Source: Podarcis gaigeae (lineage: Eukaryota). From it: a DNA stretch of 64,000 nt. Below are positions 1 through 64,000 of the stretch, piece after piece; the first letter of the stretch is position 1, and the number at the start of each line of letters is the position of its first letter. The stretch lies in the NCBI GenBank assembly GCA_964106915.2, contig OZ066914.1. One strand, given 5' to 3'. The notes beneath the pieces are model-generated. The model searched no databases, was not told where the DNA came from, and worked only from the letters and a program-made list of their open reading frames with translations. The position numbers and the translations under genes were made by a program.

Positions 1-1603
1 ATCAGGGGAGGCAGTCCCAGGAGTCCCAGGCTGATTAAGTTTGTGAATATCCTCAATGTTGTGGTGTGGGGAAGGAGGTACTGATTCAGGCAGGAAGAGA
101 GAAGTGTGTGCATTTATCATAACAAACTGCTGGACGATCTCCTATTCTTCTGGAGTAGTTTTCTAACATGCTTAGTATGTTTCCTGAAAATGAATCAAGT
201 GAAGGCAAACTCCAGGACTGAGAGCTGATTCATAATTTACTGTTGTTTGAGCATTTGTTCCACACAATCTTTTGAGCTGCATTTTTTGATTAACCTTGGC
301 TGACTTTATTTACAGAGCCATAGGCTTGAAAAGTTACGTGAAATCTTTCCTTATGGTGCCATAGGCTTGAAAGGTCATGTGAAAACAAATTGCTCCTGCT
401 GGGTGTGTTCTGCCCAGATCAGTTGTTTCTACTCAATCACAAAAATTCCCAGAAGCTGCATCTGTAGTCATTTGCAATTTATTTATTAATATGAGGCCAG
501 TTCTTAAATACCAACAAAACAGTATATGATACAATCTAAGATATTAATAACTATTGAAGTCTCTGGACAATTTTTAATTTTATGTTCTGTAGGTTTTGTT
601 CTTTGGTTTCTTTGCAATGAAAATGTGAAAGTTGTTTTCTGTTGTAGACTGTTAACTGTGTTAATTGTCATTTTTAGGGGCTGCTCACTTGACAGAATGT
701 ATGCATATGAAAGGAGCTGTGGCTTGATTTGGTCTTTTAAAGATGTCTCTAATTATAAAGCAGCATGACTTTTATGTATCCAAGTTGTGTGTAATCCTCA
801 TTTTTGGACCCGCAGCAGCCTACACAATCTTTATTCTCGGAAACAGGATTTGCTACGAGTCCTGGACATTTCACCCTCATTAGCTTGTTGCTCAAAGCTC
901 ACCAAGTTGTGTTCTTGTTGATTTGCATGTGAATACTGTCAGAGAGGTAGTGTATCCATGTTGCTGCTAGCACATTTCAAATCAAACATTTTGTCCCATA
1001 TACTTGTGCAGCTTTCCATCTTCTTTCCTGGTACTGCACAATCATAGCCTGTTCTTTTCGTTCTACTTCTGAGCTACGCCTGTTTTCTAGATCTGTTTCC
1101 TCAACTGATCCTTTTAGCATTGCTCCAGCTTCTGTACATGCGTGACAACGTGGAGCTTTGATAACTGGCTGCTCAGTGCAGTGCTGGATACCTGATAGGT
1201 GACTTCAGAAGAGTGGAGCCTGAAGCAAAGGCTGAATTCAGAAAGCAGAGATTGCGAAAATGCTTTTATCTTCAAATGTATTATCAGAATTTGTTCAGTT
1301 TCTAGGCTGCCTTTCTCCAATAACGACTCAGGGCAGGTAGTAAATCCAATAAAAGAGAAGCTCAATAAACTTTATGTTTTCACTCATGGAAGCATACAAA
1401 ACTGGTTAACTTAACAGAGGTGGTGGTGTATCTCCTGCACCTGCTCCCTCTCTCCCTCTTGCTCCCTACCTCATCTGCAGGTAGCTACCTTCCATTCCCT
1501 TAAGCAGCTTGCAGTAACAAAATTCCTGTGCTTATTTTAGCAAGTTGCCCACAAAATTGTGGGAACATGTATTGCAGCATGGCACAGAGACAAGAATGTC
1601 CCA

Positions 1604-1605
<2 letters not shown>

Positions 1606-1648
<43 letters not shown>
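1606..1648. repeat. (TA)n microsatellite (left flank of PLE insertion; right flank 1865-1886)
   Basis: Direct reading. Confidence 0.95.
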
Positions 1649-1652
<4 letters not shown>

Positions 1653-1864
1653 GGTTTTGGTGTCCTCGGGTGTCTTCCCGTGTAAAAGTTGGGGTGTCTA
1701 GGCGACGTTTCGACGAGGTCTCACTCGTCATCTTCAGGCTGGTGCTTTCGGCTTCGAGTGAGACCTCGTCGAAACGTCGCCTAGACACCCCAACTTTTAC
1801 ACGGGAAGACACCCGAGGACACCAAAACCTGCATTCCTGTACCCGTGAAAATCTACGAAAGCAA
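1648..1864. mobile_element. Penelope-like element terminal-repeat (pLTR) fold-back insertion, family A, inside (TA)n
   Basis: Perfect 80-bp inverted arms at 1648-1727 and 1755-1834. Hammerhead core on the minus strand. Flanked by (TA)n on both sides. Confidence 0.75.
1702..1739 (-). ncRNA. Minimal hammerhead ribozyme motif (family A)
   Basis: Minus strand reads CUGAAGA-U-GACGAG-ugagac-CUCGUC-GAAACGUC, with palindromic ACGU stem III. Stem I is only about 2 bp. Confidence 0.6.
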
Positions 1865-2143
1865 ATATATATATATATATATATATCCCAAACCTTGGAG
1901 AATAATCCTCTTTTCAGGCATTACTCACATGTAAAAACAAGAGAAACGCTAAGCTCGAGGCCCCACATTGCCCTCTGTGAGTTGAATAATGTACTTCTGA
2001 AGCACAGTGTCTCCTATACAGGGGTGGAGGGGGCGTGGGGGGGCTGTTCCGGGGCAATTGCCCCAGGCACATTTTTCGGGGGGTGTGTGTGTGTGCTCAC
2101 ACCGCCCTCCTGGAGCCAGCCCTGTGCCACTTTGCAAGACTGG

Positions 2144-2475
2144 GATCTGATCAGATCCCAATGGCCATCTAGCCCAGCAGTGGCCAAACAGATGCTTGTG
2201 GGAAGAACACTATCATGACCTGAGAGGAACAGCACTCTACCCACCTGTGATTCCCAGCAACTGGTATTCTGAGGTATGCTGCTTCTGACAGTGCAGCATG
2301 GCTATCACGGCTCGTAGCCGTTAATATCCTTTACGAATTTGTCTGATCTGCTTTCAGACCCATCAAAGTTGGTAGCCGTCACTGTGGGAGCGAGTGCCAT
2401 AGTTAAACTATGCACTGTGTGAAGAAGTATACTTGCTTTTGTCTGTCCTGCACCTTCCAACATTCATCTTCATTG
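2144..2475 (-). mobile_element. CR1-type LINE 3' fragment (degenerate)
   Basis: cagatcccaatggccatctagcccagc ... tgtgtgaagaagta ... ccttccaacattca resembles the reverse complement of squamate CR1 3' ends. Also similar to 44870-45180. Confidence 0.55.
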
Positions 2476-2490
2476 AAAAGTCTTTCTCTT

Positions 2491-3512
2491 TTTTTAATAA
2501 TAATTTTTATTAATTTTCCAAGTTTTAAAATAAAACAGCAACATCATCAATAAGATCAAACAGATACATACAATATCATTTCTTAACCTCATTTTCTTAA
2601 CCCTCCTTTCTCAGACTTCCCCGTACCTCACCCTTTTTGCATCCTTGTTTTACAATTTTTCAGCAACCCTTTTTGCCAATTAAATTAAAACTTATCTTTC
2701 TCAATTCCACCTTAAATCATCAAATAGTTTCAGCTGTAATTCTACATCTTCCTTCCCCTTGACAATTTAACATTCCTCAATTTTATAACAGTCCTTAAGA
2801 TATACTTTAAATTTCTTCCAATCTTCCTCCACCGTCTCCTTCTCTTGGTCACGGATTCTGCCAGTCATTTCTGCCAGTCCCATAAAGTCGATCACTTTCG
2901 TCTGCCATTCTTCCAGTGTGGGTAGTTCTTGTGTCTTCCAATACTTTGCTAGAAGGATCCTTGCTGCTGTAGTGGCGTACATAAAAAAGGTCTTATCCCT
3001 CCTTGACACCAATTGATCGACCATGCCCAAGAGAAAAGCCTCTGGTTTCTTGTGAAAGGTGCACTTAAGTACCTTCTTAATTTCATTATAAATCATTTCC
3101 CAAAAGGCTTTAATCTTTGGGCAGGTCCACCAAAGGTGGAAGAAGGTACCTTCAGTCTCATGACATTTCCAGCATTTATTATTGGGCAAATGGTAAATTT
3201 TCGCCAGCTTGACTGGGGTCATGTACCACCTATAAATCATTTTCATAATATTTTCTCTTAGGGCATTACATGCCGTGAATTTAATACCGGTGGTCCATAA
3301 CTGTTCCCAGTCAGCAAACATAATGTCATGACCAATGTCCTGTGCCCATTTAATCATGGCTGATTTAACCGTCTCATCTATTGTATTCCACCTCAGCAAC
3401 AAATTATACATTCTTGATAGATTCTTAGTATTAGGTTCTAACAATTCTGTTTCTAGTTTCGATTTCTCCCTCTGGAAGCCTATTTTCCTGTCTTGTTTAA
3501 AAGTCTCCATTA
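2491..3512 (-). mobile_element. 5'-truncated L1-type LINE (ORF2 C-terminus, 3'UTR, polyA)
   Basis: Open ORF 2767-3510 with CWKC...FFHLWWTC zinc knuckle typical of L1 ORF2 ends. Minus-strand AATAAA at 2506-2511 and A-tail. Possible TSD tttctctt (2483-2490 and 3513-3520). Confidence 0.88.
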
Positions 3513-4239
3513 TTTCTCTTCTGCCTACTTCTGTGTGAATACAGTATGTTTTGAACCCTTAATGGAAAAGTGTGTGTGAATGTATTGTGAGATGCTTGAC
3601 AGAACCTGATAGCCAGTTCTTACATATTTCAAGTGCAACGAATTTGTTGTTACTCTACAAACTGTATTTGTGTGTGTGTGTTCCTATGTATGCATGTACA
3701 TGTGTGCATGTATGTAGTTCTTTTGTTCATTTTAATCTTTGCTTTTCTTTCCCCCCATTTTATCCCTGGTTTCTTTCCTTGCCTGCCTGCATGTAATTGT
3801 GCACATAATTAAGGCTGGCAAGATAAACACCTACAGCTGCTCCATGGAGGAACCCAGCCAAGACTGACACTATTCCTGTCCTGCATCGTTTGCCAAGGCA
3901 CTGAGGCTTGGTTGTCAGCATCTATTCCCTCTGTGTATCTACTACTAACCCCAAGCTTCTTACTTAATATGTTGACACACTATGGCTGATAGCAACATTG
4001 GGAGTTTTGTCAAGCGCAGCATGGTTGAGCCTTTGTAATTTTTATGAAGAATAGTGGTAATTGCAGCTGCAGGTATAGAGCCACCTTGGCTTACATCTTT
4101 TCAGAATGGTCAGTCAACATGCAGAACTTCATGTCCTCAGGTGCAATTTACCCTTGTTTTTGTTTGTTTTTTACCTTCGTCTGTATGCCAGAGAAATGGA
4201 TGGTATCTTGTCAAAAGTTTCCTAATATATTACAATATA

Positions 4240-4830
4240 TTTTTTATTAATAATAACATGAAACAATACAAGCAACAAATAGTGGATATTGTTCATCAGG
4301 TACAAATACAGTCATGATGTATATAAGGCAGAAAATAATAGCAGCATGCTAAGTTAAATAACCAAGCCCAAAAGATCTATGAGTTATTGGGAGGGGGGAG
4401 GGAGGTGTCCTAGGTTCCTCTGGGTGACAGTTAATAAAAGAAATAAACACAAAAACATAAACCAAGCAGCATTGAAAGTATCTTTTTTTTTGTTTCTGCA
4501 CACATTACTCTACCGTGTACGGAACTAAGTTTATCCATCAAAACCAAGTTCCATGCTGTCTCACACCACTTTTGAATAGTACATCCAGCCACATTTTCCC
4601 AATGTAACCGCACCTCCATGTGTGCTGCCAAAAGGAGGTTGTTTATCAGATTCTTAGAAAGCTAATCCCTCTTCCCTTTCAATATCTCTGTGAAGGAGAT
4701 CAGTAAGGACTGCAAAAAACCTTACATATTTATTTTCTTGACAGGAAGCTTTTCCTTCCCTAGGATGGAAGAAGTTGTTTTTCATTCTACCTTCCTGAAG
4801 AAGATACACCGTGGGGACCCTAGTTTCCAA
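4240..4830 (-). mobile_element. Old degenerate L1 3' fragment
   Basis: Minus-strand peptide ...LHWENVAGCTIQKWCETAWNLVLMDKL resembles an L1 ORF2 C-terminal end. An AT-rich tail lies near 4240. Confidence 0.4.
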
Positions 4831-5123
4831 CTATGTGCTCTACTATAGCTACTATATAAATCTATATTTCTATCTGTCTGCACTATTTATGCTATATACT
4901 ATAGCTACTGTATGATATACCTGATTGAAATACTGTTGAGAAGACACTGAACTGTATTTTGATCCAGTCTTTCCTGGCCACAAGTTCCCTAACCAAGCTT
5001 TCCATTTCCACCTTGAGTAGGGTGGAGGGAATTGGGTCCTTGTTTCTCAGAAAATCTGTTGTGTTGCATTATTTGAAGATGAGATATTTGTAAGATATTC
5101 AATCCAAATGTATTATTTTGCAG

Positions 5124-8100
5124 GTACTGAGCAACAGCCGATAAATGTTGCCCCCTCTTCAGAGTCTTTTACCAACTGGAGAGCTATATTATCACCAACA
5201 TGGCCTTCTAGAGAACTTGAGTCTTCCTCAGTGGGTGACATTTCAATGAGGCAAGCCTTGGAGAATGCCAATCTGCTTCAGATAATAAAAAGTACTTTAG
5301 CAGAGACACGGACGAGAACTATGGACCAAACTAGGTTTTTGCCAAGCCTATATCAAGGCAGTGGCAACAGCGCATCCCAAGAACCTTCTGAGGTATCAGC
5401 TGAATCACCAGTGAAGTCTCAAGATGCTGACGAAATGACTATTGTATCAGGTTTGCCTCAAATCAGTGTGTTACCCGCATTGTCCACATCATCACCAGTG
5501 ACACATTCAACTACTACTGTGTCATCCCAGATAATTCCATATGCAACATCCTCCATTTCAAAAGAAATCACATCGGGATCAGACATAGTTTCAACCTCTC
5601 CATTACCACCCCCTTTGCCATTGGTAAAGGAATCACCTCATATCATAATTGTTTCCAATTTGACTGTGCCACCCACCCAAGTGCCTTTGTCCACAGATAC
5701 AGAAAATTCATTCAGCATAGACACAGTTAATTATTTAAATAAAACTTCAGGTAATCCACAGAGTACGCTAGTGCCTGGAAATTCCAGCGCAACAGAATTT
5801 GCAGCATCCAGAAAGGATGGCAAAGAGTTTTCTGTTGCCACCTCAATTAGTGATGGCATTGGATTGATTAGTGGTCATTCCACAATACCAGCAGGGACAC
5901 AATCACACCCAGAAGATAGGAAACTGCACTCTCCTGCTTTGCATGCAATAATATCCAATAAGACTTCTCTCCTATTATCCAGTCACAGAGTGCCATTGAA
6001 TTCTAGCAGAAATATTTTTTTCTCTGGATTCACTCACAAAGCATCTTTTGTAGCAGAGCTCCCGAGTAAGCCACCAGATGCCATGACACATCATAAGGAG
6101 AGTAGCATATATGCAACTGCATCATCTACAGTTCATAAGAACAAGACAGTTCCTTGGATTTCTGCATCAGCCCCCCATACCTTAAGTTCTTCACCTGCAC
6201 AATTTAAAATAATGACTGATTTGCTGTCTGCATCACTTTCAAGTTCTTCCAAAGAGAGAGATTTATTAGCAGTATCTGAAAATCCAAGACCTTTTCGTTT
6301 GTCTCTCCCAGCAGTGCCAACTGGAGCTATTTCAGAGGCAATAAGCAAAAATAGTGTGATTGTTCCAGCACCCGCACCTACTAGTATACCAGCTTTTTAT
6401 ACAGCAGATAAAGTCATTTCCTTAATAAAGGGGACAAATCAAACTTCTAACGCAGCTGGACATCAGATGGTTTCAGCACCAAATGATAAAGTTGCTTCCG
6501 ATATTCATTTAACAAATCCTTATGCCACAGAATCAAAACCAGAGATTTCTAATACAGCTTATGAAACCAGTGAAAACACACCTCCCATAGCCTATGAAGC
6601 CTTGGTAAGATCATTACAACGTCGGTCATTCACCAAAGATGCTAGTGACGCAGTGTTCACAAATGTTGATGTGAATAGATTATTTCCAGGAACGCGAACC
6701 ACAAATGTTTCTTTAGAAACTCCTGCCAACGAGCAAATTCTCAAGAGAATTTTGCCATTTGAAAGAACCAGCTCCAATAAATTTTCAGTATCTTTGCCAA
6801 CTTCTGTTGGAGGCCTTTTGAAATTTCGTTCCACAGCCATGTTTATATCTCCTCCTGATAATTTTAGAAGTTCTCGATTAGCAGATTCTAATGTGGGAAG
6901 GCCAATTCTTAGCTTGATAGAAAAGGAGGAGAGAAATGTGAAGGTATCCACCACTGCGATGCCCCATGCAGAATATTTATCTCATCTACCTTTAAATGAA
7001 TCTGATGCTGAAATGCATGAAACCGTACATAAAGTTGATACTTCCTTCAGGACTGCTATTTCACCTTTGGACATATACATGTTTCCCTCTTCTACTCCAG
7101 CAGCAGAACGTTTGGAAAGCCCAGTGCCTGCTTCCCTAGAAGTTTCAAACACTGCTTCAAAAGGCATCTTAGATATTTCAGATGCAGGAAAGATTTTAAA
7201 AACCACACCATTAGTTCCTGTGTGGGACCCTGGAAGCTGGCTGTCATCTACTGGCATAAGTATATCTTCAGGAAAGACAACAACTCATGTGTCCCGGGTT
7301 GCAGAGGACTATGTGAGCCCTACAGCTTTAAGAACAATATATACAGTGGTTCCAGGCCTACAGCAGCAAACAAATTATGTAAATAAACAGATGCCTTCTA
7401 GCACAGCCACATCACCCATTAGTACATCTGTAACAGTTCTCCCAAATTCTTCAGTTTCAAGTGGAAGAAACTCTAAGAGCTTCACAGAATTTAACACATA
7501 CCCATTGACTGTAGAAACATCTTCTGGCCAGTATGCATCCTTTCCAAGTAAACAAAGTGCTCTCTCACAGGGCACAGAAGTCCCATCCCTGCAATCCAAG
7601 AAGGACACTCGTACACATGGAAATATTTTGGAATATTTTACTGCCAGGAATATGAATGTCACTTCGAGCTTTGGGGAAAATTCCTATCCTGTGTATGAGG
7701 ACTTCACAGCTGCTAATACGAGGACGTCTACTAGCACGGAAGCATTTTCCTCTATTTTGACAGCATATGATCACTTGTGGCCTTTTGTTTCTTATGCCAA
7801 GTCCCAGACTATGTTGAAGCCTCAAACAACTAATTCTGGAAACCTTTTTGCATCAACAGATGCCTTCTATGCAACATCATCTCCCCTATCACTGGCTTCT
7901 CAATTCATTGCTAAATTAACTGTTCCAGTAAATAAGGAAATTAGTGCTGTTAGCAGTAAAAAAACAACATATCACAGCCTGGCACACGAATTGCTAAGCT
8001 CAACACCAGTATTAAATGTTGAAGAATATGTGACTTCAGGAAAACCAACACAGTTCACAAAGGGCCCTGTTTCAGGAGCAAATAATCACTTGAATAAACA

Positions 8101-8897
8101 GCTAACAAGTACAGGAGGGTGGGACACAAAAGGTACAAGTGATATAGATACAGTTAAAATGCATATTGAAGCCACAAAGATCACTCCATTGCAAACACAT
8201 ACCACTAACACAGCCATCATAACCTCTGTTCATGCATCACAAACACGACTAACTACTCCTTTGTTGCCAAAAACCAACTTTACCCATTCTGTCATTACAG
8301 TGTTACCGTCTGTGTCTCCTGGTGTAATACCATCTGTAGCAACTTCAGAAGCAACACCAGTTACAGGAAAATCAGCTCCAACATCACCAATGCTGACTTC
8401 ATCCTTGTTCTCACTGAGCACTGAAAATTCGCCATCTGTGATGGCATTAAGCACGTTAATATCAACACTAGCAAAAAATAATACTGCCACAAAAATGGCA
8501 CCAACTTTAAGCCCAGTAGTGACACGTGCAGCCTTTCCAGTTGTATCAACAGATGAGTCTACAACACCTGTGCACTCCACTAGCTCATTTCCAGTCACAA
8601 AAACGAGTACAGTTTCAGCCCCCACAACACATGCACCAAGACAAACTGAAACAGCAACACATGACACCAAGAAATCCACAAGTTCAGACACCAGTAAAAC
8701 ATCAACTGCATACCCACTGACAATTACAGCAGCTTTGACATCTATTACAGCATCAGCGAAAACAGCTAGACTTCTCCCTACACCTGCCGAAAATACTTCT
8801 GCTACTACTACAACAGTGTCAACTTCAGCTTTTGCTAATGTGACAACAGTTCTTCCTTTGGAATGCCAGCTCTCCAGAAACCTTCTCATTAAGACAG
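5124..8897 (+). CDS. KIAA1549: KIAA1549 giant exon (3774 nt) encoding Ser/Thr/Pro-rich mucin-like ectodomain
   Basis: Lies in ORF 5108-8911. Acceptor ttttgcag|GT at 5123/5124 and donor ACAG|gtatga at 8897/8898, phase 1-1. Ends ...LECQLSRNLLIKT. Confidence 0.93.
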
Positions 8898-10117
8898 GTA
8901 TGAATATGTAGAGGGTTAGTTATCACGAGGCATTGCAATTTCTAATGAAGACATAATATGAATGTCAAGTAGCATTATTATTATTTAAATAGTTTAATAA
9001 ATGACACCGGATAAATTGCAGCTAATTTGATGGATAGATTCTTTGTTAGTTTTTGCAAATCTGAATGATTGTTGATAGTGGAGTGCATGTGCTGCTCCTA
9101 TAAGTTCATACAGCCCAGTTCAAACTGTGGCCATGTCCTGTTTCCTCCATCACTGCCAGGTGGCTGTACCAGTGAGGCCAGAGAATCCAGTGCACCAGAG
9201 ATCAGTATGTTCCAGCTAGGAAGGGAGCTGTCCAGCAAAGGTGCCACAGAGAGCACAATTTTCTGGCTTGGTAATGGCTAGCCTTCAACTAAGCAGGTTT
9301 ATTGCTGACTCTGCTGCCCATCCCTGATCTGAACTGCGTGAGAAGTTTCCTCCTCACAAGTAGGAGTAGAAGGCCTTGTGCTGTCAAATTGGCTCTTCAG
9401 ATCATTGGGGCTTCTGTCTCCTCTGTTCCTAGGAATTATTTTGGAAGGTCTGGTACTGATCACGGCACATCGGTTCTCCTGAAGATGTGGATTCCTCAAG
9501 CAGGACATCTTCATGAGTGATGGCCTTGGGAGACTTTATGGGGGTGGGGGTGGTATGTCAAATTCTGCTGAAGCCCCATGAACACTGTAGGGGATGTGGC
9601 TAGCAACAGGTTTCTTCGTTTCTTCCACAGTTTCCTCCAGTTCTGGGCTCATCTTGATAGGAAACAGTGTGTTTGGACATGCCACTGTGAAATGCTCTCA
9701 TATAACTTGCATGTAAATATGTTTAGGATCGCTGCCATGACCTGTTTCCTATATAGTATTGTAGGGGTCTGTATAACACCTTCCTAAAAACGCAGTAATT
9801 GCAGTTTTATTTCTTCCCAGCAATAACTGGTAACTGCGTTTTCCTGTACATGATGGACCCACAAGCAGATTTGTCACATCAACTCATAGAATTAATATTA
9901 CCAATTTACAACACATGTTCTAGTGCCAAGACATTAACTGCAGCCTTTGAAATTGCTCTAGATGGAAATATCATGGATGCAGTGGACTTCATTATTGACA
10001 ATTCCCTAACACTTTCCATGCTGAAATTGTAGTACAGATAGCTGTGTGTGCGACAGGTCACCTACATTTTGCATTTGTAATCTTGGGTGTAGGAGGAAGG
10101 AAAGGATAGAGCTAGAT

Positions 10118-10246
10118 CAGGCACCCCCAAACTCCAGATATTTTGGGACTACAATTCCCATCATCCCTGACCACTGGTTCTGTTAGCTAGGGATGATGGG
10201 AGTTGTATTCCCAAAATATCTGGAGGGCCGAGTTTGGGGATGCCTG
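10118..10246. mobile_element. hAT-type palindromic MITE (gggactacaactcccatc family)
   Basis: TIRs caggcacccccaaact/agtttggggatgcctg. 8-bp TSD agctagat/agctagac. Confidence 0.8.
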
Positions 10247-11358
10247 AGCTAGACTGATGGAGTTGATGATCTCTGGGTGGGATTAAACTGAGAAGTCGTG
10301 TCAGTGGAAGCCCTGCTGAAGAACTTCTGCTTATGAAATGGAGCTTCCCTTGTTGTTTCCCAATGCCCCTGAACTGGCTGAATAGCATGGGGAGGGTTGT
10401 GTCTGATCGTTCTGTCTGGAAAGCCAAAATATCTGTCCTGATGGAACTATCACCTTAGCGTAATGTTGAATTCCTCCCTCTGTCGTGTTACGTTAGAAGA
10501 AACGTACACATCTCTCGCTAGTCATATCTCTTGCTTTTATAGTCACAAAAATACTAGAAATGTTTGTGACTACTAACTGATGGCGAAGTTGATACAAAAT
10601 ATAGTGGCTTGTTTCATTAGGGCAACAAAGCAGGGGATTTGTATTGAAGCATTTGTGTAGACTATTCAGTGTGTAATTGAGTTAAGTTGCTTTACATCAG
10701 GGATAGCTAATGCAGTGCCTCACGGATGTTGCTGGACTCCAGCTCTCATAGTCTTTGACTATTTGCCATGCTGGCTGGGGCTGATGGCTGATCTGGAGGG
10801 TACCACATTGGATGCTTCTGTTTTAAAGCATATTGGCACATGCCCTCAGAAAACCCATGCTTTTCTGTCTGTCCACCCACTCTGTTACCAACACAGTTCC
10901 AGTGTATGGATTTATTTTTAGGTACATTGTACAAGGAAGCTAATAATGCATACTGAACTTGTTTTTCTTTTCAAATCAACAGGGATGTTGATTTGCTTAT
11001 TACGATCCACTTTGCAAATTCTTCCAGACTAGTATCTCTGAGTCATATGTGTTAATATGCATCTGTAATGCTAAAATGCTTCCTTAATGTATCTGCAGAT
11101 AATCCTTTACTGAAAAAAATTGGTATCGTTATGACTCAGTGTGCCCGTGTGGGTTTTAAATAAGTAGCAACCTAACTGTCTTCAGTTCCCAACAATAGCA
11201 TTTCCTCGGCTTGAAGGTTTTGGTGCTAAGCATAAGTTCACTTCCAGACTGCAGCTGCTTCGTAGAGCCCATGTGAGCAGTCATTAGGCTTTTGAAAAGG
11301 ATTATTAAGCAAATGAACAGAGGGTGCTTTTTAACTAATGTATAACTTTGCATTCTAG

Positions 11359-11471
11359 TTTTGTTTCTGAACACAAGAAGACTGCTGCTGAGCGACTCCT
11401 TAAAGCAGAATGTCACAAAAGGTCTCACCCAGGCATTGCGACGAGCTTTCAGCCAAAATGTCAATGCTCAA
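11359..11471 (+). CDS. KIAA1549: KIAA1549 exon (113 nt) VLFLNTRRLLLSDSLKQNVTKGLTQALRRAFSQNVNAQ
   Basis: cattctag| acceptor, CAA|gtaagc donor, phase 1-0. Similar to recalled human ...AKGLTQALRKAF. Confidence 0.92.
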
Positions 11472-11891
11472 GTAAGCAAATTTAGTCATTTTTTTTAATA
11501 ATCAAATTAAGAGCAAAGGCCAAGGAGAGAATGGGAATTGTCTCCACTCACTGTCATAATTATTTTTCTGTTGCATTTCAGATTGTATTGTATTCCTAAC
11601 ACCTATGTATACAGATCCATACAAATAACCCATTAGCACTTTTTTCTTTAGAAAGTGGGGGCAATTGATGGAACTGTATTATGGGTAGAATTTTGTCTGA
11701 GTGGTGTCTTTCTTTCTTGTTGCAGATACTGTGATGCTATCTGTTGGGAGTCAGGAAAATAAATTTAAATACTGAGCACTAAATTCTATAGCCAGTCATA
11801 TAATTCTTGCCATTTTGGCTATAGTATACTGATAACCCAAAGTCATTTCGGATGTTGTTGTTTTTTAAAAAGAAACTAGGGTATTTTTAAA

Positions 11892-11892
<1 letters not shown>

Positions 11893-11933
<41 letters not shown>
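11893..11933. repeat. (TG)n microsatellite
   Basis: Direct reading. Confidence 0.95.
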
Positions 11934-11934
<1 letters not shown>

Positions 11935-12110
11935 TGTCTGTGTCTGTGTAAACCCATTTCTCTTCTGTCTCCCCATCAGTAGAAATTGGGCTTTTGACAA
12001 TTTGAAAATCACACATGTGGGACCATTTCTCAAGTGTGACTGAAAGAAATTTCTGCTATCATTATAGTTTTATAGCTTAAGCATTTAAAGGTTTTATAAT
12101 CTTATAATGC

Positions 12111-12172
12111 TTTGGGATGGAAAAGAAATTATTTGGGATGGAAAAGAAATTATTGGGATGGAAAAGAAATTA
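12111..12172. repeat. 21-bp tandem repeat x3 (tttgggatggaaaagaaatta)
   Basis: Three head-to-tail copies, the third 1 nt shorter. Confidence 0.9.
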
Positions 12173-13132
12173 TGACCCTATGGAAGTTTGCTCAGAATAA
12201 GTTCAGTGGGACTTACTCATGAGTAAATGTGCATAGGAATACATCTTAGCTGTTGCATTTTCAACACCTGAGCACTGAAATTGATATACGTAAATGGAAA
12301 CATTCTATGCTGTCATCTAAACTGAATGTTTGAAAAGATGCGTTCTGTCCCCCATCCCTTCCCTTCTGGAGAGTATCTATTTGTGTAGGATTAGAATTGT
12401 GTGTATTTGACTTGGATTTTTAGAACGCTGGTGGAATGTCTTTCTGTGCCACAGCCTTAAGCTGTATGTGAAAGTATGAGAGCATATAATATTTCTATAT
12501 GCCATTTACAGTCAGGTTTATGTCACTTGGAAGATAATATTTCTATACCTCTGCCATGAACAAGGAAGAAAAATGACTTTAATATCAATTTTCTTGCCCT
12601 GGTTAGGTTTATATTTCTCATTTTTCTTCAGTATACCAGTTACCTGTAGAATTTATTTACTTGAATTTAAGGCTGTCCAGGACATGAGCTTTTACTTGTT
12701 CTGATTGAAAAATGTTGCCATTTTGCAATGATGACAGCCTGTTTTATTGGAAAGTACAGCTCTTTTGAGTGGAATATATAAGAGTGATTCAAATGGGATG
12801 TGACTTCTAATTTATTTTAGGTATGATTGTCAGCTATCTTGTGGGAGTTGTTCAATGGCAGCAGGCCTCAAGACATCAGAAATGAGGGAATTGGGAATAG
12901 TTTTGTTCTGAACTCAGCTTTTCCACAGCTTATCAAATAGTCTAGGAAGTTCAGTAAATGGCTGCCACTCCTGTTAGTCTATCCTCTAGCATGTATGATA
13001 TATTAGTTTCTTTGAAGCTCAATATTTATTCTAATATAAAACAATTTTGGCTTTAAAAAATAGGGCGGGGAGGGAGATTTGAGGCACCTTGATCACTGTT
13101 TATCTTAATTACATGAAACTAAGAGTTGTCAG

Positions 13133-13499
13133 GACGTGGGTGGTGCTGTGGTCCAAACTACTGAGCCTAGGACTTGCCGATCAGAAGGTCGGCGGTTCGA
13201 ATCCCCACGACAGGGTGAGCTCTCGTTGCTTAGTCCCAGCTCCTTCCTACCTAGCAGTTTGAAAGCACATCAGAGGGCAAGTAGATAAATAGGTACCGCT
13301 CTGGCGGGAAGTTAAACGGTGTTTCCATGTGCTGCTCTGGTTTTGCCAGAAGTGGCTTAGTCATGCTGGCCACATGACCCGGAAGAACTGTCTGCGGACA
13401 AACGTTGGCTCCCTCGGCCAGTAAAGCAAGATGAGTGTGGCTACCCCAGAGTTGTTCGTGACTGGGCTTAACTGTCAGGGGTCCCTTTACCTTTACCTT
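13133..13499 (+). mobile_element. Sauria SINE, full length
   Basis: tRNA-like head with B box ggttcgaatcc and (ACCTTT)n tail. 13-bp TSD taagagttgtcag (13120-13132 and 13500-13512). Confidence 0.9.
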
Positions 13500-13725
13500 T
13501 AAGAGTTGTCAGAGGACAAGCACTGATGAAAATAGATCCCTAGTGACTGTAACAGTAACACAATGAAAATACAATTCTTAAGATGTTTAACAACATTAAG
13601 TGTACAATTCCAAGGAAATTATATATATTAATTTGTTTTATTTGTTACTCTGTGGTTTACGACACACAATTACTGCAGTATCCAATGAAATACAGAAATA
13701 ATGTTTCTAAAACCATACTTAACAG

Positions 13726-13878
13726 CAGGCATGTCCAAAGTCCGTTTCGGGGGCCTAATCCGGCCTGCAGGTCAGTTTAATCTGGTCCTTGTGGCAGTTT
13801 ATTTCGTAGGGTAAAATCCCAAAAAACCTCAACAACTTCAATCCTAAAAAAAGGTCAAAAAAAGTTTGGACACCACTG
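13726..13878. mobile_element. hAT-type MITE
   Basis: Imperfect TIRs caggcatgtccaaag/aagtttggacaccactg. Perfect 8-bp TSD cttaacag. Confidence 0.72.
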
Positions 13879-15360
13879 CTTAACAGCATTAACTTTTTAA
13901 CTTGACAAAACTGTGATATCCATGTCTTGCCCACATTTTTTACTGTATCGCAAAATCCTGAATGAATGAAAACACCTTAAAACGGTTTCAGAAGGCCAGC
14001 AATGAGGGGGGCAGTTTAATTTCTAAAGGGAGGAGTTCAAAAGTTGGGTCGCCATCTTGGAGAAGGTCCTTTTCTGTGCTGCTGCAGAATTTAACTTAAC
14101 CATAGGAGAAACCAGAAACAGAGCATCTCTCATTGATCTCCAGGCTTCGGCTGGCACATACATGTTTATAGTATAAACATAGAAGAAGATAATGGAGCAG
14201 AGGCAAAATGATAATTTCAGGTTTGTTGTTCTTATCTGACAGATAATAAGGCAGGTTGTTGTGGAAAGAAGGAAAGGGTCTTTTATTTGTTGTATATATT
14301 TCTCTGTTGGATATCTAAGAGACTTTAGTTGCCAGAGGAAGGGACAACATTTGAGTGGCTGTATTCAGGATATATTAATGTTCTGGGGCTCAGGTGGTGT
14401 GAATATGCTCAAAATATTTCAACTTCTACCACAGAAAAAAATTGTAAAGGAGCAACGTATATGTAGGCGCTAAAGCTTATTTAATTCTGCACAGTTGTCT
14501 GTTTGGGTGAGGTGGGATTGGGAGAAAGCAGTTCTGTAATTTTCCAAATTAATGAGTGAAAAAGTGGGTGAAATTCCTGGTTCTGATGAGAACTGTGGCT
14601 GCTGTTCAATCTCACAAAAGATCAAGGAGTCCATCAAGGGCCATGTGTGCTGGTAAGGATGCAGTAGGAGCACGACTGGTGTTGGCTTTACAACTGTTTT
14701 GGCACCAGGTGAAAACCTGCCTATTGGTTGAGACGTTTGAAAGTTGGCCATTTTAAAGCTGGTTATTTTAGCCTGCTCCTTTAGTGTGTGTCGTTTTATT
14801 TGTTGTGTGCTCTATTTCTCTGTGTGAAAATGGGGCAATGTGGTTGTGGTTCTGTTTGTTTCTCATACATTCCCACCCCCCTCCTGGAATGGAAGCTCCT
14901 GGGTCCGGTCTCTTGCTTAACTAGGGTATGGTCAAACAATAGAACTAAGTAGCTAGCTTTTAACGTATATGGAAATAGCAAGTTTCATTCCACCAGGGTG
15001 CAGAAGCTGATACAAATTTCATTAATATATTACCTAACAAAGAATACTGAAACAACTTACACAGCCAGGCCAAAGCCAACATCATCCATGTAACTTGGAG
15101 TTCTTTCAGAAAATCTTGTTGATGTTTTCAGATTGTTTAGTGAACTATGAGAGAGGTGACCACAAGGCTTGGGACGTTCCTGTGTATAAGCCAGCATCAA
15201 GGCTAGTTACAACAGATGGGAACAGATATAGAGGTCACAGGTACAAGTGCAGTGGGCACTTTTGATTTTGCACTTGTTCTTTAGCTATTAATTAAACTTT
15301 TTTTTCTTTAGTTACTCATCATTTTACATACAGGAATGTTTGTTTGAATTGCATGTGTGT

Positions 15361-15604
15361 AAATGATTACTATTTAAAGTGGGTTAGAATAAATGGTAGA
15401 TTAGATCAAAGGTTGAGGAACAGTCAACATTATTTGATTTCTATACAATTACTTTGTTGTTGTTGTTGTTATTGAGTCGGACATGACTAAACGACTAAAC
15501 AAAAACAACAAAATGATTACTATTTAAAAAGTGAGCTAGAATAAATGGTGGATTAGATCAAAGGTTGAGGAATAGTCAACATTATTTGATTTCAATACCA
15601 CTTA
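15361..15604. repeat. About 90-bp direct duplication (15361-15451 and 15511-15604)
   Basis: aaatgattactatttaaa...tcaacattatttgatttc occurs twice with a few substitutions. Confidence 0.9.
15452..15510 (+). mobile_element. BovB/RTE LINE 3'-tail remnant
   Basis: gagtcggacatgactaaacgactaaac plus (AAC)n tail resembles a BovB 3' end. Confidence 0.6.
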
Positions 15605-15682
15605 ATATATTAAAAATATATCTAAGCAGTATGCAGAAAACTGAAGCAACAACAGACAACTGAAACAAAATACTACAAAAAT

Positions 15683-16055
15683 GGGGATGCGGGTGGCGCT
15701 GTGGTCTAAACCACTGAGTCTTTTAGGCTTGCCAATCAGAAGGTTGACGGTTTGAATCCATGCAACAGTGGTGAGCTCCCATTGCTCTGTACCAGCTTCT
15801 GCCAACCTAGCAGTTCAAAAGCATACCAGTGCAAGTAGATAAATAGGTACTGCTGTGGCGGGAAGGTAAATGGTGTTTCTGTGTGCTCTGGCTTCTGTCA
15901 CGGTGTTCTGTTGTGCCAGAAGCAGTTTAGTCATGCTGGCCACATGACCCGGAAATCTGTCTGTGGACAAATGCCTGCTCCTGAAGTGAGATGAGCGCCG
16001 TACCCCTTAGTCGCCTTTGACTGGACTCAACCATCCAGGAATCCTTTATCATTAT
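15683..16055 (+). mobile_element. Sauria SINE (diverged)
   Basis: Collinear similarity to 13133-13499 (gtggcgctgtggtctaaaccactgag, gcaagtagataaataggtac, gctggccacatgacccggaa). Confidence 0.88.
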
Positions 16056-16547
16056 CAGTTCATTTTCCTCCTGACACACCGTCCCTCTCAGCTTCTGGAT
16101 TCTCACCCAGGGTCCAAACAAACTCAGACCACCCACAAAAGTATCACTCCGAAAAAAGCTCCTGGTCTCTCACTCTAGATATGCTTTTTATGGGCAAGCC
16201 CAAGGTAGATGGCACTTCCTCAGGCTGTCCACAGTTGTGTCCCATTCAGCTGCATTCTCCATACCTAGTTCCAGGTACAGCAGGTTTGTTGACTTTCCCA
16301 GGGGGTCCAGTGGATGGGAAAAGGACCTCCTTTCCTCCTCCTCCAGCCATCTATGTATGCTTAGTTACTCTTGTGGAGCAGGATTTGCAGGGCTAAGTGT
16401 AGGTTGATATTTCACTAGTCATTTATGCAGCTCTCTCTGAGGTTCTCAATTCTCAACTCTAAATAGCCCAGCTTAAATTGATTACCCTTGAGAAAGAAAG
16501 GTATGTGACATTCAGATGCATGCTATTTTTCTGTGTGCTTTTTTCAG

Positions 16548-16767
16548 GTCGAAGTTCTGGAACAGTCAAACAATGTGACAGTTGGTTACTATGTAACTCA
16601 CGAGAGTCTGGTTTTTATACCTGCTGTGGTTATCGAGATGTTAATTGCATATGGTGTGAGTAATGCCACCTTGGATATTAAGCAACATGTGCCAAATCTT
16701 CATTCTGTTGCTGTCTTAGCCTTGCCATGGGACCCACTGCCAGCTTACCACTTTCAGCTGAAAACAG
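16548..16767 (+). CDS. KIAA1549: KIAA1549 exon (220 nt) VEVLEQSNNVTVGYY...AYHFQLKT
   Basis: ttttttcag| acceptor. Non-canonical donor CAG|gcaagt. Phase 0-1, matching the next exon. Confidence 0.92.
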
Positions 16768-17764
16768 GCAAGTCATAAACACACAGCTTTGTATAAATTC
16801 CTACTGTAAGTGTCCTGGCATCAGCAAAAATATTGTTTGGATTCAACGGGGTTGAAATAATCCAAGATGTCACTTGATGAAATAAATCTTAGTTGATTAA
16901 TTGTAAGAGGTTTAATAAAATTTGCTGAAATTTATGCATGAAATAAGAGGTCTCAAGCGATAGCACACTTTGCCTCTGTATGCATCAAAGCAGGCATCAT
17001 TTTAGTTGAAGCATTCCTTACTGTGTGAGAGCGAAGAGGGAACAACTCTCTTAAAATGGTGTTTGCCATCTACGGTGTTACTTAGTATATGCATTAATAA
17101 TGTACGTCTGCTGTCAGATTTCAGTATTTTTCCAGCTGATCATGAGTTTTCAGCCACACACTTATCAATGTGAGCCTTCCCTTCACACTTTATGGCAGGG
17201 GTGGGCAACCTGCAGTCCACAGCTTAAGTCCATCAGTGGTCTCCATTTGGCCCATGAGGCTGTTGCTCCCAAACCATGCCTACCTGCACACCATAAATTA
17301 TATATGATGTCAGGTATAGGGCAGGTGGAGACACGGTTGCCAGGGCACAAGCAGGAACCTTAAAAAGCAAGCCCAATCAGGCACTGGGGAAGGAGGCTTG
17401 CTCTTGCTGTCAGTCATCTGGGATTGATAATGGAAGGAATTAACTACACCAGGGCTGGTATAGCTAAGGGCCTGTCTTTTGACAAGTTGAGAGAATGAAA
17501 TGGCTTAAGATCCTTCAGACCCAGTTGCTGGGAACATGCTTTATATGGGCAAACCAGGAATCCACATGGGTGGAAGAATCAACCCATTGTCTGGAATGGA
17601 CTGAAAAAGGGACAATAACTTATTATGAAAAGGCTACCACTCCCACCTCCTGCCCTGACTGCCCTGAGGACCTCTTCCCTCTTTCCTTCATATGCAGGAT
17701 TGGTCTACCCAAAAGGGAAATAATGTATTTATATTCACTAAACACTTGGCTATTCTTCATCTAG

Positions 17765-17898
17765 AACTGCAGTTTGTGGGTCAGTCTGACAACATACAGT
17801 CATGCAGATTTGTTCAGACCATGGAACAAAGATTGCAGAAAGCATTTCAGGATGCTGAGAGGAAGGTCTTGAACACCAGTAGCAAGTTAACTGTTCAG
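17765..17898 (+). CDS. KIAA1549: KIAA1549 exon (134 nt) ELQFVGQSDNIQSCRFVQTMEQRLQKAFQDAERKVLNTSSKLTVQ
   Basis: catctag| acceptor, CAG|gtaata donor, phase 1-0. Confidence 0.93.
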
Positions 17899-20268
17899 GT
17901 AATATTCTTTAACTTTATTAGTAACCTTTTATGGGTTATGCCTGTAATACTTTGCAAAACTTTTATTAAACATGTTGTTATTGTTATAACTTCATAGCCA
18001 ATATGAAAATATTTTATATTTGTTATTTTGTTAATAGCTCAATGATTCTTATGGCTGCATCTGCCACAACTGCTGTATAAACAACCCCAACATTTATTAT
18101 CTGCACTTTTTTTTTTTACAGAACCAGACACTAAATTGTAAACCTTACAGATTAAGTTAATTTTATAAACAACATAATGTGAAATGGAATGGGTCTTGTT
18201 TACTCACGTTAATAAAGATATTTATTTTTCCAGAAGTTGAAAGGCACAATTATAAGTAGTCATATTGGCCCCAATCAACTATAGTACATATATATATATG
18301 CCTTTTTTTAATGCAACAAGGGATGTATACATGCCACCTGGTTTCTACCTCTATCATTCTAAATGGAAATTATAGCAGGATAAAGCAGCATTGTAAACTG
18401 CTGTTCATTTATCAAAAATGTCTGTTCCATGTCAACATGTCCCCACCAGCTTTTCAGTTTGATATGCCATTTCATAATTACATGAGATTGCCCTACGTTT
18501 CTTTGCTCTTTAGAAAGCACTGGCACTGCAGATAAGTGGCCAAATGATTTTTTTAAGAGTCCTAACCTCACTGCATACCAGACATACACAGCTTGTACCC
18601 TACAATAATCAAAATCAGGAGGACCTGGGTAGGCTGTGCTATGTGGCTGGTATGTTTTATTGGCAGGTCATAAACAAGAACAGAACTGGACTATACATTA
18701 GAATGAGCAAGAAGAGATGCAGCAATAGGTCAGGGAGAAATTGTTTTCAACTATGCCAGCAGAAAAAAATAGCTTTAAAGTTTATAAGTGGGTACTTGTA
18801 CCATTTTGCCATGGAGTAAATGGCTTCTTGGTATCATAGTGGAAACAGACCTGCCTTTTAAGTTCACTAAAGCTATTTTAGTTTCTTGATTAAAGATTGT
18901 ATTCAATGAAATTTTTGCTCTAGTGCAAGGATTAGCACCAGTACAACAGGATCTGCCCCCCCATTGCATGTGCCCTTCACTACCCCCAAATCTTCTCTGG
19001 AGGGTTGGGGGAACCCCCAGGACAGATTTAGGGACTGCTGGGAGGACAAGATGTGTGGATGGAATGTTCCCTTTAATGCTACATTGAATACGACCCTCTG
19101 TGTCTGTGGCCAGGGACCTGTGTACTTGCATTTATGTACAGTGCTTAGTATATTTTGGCCCTTTTTTCCCAAATAACAAAGGTGAAGAAGAGTAATCCTT
19201 GCTCTTTTGCTTTTCCTATGAACATCAAAAAAGATGGAGGCTTTGTCTGCCTAGATATTTGCTGCAGGTCAGTGCAAATTGAATGCACGTGCATTTGACC
19301 TGAGTAACCTGCTCTGTAAGCATCTGGAGATCTGTGTGGGCATGGCATTGCCTTGTTGAAAATGGCACTAGTCTGAAGACAGGCACGTTTTCTCCACCTC
19401 AACTTATTGCACCACAAATTTGTGTTGATGAAAGTCCCCTACATGGAATATTGTGACTCACCCATGCATGGAACATGTTGTGTCCTTCTTACCTCGCCTG
19501 CCCTGTCCCTCTTCCTCCACTCTGTTCTCAACTTGACTCAGTTTAAAGGGTTAATTTTTTCAGGGTTTCTTTACCTACACTTTGCACAGTTGCGCAACCA
19601 TTTAATAAAAGATGGGATCCCAATGTGATGATTGTTCAGAACATTGAAAGGGAGCAAAACTTTGTATTCTGGAAATGCAACCAAACCTGTGCATACCTGC
19701 AAACACATCAGCACTTTGTTATTAAGATATAGGATATGCTTCTAAGACAGGAAGAGGCGTGCAATGAACATGCTGTAAGCAAGAAGCAATGCAGATGTGC
19801 CTTTAATTCTTGTCCATAGAATATAGGCAAGTGCTTCTAGTTTGATGTTTTAGGTCAAAGCTATAGTTGAGGAAGGTACCTTCCCACCCAATACAACCCT
19901 GTAATGAGCATGGTGCACAGCCCATACTTGTCCTATGCCTATCCTTATCAGACATGTGGACTGGCTGTACATATTGAATACAGGGTTATGCTGGTTCTGA
20001 ATGGTAAAACAGCACCTTCTGAAATGAAAGCTATCTGAGTTAGCCCTCCTTTGTCCTGGAGTGGAAATACTCTTTTCCTCTTGGCTGCTTCTGTAACAAA
20101 GTTGGATAGTCTAGCCAAAGAGTTAAAACACCCATGAGCATGTGTGTTTAACAATGACAGCATGATTAACATTTTTCTTTGCCATGTGCACTAATGAAAT
20201 AATATGCAGAAAACAAGTAATGTCAAAATGAAGCTACCGGCTGTTTCTCCACTTTGGTCTTGTTTCAG

Positions 20269-20431
20269 ATACTGAGCACATCAAATGTTTCTCAAGCTGT
20301 AACTCTCTTTTATGTGGTGAAAAATGAAAGCACAGTCTTAAACGGCACTGTCTCAAGCAACCTTCTCAATCATCTTTCAGCAGAATTGGTGGGATTCTAT
20401 CTCACCTATCCACCTCTGACCATTGCTGAAG
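20269..20431 (+). CDS. KIAA1549: KIAA1549 exon (163 nt) ILSTSNVSQAVTLFYVV...LTYPPLTIAE
   Basis: tgtttcag| acceptor, GAAG|gtaagc donor, phase 0-1. Confidence 0.94.
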
Positions 20432-20579
20432 GTAAGCCTGCAAGGTGATCAAATTATTTGGATTCTTTCGGTGTTTGCTAGTTGACACTTTAAAAAACAT
20501 TCCCATTGAAAGTTAAGCACCACAGCCTTTTCTGCTCCAAAACTTTCTCCTGTGTAACATATCCTATATCCATCTAGAC

Positions 20580-20910
20580 CAGGGGTCGGCAACCTAAGGC
20601 CCATAGGCCACAAGCGGCCCATGCTGGTTGTTTAACCGGCCCATGGACCCCCGCCACCTGCTCGGGGACCCTCGCCGGCCACTCGGTTGGCTCCTGTGCT
20701 AAACTGGCACGGAGCTGAGTGGGGACCTCCTTCCACGATGCTGGCTGGCTTCCCATTGGCTGCAGGAAGCTCCTGCAGCCAATGGGAAGCTGCGCACGTC
20801 TCTTCTGCACCGGAAGGAGAACCAGAAATAGCGCTTGCACGTATGTGCATGTGAGCACACACACCTGTGGGACTGAACCGGCCCAAGCCACAAAAACTTT
20901 GCCAACCCCA
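20580..20910. mobile_element. hAT (Charlie-like) MITE
   Basis: TIRs caggggtcggcaa/ttgccaacccca. Perfect 8-bp TSD atctagac. Confidence 0.8.
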
Positions 20911-22231
20911 ATCTAGACTATGATGCTTCCTTTCTTAAAAGAAGCCCAGATCAGAAAAAAGTAAAAAACCATGGTTGAAGTGCACCTCAGAAGGAAAACA
21001 GCTGGTTACTCATACTGTTATGAACCACTAATATAGAGTATTTTGTGATATTAGCTCTTCATTAAATGACTGACTTTTTTGGTGGACTGTGTCTGTGGCC
21101 AAGATTTTCTTTAAAGTAGTGAACAGATAAATTAAAAACCTAGGGTAGGGATCTGAAAAAAATGCTGCACCATGCTTCTTGCAACAAAATAAAATCCTGT
21201 ACAGTACATAGGCGGTAAAGATATGAAAGGCATGTTGCTAACAAAAATAAGTGACTTAAAATGCCAGCTGGACAGCCATCCACTGTACACCAGAGGTCCA
21301 GTTTCTGATTATGACCCCTCAAAATAAGGAGATGCTAGATGGAATTGTGAGGTGAGAAGGACATTGCTGTTTCACTACATAAACAAGACAACTAACTGGG
21401 TAAGGGAGCCCATAATGCCATTCTCCAAAGAATTCACAATAAAGCAGAAAGATGACTTGAGGTAATGAAGAAGGGAGTACAAACATAAAGGCAAACAGTT
21501 TTAAAAAGGACCACTCTTGATGGTCATATATACATTTTTTCTCTTTGCCTCATGTTTGCAGTGGAAATATGCAATAGGCTGTCAGGACGAGCTTGCAAAG
21601 TTTTCTTCTATAAAAGCAGTTTGAGGATGGATGCATCTTGTAATTCAGCCTCTAGGCTGAACTGAACCCTCCTGACTGCTATTTATTCTGTCTGATAGCT
21701 ATATTTCCACGGCTTACCGTTTAAAGATCCAGTGTCTTCCTAGATAAAAAGCTGACAAAAGTATATTGTGAAATGAGTGTTAAAACACCATTTGAAGAAA
21801 ATAATCATTCATGATCCTGCTTTGATTTGCTTACCCCCTCACTGGTTAGCAGTTACATGAAACATTCTTCCGAAGCTTCTTGTGTGAGTAACTGTAAATC
21901 AGTCTAACCCTTGGTGATCAAAGATCTATAGTGCAGCCAGAACAACAGAGGGGTGGATATGTATTCAGAAGTTCCTGGGCTTGCTTTGTAAAACCAGCGC
22001 TGCCAGGGCTGAAGCCTGCCTTCACACTGCTCTTACACTCGTGACAGTGCAAGTCCTGCCCTGTAATTTCAGGAACACAAAACCTAGTTGCAGTTAATCA
22101 TAGTGAGTAGGAACTGGGAACATAATCAGTCTTTGTTTATTGATGTTCTTTTCTGTTTATAGTTATAAAAATCAGTTTTGGAAATGTGACATAAATTTTG
22201 TATATAATTCTTTTCTTCTTTTGTTTCAAAG

Positions 22232-22291
22232 CTTTGGAATATCCAAATCTTGACACTTCAGAAGCAACTAGAGACTACTGGGTTGTTACAG
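22232..22291 (+). CDS. KIAA1549: KIAA1549 exon (60 nt) ALEYPNLDTSEATRDYWVVT
   Basis: Polypyrimidine tract then ttcaaag| acceptor, ACAG|gtaaat donor, phase 1-1. Confidence 0.93.
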
Positions 22292-23375
22292 GTAAATGCT
22301 TGCATTTTTTTAAAGGAAAAAGTTCATCCACTGTCTTTTCCATGATTTATTCTGAATTATGTTCCACTTTGAATTCTATTATTATAATTATTATTATGAA
22401 AAGGATTTTTTTTTTACCTGCTAATGAATTTGGGATTTTCAGTGACTCACAGCTTCTATAGTTGCTATGTGTTGTTTGAAGCACTCATAGAATTGTAGAG
22501 TTAGAAGAGACCCCCGGGGTTACCTTGTCCAACCCCCTGCAATGCAGGAATTCTGCCCACAGCTGTCCCTAGGTGGGCTCAAACCACCAACCTTCTGGTC
22601 AACAAGCAAGACATACTGATGAGCAGGTCTGCTGCCAGCTTGTAGGAATGCCTGCTGGTGGTCTCATGTTATGCTGCTTTATTTGTAATTAAAGCAAATA
22701 TTGTGGCATCTCTCCTCCAAGGGGAACCAAAAACTGCAATCCTGCCAATAACAACAACAACTCGGAGATTGTGTAGGTATTGTGCAGCAACAGGGCTTTA
22801 TTTTGCATCTGTTTGGCACTGTTTATATAGTAATGCTGAGGTTTATTCAGTAAAGGAATCAAAATTGGCTCTGCAGCACCTGTGCTACTTGGAAAATATT
22901 CCTTTAGGCTAGAACTATGTCCATACTTCTTGGTTCCACAAGTTAAAATAGGCACTGTACTTTGTAATGGAGCCTGATTAACTTTCTGTTTTCCATGCAC
23001 CAGCATGAATTCAGGCCATTTCTATGAGGGCCAAGTGTTTCCTATGCTCTTATGACTCTTATGACCAAACATGCTTGAAATCCTAGTACCACAACTGCCT
23101 TCTCTTCAGGATTCCACTTCCAGTTCTGTGGCCCTCTGTGGATTTTTGCCTATCAGCTGTCCTGTAAAGACTGTTTCCTCTGCCCCAGTTCTTTTGCTCT
23201 TTTTCCTATCTCATATTGATTGCCAACCTGGCCACCTCTAGATGGGGGCTGGAGTTGCAGTCCAAAATATCTTGGGGAGTGCCAGGTTGGCAAAGGCTGA
23301 TCTAGGAGGTGCAGCAGTCTGTGAGGGCTCTCATTTCCAAACATGTCCCATTTTTTGGAGGTTTGCTGTTTTGGA

Positions 23376-23616
23376 TAAAGGTAAAGGTAAAGGTACCCCT
23401 GCCCGTACGGGCCAGTCTTGACAGACTCTGGGGTTGTGCGCCCATCTCACTCAAGAGGCCAGGGGCCAGCGCTGTCCGGAGACACTTCCGGGTCACGTGG
23501 CCAGCGTGACATCGCTGCTCTGGCGAGCCAGAGCTGCACACGGAAACGCCGTTTACCTTCCCGCTGGTAAGCGGTCCCTATTTATCTACTTGCACCCGGA
23601 GGTGCTTTCGAACTGC
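23376..23616 (-). mobile_element. Sauria SINE, 5'-truncated
   Basis: (taaagg)n tail and reverse complement of the Sauria body (cctatttatctacttgcac, gctttcgaactgc). Confidence 0.85.
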
Positions 23617-24143
23617 AATAGTTCACTTTGGCTTCAATACACCTCTCAGTGTGCGTGTGCACATGCGTGCACATAAGTGGATGTGCATATACTTTCTGGA
23701 AGCTAATTTCATCATTGGTAAAGAACAGTGCTTAATGAGAAAATGTTTAAGGCAGGGATATGTTAATAATCCACACAATTCACAGGAGTTTAGAAAGCAG
23801 GAGGAGACCAGCTGATCAGAAGCAAAGGGGTTTGTGCTGTGGAATGAAAAGTTAGGTTAAGTATTTGGAGAAAAAAACTTCTATCTGTAAGAACAGCTCA
23901 ATAATGAAATAAGCTGCCCTATGGGGCGAACTTATGAAACTTGCCTGCTTGACAGTTTTCAGGAAAAAAACCTGTTTCACAGGCAATCTGCAGGTTTAGG
24001 ATAACCAGTCTTTGAAAAGGAGGTTGGATTAGGTGACCCAATTTGTTTTTCTCAGCTCCATAGCTGTACATGTCCCTGCAGCTCAGATGTTGTTATATCT
24101 TTAATCAGTTGCTACAGAATTTCACCCCCCATGACTTTCACAG

Positions 24144-24295
24144 TTATACAGGGAGTTGACATTACAATGCTGGGGGTGAATAACCAGAGTTTTGCAAGAC
24201 TAATGGAGCAGCGTTTAGCACCACTCTTCATGATGTCCCATCAACAAGGAAGACGATTTAAAAGAGCCACTACAGTCGGCAGCTATACTGTGCAG
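24144..24295 (+). CDS. KIAA1549: KIAA1549 exon (152 nt) VIQGVD...QQGRRFKRATTVGSYTVQ
   Basis: ttcacag| acceptor, CAG|gtgggt donor, phase 1-0. Contains RFKR furin-type site. Confidence 0.94.
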
Positions 24296-24685
24296 GTGGG
24301 TGCTAAGACCATCCTCCCCCCCCAACCCCCCACTTTGCTGGTGTTTTTAACTTGCTGTTACAATCTGTATGTAACGTGTTTGTGTATAATCTAGAAGCTA
24401 CTTGGAGGCATGCTGTAAAACGTGTAAATTGGAACAAGCAAATGTTGTTTAACTTCTGTATAAATTACAAAATAATTTCGCAAATAATTATTAGCTTCCC
24501 CCTCTTCTAATCAAGAATGATATTGAATTAGGTAACACTTTTATCTGCACCAGATACACTGAAGATTTGTAATGTGACAATATGGAATACTGAAATGGCC
24601 TTTAAATTTGGTTGAAGCTGTTTAAGTCATGCTCAGGGTAGACCCATTAAACCAGTGGGCTTAAATTATTTAAGTCTAGTAGGAT

Positions 24686-24862
24686 CATAGGGTCTTACAC
24701 TGGCACAGACCATTGGTCCATCTAGCTCAATACTGTCTACACTGATTCGCAGTGGCCAGACCAGGTTTTCAGGTAGGGGTGCCTCCCAAAATGCCCTGGA
24801 GATGCTGGGGGTTAAATTTGGGACTTTCTCAGGAAAGGCAGATGCTCTCCCACCTGAGCTAC
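24686..24862 (-). mobile_element. tRNA-derived squamate SINE with CR1-like tail
   Basis: Minus strand: gtagctcaggtgggagagcatctgc head and gagctagatggaccaatggtctg tail. Confidence 0.6.
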
Positions 24863-25526
24863 CCATATCCTAATCCATTGGTTTCAAGGGCCTTCTCTGA
24901 GTATGACTTAGTAGGATGCAACCCATTGTCTCTACCAGATTGTAACCAATGGCTTGGGTTTCCCCCTTTTTATTTTCTGTGCTGGCAATGGTTGTGTAAA
25001 GGAGCAAGAGAACTAGGCTGAGTGCCTCCCTATTTGGTATGTGTGCTCAAGGCCACAAAGTGCAATTTAGTGACTGTTTCAGACACCACTGGGCAGGAGG
25101 GGACAAAGCTGTGGAACTGACATCCCAGCAGTGACAGCACTGCCTCTTATGTGGATGGTATGGGACTGCCACTCCTGCTACTGGGTTAATTATCAGTGGG
25201 GCAGTATTCCTGAACCCAATGTGTCATTGAGCAAAGTTTGCCAGAGGGAGAAACAAGGCACCCAGAGGGTGGAAACATGGAAGAAGTGTTGGGCTATCGA
25301 GCAAACCTGTGGGATATAAACAGGTTCCCATCAACATGGTTTTTATGCTTCTGCTCAAAACATTCCCCCTTTGAACATTTATGTATACTGCTGTTTCAAT
25401 TGAAAACGTATATCTAATTTATCAGTCTATTTCTATGCTAATATTATCCGTTTCGTCATAGACGTAAGTTTATACTATAAATAAGATTTCCACTCCCCCT
25501 TTTGTCTTTCTCTCTTGTTTGATAAG

Positions 25527-25698
25527 ATGGTAAAAATGCAGCGAATTCCAGGTCCCAAGGAGCCTGCTGAATTGACCTATTATACTATATACAACGGGAA
25601 ACCTTTGTTGGGCACTACAGCTGCCAAAATTTTGAGCACTGTTGATTCACAGAGGATGGCCTTGACACTGGGATATGTCGTTCAAGTACAAGCTGATC
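25527..25698 (+). CDS. KIAA1549: KIAA1549 exon (172 nt) MVKMQRIPGPKEPAELTYY...VQVQAD
   Basis: Polypyrimidine tract then gataag| acceptor, GATC|gtaagg donor, phase 0-1. Confidence 0.94.
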
Positions 25699-26448
25699 GT
25701 AAGGATTCTTTGCTTTGCTTTCAGATAGTTTATTATAATTATTCTGATTGCCTGTTATAATAAAATCAACATGGAGCATCCCCATATGGTGGCTAATCTA
25801 CTTTGGGCAGTAACTCTTGTAAATGCTATGTTTTTCTCTGGATACTTTCTTATGTGCTTTATTAATATGTAGCTTAAATGATAACAGACCTCTCTGGGGA
25901 GATATAGATATATATATAATAGCTAGGATCATCATCTACTCTAACTGACTCTTCGATGTTAAGGCGAGAACTAGAGCTGAAGGCATGATTTTAAAATAAT
26001 ATCACTTCTTTGCTTTTCATGGCTGCCAGAATGTAGAACTTAAAAGAGATATGTGCTGCTTTAGAATTGTTTCTCTATAGGCCGGTAGGAAACCATGTTT
26101 TCTGAAAGTCTACAAAGGCATTTGAGGTAATATCCCATCCCAACATTTTTTTACTTTACATAGTGAATGTAAAATATGAACTGGGTTGGAAGTCTTGATC
26201 TGGACGCAGTCCGGCAGTTTTCTAACTCTTCTCTGATTCCCACCCCCAATAACCAGCATCAATTGGAGGAAGCAGAGCATGCTAAATACTTGCATAAATA
26301 TTTAAGTGGGGCATTTGTTGCTGCTTCATACACATCCCATTAGAATTAATGGACATCAAACAGCAGTGGCATGGGCTGGTTGCTTCCTGTGCTGTAAGCA
26401 GTCTGTATCAATCTTTTCATTTTAGCTACTGTATTTAAAATGATTTTC

Positions 26449-26806
26449 CTGGTTCACACATCTCATTATGGCAAACCATGGCTTAGAACAAAGTTAGGGC
26501 CACTTTGCGCCTTGACAGTTATTCTGTTTCTGCGTTGAGACTAAGTCATGGTCTGACTTTGTGTGTTGGCCAAACTTGAGCTCATGATTTAGCATTCGCA
26601 GAATAACCAAGATCCACAAATGATAGGATAAATATTGTTGGCAGCTTGCAGTTAGCCTGGAGTTAGCTAAACAATGACCTGAGTTTGGACAGTTTAGCAT
26701 AGCAGCAAATCAACCTATGAGGAGCAAAGCAGCCACAATCTCCTGTTTTGGAGCTAATTCATTTGTGCTAAGCCATGGTTTTGCTTAGTGTGATGTGCAA
26801 ACCAAG
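26449..26806. mobile_element. Old MITE with imperfect long inverted ends (Harbinger-like termini)
   Basis: ggttcacacatc...aaaccatggcttag versus ctaagccatggtttt...gatgtgcaaacc. Confidence 0.5.
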
Positions 26807-28455
26807 CCTATATTATTTATGTTAGAGCTTAGCTTTTTCCTGCAATTAACAGTTTTCTCAAATCAGTGAATGACAACTCTTAAGTGTCCACAAGTATACA
26901 TTCTGATATAAATGTAGATCAATATATTGACCGATCACAAACTATTTTTTTTTTTTGCATAAAAAATCCTTTATGGAAATTCATTAACATCATTACAGAT
27001 GTAACTTCACACATTCACATACATACTTACAAAGAAAAGAATATTCTTAAATTATTTTACCATTTAAACTTCTAATTCCACTTAGATTTCAACTAAGCTA
27101 AGATCAAATAATAATACATAAAATAAAGTAAGATATAACAAAGTAAATTAAATTAAATGTAGACTTCCCATCATTTCCCCATATAGTTGTCATTTATGAT
27201 TTTGAATATACTTATAACTATTACCTTACTCTTAATATACTTTCTAATACTTTCTTACAACATATTGTACCGATTTTTCTTTAATAAAGAAATAAAGAGA
27301 CAAACTAATCATATAATTGTAGAATGTAGTCACAGTGGACCATTAGCCCCAAGTAACTAGTAGGTTTATTATAATTATTATTGACAATATGGAGAAAAGA
27401 ACCTGTCATTGTTGATCATAAAGGACAAGTATGCATGTGTGACTCCAAATGGCAACCAAATACTGAAATCCATCCTCCCCTTCTGGTTATAATTTTTCAT
27501 TTATTAAATTGGTTATTCGCCTAATGCTGCAGTCTCTGGCAATGTCCAAAAGAATGTTAAAAAGATCACTTATCATTTCTTCTGTAGAGCAGATACCTTG
27601 TCAATTGAAGTTTAAATATTAATTGTTCATATTCAGCTTTGTCATGACTGAAATTACACAGATTATTCACAAATAAAGTGAAAATAAAAAATACAATTTC
27701 CATCAAACTGTTCAAATATTGGATATTATATAAATTCTTAATTATTTACAGTGATTATGACATCTTTTGGCTAATTCTGGAAATATTAATATTACATTAT
27801 TGATTTTAAGTATTGCTCCAGATGGAAATAGACCTGCACCTCTTTCCAACTTCTAGTTACTTAAGTGTTATTTTACTAATCATTAATTTATAAATATTAT
27901 GGCTTGAGTGTTATGGAAGAAAGCAAGGCATTCAATTAGTAGTTTTTAAGTGCTTGTATGGTGCATGGTGAAGTGGGAAAGGTAACCTCTGCCATAACTG
28001 ATAAGAATTAGAGCTACAGCTTAAATAACCCATTTATTATCTTGGGTGAAGTGGGACATTGGAAGCTACTTATACCAAGCTGTACAATTTGTCCATTGAA
28101 TTCAGTATTATCAAAAGTGATTGGCAGGGGCTTGTCAAATGAAACTTTTGCCTGCAGAATATGTGATTTACCACTGAACTCTAGCTTTCCCCCTAAGTGA
28201 CATTGCCCTGATATTTCTCCAATAATAAGCCAAGTCACTCTCTGCACCGTTTTTCACCATAGCTGATAGTGATGGTTGTCCTCCATAGGTTGTGGTAGAG
28301 CACAATTCACATGCTTGAACAGTTGGGGAAAATATCTGCCTACGTGAGACTTTCTGAGAGCTCCTGCCAAGAGCAAACAGTACTGGACTTGCTGGTCTGA
28401 CTCATTATAAGATTGCTTTATAAGTTTACTTTCTCTCCTTCTTTATTATATACAG

Positions 28456-28619
28456 CTGTGGTAAAAAACCCACCCAACAACCTATGGATCATTGCTGCAG
28501 TGTTGGCTCCCATTGCTGTGGTTACAGTCATCATCATAATTATCACGGCAGTTCTGTGCAGGAAGAACAAAAATGACTTCAAGGGAGACACCATGATGAA
28601 CCTACCACAGAGAGCCAAA
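28456..28619 (+). CDS. KIAA1549: KIAA1549 transmembrane exon (164 nt) PVVKNPPNNLWIIAAVLAPIAVVTVIIIIITAVLCRKNKND...QRAK
   Basis: tatacag| acceptor, AAA|gtaagt donor, phase 1-0. Hydrophobic helix followed by basic stop-transfer RKNK. Confidence 0.96.
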
Positions 28620-29361
28620 GTAAGTAATTTTCATCCCAGGCTCAGGAATGGGAATTTCTTCTTCAGTGTTACATTCTTCATCATTCTGTACTTGAAGAAC
28701 AAGATTGTGCTCTCTTTGGACAGATTTTACTAAACCAGTAAGACAATAAATACTCTGTGCTCAGAGACAGAATGAAGCCGTTCCCATTTATAGGCTTCCA
28801 CCCAAGTGCAAGGCAATCTTTATAGTGTAAGTCCCTGTGAAACGGATGAAGTACTAGCTGCTTAATGTGTCTTCAGAATAACCTTTAAAAAAACCCTCTT
28901 TTTTCAACCATACAGGTTGAGCAGGCATTATTGGGAGGAGGGTTAGAAGGAAGTACAGAATAGAATACTTGATTCATAGCAGTATGCTTATTGATAACTG
29001 CTGCTATTCAGTTCTTTTTGCCAGGGAGTCTAAAAAGGCCATTATCAGGTGTTTGAAACACTCTATTAACTTACTAGTGCCTCATGACCATAGTAGAACA
29101 GCATGGTTGAAACGAGATAATAGATATTCACCCGTTGTGCCTGCATGCCAAAGAAAGAAAGAAACAATCTAGCTCTACCAGGTCAAAGTGGGGAATAAAA
29201 TATCCTGATCAATATCAATCACTACTTCTATGTTTTGTAGAAGTTTTTATTCTAGATACTAGGTACTAGTCATATCTAAAAGGAAAAGCAAGACATCATT
29301 TAAGAAAAATTTAGAAACCTTATTAAAATTTTATGAAATAAAAAAATAAAAATAAACAGTA

Positions 29362-29599
29362 CAGTCGACTCTTATCTTACGTGATGGTTACGTTTCAAGG
29401 ATAGTGCATAAAGCCAAAATGGTGCATAGTCAAAACACACTCTCCCTGCACTTTTGAATGCATGCTCAAGGTGAATGCAATGGCAGGTGGAATTGCTGAT
29501 ATCCCTCACTGGATGCCTGCTCCCCTTTTTATTTTTTTCAGCCAAGTGCATAAAGCTGAATTCACACAAGCTAAAGGAGGCTAAATTGCGGGTGGACTG
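29362..29599. mobile_element. Tc1/mariner (Tigger-like) MITE
   Basis: ta|cagtcgactc ... gggtggactg|ta termini with TA TSD. Confidence 0.6.
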
Positions 29600-32500
29600 T
29601 ATACATTAATAGATTGTCTCTTTTCTGATTTTGATAATAATATCATATCACTTTTATATAGTTTAAATGCAGAAATAGCAAAAATGGATAGCCCACCCAG
29701 GTGTCACAATTTATTTATTTTTCTTTTGAAGAGGCCAGAAATATGATTGGAGTCAAAAATCTGAACAGATTCACAAGTAGGATAGTGAAGCAAACAACAG
29801 GGAAATCCTCAATATTTTTTTACCTCCATTTGGCTGAACTGAAACTGGAGGTTGAAAGTTCATAGGAAGCAGCAAGTTTCTGCCTCAAGTGGTGCTACCT
29901 CACCTGAGTCTGAAAATAAATTGCAGTTGTTGTGTTCTAGGAAAGCTTATTGTTTCCTGGATGGTTCTTGGGGGCTTGTCATTGAGAAGATCCTTGATGA
30001 CAGATAAGCTTTCATGAAACACCTGCCTATGGTTTGTTTGTTTGTTTGCTTGCTTGTTTACTTATTTATTTGAATGTATCTATTTATTGAATTTCCAAAT
30101 TGTCCAATGACAGAAATTCTCTGGGTAGTTCTCAGTACCTATAAAAATAGAAAATAATGCATACTTATGAAATGTGAACGGTACAATGTAAAGCCGGAAT
30201 CAAAATACAATGATAGATGAAACAGCAGTGCAAAAGGTATAAACCCTACACATGCACATGCACACACACACACAAATCTACGGAACGCTGAAGCACTTTC
30301 CTAAAAGGCCTGGCAACACAACAGAAAAACTACAGTGTTGGCACCAAGTGAGCCTCTCTAAGGAGAGCATTCCACATTCAGTATTGGAATGTGTTTGAGT
30401 TTACTTGGTGAAGTTGAAGATGTCTTGCCAGCAACAAGAAGTGCTCGTATGGCCTTGAATGTTATCTGGAGTCTTCAGACTCAGCTTTGGGAACCTTCTT
30501 TTCTCCTCTCTCAGCACCATGGTCCCCCTCCAAACAATCGCTTCTTCCCTGCGGCTAAAGTTTACACTTGAAAAACAGCAGATGATCCTCTGGGTACATA
30601 TCCTGGCTTACATCTTGTTTGCTCTTTACTTCATTACTCTGGCCAGCATCTGTACAGTTCGGAATTCTGTGGGTTAGTTAAGGCTCTTGCCATGAATATA
30701 AAATTTGGATAGTATAATTAAATGAACATTTGTGCACAGGGATAAGAGGATAAAGGTCCTTCCTGTTTTTGATTTATGTGCTCTTCTGTTAAATGTTTGA
30801 TTAATGAAATTAGAAGAACATTTTGTTTTCATTTTAGCCTGCCTGGAGTTTTGGTCTGTCAGGCATAACAGTAATTGTAATTGCTAGCAAATTATTAAGC
30901 GTAAAATCTTGGCAATGCAAATAGTTGCCAGTAATATGTGCTTAGTGTATTTAAATAGACTGTGTGTTGTTTCTCTAGTTGCAAAAATGCCTGAAACTAC
31001 TTGAGCACTGCAAACCTTCTGGATGAAAAATCTGTCCTGTGAATATGGCTGAAGTGGTTTGTTTATTAAAATTATGCTTATGAAATGACATTATAATCTG
31101 TGTATATTTAAAATCTATTGATTAGGACTGCTGCTGCTGAGGGTAATTTGTGAGCCTTTGCTCTGCAAAATATAACGTTTCAAGCCTTCTGAAAAGGAAC
31201 CTTCTTGGCTTGCTGCTTTTATTCTTGTGGAGTGTTTCTATTTTATTTGCTCTGCTCTGCTTGCTTTGATTTCACATATCAAGGCGGAACAAGGAGAGTG
31301 GAACTGCATAATCAGTGCTGCAGTCCTGCTGCTGCTAAGAGACTCCTATGCACTGCAGCTCTTTGCACAGAAGGGCTGCCTGCTGGACCACCTTTTAGAA
31401 CTCTCCCTTTGTGAATGGAACTAAGCGAATTATTGAAAGGATAGAGGGGTAATGAATCCTTTGGCATTCAATGTTACAATATGCAGCAGGTGAGGGAAGA
31501 GATTTGGTGTGCCACCCAGGCCGTCCTGTTAAGGACAGCTCTTTAAAGGAAGCTGGGCAAATTGAATGTACTCGGAAAAGATCAAGTTTATGATCTTGAG
31601 AGTTCTTAAATCCTTTTGTCATCCTTGATTGCTTTAACAATAAGGATGGTCTGTACTACACTAGATTTGTGTCAACTGAGTTCAACCAAAAAGAAAAGTG
31701 GGGGAAGTGAGGTTTTTGGCACAAGAAGTGAATGAATGCACATAAGCATGCTCTCCAAAATAAGGGCATCTGTTCTTGTTAAACTTATGAGGGTTTTTTG
31801 CCTGATAGAAACTGAAATACATTGCAAGGGTTGACTATTGAATGTGTTGGATTTCAGCTACATTATTTTATGTTTTGATGTGGAGACTATCTGTGTTAAA
31901 TCTCTGTTCATTTTAATTCATGGCATGATTTTAGAGACAGTGATTTTATATCTGAAGGGCAAGGAAAGTCAGGTGTATGTACCCTGTACCCTGTGCTTTT
32001 ATGACAGATAATGTGTGCCTGTTGGCTTAAATGTTGCTGTTAATGTAATTAAATGAGCACATTTCTGTAGAGTTCCATTGCAAGGGCATTTACATACTTT
32101 TATGTTCACAGAACTGTTCATCTGACAGTATTCAGTCAGCTTCAGTTCACTATTGTGACACGAAATTTCGAACTGGTGGGCATATTACAATGCTGAAATG
32201 ATTTTTGTGGTTTATTTCTGGAGTTCACACATTTCCTCCCCATTACTGTATTCCTGCGTAGTTGTTGCCAGAATGGAATAAACAGTTTTGCCAAGTAAAC
32301 CATGGAAGTAGATTGAAACTCCAGCCTAATTAGGTCTCTAATGTGAAGTCCTTTATTATTCAGGAGCTTCTTAGTGTCAGAAGCTTGCCCCCTTACTTTT
32401 ATGTCAGATTATTATACTATTATTATTTTAAAAAATAATAATCCCCACAGTCCAGAATATAGTGTGAAAGTATATGATATGGAGGATGCATAGTGGCACT

Positions 32501-33679
32501 GAAAGCAGCTACCCTGTGAGGATCTCCTCTCCTGGCAAATCTCAATATGCAACGTGATGTCTAGTGTTGAGATATCTACACCCTGCAAACAGGAGTCTGT
32601 GAGCTAGAATTGAAGACATTCTCAACACAATTATGTCACTGTGGGAGGGGGCAGTCTACTTTTAACATTATTGCTGACACCTGTCAGTCTTGAGGAGTGC
32701 GCCTCTGTGGGTAAAGCCAAACCGTTGGAGGGTTACAGCGCCTGCTGTGGCTGTAGAGACCAATACTGGAGAGACATGTTTCACTGCAGAAATTAGAGAG
32801 GCTAAAAAATAAGGATAAAGGGTTTCGTTGCACAGTTGGCAACACATTGATTGCTTTCTGACAGTTGAATTTAATAACCTTTAATTTGTATAAACAATGT
32901 TCTGTGCATTAAAAATTGAAAGAAGGTGAGAAACCTCCCCCTGTAGTTATTTTTCAGTGTCTTACTTCATTTTGAAAAAGAAAAACCTATCTCTCTCTCC
33001 CCCCCCCCCCACCGGGATAATTTTGGCATGCCATTGAATGTGTCTCCTGAATGCCCATGCTGCAACCAGGGTCTTTTGTTTTTTGTTTTTATAGAATATT
33101 CAGGTTCATTGGAAACCTGTGATTTGTGATAGGAATGAAAAAACACTTGACAGGTTTGACTCTAAAATAGCTCTGCTTATTGATTGTTTCAGTCAAAATG
33201 TCACAACGGATTCATCAAGTGTTGTCCTCATTGCCCTCTACGTGTTTTAACAATTTCCCCTAAGATGGAACTGGAGCTTTTCCTTCAAATGGCTCTGACA
33301 ACAGAAGTGTCACTGGAATGTTCTTCTAGCTCGGTTTATGTGAAACATTGTAATAGGGTTTCACATTGGTGATGGAGGACAGTCCAAAATTGGAAATAAG
33401 ATTTGAATATCTAATGTCATAGGTCCGCCTCCTGAAGCCATTTCAGATGGGACTGAAACCCTCCTTATTCTGGACCAATCTGAAATTAATCCATTTTATG
33501 TCTCTACTACGAGCCATCTATGCTGCCCTCTATCCCTAGCAGAAAGGCAGAAGGGCAGACCCATGGCAACCATAAGGCCTCAGGCTAAGTATCTATACTC
33601 TCTTCTTCCAGTATTTATGGCTGCTGTGATTCATTCATTTCAGAGTATATTGAAGTGACCCCACTCAGTCAGAATTCAA

Positions 33680-33680
<1 letters not shown>

Positions 33681-33710
<30 letters not shown>

Positions 33711-33726
33711 TGTATGTATGTATGTA
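33681..33726. repeat. (TATG)n microsatellite
   Basis: Direct reading. Confidence 0.95.
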
Positions 33727-34245
33727 TAAAATACAACATATGTAAGTTTAGAGGTGGTATACCTGTGAAATGTTGTATGCATCAGTTGAATGTAATTGAT
33801 CGTCACAAGTTACAAAAGTGGAGCTAATGTGGTGCTCTGCATAGTAGACAATTTCAGCCCATCTGTAAAGTTTAAAAATGGATATGTTCCAGCAAGTTGC
33901 TAATACAAAAGGCCTGAAACATGACTTTATTGTTTTGGCATGCCATTTAATTTCACATTTGTTCCTTTATATTTTGGAGTAACACAAGGGTACAGCTTAA
34001 TATTTCAAAACCATTTTGTTCTGGGTGATATAAGCAACAGTGTTTGAAGAAGACACTGATTTCATCAAGGTCAGAGTATCTCCCGCTGCATTTCCATCTT
34101 ATATCTTTGGGGGATTGCTGTGTCTGTCTAAGAAACATTGGACTTTTTTTATGTAGAAAAAAATCTCCTGTTGACCTGCTATGACTTGTGAAGCAGACAA
34201 TAAGCTGGTATATTTTCTGTTTCCTTCTTCTTTCCCATATTCTGA

Positions 34246-34251
<6 letters not shown>

Positions 34252-34287
<36 letters not shown>

Positions 34288-34306
34288 CTCTCTCTCTCTC
34301 TCTCTC
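34252..34306. repeat. (TC)n microsatellite
   Basis: Direct reading. Confidence 0.95.
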
Positions 34307-34898
34307 ATGGATTTGATTCCAATAAATCATTTGTCTGCTTAAAAATAGGGCCATTCTGAACATTGTTTCCCTGTGGTTTGAAGCCCCTTTTTTTTTACTC
34401 TAAGCTGCCTCAAATTCTTGGTGCAATGTTCTTCCTCCATTGACCTCACAGCTTAATTGGCCTACAGTGCTATTTAATTCTGTTGGCTGTTGCAGCCACC
34501 TTATCATCCATGATTATCCATGTCATGGATGCCTGTAAACAAAACTACATGGGTCACCAGAGCCAAAGAAGAAAGAAGGAAATGCCACCAAGAAGAATAG
34601 TATTGGGATGAGACACATGGGTTTCCAACAAGTGCCAAAACATGTATGATGCTTTCAGTCACAAAAAGGAGTTCTAAATAAGGCATGCAATTTAGACTCA
34701 ACAGTAAAATACTTAAAAACGAATGCAGCTACTTTCCCATTAATTCTGTTTCCACAAAAGCATTGATAAATATGAGTAGTTTTCCCTTCACTCTTAGGTA
34801 CACACAATGTGCATCTCTGGCTAAATCTTGAATTGTACAATTAAAAATGTATTAAATGTATATCTGATTCAGAACTCCTTTGTTTTCCATATCTGCAG

Positions 34899-35089
34899 CC
34901 AGTCCAAGGATTTGACTATGCCAAGCAACATTTGGGCCAACAGGGAGCTGAAGATGAGGTTTTGCCTGTAACCCAAGAGACTGTAGTATTGCCACTTCCA
35001 GTGAGAGATGCTCCTGCCTCTCAGGAGAGGGAAATTATTCAGGATGGAAGCACTGCTAAAATTGCAAAGTCCAATGACACAAGAAAGAG
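34899..35089 (+). CDS. KIAA1549: KIAA1549 exon (191 nt) PVQGFDYAKQHLGQQGAEDEV...NDTRK
   Basis: atctgcag| acceptor, AG|gtaagt donor, phase 0-2. Translated manually (absent from the ORF track). Confidence 0.94.
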
Positions 35090-35158
35090 GTAAGTAGGAA
35101 CACCCTGGTCAGTCTTAATTCTAAACTACTGTGGAATTTACAACCATTAATGGTCTTT

Positions 35159-35161
<3 letters not shown>

Positions 35162-35203
<42 letters not shown>

Positions 35204-35212
35204 AGAGAGAGA
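35162..35212. repeat. (GT)n(AG)n compound microsatellite
   Basis: Direct reading. Confidence 0.95.
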
Positions 35213-36440
35213 TATTGGAGCCAGAGTGATGGACTGCTATATTGATTAGCTAGGTTTCCTACAGAAAATATTACTATTATAATATATTTTTGCAAGTTCT
35301 TCTTGTTCGAGGGATATTGGTTAACAAAAAGTGACTTTCTACATTTTGTTAGGTGGCCTTCCATTTTATATAACCACTTACCTGTCTTGCTTTGTCCGCA
35401 ATTGTTTGTTTGCTTAGTTCAAATGATAAACGGAAACTTAAGTCAAATAAGATGGATGTGGTTCATTAGCCCAGGGACATGGAATTGCTCTATCCTCTAA
35501 TGGAGCAGCTTCACAGGTTGGGATTCGACTAGTGAGTCCTGTCAGCGAAAGCCCTGTACAGGGACTTCTGCTTGCACAATGCGACATTCTTCCTCTCCTC
35601 CCCTGGTGCCTCCTGAGAGTGGCTCTGGGGGGAGGGGACAGAAGAAACCCTGGAGCAGTGCACCGTTGTGGGCAAGGGGGGGGAATAACCTTACTTTTAA
35701 GCCAAAATACTTGCCCTGAAGGAACAATCGCCTAGGCGTGACATTGAATTCCTCCCACAGTTTGTGAGTTCTCCTAGATCCACCTTTATCATTGGAGACA
35801 TTCTTTGGATTTTCCTCCTCAGATGCCAGACTTCTCTTCAGTCACCTCAGGCTTCTCTGCAGTGTCAGAAAGATGAATATTTGGAGATAACATAGTTTCC
35901 GCAATAGAGATGTAAGAGATTTGATTTGTTTTTATTTTATCATGGCAATTTACAAGAGTAATGCAACCAAAATTATAGGTCCATTTCCTGAGGATCTTGC
36001 GAACTCAGTTTCAGCATCTCAAGGGAAGGAGGTGCAAGTGTAACATACAGAGAATGTGCAGAAGTGTTATTAATTTACTTACCGCTTTATGCCCAGATAG
36101 TTTCTCTACTCAAACTTCAGATTTATTTCAGTAAGGTTGAGGACTTAAAGTGGGTGGGGGGAAGACTGCAGAAAATATAGACTTAAAAGCATCTTAAGAA
36201 ACAGTTTTGCTAAGCTAAATGGAGCCCCTCTGAAGAACCTGCTTATTGAACATTTATCCTGATTTGCTTGCACAAAGCTTACACAGAGGTTAGATTATAT
36301 CCACTCTTTATTACACATTCATTCTGCATTTTTTGAGGGGCAGTTACACTACAGTGAGCATTCATCTTGATTTGTTTGTGTGGTGTTTACATTTCCTCCC
36401 GATAGCCATTAATCCACACCTTTTCAATGCATTTACCTGT

Positions 36441-36753
36441 TACAGATAGGTAGCCGTGTTGGTCTGCCATAGTCAAAACAAAATTTTTTTTCCTTCCAGT
36501 AGCACCTTAAAGACCAACTAAGTTAGTTCTTGGTATGAGCTTTTCGTGTGCATGCTTCAGATACACTGAAACAGAAGTTGATCTGCCAATCACCCATTCC
36601 CACCACCCTTCTGAGTAATACCCCTCCCCACCTTCTCACTATATAGAAGGGTCTGGTAACTTCTGTTTCAGTGTATCTGAAGAAGTGTGCATGCACACGA
36701 AAGCTCATACCAAGAACTAACTTAGTTGGTCTTTAAGGTGCTACTGGAAGGAA
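36441..36753. mobile_element. Penelope-like element pLTR fold-back insertion, family B
   Basis: 15-bp TSD aatgcatttacctgt (36426-36440 and 36754-36768). Inverted arms at about 36491-36579 and 36658-36753. Hammerhead core present. Confidence 0.85.
36673..36710 (+). ncRNA. Minimal type I hammerhead ribozyme motif (family B)
   Basis: GUAU-CUGAAGA-A-GUGUG-caug-CACAC-GAAAGCUC-AUAC: stem I GUAU/AUAC, 5-bp stem II, palindromic AGCU stem III. Confidence 0.75.
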
Positions 36754-37701
36754 AATGCATTTACCTGTCACTGAAACAGACAGGTTTTTTTTAATTAGTG
36801 AAGTAGTTGTGCTGGGGAAACAGAGCACTTTAATCCTCCTTAAATGTGCAGACCTAAAGTTCTGGTATGCGGCTGAATCAGTCCCATGATGCCTTGGAGG
36901 TGCTGCAGATAATTACTGCATCAGTTCTAACCACAGACTTGAGGCTACCTAACAGCTGTAGAAATTGTTTACTTTCTGTCAGACCAAAGATTCTTTAATT
37001 ATAAAGATAAACTTGTCTTATATTTATTGAAAATGCCCTTGTCTTATGCTCTGACAGTGATTGCTCCTTGACTTGACAGTAGATTACCAGAACTCGTTAC
37101 AATAAAGGAGTCGTTGATTTGCTTCCTTCTTTCTGATATCAATACTACTAAGGGAAGCTATCTCATATTACAAAATGCATTTGTAATAGTACTACCAAGT
37201 TTCCCTTTAAAAATAGCATCCTTATAATTTATCACCTAAGCCTTTTGCTAAAACACTTAGAACTGCATCTCACATCACACTTAAATGACATAGATATGGT
37301 AACTTGAAGCTCTCCCTAACAGCCTTACAAAACTTGAAGAGTCTAATTTTCTACAAGACTAGGAAGGGGAGAGACACATCAGCTGTGACTTATTGCCCCC
37401 CTCCTTTTCTTTTGTGTTTATTGTTTACTTTGCTGCTTCTGTGGACAAGGAAGGGGGAAGGGTTTTTTGTTTTTGTTTTTTGCTGTGGATGCTTGTGGGT
37501 TAGATTAGAAGGGGTTGGTTGCTATATTCTCTTGTTAGCTTTATTGTTCAAAAATATGTGTGCATAAAACTAACCCATACAGTATATGCATACAAGTCTT
37601 TAGCTGCATTGCAGGGGGTGAACTAGATGACCCTTGGGATCCCTTCCAACTCTACAGCGCTTTGATTCTGTGTGTGAAAGTGTGCAAAATTGTATTGAGA
37701 A

Positions 37702-38053
37702 TATGCATTCACAATTGAATATCTCTTCTTTTTAAATGTCCAGGGATACAAGACAATCTTGCAGAGGCTAAAAAGGGTCTTTTCCTCCTCATACAGAGCC
37801 TATAAAACAATTTTTATTGCAAAGCAATTTCTTTTACTATGCAGTTATAAACACAGCTGCATACAGACTCCATACATGACGAACAGAATGAGAGTGCAGC
37901 CATATTTCTGAAAGAGTGCAAGGAGAAAGAGTTGTGCAGTCAGAATGCTTTAACGGCCTCTGTATAGAGGGGAAAGTGACTTTTTGTCTTTTGCAATATT
38001 TCCCTTTATCTCGGTGAGTTTACAAAGGAGATGCATTCAATTGTGAATGCATA
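37702..38053. mobile_element. Fold-back MITE-like element
   Basis: Perfect 19-bp terminal inverted repeat tatgcattcacaattgaat, plus imperfect internal inverted segments. Confidence 0.65.
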
Positions 38054-38267
38054 GAAATCTTTCTAAATTCTGAGCTGTTATGAAAATGTACTGTGGATGC
38101 CTCCTTGATTTTATTGTGTTTCTTTATTGCAACATTTTTATCTTTCTTTTTGTATAAGAATCAGGCTTAAGAAGTCAGCGATGCAAACCAAGCTAATGCA
38201 ATAACCTTGAAATGAGAAATATGCAGGAGAAACTTACAATCTTCCTTGTTGCTATGGTTACTTGCAG

Positions 38268-38395
38268 CAGGTCGCCTAGTGAGAACGGTTCTGTCATCAG
38301 CAACGAATCAGGAAAGCCCAAGTCAGGCAGAAGCTCTCCACAGAAAGTAATGGCACAGCAGAAAGTGACAAAAGAGGAGGGAAGAAAGAGAAATG
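38268..38395 (+). CDS. KIAA1549: KIAA1549 exon (128 nt) SRSPSENGSVISNESGKPKSGRSSPQKVMAQQKVTKEEGRKRN
   Basis: Tandem CAGCAG acceptor (start 38268 or 38271), ATG|gtgaga donor, phase 2-1. Confidence 0.93.
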
Positions 38396-39640
38396 GTGAG
38401 AAATGTTTCCTGATGAGAGATCTACTGTATAACTGCCATTTCTCCCATGGAGATATGCTGCCACAGAATATGCAGTATTGCAAGCCACTCTTTTTTTAAT
38501 GCCCTGCAAATAACAACCCTCCATGCATCTATTCTTCTCTCTAGCTGTGTTTCCTCTCTTTGTTTATACACATTTCTCTGCTCTATAAAGCTATCCATTC
38601 ATCACTAAGCTCAATATTTGTTCAGACTCTTGAATCGTTGCAATCATTGGCTTGTTTTCATAGTACATTAAGAAAATGGGGTACAGTGGTTTGTATTCAT
38701 GTACCTGGATTTGTATCCATAGCAAATAGCCCTTTTTTGTTTTCAGTGTGGCTTTCAATTCCCCCAGATCTGATAGGATGCCTTAATTAGGCATAACTGG
38801 ATGTTAAGTTGTGGTGGTCCACAGTGCTGATGATTCTTTGTTCTTTAGGCACCCTCCTTTTTCTCTGTCTTTGCTAAGGTCCTAAGCTAAAGAGCACCCC
38901 CTAAGAGTCTCATTTTTCATATTGAAGCTGTAGGCTTTGTGATTAATAGTGTACCAGCTATAGTTAATGAGAACTGGATATTAATTCCCAGCATTTTGTT
39001 ATTCATTTTTTGCTTGCTTACTGCTCTTCCTGAGTTTTGAATGTTGTATACTGTATTGTAAACTAATGTGTGAAATCAGTCATTTTAAAAAATTTCTTGC
39101 TATCTGGTTATCAGTGAATGGCTTGATCTTAAACTTGCAGCTCCATCTTAAAAAAATATATGTGGAACGTACTATATTTTGCACTAATGTAGACTTACAA
39201 AGCTTGCATTGCAAACAGCATTAAATATGGTTTTAAAGATACTTAACTGATTGCAGATGTTTAGGATCAATGTTTGTCCTCCATCTTCAAAGCACTTAAT
39301 CTGGAAAAGATCCATTGAACTATGTAGTAGTCCCCCGAGTAAACTGTCCCCTGAGAACACTGTAAAATATGAATCCTGCAGTGGGTATAGATTCCTGCAT
39401 TTATAGCAATTATGAAATCTTCTGCTTGCAAGACTGATATCAAAATCCACATGAATCACAATGGAACTAGCAAATGGTAGCAATTGGAAAGAAAACGGCA
39501 TGCTGTTTCCCCTAGATTATATTTTAAAAAATCCTTTCTAAAAGTATTGAAGAAACACCATTTATTGTCCACTTGTCTGTATTAAATATGTTAGTGAGGA
39601 TGTTATTTTCTGTTTTGTTTCTTTTTTCTTTGACATTTAG

Positions 39641-39664
39641 GTTTTAAATCCTCAAAGAAAATTG
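39641..39664 (+). CDS. KIAA1549: Candidate 24-nt alternative microexon of KIAA1549 (GFKSSKKI)
   Basis: Long pyrimidine tract plus tttag| acceptor, TTG|gtaaga donor. Length is a multiple of 3 and stop-free in the phase-1 intron. Confidence 0.55.
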
Positions 39665-39925
39665 GTAAGAGATTTTAGTTTCTTAATTAAAACTATACTA
39701 ATATTTCATTCAATTCATAATTGCTACAATTCTAATGCATCTTTAAAATCGCTATAATGGCTACTAAAACCAGTATTTCACTATAAGCAGTTGGTGGGTG
39801 GGTGAGAAATCCATGTATTTGAACCCAGCTCTGTGAATTTAGCTACGGTGAAGTATTTTGCTTGCGGGCAGAAAAAATCATGTAATGGCGGCTTGATTTG
39901 CTTGTCTACACAGAAGCCTCTAGAG

Positions 39926-40062
39926 CAGCAGTTCTCAACCTGTGGGTCCCCAGATGTTGTTGGGCTACAACTCCCATCATCCCTGACCACTGGTCATGCT
40001 GGCTAGGAATGATGGGAGTTGTAGTCCAACAACACCTGGGGACTCACAGGTTGAAAACACTG
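39926..40062. mobile_element. hAT-type palindromic MITE
   Basis: TIRs cagcagttctcaacctgtg/cacaggttgaaaacactg. Flanks ctctagag/ctagag. Shares the ctacaactcccatcatcc core. Confidence 0.75.
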
Positions 40063-41973
40063 CTAGAGACTGTGCTCTGTGTTGTACCCAGAGGACTCTG
40101 TGGTGTTTCCTATCAAAATGTTTTTCACCCCTCTCAAAAACGTCTCACTGAGAGGCCTCCTCCCCTCCCATTCCAACTAGCCCCCTTGAGCAAGAGAGAA
40201 CTCAACATAACCTCATGTAACTTCACTGGATTCCAGTTTATCAAGGGATTGCCAGGCTTTGGGGGCTAATGGTAATTTTGAGAAAGTGCCATGGGCACCA
40301 GTCACAAAATGGCTGCTGGGAAGGGTCATGGTGGAGTGATACAAAAAAAACTGCTTTATGTGTGTGACATACTGGTTGCCACATCTAAAAGAGCAGGAAA
40401 AGAGACAGGACCACAACTTCAGCCTTATCATCAATGGGAAAAGGCAGCTACATCAGCCACTACTGCACATGCTCAGAGAGTGCAGTTCTTTCCCCTCTTC
40501 TCTGTTCAGAACTGGGGGGAGAGTGGGTGTCCAATCCTGGTATCTAATGAAAGGTGGGCATGTTAGAGGGGAGATGTTTGATGTATGAGACACCGAACCA
40601 ATGCAGACTAAACTGAGCAGAAAGAGCAAGCAATCACTTGTGCATAATAGATTTTTGAGCGGATATCCCGTATACTGAGACCTTTAGCAGGTTCCATAGG
40701 AGGTACTGACAGGCTCACTGGTACCCAGAGTACCACATTAGTAAGCCCTGCTGTGCATGCAGATCAAGCAAGCAATATAGAGGCAAGACATCTGAATATT
40801 GTTTATAAAGTTCTGCATGTTCATATTAATATAGCTGTCAAGATTGACCTGAGAACCAGAAATTTGTTGCTCCAGCAAGTTTCTGGGCCAAACACGAAGC
40901 CTCTTATAGCCGTTCATGTCCAGGAGGGCCAGCTTATAGTTTGAGAATACTAAATATTCAGAACCATTTCTGAGGGGGGTTGGAAGAGATGACTTCGGGG
41001 TCCATTACAACTCTACCATTCTATGAAGGTGCAATTCTGATATTTACCATATAGAACATAGAACTGAAAGCTCCCAGTTCTAGCCTCAGCAGCTTCTTGC
41101 CAGTGGAGAATTACTCAGTAGGCAGCCTAAGCTCATGTTTAGGGCACCAGCAAAGCAGGGACGTGCACACACACACAAAATTTGTTAAATAATTATTTGA
41201 TATTTCAAAATAGTCACCATGCGAAAAATCAGAACTTGGTTAGACTTCCTTACACCCCACGGCACACTCTTCCCCCATTTTTCTGTTCTCTTTTTGTTAC
41301 TGATGTTGAATCACCCCTTCAGCTCTATCAAACTTGAGGCCTCTGAGAGTTAAGCACACAGTTAAACAACAAATCTAAAACGTAGCCCCTCCACAAGGAC
41401 AAGACTCAGGCCATCTTCTACAGTTGGAAACTGTAGCAGTTCCAGCTGACTATACATTAGAAATTCCTGAATATTGCAGAGTCTTTACTTTGGTCCATCT
41501 CTTATAATCAACATGTCTGCTCTTGTCACTTGGGAAACAGTTCAGCGTGTACTACTGTACCCCTCATATTATTAGAGCATTCGCTCTTTTATAGATTTCA
41601 CCTATATTAACTAAATTTCCAGGCAGACCTGATAATTTTTACACCTCCCTCCTTTTGTCAGACTCCATTAATGAAATTACTATCCAAGTGGCAAAATGGC
41701 AAAATACTTTGCTTCAGCGTGCATTACGAGGAACCCCACCAGCCCCACTAGCGTTCAGCAACCCTTTCTAGGTGACTGTGAATGTGCTGCAACCCCCCCC
41801 CCCCAATATCATTAGCTTTTCACTGTGCTGTCAATTCCTAACCGTCCTCCACTGTTCTGAAAATTGCAACTATATTTGTTTGACTGTGACTTAGTGGCTG
41901 AGCTGTGATGGTAATAAGAAAGAAAGAATTGCATATGGGCAAGTGGGAACCACAATCTTTTCAGTGCTTAGGG

Positions 41974-42109
41974 CAGGCATAGGCAAACTCGGCCCTTCAG
42001 ATGTTTTGGGACTACAACTCCCAGCATCCCTAACTAACAGGACCAGTGGTCAGGGATGATGGGAGTTGTAGTCCCCAAACATCTGGAGGGTCGCGTTTGC
42101 CTATGCCTG
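41974..42109. mobile_element. hAT-type palindromic MITE
   Basis: Perfect TIRs caggcataggcaaac/gtttgcctatgcctg. Perfect 8-bp TSD gcttaggg. Confidence 0.85.
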
Positions 42110-43897
42110 GCTTAGGGCCTCTGAAGGTCTCAATCTAGCCGCCTTCTTACACTAGTGTATGGCCAAATTCAGACCTATGTGATAGGTCATATGTACAGGC
42201 TTCTTCATTCACTTCAATGGCAAGAGTGGCTTGTGTGGAGCTTCTGCTATTGAAATTCATTATTCTTATTCATACTTATGCACAAAAGTTCTAAAAGAGC
42301 TCTTGCACAGAGGCATACCTTGGATCCCTTGCGCCTTTGGCAAGGAGCTGTACCAGTGTCCTGTTCCACACACACACACGGCCTTCCCAATAACTTTACT
42401 GCAATAGTCACATTGGAAATTACTACATTTTATATGACCCAAGTCCCCGATGCATCTGGAGTGAGGGTGAGGCAAGGAGGAAGGGCACAAAATTGCACCT
42501 TTGTGTCGTGGCACAAGAAGGATGGGAAGCTTCTCCTGCGGCATTGGCATACACATACGCCATGCACACCAGTGTCTCCAGTGGTCTACCTTCGTACTGC
42601 CTTGCCATTTCTCCTACCGCTCGGCTCCCAGCTTTTGTCTGAACTCATGACCTTACATAGATAACTGGAGACAGATTTCTGGAGTGATTTTTGTCCCCCT
42701 GCTTGGGTCTGCGGTTTCACCAGCCCCTAGGTAGGCCTCTGCTCCTGCATGACCAAATGATATCACCATGTTTTTGTTCTGTTCTTGCAGATATAAGGCT
42801 GTTCTTTCAAATATAAGGCTGCATATGCACCATACATTTGTTTTTCCAAAGAAATCTGAGAAGTAGTTTATACTTTTCAGAGCTACGATTCCAAACACCA
42901 TTAACAAATTACAATTCCCAGGATTCTTTGGGGGTGTATGGGCTTCAAATGTCTTTTACTTGTACGGTATGTACACAGCTTTATTAGCAAGCTGCAAGAC
43001 CCAAGAAGCAAAGTATAAGCTGGAGCACACTTTGGCTATCTTGCTAAGCCTTTAATATATTTTTTTCAGTTTTTAATGTATTTCAGAAAATGCAGGATCT
43101 CAAAATCAGAATCTCTTTGTTATTCACTTTGGTTGATACAGACTCAAAGTTAAGATTGGTTCATCAGTTGTCATAGTAACAGACCAATTTTAGAATCTGT
43201 TCTTCTGGCATTTAGTTAACAGAGGAAAGTGATAACATTTGGTTACTTTTAAAATATAAACTTTAGTGCAGCTCTGCTTAAAAGAGTCCCTCATTCAGGT
43301 GCAGATAAGCACACAAATAGGAAACAGTTGAAATGTACATTCAAGAAACACTTCACTGAAAGGCCAAGGGATGTAGCCAATAAAGCTGTTTCATTGGCAC
43401 AAGGACTTTGGCCTGTGCAACGAGACTTCCTCTTCCCATGCCCCCTCCAGATCTGCTCTAGGTTCCCCCCCTCCCCAACCAACCAGAGAAGATTAGGGAA
43501 GGGGAGGGTTAAGAAGTTCCATTCCATAGGCTGAGGTCCTTGGGCTACTGGGCAATTTAGTTGAACACCACCCTTAACATTTTGGGAGAGATGACTTTCT
43601 ATTCATAGTTAGAATTGCTTGTTAGGATTTTTAATAGAAGATTAATTTAAAATCACCGTCTTTTATAGACCACGTCTTCACGAGTCACTGTGTTTTCCTG
43701 CTCACTTTCCTGCTAATAAAGACAGAGCAATGTTTGCTACAGCCAAATTCTGAATTTGCCTCTTCATAATATTAAAAATTGTGTTCCTTTTTGTAGATGT
43801 GCTGCAGTAACTTAAGTTTAATCCTGGCAAATGTATATAGAGTTGGCAGAGTTCACATAAGTTTCTGGACTTTTTTGCATGATGGAGGAATGATGCA

Positions 43898-43903
<6 letters not shown>

Positions 43904-43937
<34 letters not shown>
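43904..43937. repeat. (TC)n microsatellite
   Basis: Direct reading. Confidence 0.93.
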
Positions 43938-43939
<2 letters not shown>

Positions 43940-44269
43940 CTCCCCCAACCTTTCACCAGTCAGATGATAGGACATGTGAGCTGGGCACTCCATGTTGGTG
44001 CCTGCTTATGTGGAGGTATCATTCATGCAGGTTTTCTCATATACCTTTTGTTTTGAGGAAGAAAATGCTATCAATTAGCAGCAAAGGATTTTATGGTGAA
44101 AAGTACCTGTGGTTTTAATTTGAGTTATGCAGTATCTTGCATTGAGTCACTGGCAGACAATAATTGTGTCTATAGACATTCAAAAAGCTTTCAATAAAGT
44201 ATGTCACCAAAGGTTCCTAAGTAAGATTTGTAGTCATAGAATGAGAGGGCAGGTACTCTTATGAATCAG

Positions 44270-45187
44270 TAATTGCCTAAAGAACAGGAACCAGAGAGTA
44301 GGAAGAAGTGGATAGTTCTCCCAATAGAGGGATGTAGAAAATAAAGTCCCCAGAATATTGGTATCTCCAAACTTGATAAATGAGTACTAAAATAACGAGA
44401 TCATTGTAAAGTGTAAAGTGATGTACATTGGGGCAAAATTTTCTTAGTTTCCCATATACACTGATGCGTTCTTAGCTGACAGTCACTAACAAGGAACAAG
44501 ACCTTAGGGTTGTAGGGTCACTGAAAGAAGATCGTGACCTGATGAAGACTGTGTGGCAGCTGTGAAAAAGGTGAATTACGTATCTGAGATCATTAGCAAA
44601 GGGACTAAAAACTGCCAATATCAGAATGCAGATCTATACTACACTTGGAATACTGTGTACAGTTCACATCAAAGGATACTGAAGTGTTGGAAACAAAACT
44701 GATCAAGGGATGGAGCAACTTCCCAGTATGGAAAGGCTGCAACATTTGGGACTTTTCAATTAAGAGAAAAGGCAAGTTAAGTGAGAATGTGGTAGAAGTG
44801 TACAAGACTGATATGCATGGTGTAGAGAAACGTTTTTATCCATTTATCATGGGTACTAGAACTCAGGATCACCCATTGAAGCTGAATGTTGGGAGTTTCA
44901 GGACAAATAAAAAGAAGCACTTCTTCAAACAGAGCATATAATTAAAATACAGAATTTGCTTCTACTGGGGAGGCTTAGGTGAGGCTTATCTTCCTTATCA
45001 TGGAAGATAAGGTTAAGTTCTCCCACCACTGTTGGAAGCAGTATCCCTTTATCTATGAGTTGCGGGGAGAGTGCAGCTCAGGCCTTGCTTCCTATGGGCA
45101 CCTTTTAGGACATCCTGTGAGAACAGGATGCTAGATGAGATGGCCACTGGCCTCTGACCCACAAGGGCTCTTAATGATCCTTAATGG
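44270..45187 (+). mobile_element. Degenerate CR1 LINE 3' portion
   Basis: RT-end-like peptides (LEYCVQF..., EVYK..MHG..., RTQDHPLKLNVGSFRTNKKKHFF) and a CR1-type tail. Confidence 0.75.
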
Positions 45188-48100
45188 GTATGTGTTTCCA
45201 AATTCATTTCCCAAGGGTTTCTTTATCACCAGCTGCATTTACACACATGGAATCAGCAAAGAACACTTCGGTGAACAGTGTCACTTGGTCTTGAAACCTG
45301 TGTATGTGGTGTCTGAGCTCCCAAGGCTAGCCTTTCCAGCTTAGCTGCCTTCTCCACCAACACGCCTTTGTAACCTTGGGCTCAGATTGTTTGTTCTATC
45401 TGTTGTAGGTAGGATGGGGTGGGCTGCGTGAGACTCTCGGCAATCCTAGGAGATAGTGCTTTTCCAGAAACATGATTAATCTCAACAGAAAAGTTCCAGT
45501 GCAATATGCAGAATATTTCAGTGAAATTCTAGTTTCTATAGTAACTAGCTCCTTCCTCCTCTAGTAAATGGTTAGTGTTGCTGTGCTTTGGAAATGAGTA
45601 GGAGGATGAAATGAATATAAAAGGACACTGTAGAGCTGTGTACAAGCAAAGTAAAATAATAGCTTTAGCTGAGGGCTGTTTCCCTTTCCCCCTTCATTAC
45701 AATATGCAACATACACAAACAGCTGTTGCCCTCCCCATAAAGATGAACATGTTTTTTCCATAGGAATAATAAAAAAAACTCATTAAGGCTCCACAATTTT
45801 AAGTGAAGGCCTTTAGAATTAAGTTTGCCATAGTCTATTCAAAATTCTGAACATGCTGTACTTTCTGCTGTCAAGATAGTATTTTGTGAAATTATGGCGA
45901 AATGTGGGCAAGCCAGTATTTTTCCCCAGCCCCATAATAGGCTCCATGCACTTGAGAGAGCCTATTGGTGATTTACATGTTGATGATTGTGGAGCTTAAT
46001 CAGATTCTTCTGAGCAAACTTTGTGAAGTCACTGTGAAAGAGATAGATAAGACCAAACATAAAACTGCCCACAGTGTTTGCTTACAGTTCATTGCCATCT
46101 AAATGACAGCTTAACTTTGCCAACATTTGTAAACCACATCTTGATTTTATCGCTCATGTGTCAGTGAGATGAAACACAATAATAAAGTCAGATTTGTAAT
46201 TTAAGTGACTTTTACCGAACAAGTATTCTGTTCCAAGGATGAGAGAAATTCCTTTTCCAGCTTTCTTATACAGTATTATCATAGTTTAAGGCTCACATTT
46301 AAATAATTAATTTTGGCGTTGTTTTCTTCTTAAGATATGTGTTGAGGCTGTATTTTAAGGCTAGCTTGAAAGTTTGTGCTGAAACATGACATATAATGTT
46401 GGGGGGAAAAATCAAAGAGTAGGATTCTGACTAAATGAAGGAACTGGGCTTGCTTATTATGTATGTGGTCGATTCAAATCAAGTCTTTAGAGAACAGGAT
46501 AGGAAACACATAAAACACATTATTAGGATGTGTTTACTATTGTCATGGTGATGTCTGGTAATTTAAACCCAAAGAAGTGTAGCCCAGTCTTGTACATGTT
46601 TACTGAATTCTCCAGGTAGTTGTAGCCCTAACTAGATCTACTCAGAAGTAAATCCCATTGAATTCAGTGGGACCTGATCTCAGGTTAACGGGATTAGGAT
46701 TGCAGTTTTAGTTTTTATAGGACTACTGCCTTGACATAGTTATTTTCTTCTTTATCCCTTATCCAATATAATCTGTTCATATGTTGTGATAAATACTTTT
46801 TTGCACTCATGGGAACTGTATCATTCAAGTGAGTGAAATAATGTGTGAATGAATAACAGCATCTGGGATCTCTAGTACTTTTCAGTTTCTGTGGTTGTCA
46901 ACAAATGTATGTTGAAGACTATGGTAGTTACAACAGTTAAGATTCCATTTACAGGAATGTAGCCCCAAAGTAGCTTTAATGGGTTTAAGAATAGGCTTAG
47001 TGATAACATCTACAGTCTCTGATAAATGGATTTGGCCAGAGATCACTACGCTGACCTCCAGGTTTAGTAGTCATATGAATTACTACAACTGAAATGGTAT
47101 AAGAGTATAAGGCAGCAATCCTGTAACCATCTCCCTGAGAGTAAGCACTATTGGACTCAATGCAACTTGCTTCTGAGCAGACATATATATAGAATTGTGC
47201 TGTAAAACAAAGTCTGAAAATAATTTAGAAAATGCTATTATGCTGCACGTTTCCATAAAAGAAGATATAACAGATTCAATGCCCTTGAAATTGCATGCCT
47301 TTTTGAATGGGGACCCCCCCCCAAAAAAACCTTTTCCTTTTCTTATCCAGTTTTTTCTTTTGCTGGAGGGCTTTTTAATGGATATGTATGTAGATTTAAA
47401 AATGGACACCCCCCCAATCTAAATTCTACAATCCATTCTATTGTGTAAGAACTTTATTATCTCATGTATTGGCCATGTCTTTATGGTGTGTGCATGTATG
47501 TATGAATGAGAGAGGTGGGGATAGAAGGTATTGTAATTGCTCTGGTGATTGACAAAAATTGGAATTTGATGCAAACATAACCCAGGTTCCCTGACTCTCA
47601 TAGAAATCTACTGTATAGAAAGACACAGGAGCCCACTGACTGCAAGCTAACCAAGGCTGAAATCTAAACTCACCTGGGACTAAACACCATTGATTTCAAT
47701 AGGAGTTGTTTCCGAGTAGGCATTGTTAGGCTTGTGCTGTAAGTCAAACAAGTTATGAAGTTCTTTACACATGTGAGCAGGCTCTGTTTTGCGATTTGGA
47801 AGGGAGGATTTGTAGTTGGAGCCAGGAATGTAAGAGACAAAGAGAAGCCCTGTATTTGGCGGAATAGATGAATGTGAGAATTCCCATTTTCTACATTTGA
47901 ATAACCCACAGACTGGGGGAAATACAATTTTCCGTGGAAGCTGGGAATATCTCCATACTACCTGAATTGTATCAAGTATCCCTTCTCTTTTATGCGTTTG
48001 TAGCTGCCACTGAAAATACCCTTCCCCAGTCTGAGAAAGTTCTCCTCATAATGATATGCTTTTCTGCTTCTTAGACCAAAAGCCTCATTGTGGTTCTTGT

Positions 48101-49657
48101 AATGTGTCATTTATTTTATAAATTATGCAATTTGTGTATTGTTAAAGAAATAATGTTAAACTGAAGTAAAACAGAGGCTAAGCCTCATAATTCAATGAAC
48201 AGAAATATCCTCCCTATTGGTAGAAAGCTATTTGGCAATGCCTACCTGTGCCACTCTTCATCCCAATCTCCTATATATATTTGTAGAAAAATGTGCAGTT
48301 CTTTTCCAAAAGCTTCTAAGAGAACTTTTTATGCACAATTTTGCAAACCATAAGGAAATTAATAAGAAGAAGCCTGAGATAACCTTTATACTTCTCAACA
48401 ATTTAAGTAAGTTCCTGTCACAGCTGCTATAGACACTTATTTCCTGTGTGTGTACATGAGCTTCAGATCACTCTGAACGTATAATGCAGGCATTGTTGGA
48501 ACAGACCAACTTCATATCTTGATGGCATAAATTGACTTGCACTGTAATTCTTACAGTAATTAAAAGAACAATAAATTTTCAGAGGAACTAAATCTTCGGA
48601 AATACAGGTTTGAAAATGCCAACCCGACAGTGATTTATTCTTTGATTATACTGGATACAGCGCAAATATCACTTGGATACATAACAGAATTAATTAAACT
48701 AGTTTGATAGGATCTCTACTTTTGGGTGGGTGGGCATGTAGGGGAACAAAATACATGGGTGGCTATCTTGTTCCTCCTTCCTCCTCTTCTCTTCTTAGTG
48801 TCTGGAACCTGTACTGTAGTTTTGACCAGCTGTGGTTAGAACAAACCACAGTTCCTTGAGATTGTACATACCGGAATTTGGGATCAGAGGTTTGTTTTAA
48901 AGTGAAAGCTTTCTCTCTTTCTGCTCTCACTTGCGGAGGAGGAGATGAGAGGGAGAGAATGCAAGGAAAGTAGTAGTAGTAGAGGTACTCATTCACTATC
49001 ATCTTGATATCTGAATCAGGCCTAAGACTCATTGAACCAGGTAGCAGGTACCTGTTAGGATAGCATTCAGATGACCAGTTTATTTTGCATTCATCCTGAT
49101 TGTGTCCACAAAGTTTGCTGGGAGGTAGTATATGATATTGGTTATGATCTGTTTACAGGGAGATAATATGATTTTGCATCAAGCAATTGTTGTTGCACAC
49201 TTTCCAGTGCATTTACTCATCACCTTCCTAACATCAAAAAGTCTGTTTCGTTTTGTTTTGAAAAAGAGGGTTTGTTGCACAAGAGCACCAAATTCACTTT
49301 AATTGCACCACCTGAAGGCTCGTATGCAATTGAATTTCACCCACAAAATAAATACTGTTTGTAAATGGCCCACACTGTACACATTGCTATGCCAACTCAG
49401 TGTCACAAAATATTGTTTAGCCTTCCATATGCAACACCCTCCCTTAATTGTTTGGAGTTTAATGCATTTCTTTCATATGATTTACCTGTATGTTCAGCAG
49501 CACAGCCTGTTTTAAAATAAACCCTCCTTTATTGAAGTATCTGCTTAAATCATAATGCCTTGCATGACAAAACCCCCAAAAGATTCATTGGATTTGAAAT
49601 CTAATGCCAGTGATTTTAAATATAGGAGGCTCATATACAGAAAGTGTTTATTACAAT

Positions 49658-49962
49658 CCGGGGTCCCCAACCTTTTTGGAGCATGGAGGCACATTTGGAA
49701 ATCCACAAAACCATTGTGGCCCCCCACAAAAATACATATTTCACTGACAATAACCAGTGATACCCAGAACCCCCAGGCAAAACATGCACACCCACCCCAA
49801 AATAAATAGACAGAAAATTAGACAACCCCCAATGAAACAACCATAAAAGGCCAAAACTCATTTTTTTAAAAAATGAGAAGGGTCAAGAGGGCTTTGTTGA
49901 GTAGCAGGGATATCTGTTTCTGGGGTGTTGTGGTACTCACAGGGACATGTTGGGGACCCCAG
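49658..49962. mobile_element. hAT-type MITE
   Basis: TIRs ggggtccccaac/gttggggacccc. Similar flanks attacaat/aattacat. Confidence 0.6.
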
Positions 49963-50053
49963 AATTACATGCAATTCATTTTCACTTTCCTCCTCACCAA
50001 CTCAGAATTGAAATGCCCAAACTATATGCTGACTTAATCCTAATATGTTTTAG

Positions 50054-50232
50054 TGCCCATAAGTGATGAAGAGGAGGGAGATATGCTCTTTGATAGCATT
50101 GCCAAGTCTGCCATTGATCCCTTCGACACATCTTCTGGATCTGTACAGTTGATTGCCATAAAGCCTGTAGCTTTGCCTCCCGCACACACATCTTCAGACA
50201 GGAATCAGGAAACTGCTGTCCTTAACGGAGAG
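50054..50232 (+). CDS. KIAA1549: KIAA1549 exon (179 nt) VPISDEEEGDMLFD...AVLNGE
   Basis: gttttag| acceptor, GAG|gtaaga donor, phase 1-0. Confidence 0.94.
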
Positions 50233-51080
50233 GTAAGATTATATCCAATAAAGTTGTGTAATCATTTATGCATTGGCGGGTCTCTAAAGCAAGTGCTCAG
50301 AGGAGGGTAATACAGGGCAGCTGGCTACCAGATCCGATTGACACTGGTTGGAAAGCTAACCCCCGGTAGGGAATGTTTTGTGACTTGTGGTGCTGACAGG
50401 TTGCATGTGGAGCTGCCTAAAAAAGGGGGAAATGTCAACTAAAGACCATTCAGGTTGTGGTTGCAATCTCTGAATGGAAGGTTGGGGGGGGGGAAAGAGG
50501 GGGGAGTGTCCTCTGTTGCCTTTTGGGACTGCTAAGATGGGGTAATTTCATTATGGTGAAATCATGCAAAAAGTTATTTTATCCTTTCTGTATTGCCTTA
50601 TGCAAAAATTATCCATAGTCATACTACTCAGTATGTATGACAGATAGAAGAAGAACAACAGCAAAACTACGAAGAAGGCCCCCTCTGTCGATCTTAGAAT
50701 TTAAGAATGCATGCAGGGATGGAGGTGATTATCACTTATTTGGTGGCATAAGTTGTTTAGGGCTACAAACACATAGGTAAGCAATTTGCCTTGGGATCAG
50801 AAGTGAAGTAGCAACCAGAACAGCTGTTTTAGAACAGTGGTTTTGTGAGTTCTCCACCCAAAAAACATTTTCTTGCTTTCACTTACTTGTACAAGGAGCA
50901 ACAGTCAGTATTCAATAATATCCCCCCCTCCCCATCGAAGCACCATATATATTTAATTACATTTAACTTTAAAGTAATGTAAATTATATGAATTCTAAAT
51001 GGAATCCCTGCCAGTAATCTGGCTGCTGCATTTTGGACCTGCTAAAGTTTCTGGGTCATCTTCAAGTGCAGCCCCACATA

Positions 51081-51512
51081 CAGGTGTACGCCATAATCAT
51101 CATAATTATAACAAATAAAGGCTTGATATATCTCGCTTTGCATGTCATGAGTCTATCTCATATATTAGTTTCACCTTTTAAGTTGAACTTCTGAAATAAA
51201 TGAACTTTCCCACAATACAGTGGTGCCTTGCAAGACGAAAATAATTTGTTCCGCGAGTCTCTTCGTCTAGCGGTTTTTTCGTCTTGCGAAGCACGGCCAT
51301 TAGCGGCTTAGCGGCTTAGCGGCTTAGAAAAAGGGGGGGGGAACTTGCAAGAACTCGCAAGACGTTTTCGTCTTGCGAAGCAAGCCCATAGGGAAATTCA
51401 TCTTGCGAAGCACCTCAAAAACGGAAAACTCTTTCGTCTAGCGAGTTTTTCGTCTTGCGAGGCATTCGTCTTTTGGGGCACCACTGTATTCTCATTTTTC
51501 GAATTTCACCTG
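51081..51512. mobile_element. Tc1/mariner non-autonomous element (contains nested MITE)
   Basis: ta|caggtg ... cacctg|ta termini with TA TSD. Tc1-like end gaaataaatgaacttt... Confidence 0.65.
51218..51486. mobile_element. Tigger-like MITE
   Basis: TIRs cagtggtgcc/ggcaccactg, TA TSD, internal repeated ttcgtcttgcga motifs. Confidence 0.8.
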
Positions 51513-51789
51513 TAGAGTGCGCTACAATAATCAAATCTGGAAGTGACCCAAGTATAGATTACAGCAGCACATCATTTGTCCGAAAGAGGCCATAGCTGGC
51601 AAATGAGTCAGAGCTGGCCACTTGAGTCTCCAGTATACAGGAGTACTCCCAAGTTATAGACCAGTTCTGTGGAAAGGAAATTCCACCATCTAGGAACTGG
51701 CACAGATAATGCATTCTGAGGGTTATGAAACTACCAAGAGGACTTCTGCTGATCTTAATACCTGTAGTTTCACATATTTGGGGCCTAAG

Positions 51790-52060
51790 TCATTTTTGAA
51801 TAGTTGAAGTTTCCTAGTTGTCTTCAAGGGCAGCCCAATGTAAAGCACATTGCAGTAATCCAGCCTGGAGGTTGCCAGAGTGTGAAGTACCGTGACCATG
51901 TCATCTCTGCCCCAAAAGGGCTGCAGCTGGCAAACCAGCCATAGTTGAGAAAGGCATTCATAGCCCATAAAGTCCACCTGAGTCTCCAGTGAGTGACAAT
52001 GTGGGACCCAAGAGCACTCCTAAGTTACAGACTTGGCTCCTTCCAGGGGAATGTACCCAG
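51790..52060 (-). mobile_element. L2-type LINE fragment
   Basis: LATSRLDYCNVLYIGLPLKTTRKLQL in ORF 51723-51977. Confidence 0.75.
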
Positions 52061-53125
52061 TCCAGGACTCCCTGGTCTCCCCATATTTCTTTCCACATTC
52101 ATATTTAAACTGATGTATATTAGATATTTGTCAATTGACACCGAAGACCTGCAAGAGGGGAAAATTCCCACAATTTGCACATAGTGAAAGGGGACAGCCT
52201 TTCCTTATTTTATTCAGCATTCCATACAGCAGGCCCTGTTCGCGCAATGAATGCATACTTTACATAAAAGACCTATTTGTTTAAAAACTTAATTCTGATG
52301 CAAAGTTGTGGTTGGAGGGATATAGCCTAAGATATAGGGCAGGGGTAGCCATCATAGTACCCTCCATCAACCATGGCTAGCATGGTCAACAATCAGGGAT
52401 GATGGGAGCTGTAGTCCAGCATCATCTGCAGAGCACTATTTTGTCTATTCTCAGTATAGAGAAAGGGCTAGTTACATCTTCACATTACTGCACATTGTGA
52501 TAAGAGCCAATCCAGATCATGAACTCACATTTTCATTGGCTAAAGTGAATGCTGTTATAAATAAAACAGATTGAAATTCCCCACAGTCAGCTGCCTGCTC
52601 CCTGCTGTAAATCACTGCTCACACATGTGGTCTGCTCATGTTAGTAATGGTAATGAACACAGATGAGTTTGAGGTTCTTCTTCCATAACCTGGAAAAAAA
52701 CTTGCAATGTACGATTTTCCATTATAGGCACTTAGAGCAGTGATCTTGCATGCATTCATTGCTATGACATTTCACTGCCAATGTGAGTAGACTGTTAACA
52801 TGATTTGCAGAAGTGAGCTGGGAGTTGAATGTAAGAGAACTGTCAGATTTCCTTGTTATTTTGAGATTTGCCTGATGCTGAGGTCTGGCATAGGTAGTTG
52901 AGGATAGTGTCCCATTTTTATCACCATTGTAAACTATGGATTAGACACTACTGCCTGAGGTTTCATCTAGGGATAGTTGCCAATTTTACCAAAAAGGAAA
53001 CTTAAATGCCTACTCATACATAATCTATAGGCTATAAAATAATTGGCCAAAAGTCAACAAGCCTTAATCAGAGGGTTAATCTGAACAAATAGATTTGATT
53101 ATAATAAGTATTTTTTGTTTGTCAG

Positions 53126-53343
53126 GTTAACAAAGCCTTGAAGCAGAAATCTGATATAGAGCACTATCGCAACAAATTACGCCTGAAAGCCAAGCGAAAA
53201 GGCTATTATGACTTTCCCCAAGTTGATAATAACAAGGGCTTAGCAGACAGAAAAAAGATGTATGAAAAAGCACAAAATGAAATAGATCATATTTTGGATG
53301 CTGATACGGATGGATCTTCTCCGTTTGTAGAACCCAAAAACAG
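53126..53343 (+). CDS. KIAA1549: KIAA1549 exon (218 nt) VNKALKQKSDIEHYRNKLRLKAKRKGYYDFP...EPKN
   Basis: tttgtcag| acceptor, CAG|gtgagt donor, phase 0-2. Confidence 0.95.
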
Positions 53344-53930
53344 GTGAGTATTTGGTATATATTTTTGTCATTTCTCACATTATTTCCACCTCTACCATAA
53401 AAAGGCAAGTCGTGAGGAGTAGTGTCAATTGGTAGAATGGCAGCATGAAGTGATAAGTTTTTTTTTTTTTTGCGTGTGAAGAATGTTCCCATGTCTGCCA
53501 TCTTTCCTCTGTTTAGTGATTTGCCATTTCCTTGAGATGATTGGTACTTTATTTATGAATGTATTAAGCTGTAATATGATGATAAAAGAGTTGAAAAGCA
53601 ATATGGCTGTTGGGATAACATTCTCTTTTTTCCTGCCTATTGATCAAACCTCAGAATTACTATTATCTCTTGACAACAGGAGAGGGATGGTGGTCTGCCC
53701 TGGAGTGTGCTGTGCTACATACAGTACTGTGGATTTTGGAAAAATAGATGACAGTGCAACAACTTTCAAATGCTGATGTTACAAACGAATGACTTCTCCA
53801 TTTTTGCCCATGTTAGCAAAAAGCAAAAGTCAAATACTTTTTAGGGATGTAATTGTTGTTATATGAATGGAGTCATACCTTTCTCTTAAAATGAATGGTC
53901 GAGTATATGCTGAACCCTATTTTTATAGAG

Positions 53931-54012
53931 CAGGGTTTCCAAAATTTGAGTCTCCAGCTGTTTTGGGACTACAACTCCCATCATCCCTAGCTAGCAGGAA
54001 CAGGAAACCCTG
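53931..54012. mobile_element. Internally deleted hAT-type MITE
   Basis: TIRs cagggtttcc/ggaaaccctg, with half of the gggactacaactcccatc core. Confidence 0.65.
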
Positions 54013-56779
54013 CTGTAAAGAGCTTTAGATAGGTGAGTCTGTGGGTTGCATTGCCCCCCCTCCTCATTTTTTGATGTAATTAATAAATTATTAATGGCTT
54101 TGTATTAAAACACTAGGTAATATGTGGCCTCTGTTGGAATTTTCTGTATTTTCTTAATGTTCCCCATCTGAATTTGTTGCTTTCTTAGTTCAGTATACAG
54201 TACTTATTCTTATAAGGACAGATAGTTGTGCTGGTGTCTCTTAGTATTGTAATAAACAAGAACCATTAACTTTTATGCTGGCCATTAATTTTTTTATTGC
54301 GGCTGTCCTTCATGGGCTTTTGACTGTAAGATAAGCAGAACGACTCCAGCACATAGAAAGTCAGAAGTTGTATGGATGTCATACAGAATGCTCAGTTCTA
54401 CTATGCAAGGCTTAGGAAGAAAATATCATTTTCTCTCTGACACCCAGCTGCCAATTAGAAATTGCAGGTTTTGAAACAAAAATTCCCATCCATTGTCTGT
54501 CAAGCAAGCAGAAGTGTCTAGAAAGAGCTTTTCTGCTCAAAAGCAATAAGAATTGAACTGTTACTCTGTTGTCACCTGTTTTCTCAGACCAGGAGGGATT
54601 AGGAACTGTTAAGCGAGTTTTCTACCTGGAATTGTTTGCAGTTCTTCCTCCAGCCCATATAGGTATCCCTCAATCAGTACCTGAGATGCAGGGCTCTCCA
54701 CTTAAGATCTGCCTGCAACGCCTGTGCAGAGAAGTCAAGGGAAATGTAGCATATGGTTTCTGGAATATCTTTGTATATAAAGAATGGTGAGATCCAACAG
54801 CTTTAATGTAAATTGGAGCCTGGATAAAATTAAATAAAAAAGAAAATAAGTGCCCGAGAAACATAATTCTAAGGCCATTCAGGTCAGCAAAGAAGAAAGA
54901 TTCTTGATTGGTTGGTCTGGTGCCATTGCTGGGACATTAGGGCTTTGCACAGGTCTCCAGTGGAGGAGGCAAGTGGAATTGTTACATATGCATAGTAGAA
55001 GATAAGATAAAGTTTGAATTATACAGTAGCTTCTTCTATTAGCATAGGCTATCTTAGGAATATAAATGAAGCAGACAGAAATTTTATATTAATGTACACA
55101 GTGGAAGTGATATAGCCCTGGAATCATGACTGGAAGGTTAGAAAGTATCAAAGGAGCAAGAAATCCTTAACGCCTATTTAGCATGAAGTTTTACTATTGA
55201 GCCAGTAAATTTTATTATGTACTCTGGGATTTGCTTGCTGGTGCACAATGTAGAAAGAGGCCACGGTGTATGTGTTCCACGATTTTTAATGTTTTATTTG
55301 TTGTTTTAGAGAAAGGAACTTCCTTATTCTAATCCATTTTGCCCAATGATTCACTCACAAATAGTGAAAAAGGTTTTTGTGTGTGTTTGTGGGTAGGGAA
55401 TATTCACAAATTCAGACGTTATTCAGGATTGGATGTCATTTTGGGTTAGTAATACCCACCTTTTGCAGAAGGGCATTAAATTACAGGTATTTTATCTTGT
55501 TTACTTAGTAGAGAAGTTCAGATTTTAATCAATTAGATCTTAAAATCCTGCATATTTGCTCTTTGTAAAACAGTATACAACATCTATAGGTTAAATCATA
55601 AAGACATTAGGAATCTTTTCCTCCATATTCCTCCTCTGCAGCTACTGTTACTATTCCCTCTTGGCTTGGTACTTCAAAATGTGAAGAAATAAAACTGTCA
55701 CCAAATAAATTATTCACACACTGGCCTTCGCGCATTCATATTTTTGTATAACATCACTCTAAAAACATTTACAAATTATCAGTGGTACTAAATAAACTGA
55801 CTTGTACATGGACCAGGTCCCCAGCCCTATAGATTCCTCAGAGTATTGTTCGTCACGTAGTCAGTATTTTAAAATGCTGCAGTTGTATTCCCTGTCGACA
55901 ATGACTAACCTATGCTTGTGCCAGTTGTTCATGTTGATACCTCCCTTCTCATTAGTGAATCTTCCTTAAATCAGCTAATTGGCAATCTCAGGGCAATTTC
56001 ACAAAGACTGCTCATTATATGTACTGTTCTTGAGTCCCCCCTCCCCTTCCTTAATAGTTTCACAATTAGGTCAAGGGTGTGAATCTGCCTAAAATAATCT
56101 GAAAACAGTGTAATCTTTTAATCACAGAAGTGTAGGGCCAGTGTCAGTCCCACCCTGCTGTACCTCGCATAGGGAGGGACATGTTAAGCTGCCCTGTCCC
56201 TGGCTCCAGTAGTTCTTTGGAAAAAGGAGGTGACAGCCTACACAACAGTGCATTCTGACAGCAATTTGCCTTGGGTTTGCAGGCAGTTCTGCCCCCTGGA
56301 ATTAACTCGCCCCTCTGTCCTCTAACGGTCTACAGGGGAACTCTAGAGACTTTATTCCCTTAGAAAAAATTCATACCACCTCCCTGAATTGCCTCCTTGC
56401 CTCCTTCCTTCCATATTTCTAGCCCCTTTCCCTAGAAGATAGAAGGGGGAAGTGCAACACGAATTCTACCCAATTAAGGGATTTGTGGAAGCTGGAAGCT
56501 CCCTGAAACCCCTTTGCAGAGTGTTGTTATTTCAGTCAGGATTGATTCACAGACTGGGAAATTCCAGTTGCACAATTAAAGTAGATTTGAGGTCTTGCTC
56601 AACAAACCCAGTTCCTCAGAGGATTGGGCTTTTTTGTTTTTTTAGAAAAGGAAAAGTGATGGGGGAAACGTACTGGAGGAAAATGTAGGACAATGCTTGC
56701 TTGACACAATTTTGTCTAGCCTCGCTGAAAACATATTGGGGCAGGTCTTCTGGAAGCAACCCTAGAGGTTCCTCCTGTC

Positions 56780-57015
56780 CCAAGTTTATTAGCCATTTAC
56801 TGACCAAGCTCATTCTTGGACAAGGATAGCCTGGCTAAGATGATTAATGCACTAGTAACCTCAGGTCTTGACTATTGTAACACCCTCTATTTGGGGCTGC
56901 CCTTGTGCCTGGTCCAGAAGCTCCAGCTGCTACAAAATGCTATGGCTAGATTGTCAATAAGGACAGACTGCCATCAGCACATATCTCAACTGCTTAAAAG
57001 TTTGCGCTCACTGCT
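56780..57015 (+). mobile_element. L2-type LINE fragment
   Basis: ALVTSGLDYCNTLYLGLPLCLVQKLQLLQNAMARL...HISQLLKSL. Confidence 0.8.
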
Positions 57016-57584
57016 TACCGTATTTTTTGCTCTATAAGACGCACCCCCCCCCTCCACAGTGTATCTTCAGTGTATTATAAAGTTATCCTGTTGCTTGCCC
57101 CCTGAATCTAATTAAATGAATCAGTTTAGGTATAGAGACAAACTTCCTCATTTTCTTCCACTCCCTTGGGTTTGCCTCTGTTTTAGTAGTATACCGTTTT
57201 AGTAGTGGCTGGTGCCCATTGGAACTGGGAGGGCGAAAGGCAAGGAGACCGGCAATAGGTGGCGGCAGAGACAGTGGCAGACAAAGCAAACTAATCTGAG
57301 GAAAAATTTGTTGTATTAAACTTGTGCTTAGTTGTACTTTTTTTACAACCTAGTATTCTGCCTTTCTGTATGCAGATTAATGTTTCAAGGTTGAGGATTT
57401 TGTGGTACTAAATTCTTAAATAAATGACTTTATACATTTGCAATGAATGGATGAAAATTCTAGCATTTCCACATTTTCCTCCCTCACCTCAGACCAGTCC
57501 CACTAAGATCTCTCTACAGGTCTCATGATACTAAACAAATGTGACAATATGCTAGTTAGGTTATTCTCTTTCTGTTGAAAGCAA

Positions 57585-57636
<52 letters not shown>
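57585..57636. repeat. (AAT)n microsatellite
   Basis: Direct reading. Confidence 0.95.
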
Positions 57637-57708
57637 GTGTTTTGTTCATGCACTAGAGCAGGGAAAAGTAAAGCCCCCCCAAAGGCATTAGGAAATATGA
57701 TTCTACAG

Positions 57709-57844
57709 CAGGCACCCCGAAACTATGCCCTCCAGATGTTTTGGGACTACAGTTCCCATCATCTCTGACCACTGGTTCTGTTAGCTAGGGGTGATGGGAG
57801 TTGTAGTCCCAAAACATCTGGAGGGCCAAGTCTGGGGATGCCTG
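57709..57844. mobile_element. hAT-type palindromic MITE
   Basis: Same family as 10118-10246. TSD ttctacag/ttctagag. Confidence 0.8.
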
Positions 57845-58236
57845 TTCTAGAGCCTTCAAGACCCACCAGCATTATAATTTGCACTCATGGTCTATGTAGA
57901 TGCCCCACTCTGGCCTTCAGACCTGCTGTTCAGCTACGAAGTAGGTCAGAAACTCTGCCTCCCACTTTTATCTTAGCTTCTGTCTTGCTTATTTTCTGCC
58001 CCCAGTGAGTCATCTGATAGATGTTCATTGTTAGTCTGGTTTATTGTCAAATTTGTGTCACAGAGAAAAATGGGCACCTTTCCTGCATCCATCATCCGTT
58101 TCCACAGCATAGAGCTCTGTCATAGCTGTGGGACAATTGCTTGATTTCCTTAGAAATAACTGGAGAGCTTCAGATTAAATGATGCTACTTATTGATGTTC
58201 TTTATGGACTATGTGTACTGACGGTATAGTGATAAC

Positions 58237-58385
58237 CAGTGCCTTTTTTTTCTTAAAAAAATGTTTAGGGGTACTCTCATTTTCCTACTCATATTGAAAT
58301 ACTGCAACTCAATGAGGCAAAACTTAGATTCACGAAATGTTTAGGGCTATGCCTACCACTTCGTCCACACAGAAAAAAAGCACTG
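58237..58385. mobile_element. hAT-type MITE (cagtgctttt family)
   Basis: TIRs cagtgccttttt/aaaaaagcactg. TSD gtgataac/gagataac. Near-identical to 60001-60140. Confidence 0.78.
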
Positions 58386-58593
58386 GAGATAACAAGATAT
58401 GGGAGATTTAGGACTGGTTCTTTTGTGCTAGATCTGGGGCTGATGGGAGTTGTAGTCCAAAACAGTTGGGGGACACTAGGTTGGTTAAGGCTAGTATGAA
58501 CTGTGTTATGAACTGTGTTATTAGAAGTGTATTGTTTCTTGAATGCTATTTCTTAAAACAAACGTAGCAGTTTTTAAGAAGGTTGACTCTGTA

Positions 58594-58827
58594 CAGTGGT
58601 ACCTCGGGTTACATACACTTCAGGTTCCAGATGCTTCAGGTTACAGACTCCGCTAACCCAGAAATATTACCTCGGGTTAAGAACTTTGCTTCAGGATGAG
58701 AACAGAAATCGTGCAGCGGCGGCACAGCAGCAGCAGGAGGCCCCATTAGCTAAAGTGGTGCTTCAGGTTAAGAACAGTTTCAGGTTAAGAATAGACCGCC
58801 AGAACGAATTAAGTAATTAACCCACTG
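58594..58827. mobile_element. Tigger-like MITE
   Basis: ta|cagtggtacctcgggtta ... taacccactg|ta, with repeated caggtta motifs. Right TIR partly deleted. Confidence 0.72.
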
Positions 58828-59697
58828 TAGAGGATTTTGAAATGCTTACAGTGTGCTAGCAAGGAATCAGTTTGAGTGTGACATGAACTATCCACGAGTC
58901 TCTGGCAGGCAGATTGCTTGAGGAAAAGCCACCACGCAGTTACCCTTTTTGTCCTTTTGTTTGCTAATTTTGCACATCAGGTTTTTTTCATTCACATGCC
59001 GTGATCATGTGTTAGTCCCTGTCTTTGGGTGATCAGACTTCAGTCCAACAATGCAGTTGCTAAGGGTTTGGAATACTGTGCTGAAAAAGGTTGGCACCTA
59101 GCTGAATGGTTCGCTAACGTATGTGAGACAGTATGAATATGCATTGGATGATTTTCAAGCACATCGGGCAAGTCCATTATTATTGCAGGTTATTATTGAT
59201 ATGGAAATGAATAAAGAAATAACTGGTGTGTAGTTACATCAGTTTGAAATTGCAGAGTTATACACAAATCTTCACAAAGAAGAAGCATTTCAGTATTTGT
59301 TTGGAGTACATTGTCTAATAAATTCTAGTTGTTTGTTTCCAAGTGCTTCAATCTTTGGTCTTCATTGAAGCAATCAATATATAATTTGACTTGATGACTG
59401 CCAATGTGTAACTGAATATGCATGGGTGTGTATCTGTGTAGCCACTTAGCTTGGAGATGAGTGGGAATTGATGATTTAGAATATTTTTTTCAGAACTCAG
59501 AGCATAAAGACTGAACCGATATCCTATTATGGAAGATGTACCTCTTTACTCTGGCTTTTTACACCTGATATCTATATTTTTAGGACATGCCTTATTTCTG
59601 TAATTTTAAGTTTTAAAGTGTTCTTAGTCTCATGTTTCAATTATTGCAACCCGCCTTGGGACCTTGGGGTGAAGGGCAGGTAATAAATTGTTGTAGG

Positions 59698-59698
59698 C

Positions 59699-59730
<32 letters not shown>
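59698..59730. repeat. (CAA)11 microsatellite
   Basis: Direct reading. Lies 35 nt upstream of a KIAA1549 acceptor. Confidence 0.95.
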
Positions 59731-59731
<1 letters not shown>

Positions 59732-59765
59732 ACTGGCCTCATTTAAATACTTTATTCTTCTGCAG

Positions 59766-59895
59766 GCAACAAATGAAGAACTCTGTTTACCGAAGCAGGC
59801 AGTCTTTGAACAGTCCAAGTCCAGGAGAAACTGAGATGGATCTACTTGTTACACGAGAGAGACAAAGGCGTGGTATCCGCAACAGTGGATATGAT
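59766..59895 (+). CDS. KIAA1549: KIAA1549 exon (130 nt) RQQMKNSVYRSRQSLNSPSPGETEMDLLVTRERQRRGIRNSGYD
   Basis: ttctgcag| acceptor, GAT|gtacgt donor, phase 2-0. Confidence 0.94.
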
Positions 59896-60000
59896 GTACG
59901 TGCATGCAAAATTTATTCACTACAAGTTGCATTGGAAGCGTAGCAAACATTAGAACGGTCCTAGCAAAACAATCTACCTAGTGTGAAAGTGCTTAATAGC

Positions 60001-60140
60001 CAGTGCTTTTTTTAAAAAAAAAAAAGTTTAGGGGTACTCTCATTTTCCTACTCATATTAAAATACTGCCCCTCAATGAGGCCAAACTTATATTCACAAAA
60101 TGTTTAGGGGTATGCTCCCCCCCCCCCAGAAAAAGCACTG
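60001..60140. mobile_element. hAT-type MITE (cagtgctttt family)
   Basis: TIRs cagtgctttt/aaaagcactg. Perfect 8-bp TSD ttaatagc. Confidence 0.82.
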
Positions 60141-62011
60141 TTAATAGCTACTTCCATTTTAGCAATGGCTAGAACTGATTTTATGCAATTTTGGTCTTCA
60201 GGTTTCAGGGGGTTTTTTAATCATATATTCACTTCAGTAGAAGGCATGGGAAAGGCAGTTCCTGAAGTCAAGCTTGAATAACAGCAGTTCGTTCATTTTA
60301 AACATTCACTCAGGGACATGCCCTTTCCCAAAAGCTCAAGGTGCTTACAATCTAAGTAGATTGTTGATCTGACAATACAAGGCTGCTCCTTACAATCTTG
60401 TCGAGCCTTCCACACATTTTGTTAGTATAAAGGTAAATAACAAAAAGGAAACCCAAATTCATACACAATATTTTATTGATTCTGCTGATATGATACAATT
60501 CTGCAGTCTTACCATATCAACCAAGCTTAGAACAGGCAACTGGATCCTAAAAGCCACATCATTCTTTCGTTATTTAAACCACTTTCTAGCACCTATGGTG
60601 ACAAAAACAGTCTTGGGAAAATATGTCCACCAACAGGGCCCCATCAGAAGAGCTCAGCAGCTGAAGCAAAGCATAAGGAATCTGAGGGTCCTTAAGGTTC
60701 TTTGCACCCAAGTTGTTTAGGGCTTTGTGAATTAACACCAGGCCGCATCGCAGTCAAGCCCACACTACAGTGTATTCTGTTGGCTGCAGTACAATGCTTC
60801 TTTCAAACCTAATTTCAGTGGTGGGGGAGGGATCCAGGGGACCGTGCAGATCCTGCCACTGGGTGCGTAGGTGTACCTATAGGTGCATGGTTGGTGATCC
60901 CTGGTCTTGGCCTTTTCAACGGTGGCCTACAGTGCAGCAGTTGCAAGAAAAGAAAGGTGCAAATTCTATGTTAGGGACTGAATAAAAGCAGCCCCTGCTG
61001 AATGAATACGCTATCTGCCAGATCACAAATATAGAAATCAAGGATTGTAATCCTCATGATGTATTAAATACCCTATCTATCCACTGAAATATAGTGTGCT
61101 CCTTTGCCAAGGTGAGGGAAACTATGAAACATCAAAAAAGATTCACAAGAGTACGTTTGTGATGGGATTGTCCATGTTTTGACACTGCCTGTCAGAACAA
61201 ATAAATCGTAATTTGCTGTGTAACTGGGATTATGGCCTGCTATGCTCTAGTGTGCTTCACTGCAACAGAAATTTAAAGGGACAGCCTATTTTAAATCTGT
61301 TTTTAAATTTAACTGCTTCAGGTGGAAAAGGGGCTTTTAGAAAAATTACTGATAAAATGCTTGATAGAGGCAGCTTTTCTCTGACTCACTCTTTCCTGGT
61401 AGCTGTTTCCCTTTTGTAAAAGACTGTTTTGGTATGTTGTTAGCTTCCTTTGGCTTTCCTTTTGGCAACAGCAGCATGATACAAAAGTGAAGTGAAACAA
61501 TTTTGCATTGGGAGGGGAGGTGTGTGCTTTATTTATTTATGGCTTGCATTTATATACTGCCTTTCTCCTAAGGCAGTTTACAATTTAAAATATTAATGCA
61601 AGCAAATAGTACAAAATGTTTTTAGGCCTACATGAGGAGCAGATGGCAGATGCTATTTGCAGAGCATCTTTTAATATTTAGTAGTATAAATGGATCCTTG
61701 TGCCTAGCTGAAAGACTGCTTGCATGTTTAGCCTATTTACATGTATAAAGTAATTTTCAAGTCCAGTGCTCTCCCACCAACAGCCTCTGTGCAAGCAATT
61801 CCCAGCTCCCTAAGTAGGTAACAGAAGTGGCAAACAGGTATTTTGAGTTCAATCCTCCCCACCCACAAATGAGAGTTTGCCATATGTTTGTAACTTGCCT
61901 AACATAATTTATTAAATATATACATTATCCTCTAATATTGAGCACCTCATAGTAGACTGAATGGAGTGCTGAACTGAGTTGTCAAATTAAATCACACCGT
62001 GAGTGAAAATG

Positions 62012-62051
62012 ATATATATATATATATATATATATATATGCTTTCGTAGAT

Positions 62052-62095
<44 letters not shown>
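62012..62095. repeat. (TA)n microsatellite interrupted by 18-bp PLE remnant
   Basis: Direct reading. Confidence 0.93.
62039..62056 (-). mobile_element. 18-bp terminal remnant of PLE family A inside (TA)n
   Basis: tgctttcgtagattttca is the exact reverse complement of 1846-1863. Embedded in (TA)n at 62012-62095. Confidence 0.7.
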
Positions 62096-62097
<2 letters not shown>

Positions 62098-62478
62098 CAG
62101 AACTTGCTTATAGGACTATGAAACTTTGCAGTCTGTGCTCGTGTTACACTAGCACAACTGGGGAGATGGAATGGTCCACTCACAGTGCAAATGCTGACAC
62201 AGGAAGCTGCAGAGGAGGTGTGAGAGGACAGAAATAACTTATGTACCAGTGATGGGAAGGGGTCATTCTGACTGAAATGGATCTCTAGAAGTAGAGCTGG
62301 AGAGGGAGGGAGAAGTCAAGCAAGCACTGGGAATGTTGGAGTCATTTGCCCCTCTGACTTCATTTATGACATGATTCTACAACCAATTCTCTAGCCATTC
62401 ATCAGCTGAATAACACGTGGTAAAAACAAAAAAAATTCCTTCCAGTAGCACCTTAAAGACCAACTAAGTCAGTTCTTG

Positions 62479-62516
62479 GTATGAGCTTTCGTGTGCATGC
62501 ACACTTCTTCAGATAC
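62479..62516 (-). ncRNA. Minimal type I hammerhead ribozyme motif (family B, antisense copy)
   Basis: Exact reverse complement of 62529-62566. Confidence 0.72.
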
Positions 62517-62528
62517 ACTTCTTCAGAT

Positions 62529-62566
62529 GTATCTGAAGAAGTGTGCATGCACACGAAAGCTCATAC
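62529..62566 (+). ncRNA. Minimal type I hammerhead ribozyme motif (family B, sense copy)
   Basis: Identical to the motif at 36673-36710. Confidence 0.75.
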
Positions 62567-62876
62567 CAAGAACTGACTTAGTTGGTCTTTAAGGTGCTAC
62601 TGGAAGGAATTTTTTTTGTTTTGACTATGGCAGACCAACACGGCTACCTATCTGTAACTCGAACACGTGGTAAAGACAATCATTTCATGGTTTCTGAAAT
62701 AGCTGTCCATTATGGATAGGTGGTGATAGGCCAAATGAGGTTGGTAAAGAAAATGTAACACTTTATGAAAGTCAAATATAATCACTTCTTATGACTTAGA
62801 CACAGACAGGATTTTTACTGAATTAACCCCCCACCCTTTTGCACAGTTGCCCAACTTTCTCTCTTATATCCAACAG

Positions 62877-63227
62877 ACTGAGCCTGAAATGATAGAAGAA
62901 ACAAATGTTGACCGTGTCAATGAGCCACGAAATTATAACAGAGCTCATCAAGCAAAAGGCCATTCAGAGACATCGACTCTGAGTTCCCAGCCATCCATTG
63001 ATGAAGTCAGACAACAGATGCACATGCTATTGGAAGAAGCCTTTAGTTTGGCCTCAGCAGGTCATGGAGGACAGAGCAGGCAGCAAGATGCTTACAGTTC
63101 TACACAGCAGTTGCCATACTCTGAAGTTGTGACCAGTGCTCCTGGTACCATGTCTCGACCCAGAGGAGGAATACAGTGGGTGCCTACCTATAGACCAGAA
63201 GTGTATCAGTACAGTTTGCCAAGGCCT
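62877..63227 (+). CDS. KIAA1549: KIAA1549 exon (351 nt) TEPEMIEETNVDRV...YQYSLPRP
   Basis: ccaacag| acceptor, CCT|gtaagt donor, phase 0-0. Confidence 0.95.
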
Positions 63228-64000
63228 GTAAGTGACCACTTATATGTGTTTGAACTGTTTTTGAAATGCCAGAATTTAGACTTTAGGGAGTTTCTCTTCT
63301 GGCCATCACATACTTCATGGCTTGAAGATTCTGCTGGGCTGTGTGAATGATATTCAGTTTTCATCCTCATTATCATCCTCCTCATATTAAATTTCTATAC
63401 CTCCCTTCATCCGAGGATCACAGGGCAGTTTATAGTATGAAAACACAAAAATACATAGCAAACAAAACAATATCCCCCCAAACCAGTTTAAAAGGCCCTA
63501 GATTGTTTAGTCAAAGTCCTGGGAGAAGAGAAGTGTTCTAGATTAGTTTTGAGATGAATAACCCAAGTTGGCTTTATCAAATAGAAATTAACTTACTGTA
63601 CTTAAAATAAGCAGAGTAAGAGCTTGTCCGCATATCTGCTTGTCATGTGGGTCCGATCTTCCACTTGTCCTGTGCTTTCTAGGCACAGATCTGAGTGGTT
63701 TTTTCCATTTCTCCCACTGCTTTCCCCAGTAAAAACTGCTGTTTACCTCATAATTGGAACAAATGTCAATCTGCAGAAAAACTGATTGATGCTTGCTCTG
63801 ATTCAATGGCAAGCAGCGGGTCTTCCTGGTGGAAAGCAGAAGGACAAGCGGAAGTGTGGGAGAGCCCTAAAAGTCAAGTTGGCTTTAAAAAACCAGCATT
63901 TATTAGTGACCTGCTGTGGATAGCATCCTAAACAGTAATTTAGCATTATATGAATGAGCCGCAGCTTGCCTCAGGCGTAGATTCAAAGAGGTGTTTGGAA

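Follow-up and report, generated by a model that had tools for sequence, protein, structure and literature searches.

Penelope-like elements (PLEs) are known to leave an insertion unit in which, according to the accessible parts of two accounts (Arkhipova, 2013, PMC3846280; Craig, 2021, PMC8557442), an inverted 5'-truncated copy is present and a tail of 30–40 bp is found at one end only. Among the closest described relatives is Poseidon from Anolis carolinensis (PAc), whose protein is reported to cut and extend both target strands, to prefer AT-rich DNA and to be a predicted dimer, with two start sites that bound the tail and that are both used on either strand (PMC11167929). Some PLEs target microsatellites, namely Naiad at (TA)n, Chlamys at (CA)n and (C)n, and Neptune (PMC8557442). 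Minimal hammerhead ribozymes have also been described in PLEs (Cervera and de la Peña, 2014, PMC4209133), including reptile ones and cases in which two of them lie close together on opposite strands; their cleavage is poor and takes place as dimers or with protein (PMC11167929, PMC4209133, and the review PMC6765202, through which the dimer cleavage work of Lunse et al. is also cited here). At the RNA level, Penelope is the massively edited LINE-class repeat in lizard (Porath, 2017, PMC5625713) and is highly edited in X. tropicalis (PMC10636886). Microsatellite seeding in squamates has been tied to CR1-L3 and Rex (PMC6050309), and the accessible part of PMC12602865 contains nothing relevant to the family described below.

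The window, as we call the whole stretch of DNA that was analysed, comprises 64 kb of Podarcis gaigeae. The host gene of the insert is KIAA1549L, located on the plus strand of the window, and the product of its big exon shows 91–93% identity to Podarcis and Lacerta proteins. Since residues 1–98 of this protein (exon 1) are absent from the window and exon 2 begins at 5123, the insert is placed in intron 1. The features considered in this work are the following.

1606–1649, no strand: left tract (AT)22, the target microsatellite, which masks any target-site duplication (from the sequence).
1648–1727, minus strand: left arm, an inverted element end reaching only to the inner family terminus, the one without tail (ORF offset +82 to +84).
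1648–1731, minus strand: remnant ORF start, with the ATG at core position A9 and 28 open codons.
1702–1739, minus strand: minimal type I hammerhead, the sole whole copy, antisense to KIAA1549L.
1728–1754, minus strand: spacer, continuous with the tail-less left arm; it contains the start codon, the CUGAAGA box and the 17 nt that precede the core.
1755, no strand: head-to-head junction with a 1-nt microhomology (C), without junction palindrome.
1755–1834, plus strand: right arm, a direct copy 5'-truncated within stem II (ORF offset +5), without the CUGAAGA box.
1835–1864, plus strand: 30-nt PLE "tail", on the right side only, with the outer terminus at ORF offset about +113 to +116.
1865–1886, no strand: right tract (AT)11.
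5123–8896, plus strand: KIAA1549L exon 2 (by protein comparison).
62012–62095, minus strand: second copy of the family, recognised by an exact match of 18 nt (E = 9e-4); a 16-nt tail tip (62040–62055) with (AT)14 on one side and (AT)20 on the other, within a late intron of KIAA1549L.

Exon 2 spans some 3.8 kb, with an open frame over its whole length. Its segment 8141–8749 is absent in the Podarcis and Lacerta models tested and mostly kept in others, which suggests alternative splicing within the exon. Some other elements were also seen in the window. A 263-codon stop-free frame without Pfam match is found on the minus strand at about 2470–3558, which by eye resembles an L1-type LINE at its 3' end. 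Palindromic elements of 135–175 bp, with arms 76–86% alike, are present in four related copies (10112–10252, 39908–40082, 41974–42109, and 57702–57851) and are probably MITEs of a DNA transposon. There are in addition an older degenerate inverted repeat of about 350 bp (64%) at 37702–38053 and a 43-bp near-perfect palindrome at 20748–20790.

The non-TA part of the insert (1650–1864) is 215 bp long, reaching the 217 bp given in an earlier note on this DNA when the last AT of the left arm, common to the (AT)22 tract, is counted. The same note had described perfect 80-bp inverted arms around a 27-bp spacer with (TA)n on both sides, and all of this was borne out, 1648–1727 being 100% complementary to 1755–1834 and the flanking tracts being (AT)22 on the left and (AT)11 on the right. 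The region 1600–1890 has a predicted fold of −200.4 kcal/mol (z = −26), and none of 200 shuffles was as stable. Two traits of the layout had been missed, firstly, that the inverted repeat is not terminal, with 30 nt (1835–1864) lying outside the arms on the right side only, and secondly, that the whole hammerhead core is located in the left piece only, the right one beginning within stem II. The insert consists of two 5'-truncated ends of one high-copy family placed head to head. The left piece (1648–1754, minus strand) has the complete ribozyme and ends 30 nt before the element end, and the right piece (1755–1864, plus strand) starts within stem II and includes the final 30 nt. The remnant ORF frame is open on both pieces, and on the right arm through the tail as well, where CCCGUG (1842–1847) is predicted to pair with CACGGG (1800–1805). 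No target-site duplication was found outside the TA tracts, and any copy within them would be masked.

A search of sequencing runs retrieved 20 runs over seven organisms that contain all or part of the locus, at least half of its words being present in 14 of these, and listed no RNA run as containing the locus. Four of the 24 runs listed were compared in detail (DNA runs X3, X4, and X14, from organisms A, B, and G, and RNA run X23), covering the insert region except 1599–1657 and 1854–1895. In the DNA runs of the three organisms the summed contig depth reached 3–6 × 10^5 on the insert vs 8–18 on the adjoining unique flanks, a depth which shows a large family and is not a copy number. Most contig pieces were at least 99% alike (203 of 257, 258 of 320, and 101 of 150 in the three DNA runs). 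Copies ending at 1834 and followed by (AT)n were seen in at least six contigs of X3, at least nine of X4, and at least 18 reads of X23, and among the loose ends listed one contig each in X3 and X14 ended at 1829. Also among those listed, 5'-cut ends before 1793 and 1798 adjoin (AT)n, and one at 1786 in X4 joins non-TA sequence. The family is thus dispersed and multi-copy, its 3' ends being fixed and its 5' truncation varying from copy to copy, and both outer ends of the insert are recurring family ends adjoining (AT)n. As regards TA flanks, the proposal that the family sits in (TA)n held for both copies in the window, and the ends of other copies adjoin (AT)n in all three DNA runs as well as in the RNA run. 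Other copies match up to 1755 and then run on upstream (at least one contig of X3, four of X4, and 74 reads of X23), so the centre of the insert is particular to this insertion; the right-arm sequence continues into spacer sequence in 23 reads of X23. The young PLE family in (TA)n proposed in the earlier note therefore stands as a high-copy, near-identical, (AT)n-flanked family, but the fold-back belongs to this insertion and not to the family.

Close to the insert, window 2050–2150 is a GC-rich, moderately repeated element with contig depths of 50–190 and many loose ends in all three DNA runs. Two alleles were seen in X14 over 1896–1986, differing at 4 of 91 positions, with depths of about 2:1.

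On the minus strand, we could confirm the core of the previously noted minimal hammerhead with a palindromic ACGU for stem III. It comprises CUGAAGA (1737–1731), one unpaired U, a 6-bp stem II closed by G10.1-C11.1, GAAAC-GUC, and the self-complementary ACGU, with C3 of the core at 1737 and the cut predicted after 1704. In comparison with the minimal type I hammerheads of PMC4209133, the core, the G10.1-C11.1 pair, the extra base after A9, and a palindrome for a stem III formed in trans are all present, and stem I has just two Watson-Crick pairs instead of 4–5 bp, as weak as it had been described (about 2 bp). None of the 45 Rfam matches at E ≤ 10 in 1500–2000 was to a hammerhead model, and no hammerhead match reached the gathering score in the whole window; the miRNA-type Rfam matches come from the TA tract or the hairpin. 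The isolated ribozyme segment folds no better than shuffles (z = −1.0), and inside the fold-back the predicted pair probability of stem II is about 1e-17. No build-up of RNA read ends was found at the cut site in X23, a single fragmented library. Being antisense to KIAA1549L and predicted to be buried in the 80-bp duplex, the ribozyme of this copy is probably inert; cleavage in full elements likely requires dimers or the help of the element protein. If the insert is a PLE stump, the hammerhead is very likely a passenger from the pseudo-LTR.

By this layout, the insert is very likely the stump of a Penelope/Poseidon-type retrotransposon. The PLE traits found are a pseudo-LTR with a hammerhead motif, a one-sided tail in the range of 30–40 bp, and an adjoining inverted 5'-truncated copy. 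To these is added a PAc-like organization in which the ORF starts in the hammerhead and is open through the tail, with ends near +80 and +111 to +118, a supporting trait that is no formal criterion of the clade. It is the match in layout to PAc that makes a Penelope/Poseidon-type origin very likely, the clade itself being defined by RT phylogeny and by the absence of a CX2-5CxxC linker; as no RT or GIY-YIG ORF was reached, the PLE identity rests on layout and the clade is one that we infer. None of the 43 long frames of the window contained RT or GIY-YIG. A phmmer search with 36 residues against 1.84 billion representatives gave no real relative, its only match being to a repetitive protein from fish, which agreed locally at 9 of 26 positions (35%) and was discarded as spurious. 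Three candidates came from a 40-residue protein query and none scored, the PDB search gave 0 matches, and the ESM Atlas gave no usable match. The DNA collections gave 0 matches in viral sequences, in prokaryotic genomes, and, with a 24-mer, in metagenomes, and the 27 matches of an 18-mer search were all unrelated outside 18–22 nt, none of them beside TA, and were attributed to chance. A non-LTR retrozyme was rejected, the locus having no head-to-tail tandem array of hammerheads.

How such a stump was inserted can be approached from the geometry of its arms. We consider it probable that a short AT repeat was nicked on its two strands by the element enzyme, and that each nick served to copy the element RNA. 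From one nick, copying would begin at the outer start and produce the arm with the tail; from the other, it would begin some 30 nt upstream, at the inner start, and produce the arm without tail, which would run on 27 nt further. Both cDNAs would abort within about 110 nt, and their truncated ends would then be joined. Because spacer and tail are on different arms, the tail was not copied from the longer cDNA, and since the spacer continues the tail-less arm, one cDNA folding back could not supply the tail of the other. Priming from both nicks on sense RNA seems, with reasonable confidence, the simplest reading of this arrangement. It also gains from a second PLE-like family in the window that shows the same one-tail fold-back, at 36426–36768 and 62412–62674, with a separate minimal hammerhead (stem II of 7 bp), a single-sided tail in both insertions, target duplications of 15 and 13 bp, and no TA. 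All three fold-backs of the window have exactly one tail, and this counts against two-strand priming in one respect, as inserts bearing two tails, or no tail, should also arise if the start were chosen freely on either strand; the model needs an ordered choice that it leaves unexplained. At 36.5 kb, the copy of the second family has lost part of one ribozyme to a deletion, and its spacer measures about 80 bp.

Self-priming would produce the same PLE stump if antisense RNA (or a template-jumping cDNA) folded back and was copied, with the longer arm cut back to the inner terminus. Self-priming on antisense RNA is favoured for head-to-head PLE repeats in the accessible part of Arkhipova (2013, PMC3846280) and can also place the spacer on the tail-less arm; both element strands are found in RNA, and the copy of the second family at 62.5 kb has a small palindrome at its central junction. 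However, complementarity would be expected at the junction, where we found 1 nt of homology and no palindrome. Moreover, a plain cDNA snap-back cannot place the tail on the spacer-less arm, and PAc, supplied with sense RNA in vitro, carries out extension on both target strands (PMC11167929). We consider self-priming unlikely for these reasons. Counting tail, spacer, and junction over the thousands of near-identical stumps to be expected in related lizards, with probable empty sites in relatives, could separate two-strand priming from self-priming.

Whether the short AT repeat assumed for priming from both nicks was there before the element can be looked at in the relatives. Among the contigs listed, none joined both flanks in any run. 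In X14, in which contigs overlap by 30 letters (records 5/6 with 7, and 7 with 8), the left-flank contig stops 14 letters into the TA tract and two right-flank contigs start 39 and 45 letters before 1896, with depths of 10.4 and 4.6 vs 15.4 on the left. This contig geometry suggests a bubble of two empty alleles, (AT)7 and (AT)10. The contigs of X3 fit a 28-bp empty tract or a filled allele alike, and X4 is ambiguous. If the empty alleles are right, the short TA tract came first and the insertion is younger than the split between organisms A and G.

The amount of TA around the insert leads to another version of the PLE stump, in which most of the flanking (AT)n was written at insertion by telomerase-like repeated copying at the primer ends, so that the family builds long TA microsatellites. 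The window has three TA loci of at least six units, and the two long ones (at least 22 bp) both contain the family, the third being just 12 bp. The insert is now flanked by 66 bp of TA in total vs the 14–20 bp deduced for organism G, in one contig of X3 a short run of AT separates two element pieces, and PLE RTs are related to telomerase (PMC8557442). Nevertheless, a short tract seems to have been there already, a target duplication plus ordinary slippage can lengthen it, X3 may have a 28-bp tract, the loci number just two, and the accessible part of the PAc work reports no repeat addition (PMC11167929). We find the writing of TA at insertion quite improbable.

It is highly improbable that two separate insertions in one TA tract were fused later by a deletion between them. 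The family does re-insert in TA beside itself, and the site looks young and labile, but the arms are identical and the one-tail head-to-head layout appears again in the second family with clean target duplications and no TA. A MITE with long inverted ends targeting TA repeats, or a fold-back artefact of the assembly, is scarcely credible even with a perfect long inverted repeat between TA runs and a 1754/1755 junction crossed by no contig among those listed, given that the repeat is not terminal (30 nt lie outside it), that the family continues past 1755 and the centre is not common to other copies, that a 5'-truncated copy of 16 nt exists, and that both outer ends are family termini, unlike in a read chimera.

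Expression of the family could be followed in RNA run X23 (organism G), of which about 12 in 100 were sampled. There were 187 reads on the stretch, nearly all on the element, and since none fits the locus wholly they come from other copies of the family. They differ at 44 places, of which 20 are A>G, 23 T>C, and one C>T (43 of 44 being A>G or T>C), split by read strand. Among the best 22 of the 44 rows, T>C is found in plus-strand first mates (at 1708, 18 of 52 vs 0 of 34) and A>G nearly always in minus-strand first mates (at 1799, 19 of 52 vs 0 of 16), so that with the usual stranded library both types of change are A>G on the RNA. These 22 rows represent 16 distinct sites, and DNA run X14 from the same species has one of the 16. 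A 5' G is scarce at the sites (3 of 16 in the same best 22 rows), a weak signal with Fisher p 0.049. In the GAAA of the ribozyme core, the three A's differ in 10, 16, and 15 of 39 reads. We infer that the family RNA is edited by ADAR, with X14 and X23 being different individuals. The hairpins made by the element's own insertion are likely ADAR substrates, and fold-back insertion could in this way simply explain why Penelope RNA of lizards is hyper-edited, as published.

Taken as a locus the insert is nothing unusual, a stump left in an intron by a retroelement of a known class, and the traits at the level of the element are all already published (layout, tail, minimal hammerhead, microsatellite bias in Naiad, Chlamys, and Neptune, and editing). 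In the literature searched we found no paper that deals with the lacertid family, reports a Poseidon-type element aiming at TA, or describes TA repeats seeded by PLEs, and Repbase, Dfam, the PAc consensus, and some supplements may already contain the family. A much wider picture would be that of a Poseidon-type PLE of lacertids that seeks out short (AT)n, primes from its two strands in a set order and, like the related telomerase, extends the TA repeat on landing, being the main builder of long TA microsatellites in these genomes, each landing leaving an ADAR-edited hairpin that includes the ribozyme core. As a whole we regard it as distinctly unlikely. The insert is useful as a clean record of PLE insertion, in which inverted structures and microsatellite bias are listed as open questions by Craig (2021, PMC8557442). 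In addition, TA microsatellite markers in lacertids may contain PLE insertions.

Compared with known systems, the insert shares with the EN+ PLE unit (PMC3846280, PMC8557442; also the 34-bp repeat of Drosophila Penelope, PMC2377424) the head-to-head truncated copy, the 30-nt one-sided tail, the heavy 5' truncation, and a microsatellite setting that would hide a target duplication, and differs from it in being cut to 215 bp, with no ORF body and no junction palindrome. The hammerhead is like the minimal ones of metazoan PLEs (PMC4209133) in its core, extra base after A9, G10.1-C11.1, long stem II, and palindrome replacing stem III. Its 2-bp stem I, however, contrasts with the 4–5 bp of most of them, D. 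virilis having also 2 bp, and a single whole core without cis partner is found here instead of close pairs on opposite strands (PMC4209133). Naiads have the same (TA)n bias but without canonical hammerheads, and the bias of Neptune has been ascribed to a zinc-finger linker (PMC8557442), whereas the family end here looks Poseidon-like. Non-LTR retrozymes (bioRxiv 10.64898/2026.07.22.740005) are likewise non-coding, hammerhead-bearing, and PLE-derived, but form head-to-tail tandem arrays and not a single head-to-head stump; neither Podarcis nor lizards are named in the accessible part of that preprint.

For PAc, the RNA printed in PMC11167929 (Frangieh et al., 2024) was compared by hand, with hand-counted PAc positions. 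Both have the ATG at A9, a 6-bp stem II, GAAACGUC, E-x-L-R in the tail, and targets rich in AT, and in both the two ends are located about 30 nt apart within the ORF start, bounding the tail. The outer end is at +113 to +116 here vs +111 to +118 in PAc, and the helix around the inner start, predicted to pair +50–55 with +92–97 here, spans +50 to about +94–100 in PAc, both sides having changed. For PAc too, no build-up of read ends at the hammerhead cut site is reported (PMC11167929), the one fragmented library of X23 being uninformative on cleavage here. On the other hand, the sequence has diverged, loop II has 6 nt here vs 7 and stem I 2 bp, the targets are pure (TA)n here vs general AT-rich sites with 5'-ATT for PAc (PMC11167929), and PAc has an ORF while none was recovered for this lizard family. 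Finally, regarding editing, the family resembles the edited lizard Penelope and the palindromic Harbinger of frogs (PMC5625713, PMC10636886) in the probable massive A-to-I editing of its RNA, and a self-contained hairpin needs no neighbour copy. The accessible part of PMC5625713 gives no structural cause for the editing of Penelope, whereas here the insertion mechanism itself would form the hairpin.

Follow-up and report, generated by a model that had tools for sequence, protein, structure and literature searches.

Transposition of Penelope-like elements (PLEs) is still poorly understood. Among the closest described systems are the Naiad and Neptune PLEs, which insert into (TA)n or other microsatellites such that their target duplications are hidden, and which have inverted pseudo-LTRs and a 30–40-bp tail (PMC8557442); the (TA)n bias is reported there for Naiads, and a microsatellite bias for Neptune by citation. 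Naiad and Neptune carry a CX2-5CxxC linker that is hypothesised to cause the bias, and Naiads have no hammerhead and an N-terminal endonuclease (PMC8557442). The Penelope elements of Adineta vaga and Drosophila virilis have an inverted pseudo-LTR, an optional 31-bp tail over the ORF start and simple AT-rich targets as reported (PMC3846280). PAc, a Poseidon element of Anolis carolinensis, starts reverse transcription in vitro 111–118 nt into its ORF, with two start sites bounding the tail, and AT-rich DNA is cleaved on both strands (PMC11167929). Other classes of element are linked to microsatellites as well: the CR1-L3 and Rex LINEs are retroelements associated with long microsatellites in squamates (PMC6050309), and the MuTAnT Mutator-like transposons of Medicago target TA microsatellites too, although these are plant DNA transposons with an unrelated mechanism (PMC4486113).

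Here we describe a short PLE-derived insert, or scar, within a (TA)n tract in a 64-kb stretch of Podarcis gaigeae DNA (64,000 nt, referred to throughout as the window). We consider it probable, at roughly 60%, that this insert is the tip of a PLE tail, produced by reverse transcription that aborted at the distal start site in a pre-existing short (TA)n tract. As with Naiads and Neptune, the copies in the window lie in (TA)n and any target-site duplications would be masked by TA on both sides, both at the scar and at a longer hairpin copy; the scar differs in this respect from Penelope of A. vaga and D. virilis, for which 8–10-bp target duplications are visible and the copies are far longer (PMC3846280).

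An element end interrupts a (TA)n tract

The scar is an 18-mer at 62039–62056 (+ strand) that is, as originally predicted, the exact reverse complement of 1846–1863, with 0 mismatches; these two positions, on the + and - strands respectively, are its occurrences in the window. A further match with three mismatches is located at 26103–26120 of the 64-kb window, and shuffled sequence gives a mean of 0.06 matches at no more than three mismatches. The first T and the last A of the scar are common to the TA tracts, leaving an informative core of 16 nt (62040–62055, - strand), which corresponds to ORF +97 to +112 and thus to the outer half of the tail of the PLE. The core is flanked by a left (TA)n tract of 28 nt (62012–62039) and a right tract of 40 nt (62056–62095). 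Judged from the orientation of the insert, the left tract is likely to be the primer side, with cDNA made on the + strand from there.

With the scar and the TA tracts removed, the rest of the window matches the element over no more than 11 nt, and the longest matches in 60 shuffles are 10–14 nt, which bears out the earlier statement that both traces of this family sit in TA tracts. That the scar is simply an interrupted microsatellite resembling the element by chance is scarcely credible: exact 18-mer matches do arise by chance in very large collections, and there are 42 in metagenomes (0 flanked by TA), but the match of 16–18 nt here exceeds the longest-match background for 64 kb, is positioned at the element terminus and lies in the same flanking repeat. 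We regard the scar as a genuine and recent remnant of an element of known type. In the same searches, two metagenome loci with the same flanks (L004 and L020) gave an 85% BLAST match over 34 nt that we judged to be chance, and a 24-mer had 0 matches among viral contigs.

The eight letters adjoining the TA tract on its left (62004–62011) are identical to element positions 1845–1852 and can pair with the inner end of the scar. This identity was weighed as a fold-back cue and is probably due to chance.

Anatomy and protein relatives of the donor

The donor-type copy at 1650–1864 is a hairpin located between (TA)n tracts of 44 nt (1606–1649) and 22 nt (1865–1886). It comprises an inverted pseudo-LTR arm lacking the tail (1650–1754, - strand, with its ATG at 1731), a direct pseudo-LTR arm (1755–1834, + strand) that starts at ORF +5 and is 100% complementary to 1648–1727 over 80 nt, and an unpaired, one-sided tail (1835–1864, + strand; 30 nt, or up to 34 nt with microhomology) that extends from ORF +85 to +114/116 and includes the 18-mer at 1846–1863. 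The ORF start is encoded in both arms, as is characteristic of the inverted pseudo-LTRs of PLEs, and, with one arm ending at ORF +82 (+84 with AT microhomology) and its counterpart at +114/116, the tail measures 30–34 nt, which is in keeping with the optional 30–40-bp tail of these elements. The predicted DNA fold of the copy is -110.8 kcal/mol, with the tail as its sole unpaired part. The original prediction took the 18-mer to be the element terminus, which is nearly right; the hairpin copy extends one letter beyond 1863, to 1864, and AT microhomology would take it to 1866. The 3′ junctions of the scar and the hairpin copy thus differ by 2 nt, as would fit independent insertion events.

Within the inverted arm, at 1704–1737 (- strand), a minimal hammerhead-like core can be read by eye against the features described in PMC4209133: CUGANGA, one extra base after position 9, a 6-bp helix II closed by G-C, GAAA, a palindromic ACGU centre and a putative cut after C. 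The core overlaps the ATG, and its helix I is weak. The ORF of PAc starts inside its hammerhead motif (PMC11167929). An Rfam search returned no hammerhead among 45 matches to E 10, and the matches that it did return are of AT-driven microRNA type only, with scores below gathering thresholds.

The window encodes just the first 38 codons of the element ORF, and no reverse transcriptase (RT) or endonuclease sequence of this family was found in the 64 kb. A phmmer search of 1.84 billion representatives with the 37-residue translation of the ORF start gave two matches at E ≤ 0.001. The top match (P0003, 35% identity) was discarded as spurious, being a protein of tandem repeats; P0004 is 68% identical to the ORF start, with E 3e-4 over the whole library. 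The Crotalus protein P0005 is 65% identical to P0004, and a search with P0005 led to 471 longer proteins, nearly all of the 120 listed carrying a precomputed RT domain. One relative from Podarcis muralis (P0023), 82% identical to P0005 over 36% of the query, has an RT domain (E 4e-16); towards its C terminus there is also a GIY-YIG match, which is weak at E 1e-3 and does not reach the curated cut-off of Pfam. Another, P0019 of Anolis carolinensis, is 40% identical to P0005 over 91%, and we take it as PAc-like, its start matching by eye the translated PAc template printed in PMC11167929; in a protein alignment the N-terminal motif aligns with that of PAc, offset by one codon. P0005 had no match among viral contigs, and its single weak match in prokaryote genomes (L043, 24 residues) was rejected.

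On hairpin and tail anatomy, together with this chain of homology to RT and GIY-YIG proteins, we class the donor as a PLE, and the prediction of a retroelement donor is supported. A LINE or SINE tail seeding the repeat was rejected in view of the PLE anatomy of the donor and the presence of TA on either side; for CR1-L3 and Rex the AATAG repeat belongs to the 3′ end of the element (PMC6050309), whereas the TA at the scar is two-sided and likely older. The donor is likely a member of the Poseidon clade, an assignment that draws on the 40% identity of P0005 and P0019, and on a missing linker. The CX2-5CxxC linker upstream of GIY-YIG was present in 0/65 relatives with a pattern-matched GIY-YIG core (P0023 included; 65 of 125 proteins have a recognisable core), a count that concerns relatives rather than the window's own element, and one that sets these proteins apart from those of Naiad and Neptune. 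With P0005 and P0019 only 40% identical, PAc represents a separate family from that of the window element.

The scar coincides with the region predicted to be copied first

Counted from the ATG, the scar covers ORF +96/97 to +112/113. Its 3′ end therefore falls within the start window of PAc (+111–118), such that the scar corresponds to the stretch that would be copied first and, by analogy with PAc, it is likely to be the first cDNA made. The likeness extends to the tail of PAc, which is bounded by two insertion ends, the distal one near ORF +111–118, and to its AT-rich targets (PMC11167929). One difference is that the reported cut preference of PAc is an ATT motif in AT-rich DNA, and pure (TA)n contains no ATT (PMC11167929). 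If the correspondence holds, a scar ending at the in vitro RT start site of the anole element would represent a natural minimal product of the same reaction; no tail-only insertion of PAc is described in the accessible text of PMC11167929.

The most likely series of events would begin with a GIY-YIG nick in a short pre-existing TA tract, after which the TA 3′ end would prime at ORF +112/113, aided by 1–2 nt of A/AT microhomology. Reverse transcription would then stop after about 17 nt, and the short cDNA could be joined to the other TA end through 1 nt of microhomology. Target duplication, followed by slippage, would have extended the tract to its present 28 + 40 nt. On this view the hairpin copy (1650–1864) would be the longer outcome of the same reaction, ending at both start sites (+82/84 and +114/116). 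A published alternative is that inverted PLE structures form by self-priming (PMC3846280).

The scar might instead be what is left of a full hairpin copy like that at 1650–1864, which inserted in the TA tract and, as a perfect palindrome between self-complementary TA repeats, subsequently lost its stem through slippage, through cleavage of a cruciform, or through resolution at the tail by the endonuclease of the element itself. We think this unlikely. In its favour, loss of the stem would leave the tail, since nothing else in the hairpin copy is unpaired, and the scar lies wholly inside the tail; moreover, tails have been ascribed to endonuclease-mediated resolution (PMC8557442). A clean loss of the stem would, however, leave about 28–30 nt from the stem base, where there are 2 nt of AT microhomology, and the scar begins 11–12 nt beyond that point, at a single nucleotide of microhomology. 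A hairpin allele did not appear in any of the four sequencing runs compared below, although loose ends inside the repeat dropped out of that comparison. The original prediction of extreme truncation after target-primed reverse transcription is supported insofar as the scar is the part that would be copied first, with loss of a hairpin copy as its less probable competitor.

A perfect hairpin set between TA runs is a difficult sequencing target. The 18-mer allele could accordingly be absent from the animal, a hairpin insertion having been collapsed by polymerase skipping or by a consensus error. Assembly problems at PLE insertions have been noted (PMC8557442), and none of the compared runs displays the scar, the repeat at 62001–62103 being skipped. 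We nevertheless regard such an artefact as very improbable, since the same assembly keeps the intact, TA-flanked hairpin at 1650–1864 as well as two more hairpins, and since the scar begins away from the base of the stem. The aborted reverse transcription of a tail tip remains our preferred reading.

Orthologous sites in other organisms are short

Part of the region 58500–64000 is present in 20 sequencing runs (7 studies, 8 organisms), four of which were compared over 61250–62415. In three of the four (X17, X20 and X6, from three other organisms) a single contig bridges both flanks. Over about 1,060 flank letters these differ from the window by 8, 25 and 22 substitutions and by 3, 1 and 2 indel rows for X17, X20 and X6 respectively. 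By record coordinates, the gap between the aligned pieces is 41, 34 and 35 letters, and after subtraction of the flanks 22, 12 and 16 letters are left at the site, compared with 84 in the window; these figures are lengths only, as the letters for 62001–62103 are not displayed. The contig of the fourth run (X1, a same-species run that shares its organism label with the best-matching run; 88% of the run read) ends 52 letters past 62000 and leaves the right flank uncovered.

All three bridged sites differ from the window by an even number of letters, as they do among themselves (4, 6 and 10 letters), although even parity in three cases is expected 1 time in 8 by chance. The contigs of the relatives are too short for the scar together with long TA and differ in steps of two, and a pre-existing short dinucleotide tract therefore fits; the comparison of lengths is likewise what empty, variable dinucleotide tracts without an insert would give. 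By length alone, only X20 (12 letters) is too short for the 16-nt core, and in principle X6 (16) and X17 (22) have enough letters to contain it. The left piece of X20 stops three letters early, such that a nearby indel could shift its count. An inspection of orthologous empty sites for prior TA had been proposed at the outset, and lengths of 12, 16 and 22 letters agree with that expectation as far as lengths can.

Within the compared region, 61528–61617 is a degenerate multi-copy repeat at which contigs from many other loci pile up in all four runs.

Long TA tracts adjoin the element family

The window contains ten TA runs of at least 8 nt. All four runs of at least 20 nt adjoin the element family of the scar, at two loci, and none of the six short runs (8–12 nt) does so. 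TA runs make up about 0.13–0.35% of the window, and both insertions of the family are in TA (2/2, in one 64-kb window). Provided that the tracts came first, two independent insertions would both fall in TA by chance with a probability of about 2e-6 to 1e-5, a figure that is inapplicable if the element makes TA. The idea of a TA-specific element is in line with these counts and, resting on two insertions, is not established. Family B, a second hairpin family in the window, has 0/2 copies in TA and clear target duplications of 15 and 13 nt, and the TA association is therefore no general trait of the hairpin repeats present.

At the filled site TA totals 68 nt, which exceeds the 44 nt expected from full duplication of the longest relative's 22-letter tract and implies some lengthening, unless the pre-insertion allele was already long. 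These dimensions lend some support to the suggestion that the element expands TA, given 12–22 letters in relatives. A more extreme possibility is that insertion was at an ordinary AT-rich site, and that the telomerase-related RT, or repair, added TA at both ends. It would explain why every run of at least 20 nt touches this family and why the filled site holds so much more TA than the relatives, which have at most 12–22 letters (lengths only). We find it improbable, as the three bridged sites differ by 4, 6 and 10 letters amid rare indels, in the manner of an existing dinucleotide repeat, and as the 16-nt insert is one-sided yet has TA on both sides; seeding of TA from nothing, which the original prediction had allowed, is disfavoured. 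Insertion of an aborted tail copy into an existing short tract, with some subsequent lengthening, is the reading that we retain.

A much broader proposal, which we offer tentatively and consider doubtful, is that this Poseidon family targets (TA)n without a zinc-finger linker and lengthens the tracts it strikes, that most long TA microsatellites in the genome are its insertion sites, many marked only by tail scars of 10–30 nt invisible to repeat annotation, and that such scars form a genome-wide in vivo map of PLE RT starts and aborts. Tail scars fall below the length that standard annotation picks up and may lie within TA microsatellite markers. If true, a Poseidon family that uses (TA)n while lacking the CX2-5CxxC linker would make it less likely that TA bias depends on this linker. 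A PLE bias for microsatellites (PMC8557442) and AT-rich cleavage by the anole Poseidon (PMC11167929) have already been published, which limits the novelty of microsatellite targeting to less than had been implied. Our literature search found neither tail-only scars nor a TA-targeting squamate Poseidon family, with Repbase and the 2005–2006 PLE reviews, which may describe either, outside its scope; a Poseidon family using (TA)n without a zinc-finger linker, and tail-only scars, may thus be new.

Other repeats in the window

The two copies of family B, which is also young, are located at 36426–36768 and 62412–62674 (hairpins at about 36441–36753 and 62425–62661), and are 99% alike over 82 nt; their 15- and 13-nt target duplications are in non-TA sequence. 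Family B is likely another PLE, with a hammerhead-like core recognisable by eye. At the turn of one family B hairpin there is a 14-nt tandem duplication (62501–62528), possibly a product of the inversion junction. Dispersed short hairpin (MITE-like) repeats are present in at least six copies, at 10132–10253, 39931–40069, 41969–42116, 52364–52431, 53913–54003 and 57697–57851. An abrupt block with a T-rich end at about 2480–3510 resembles, by eye, a fragment from the 3′ end of a minus-strand LINE.
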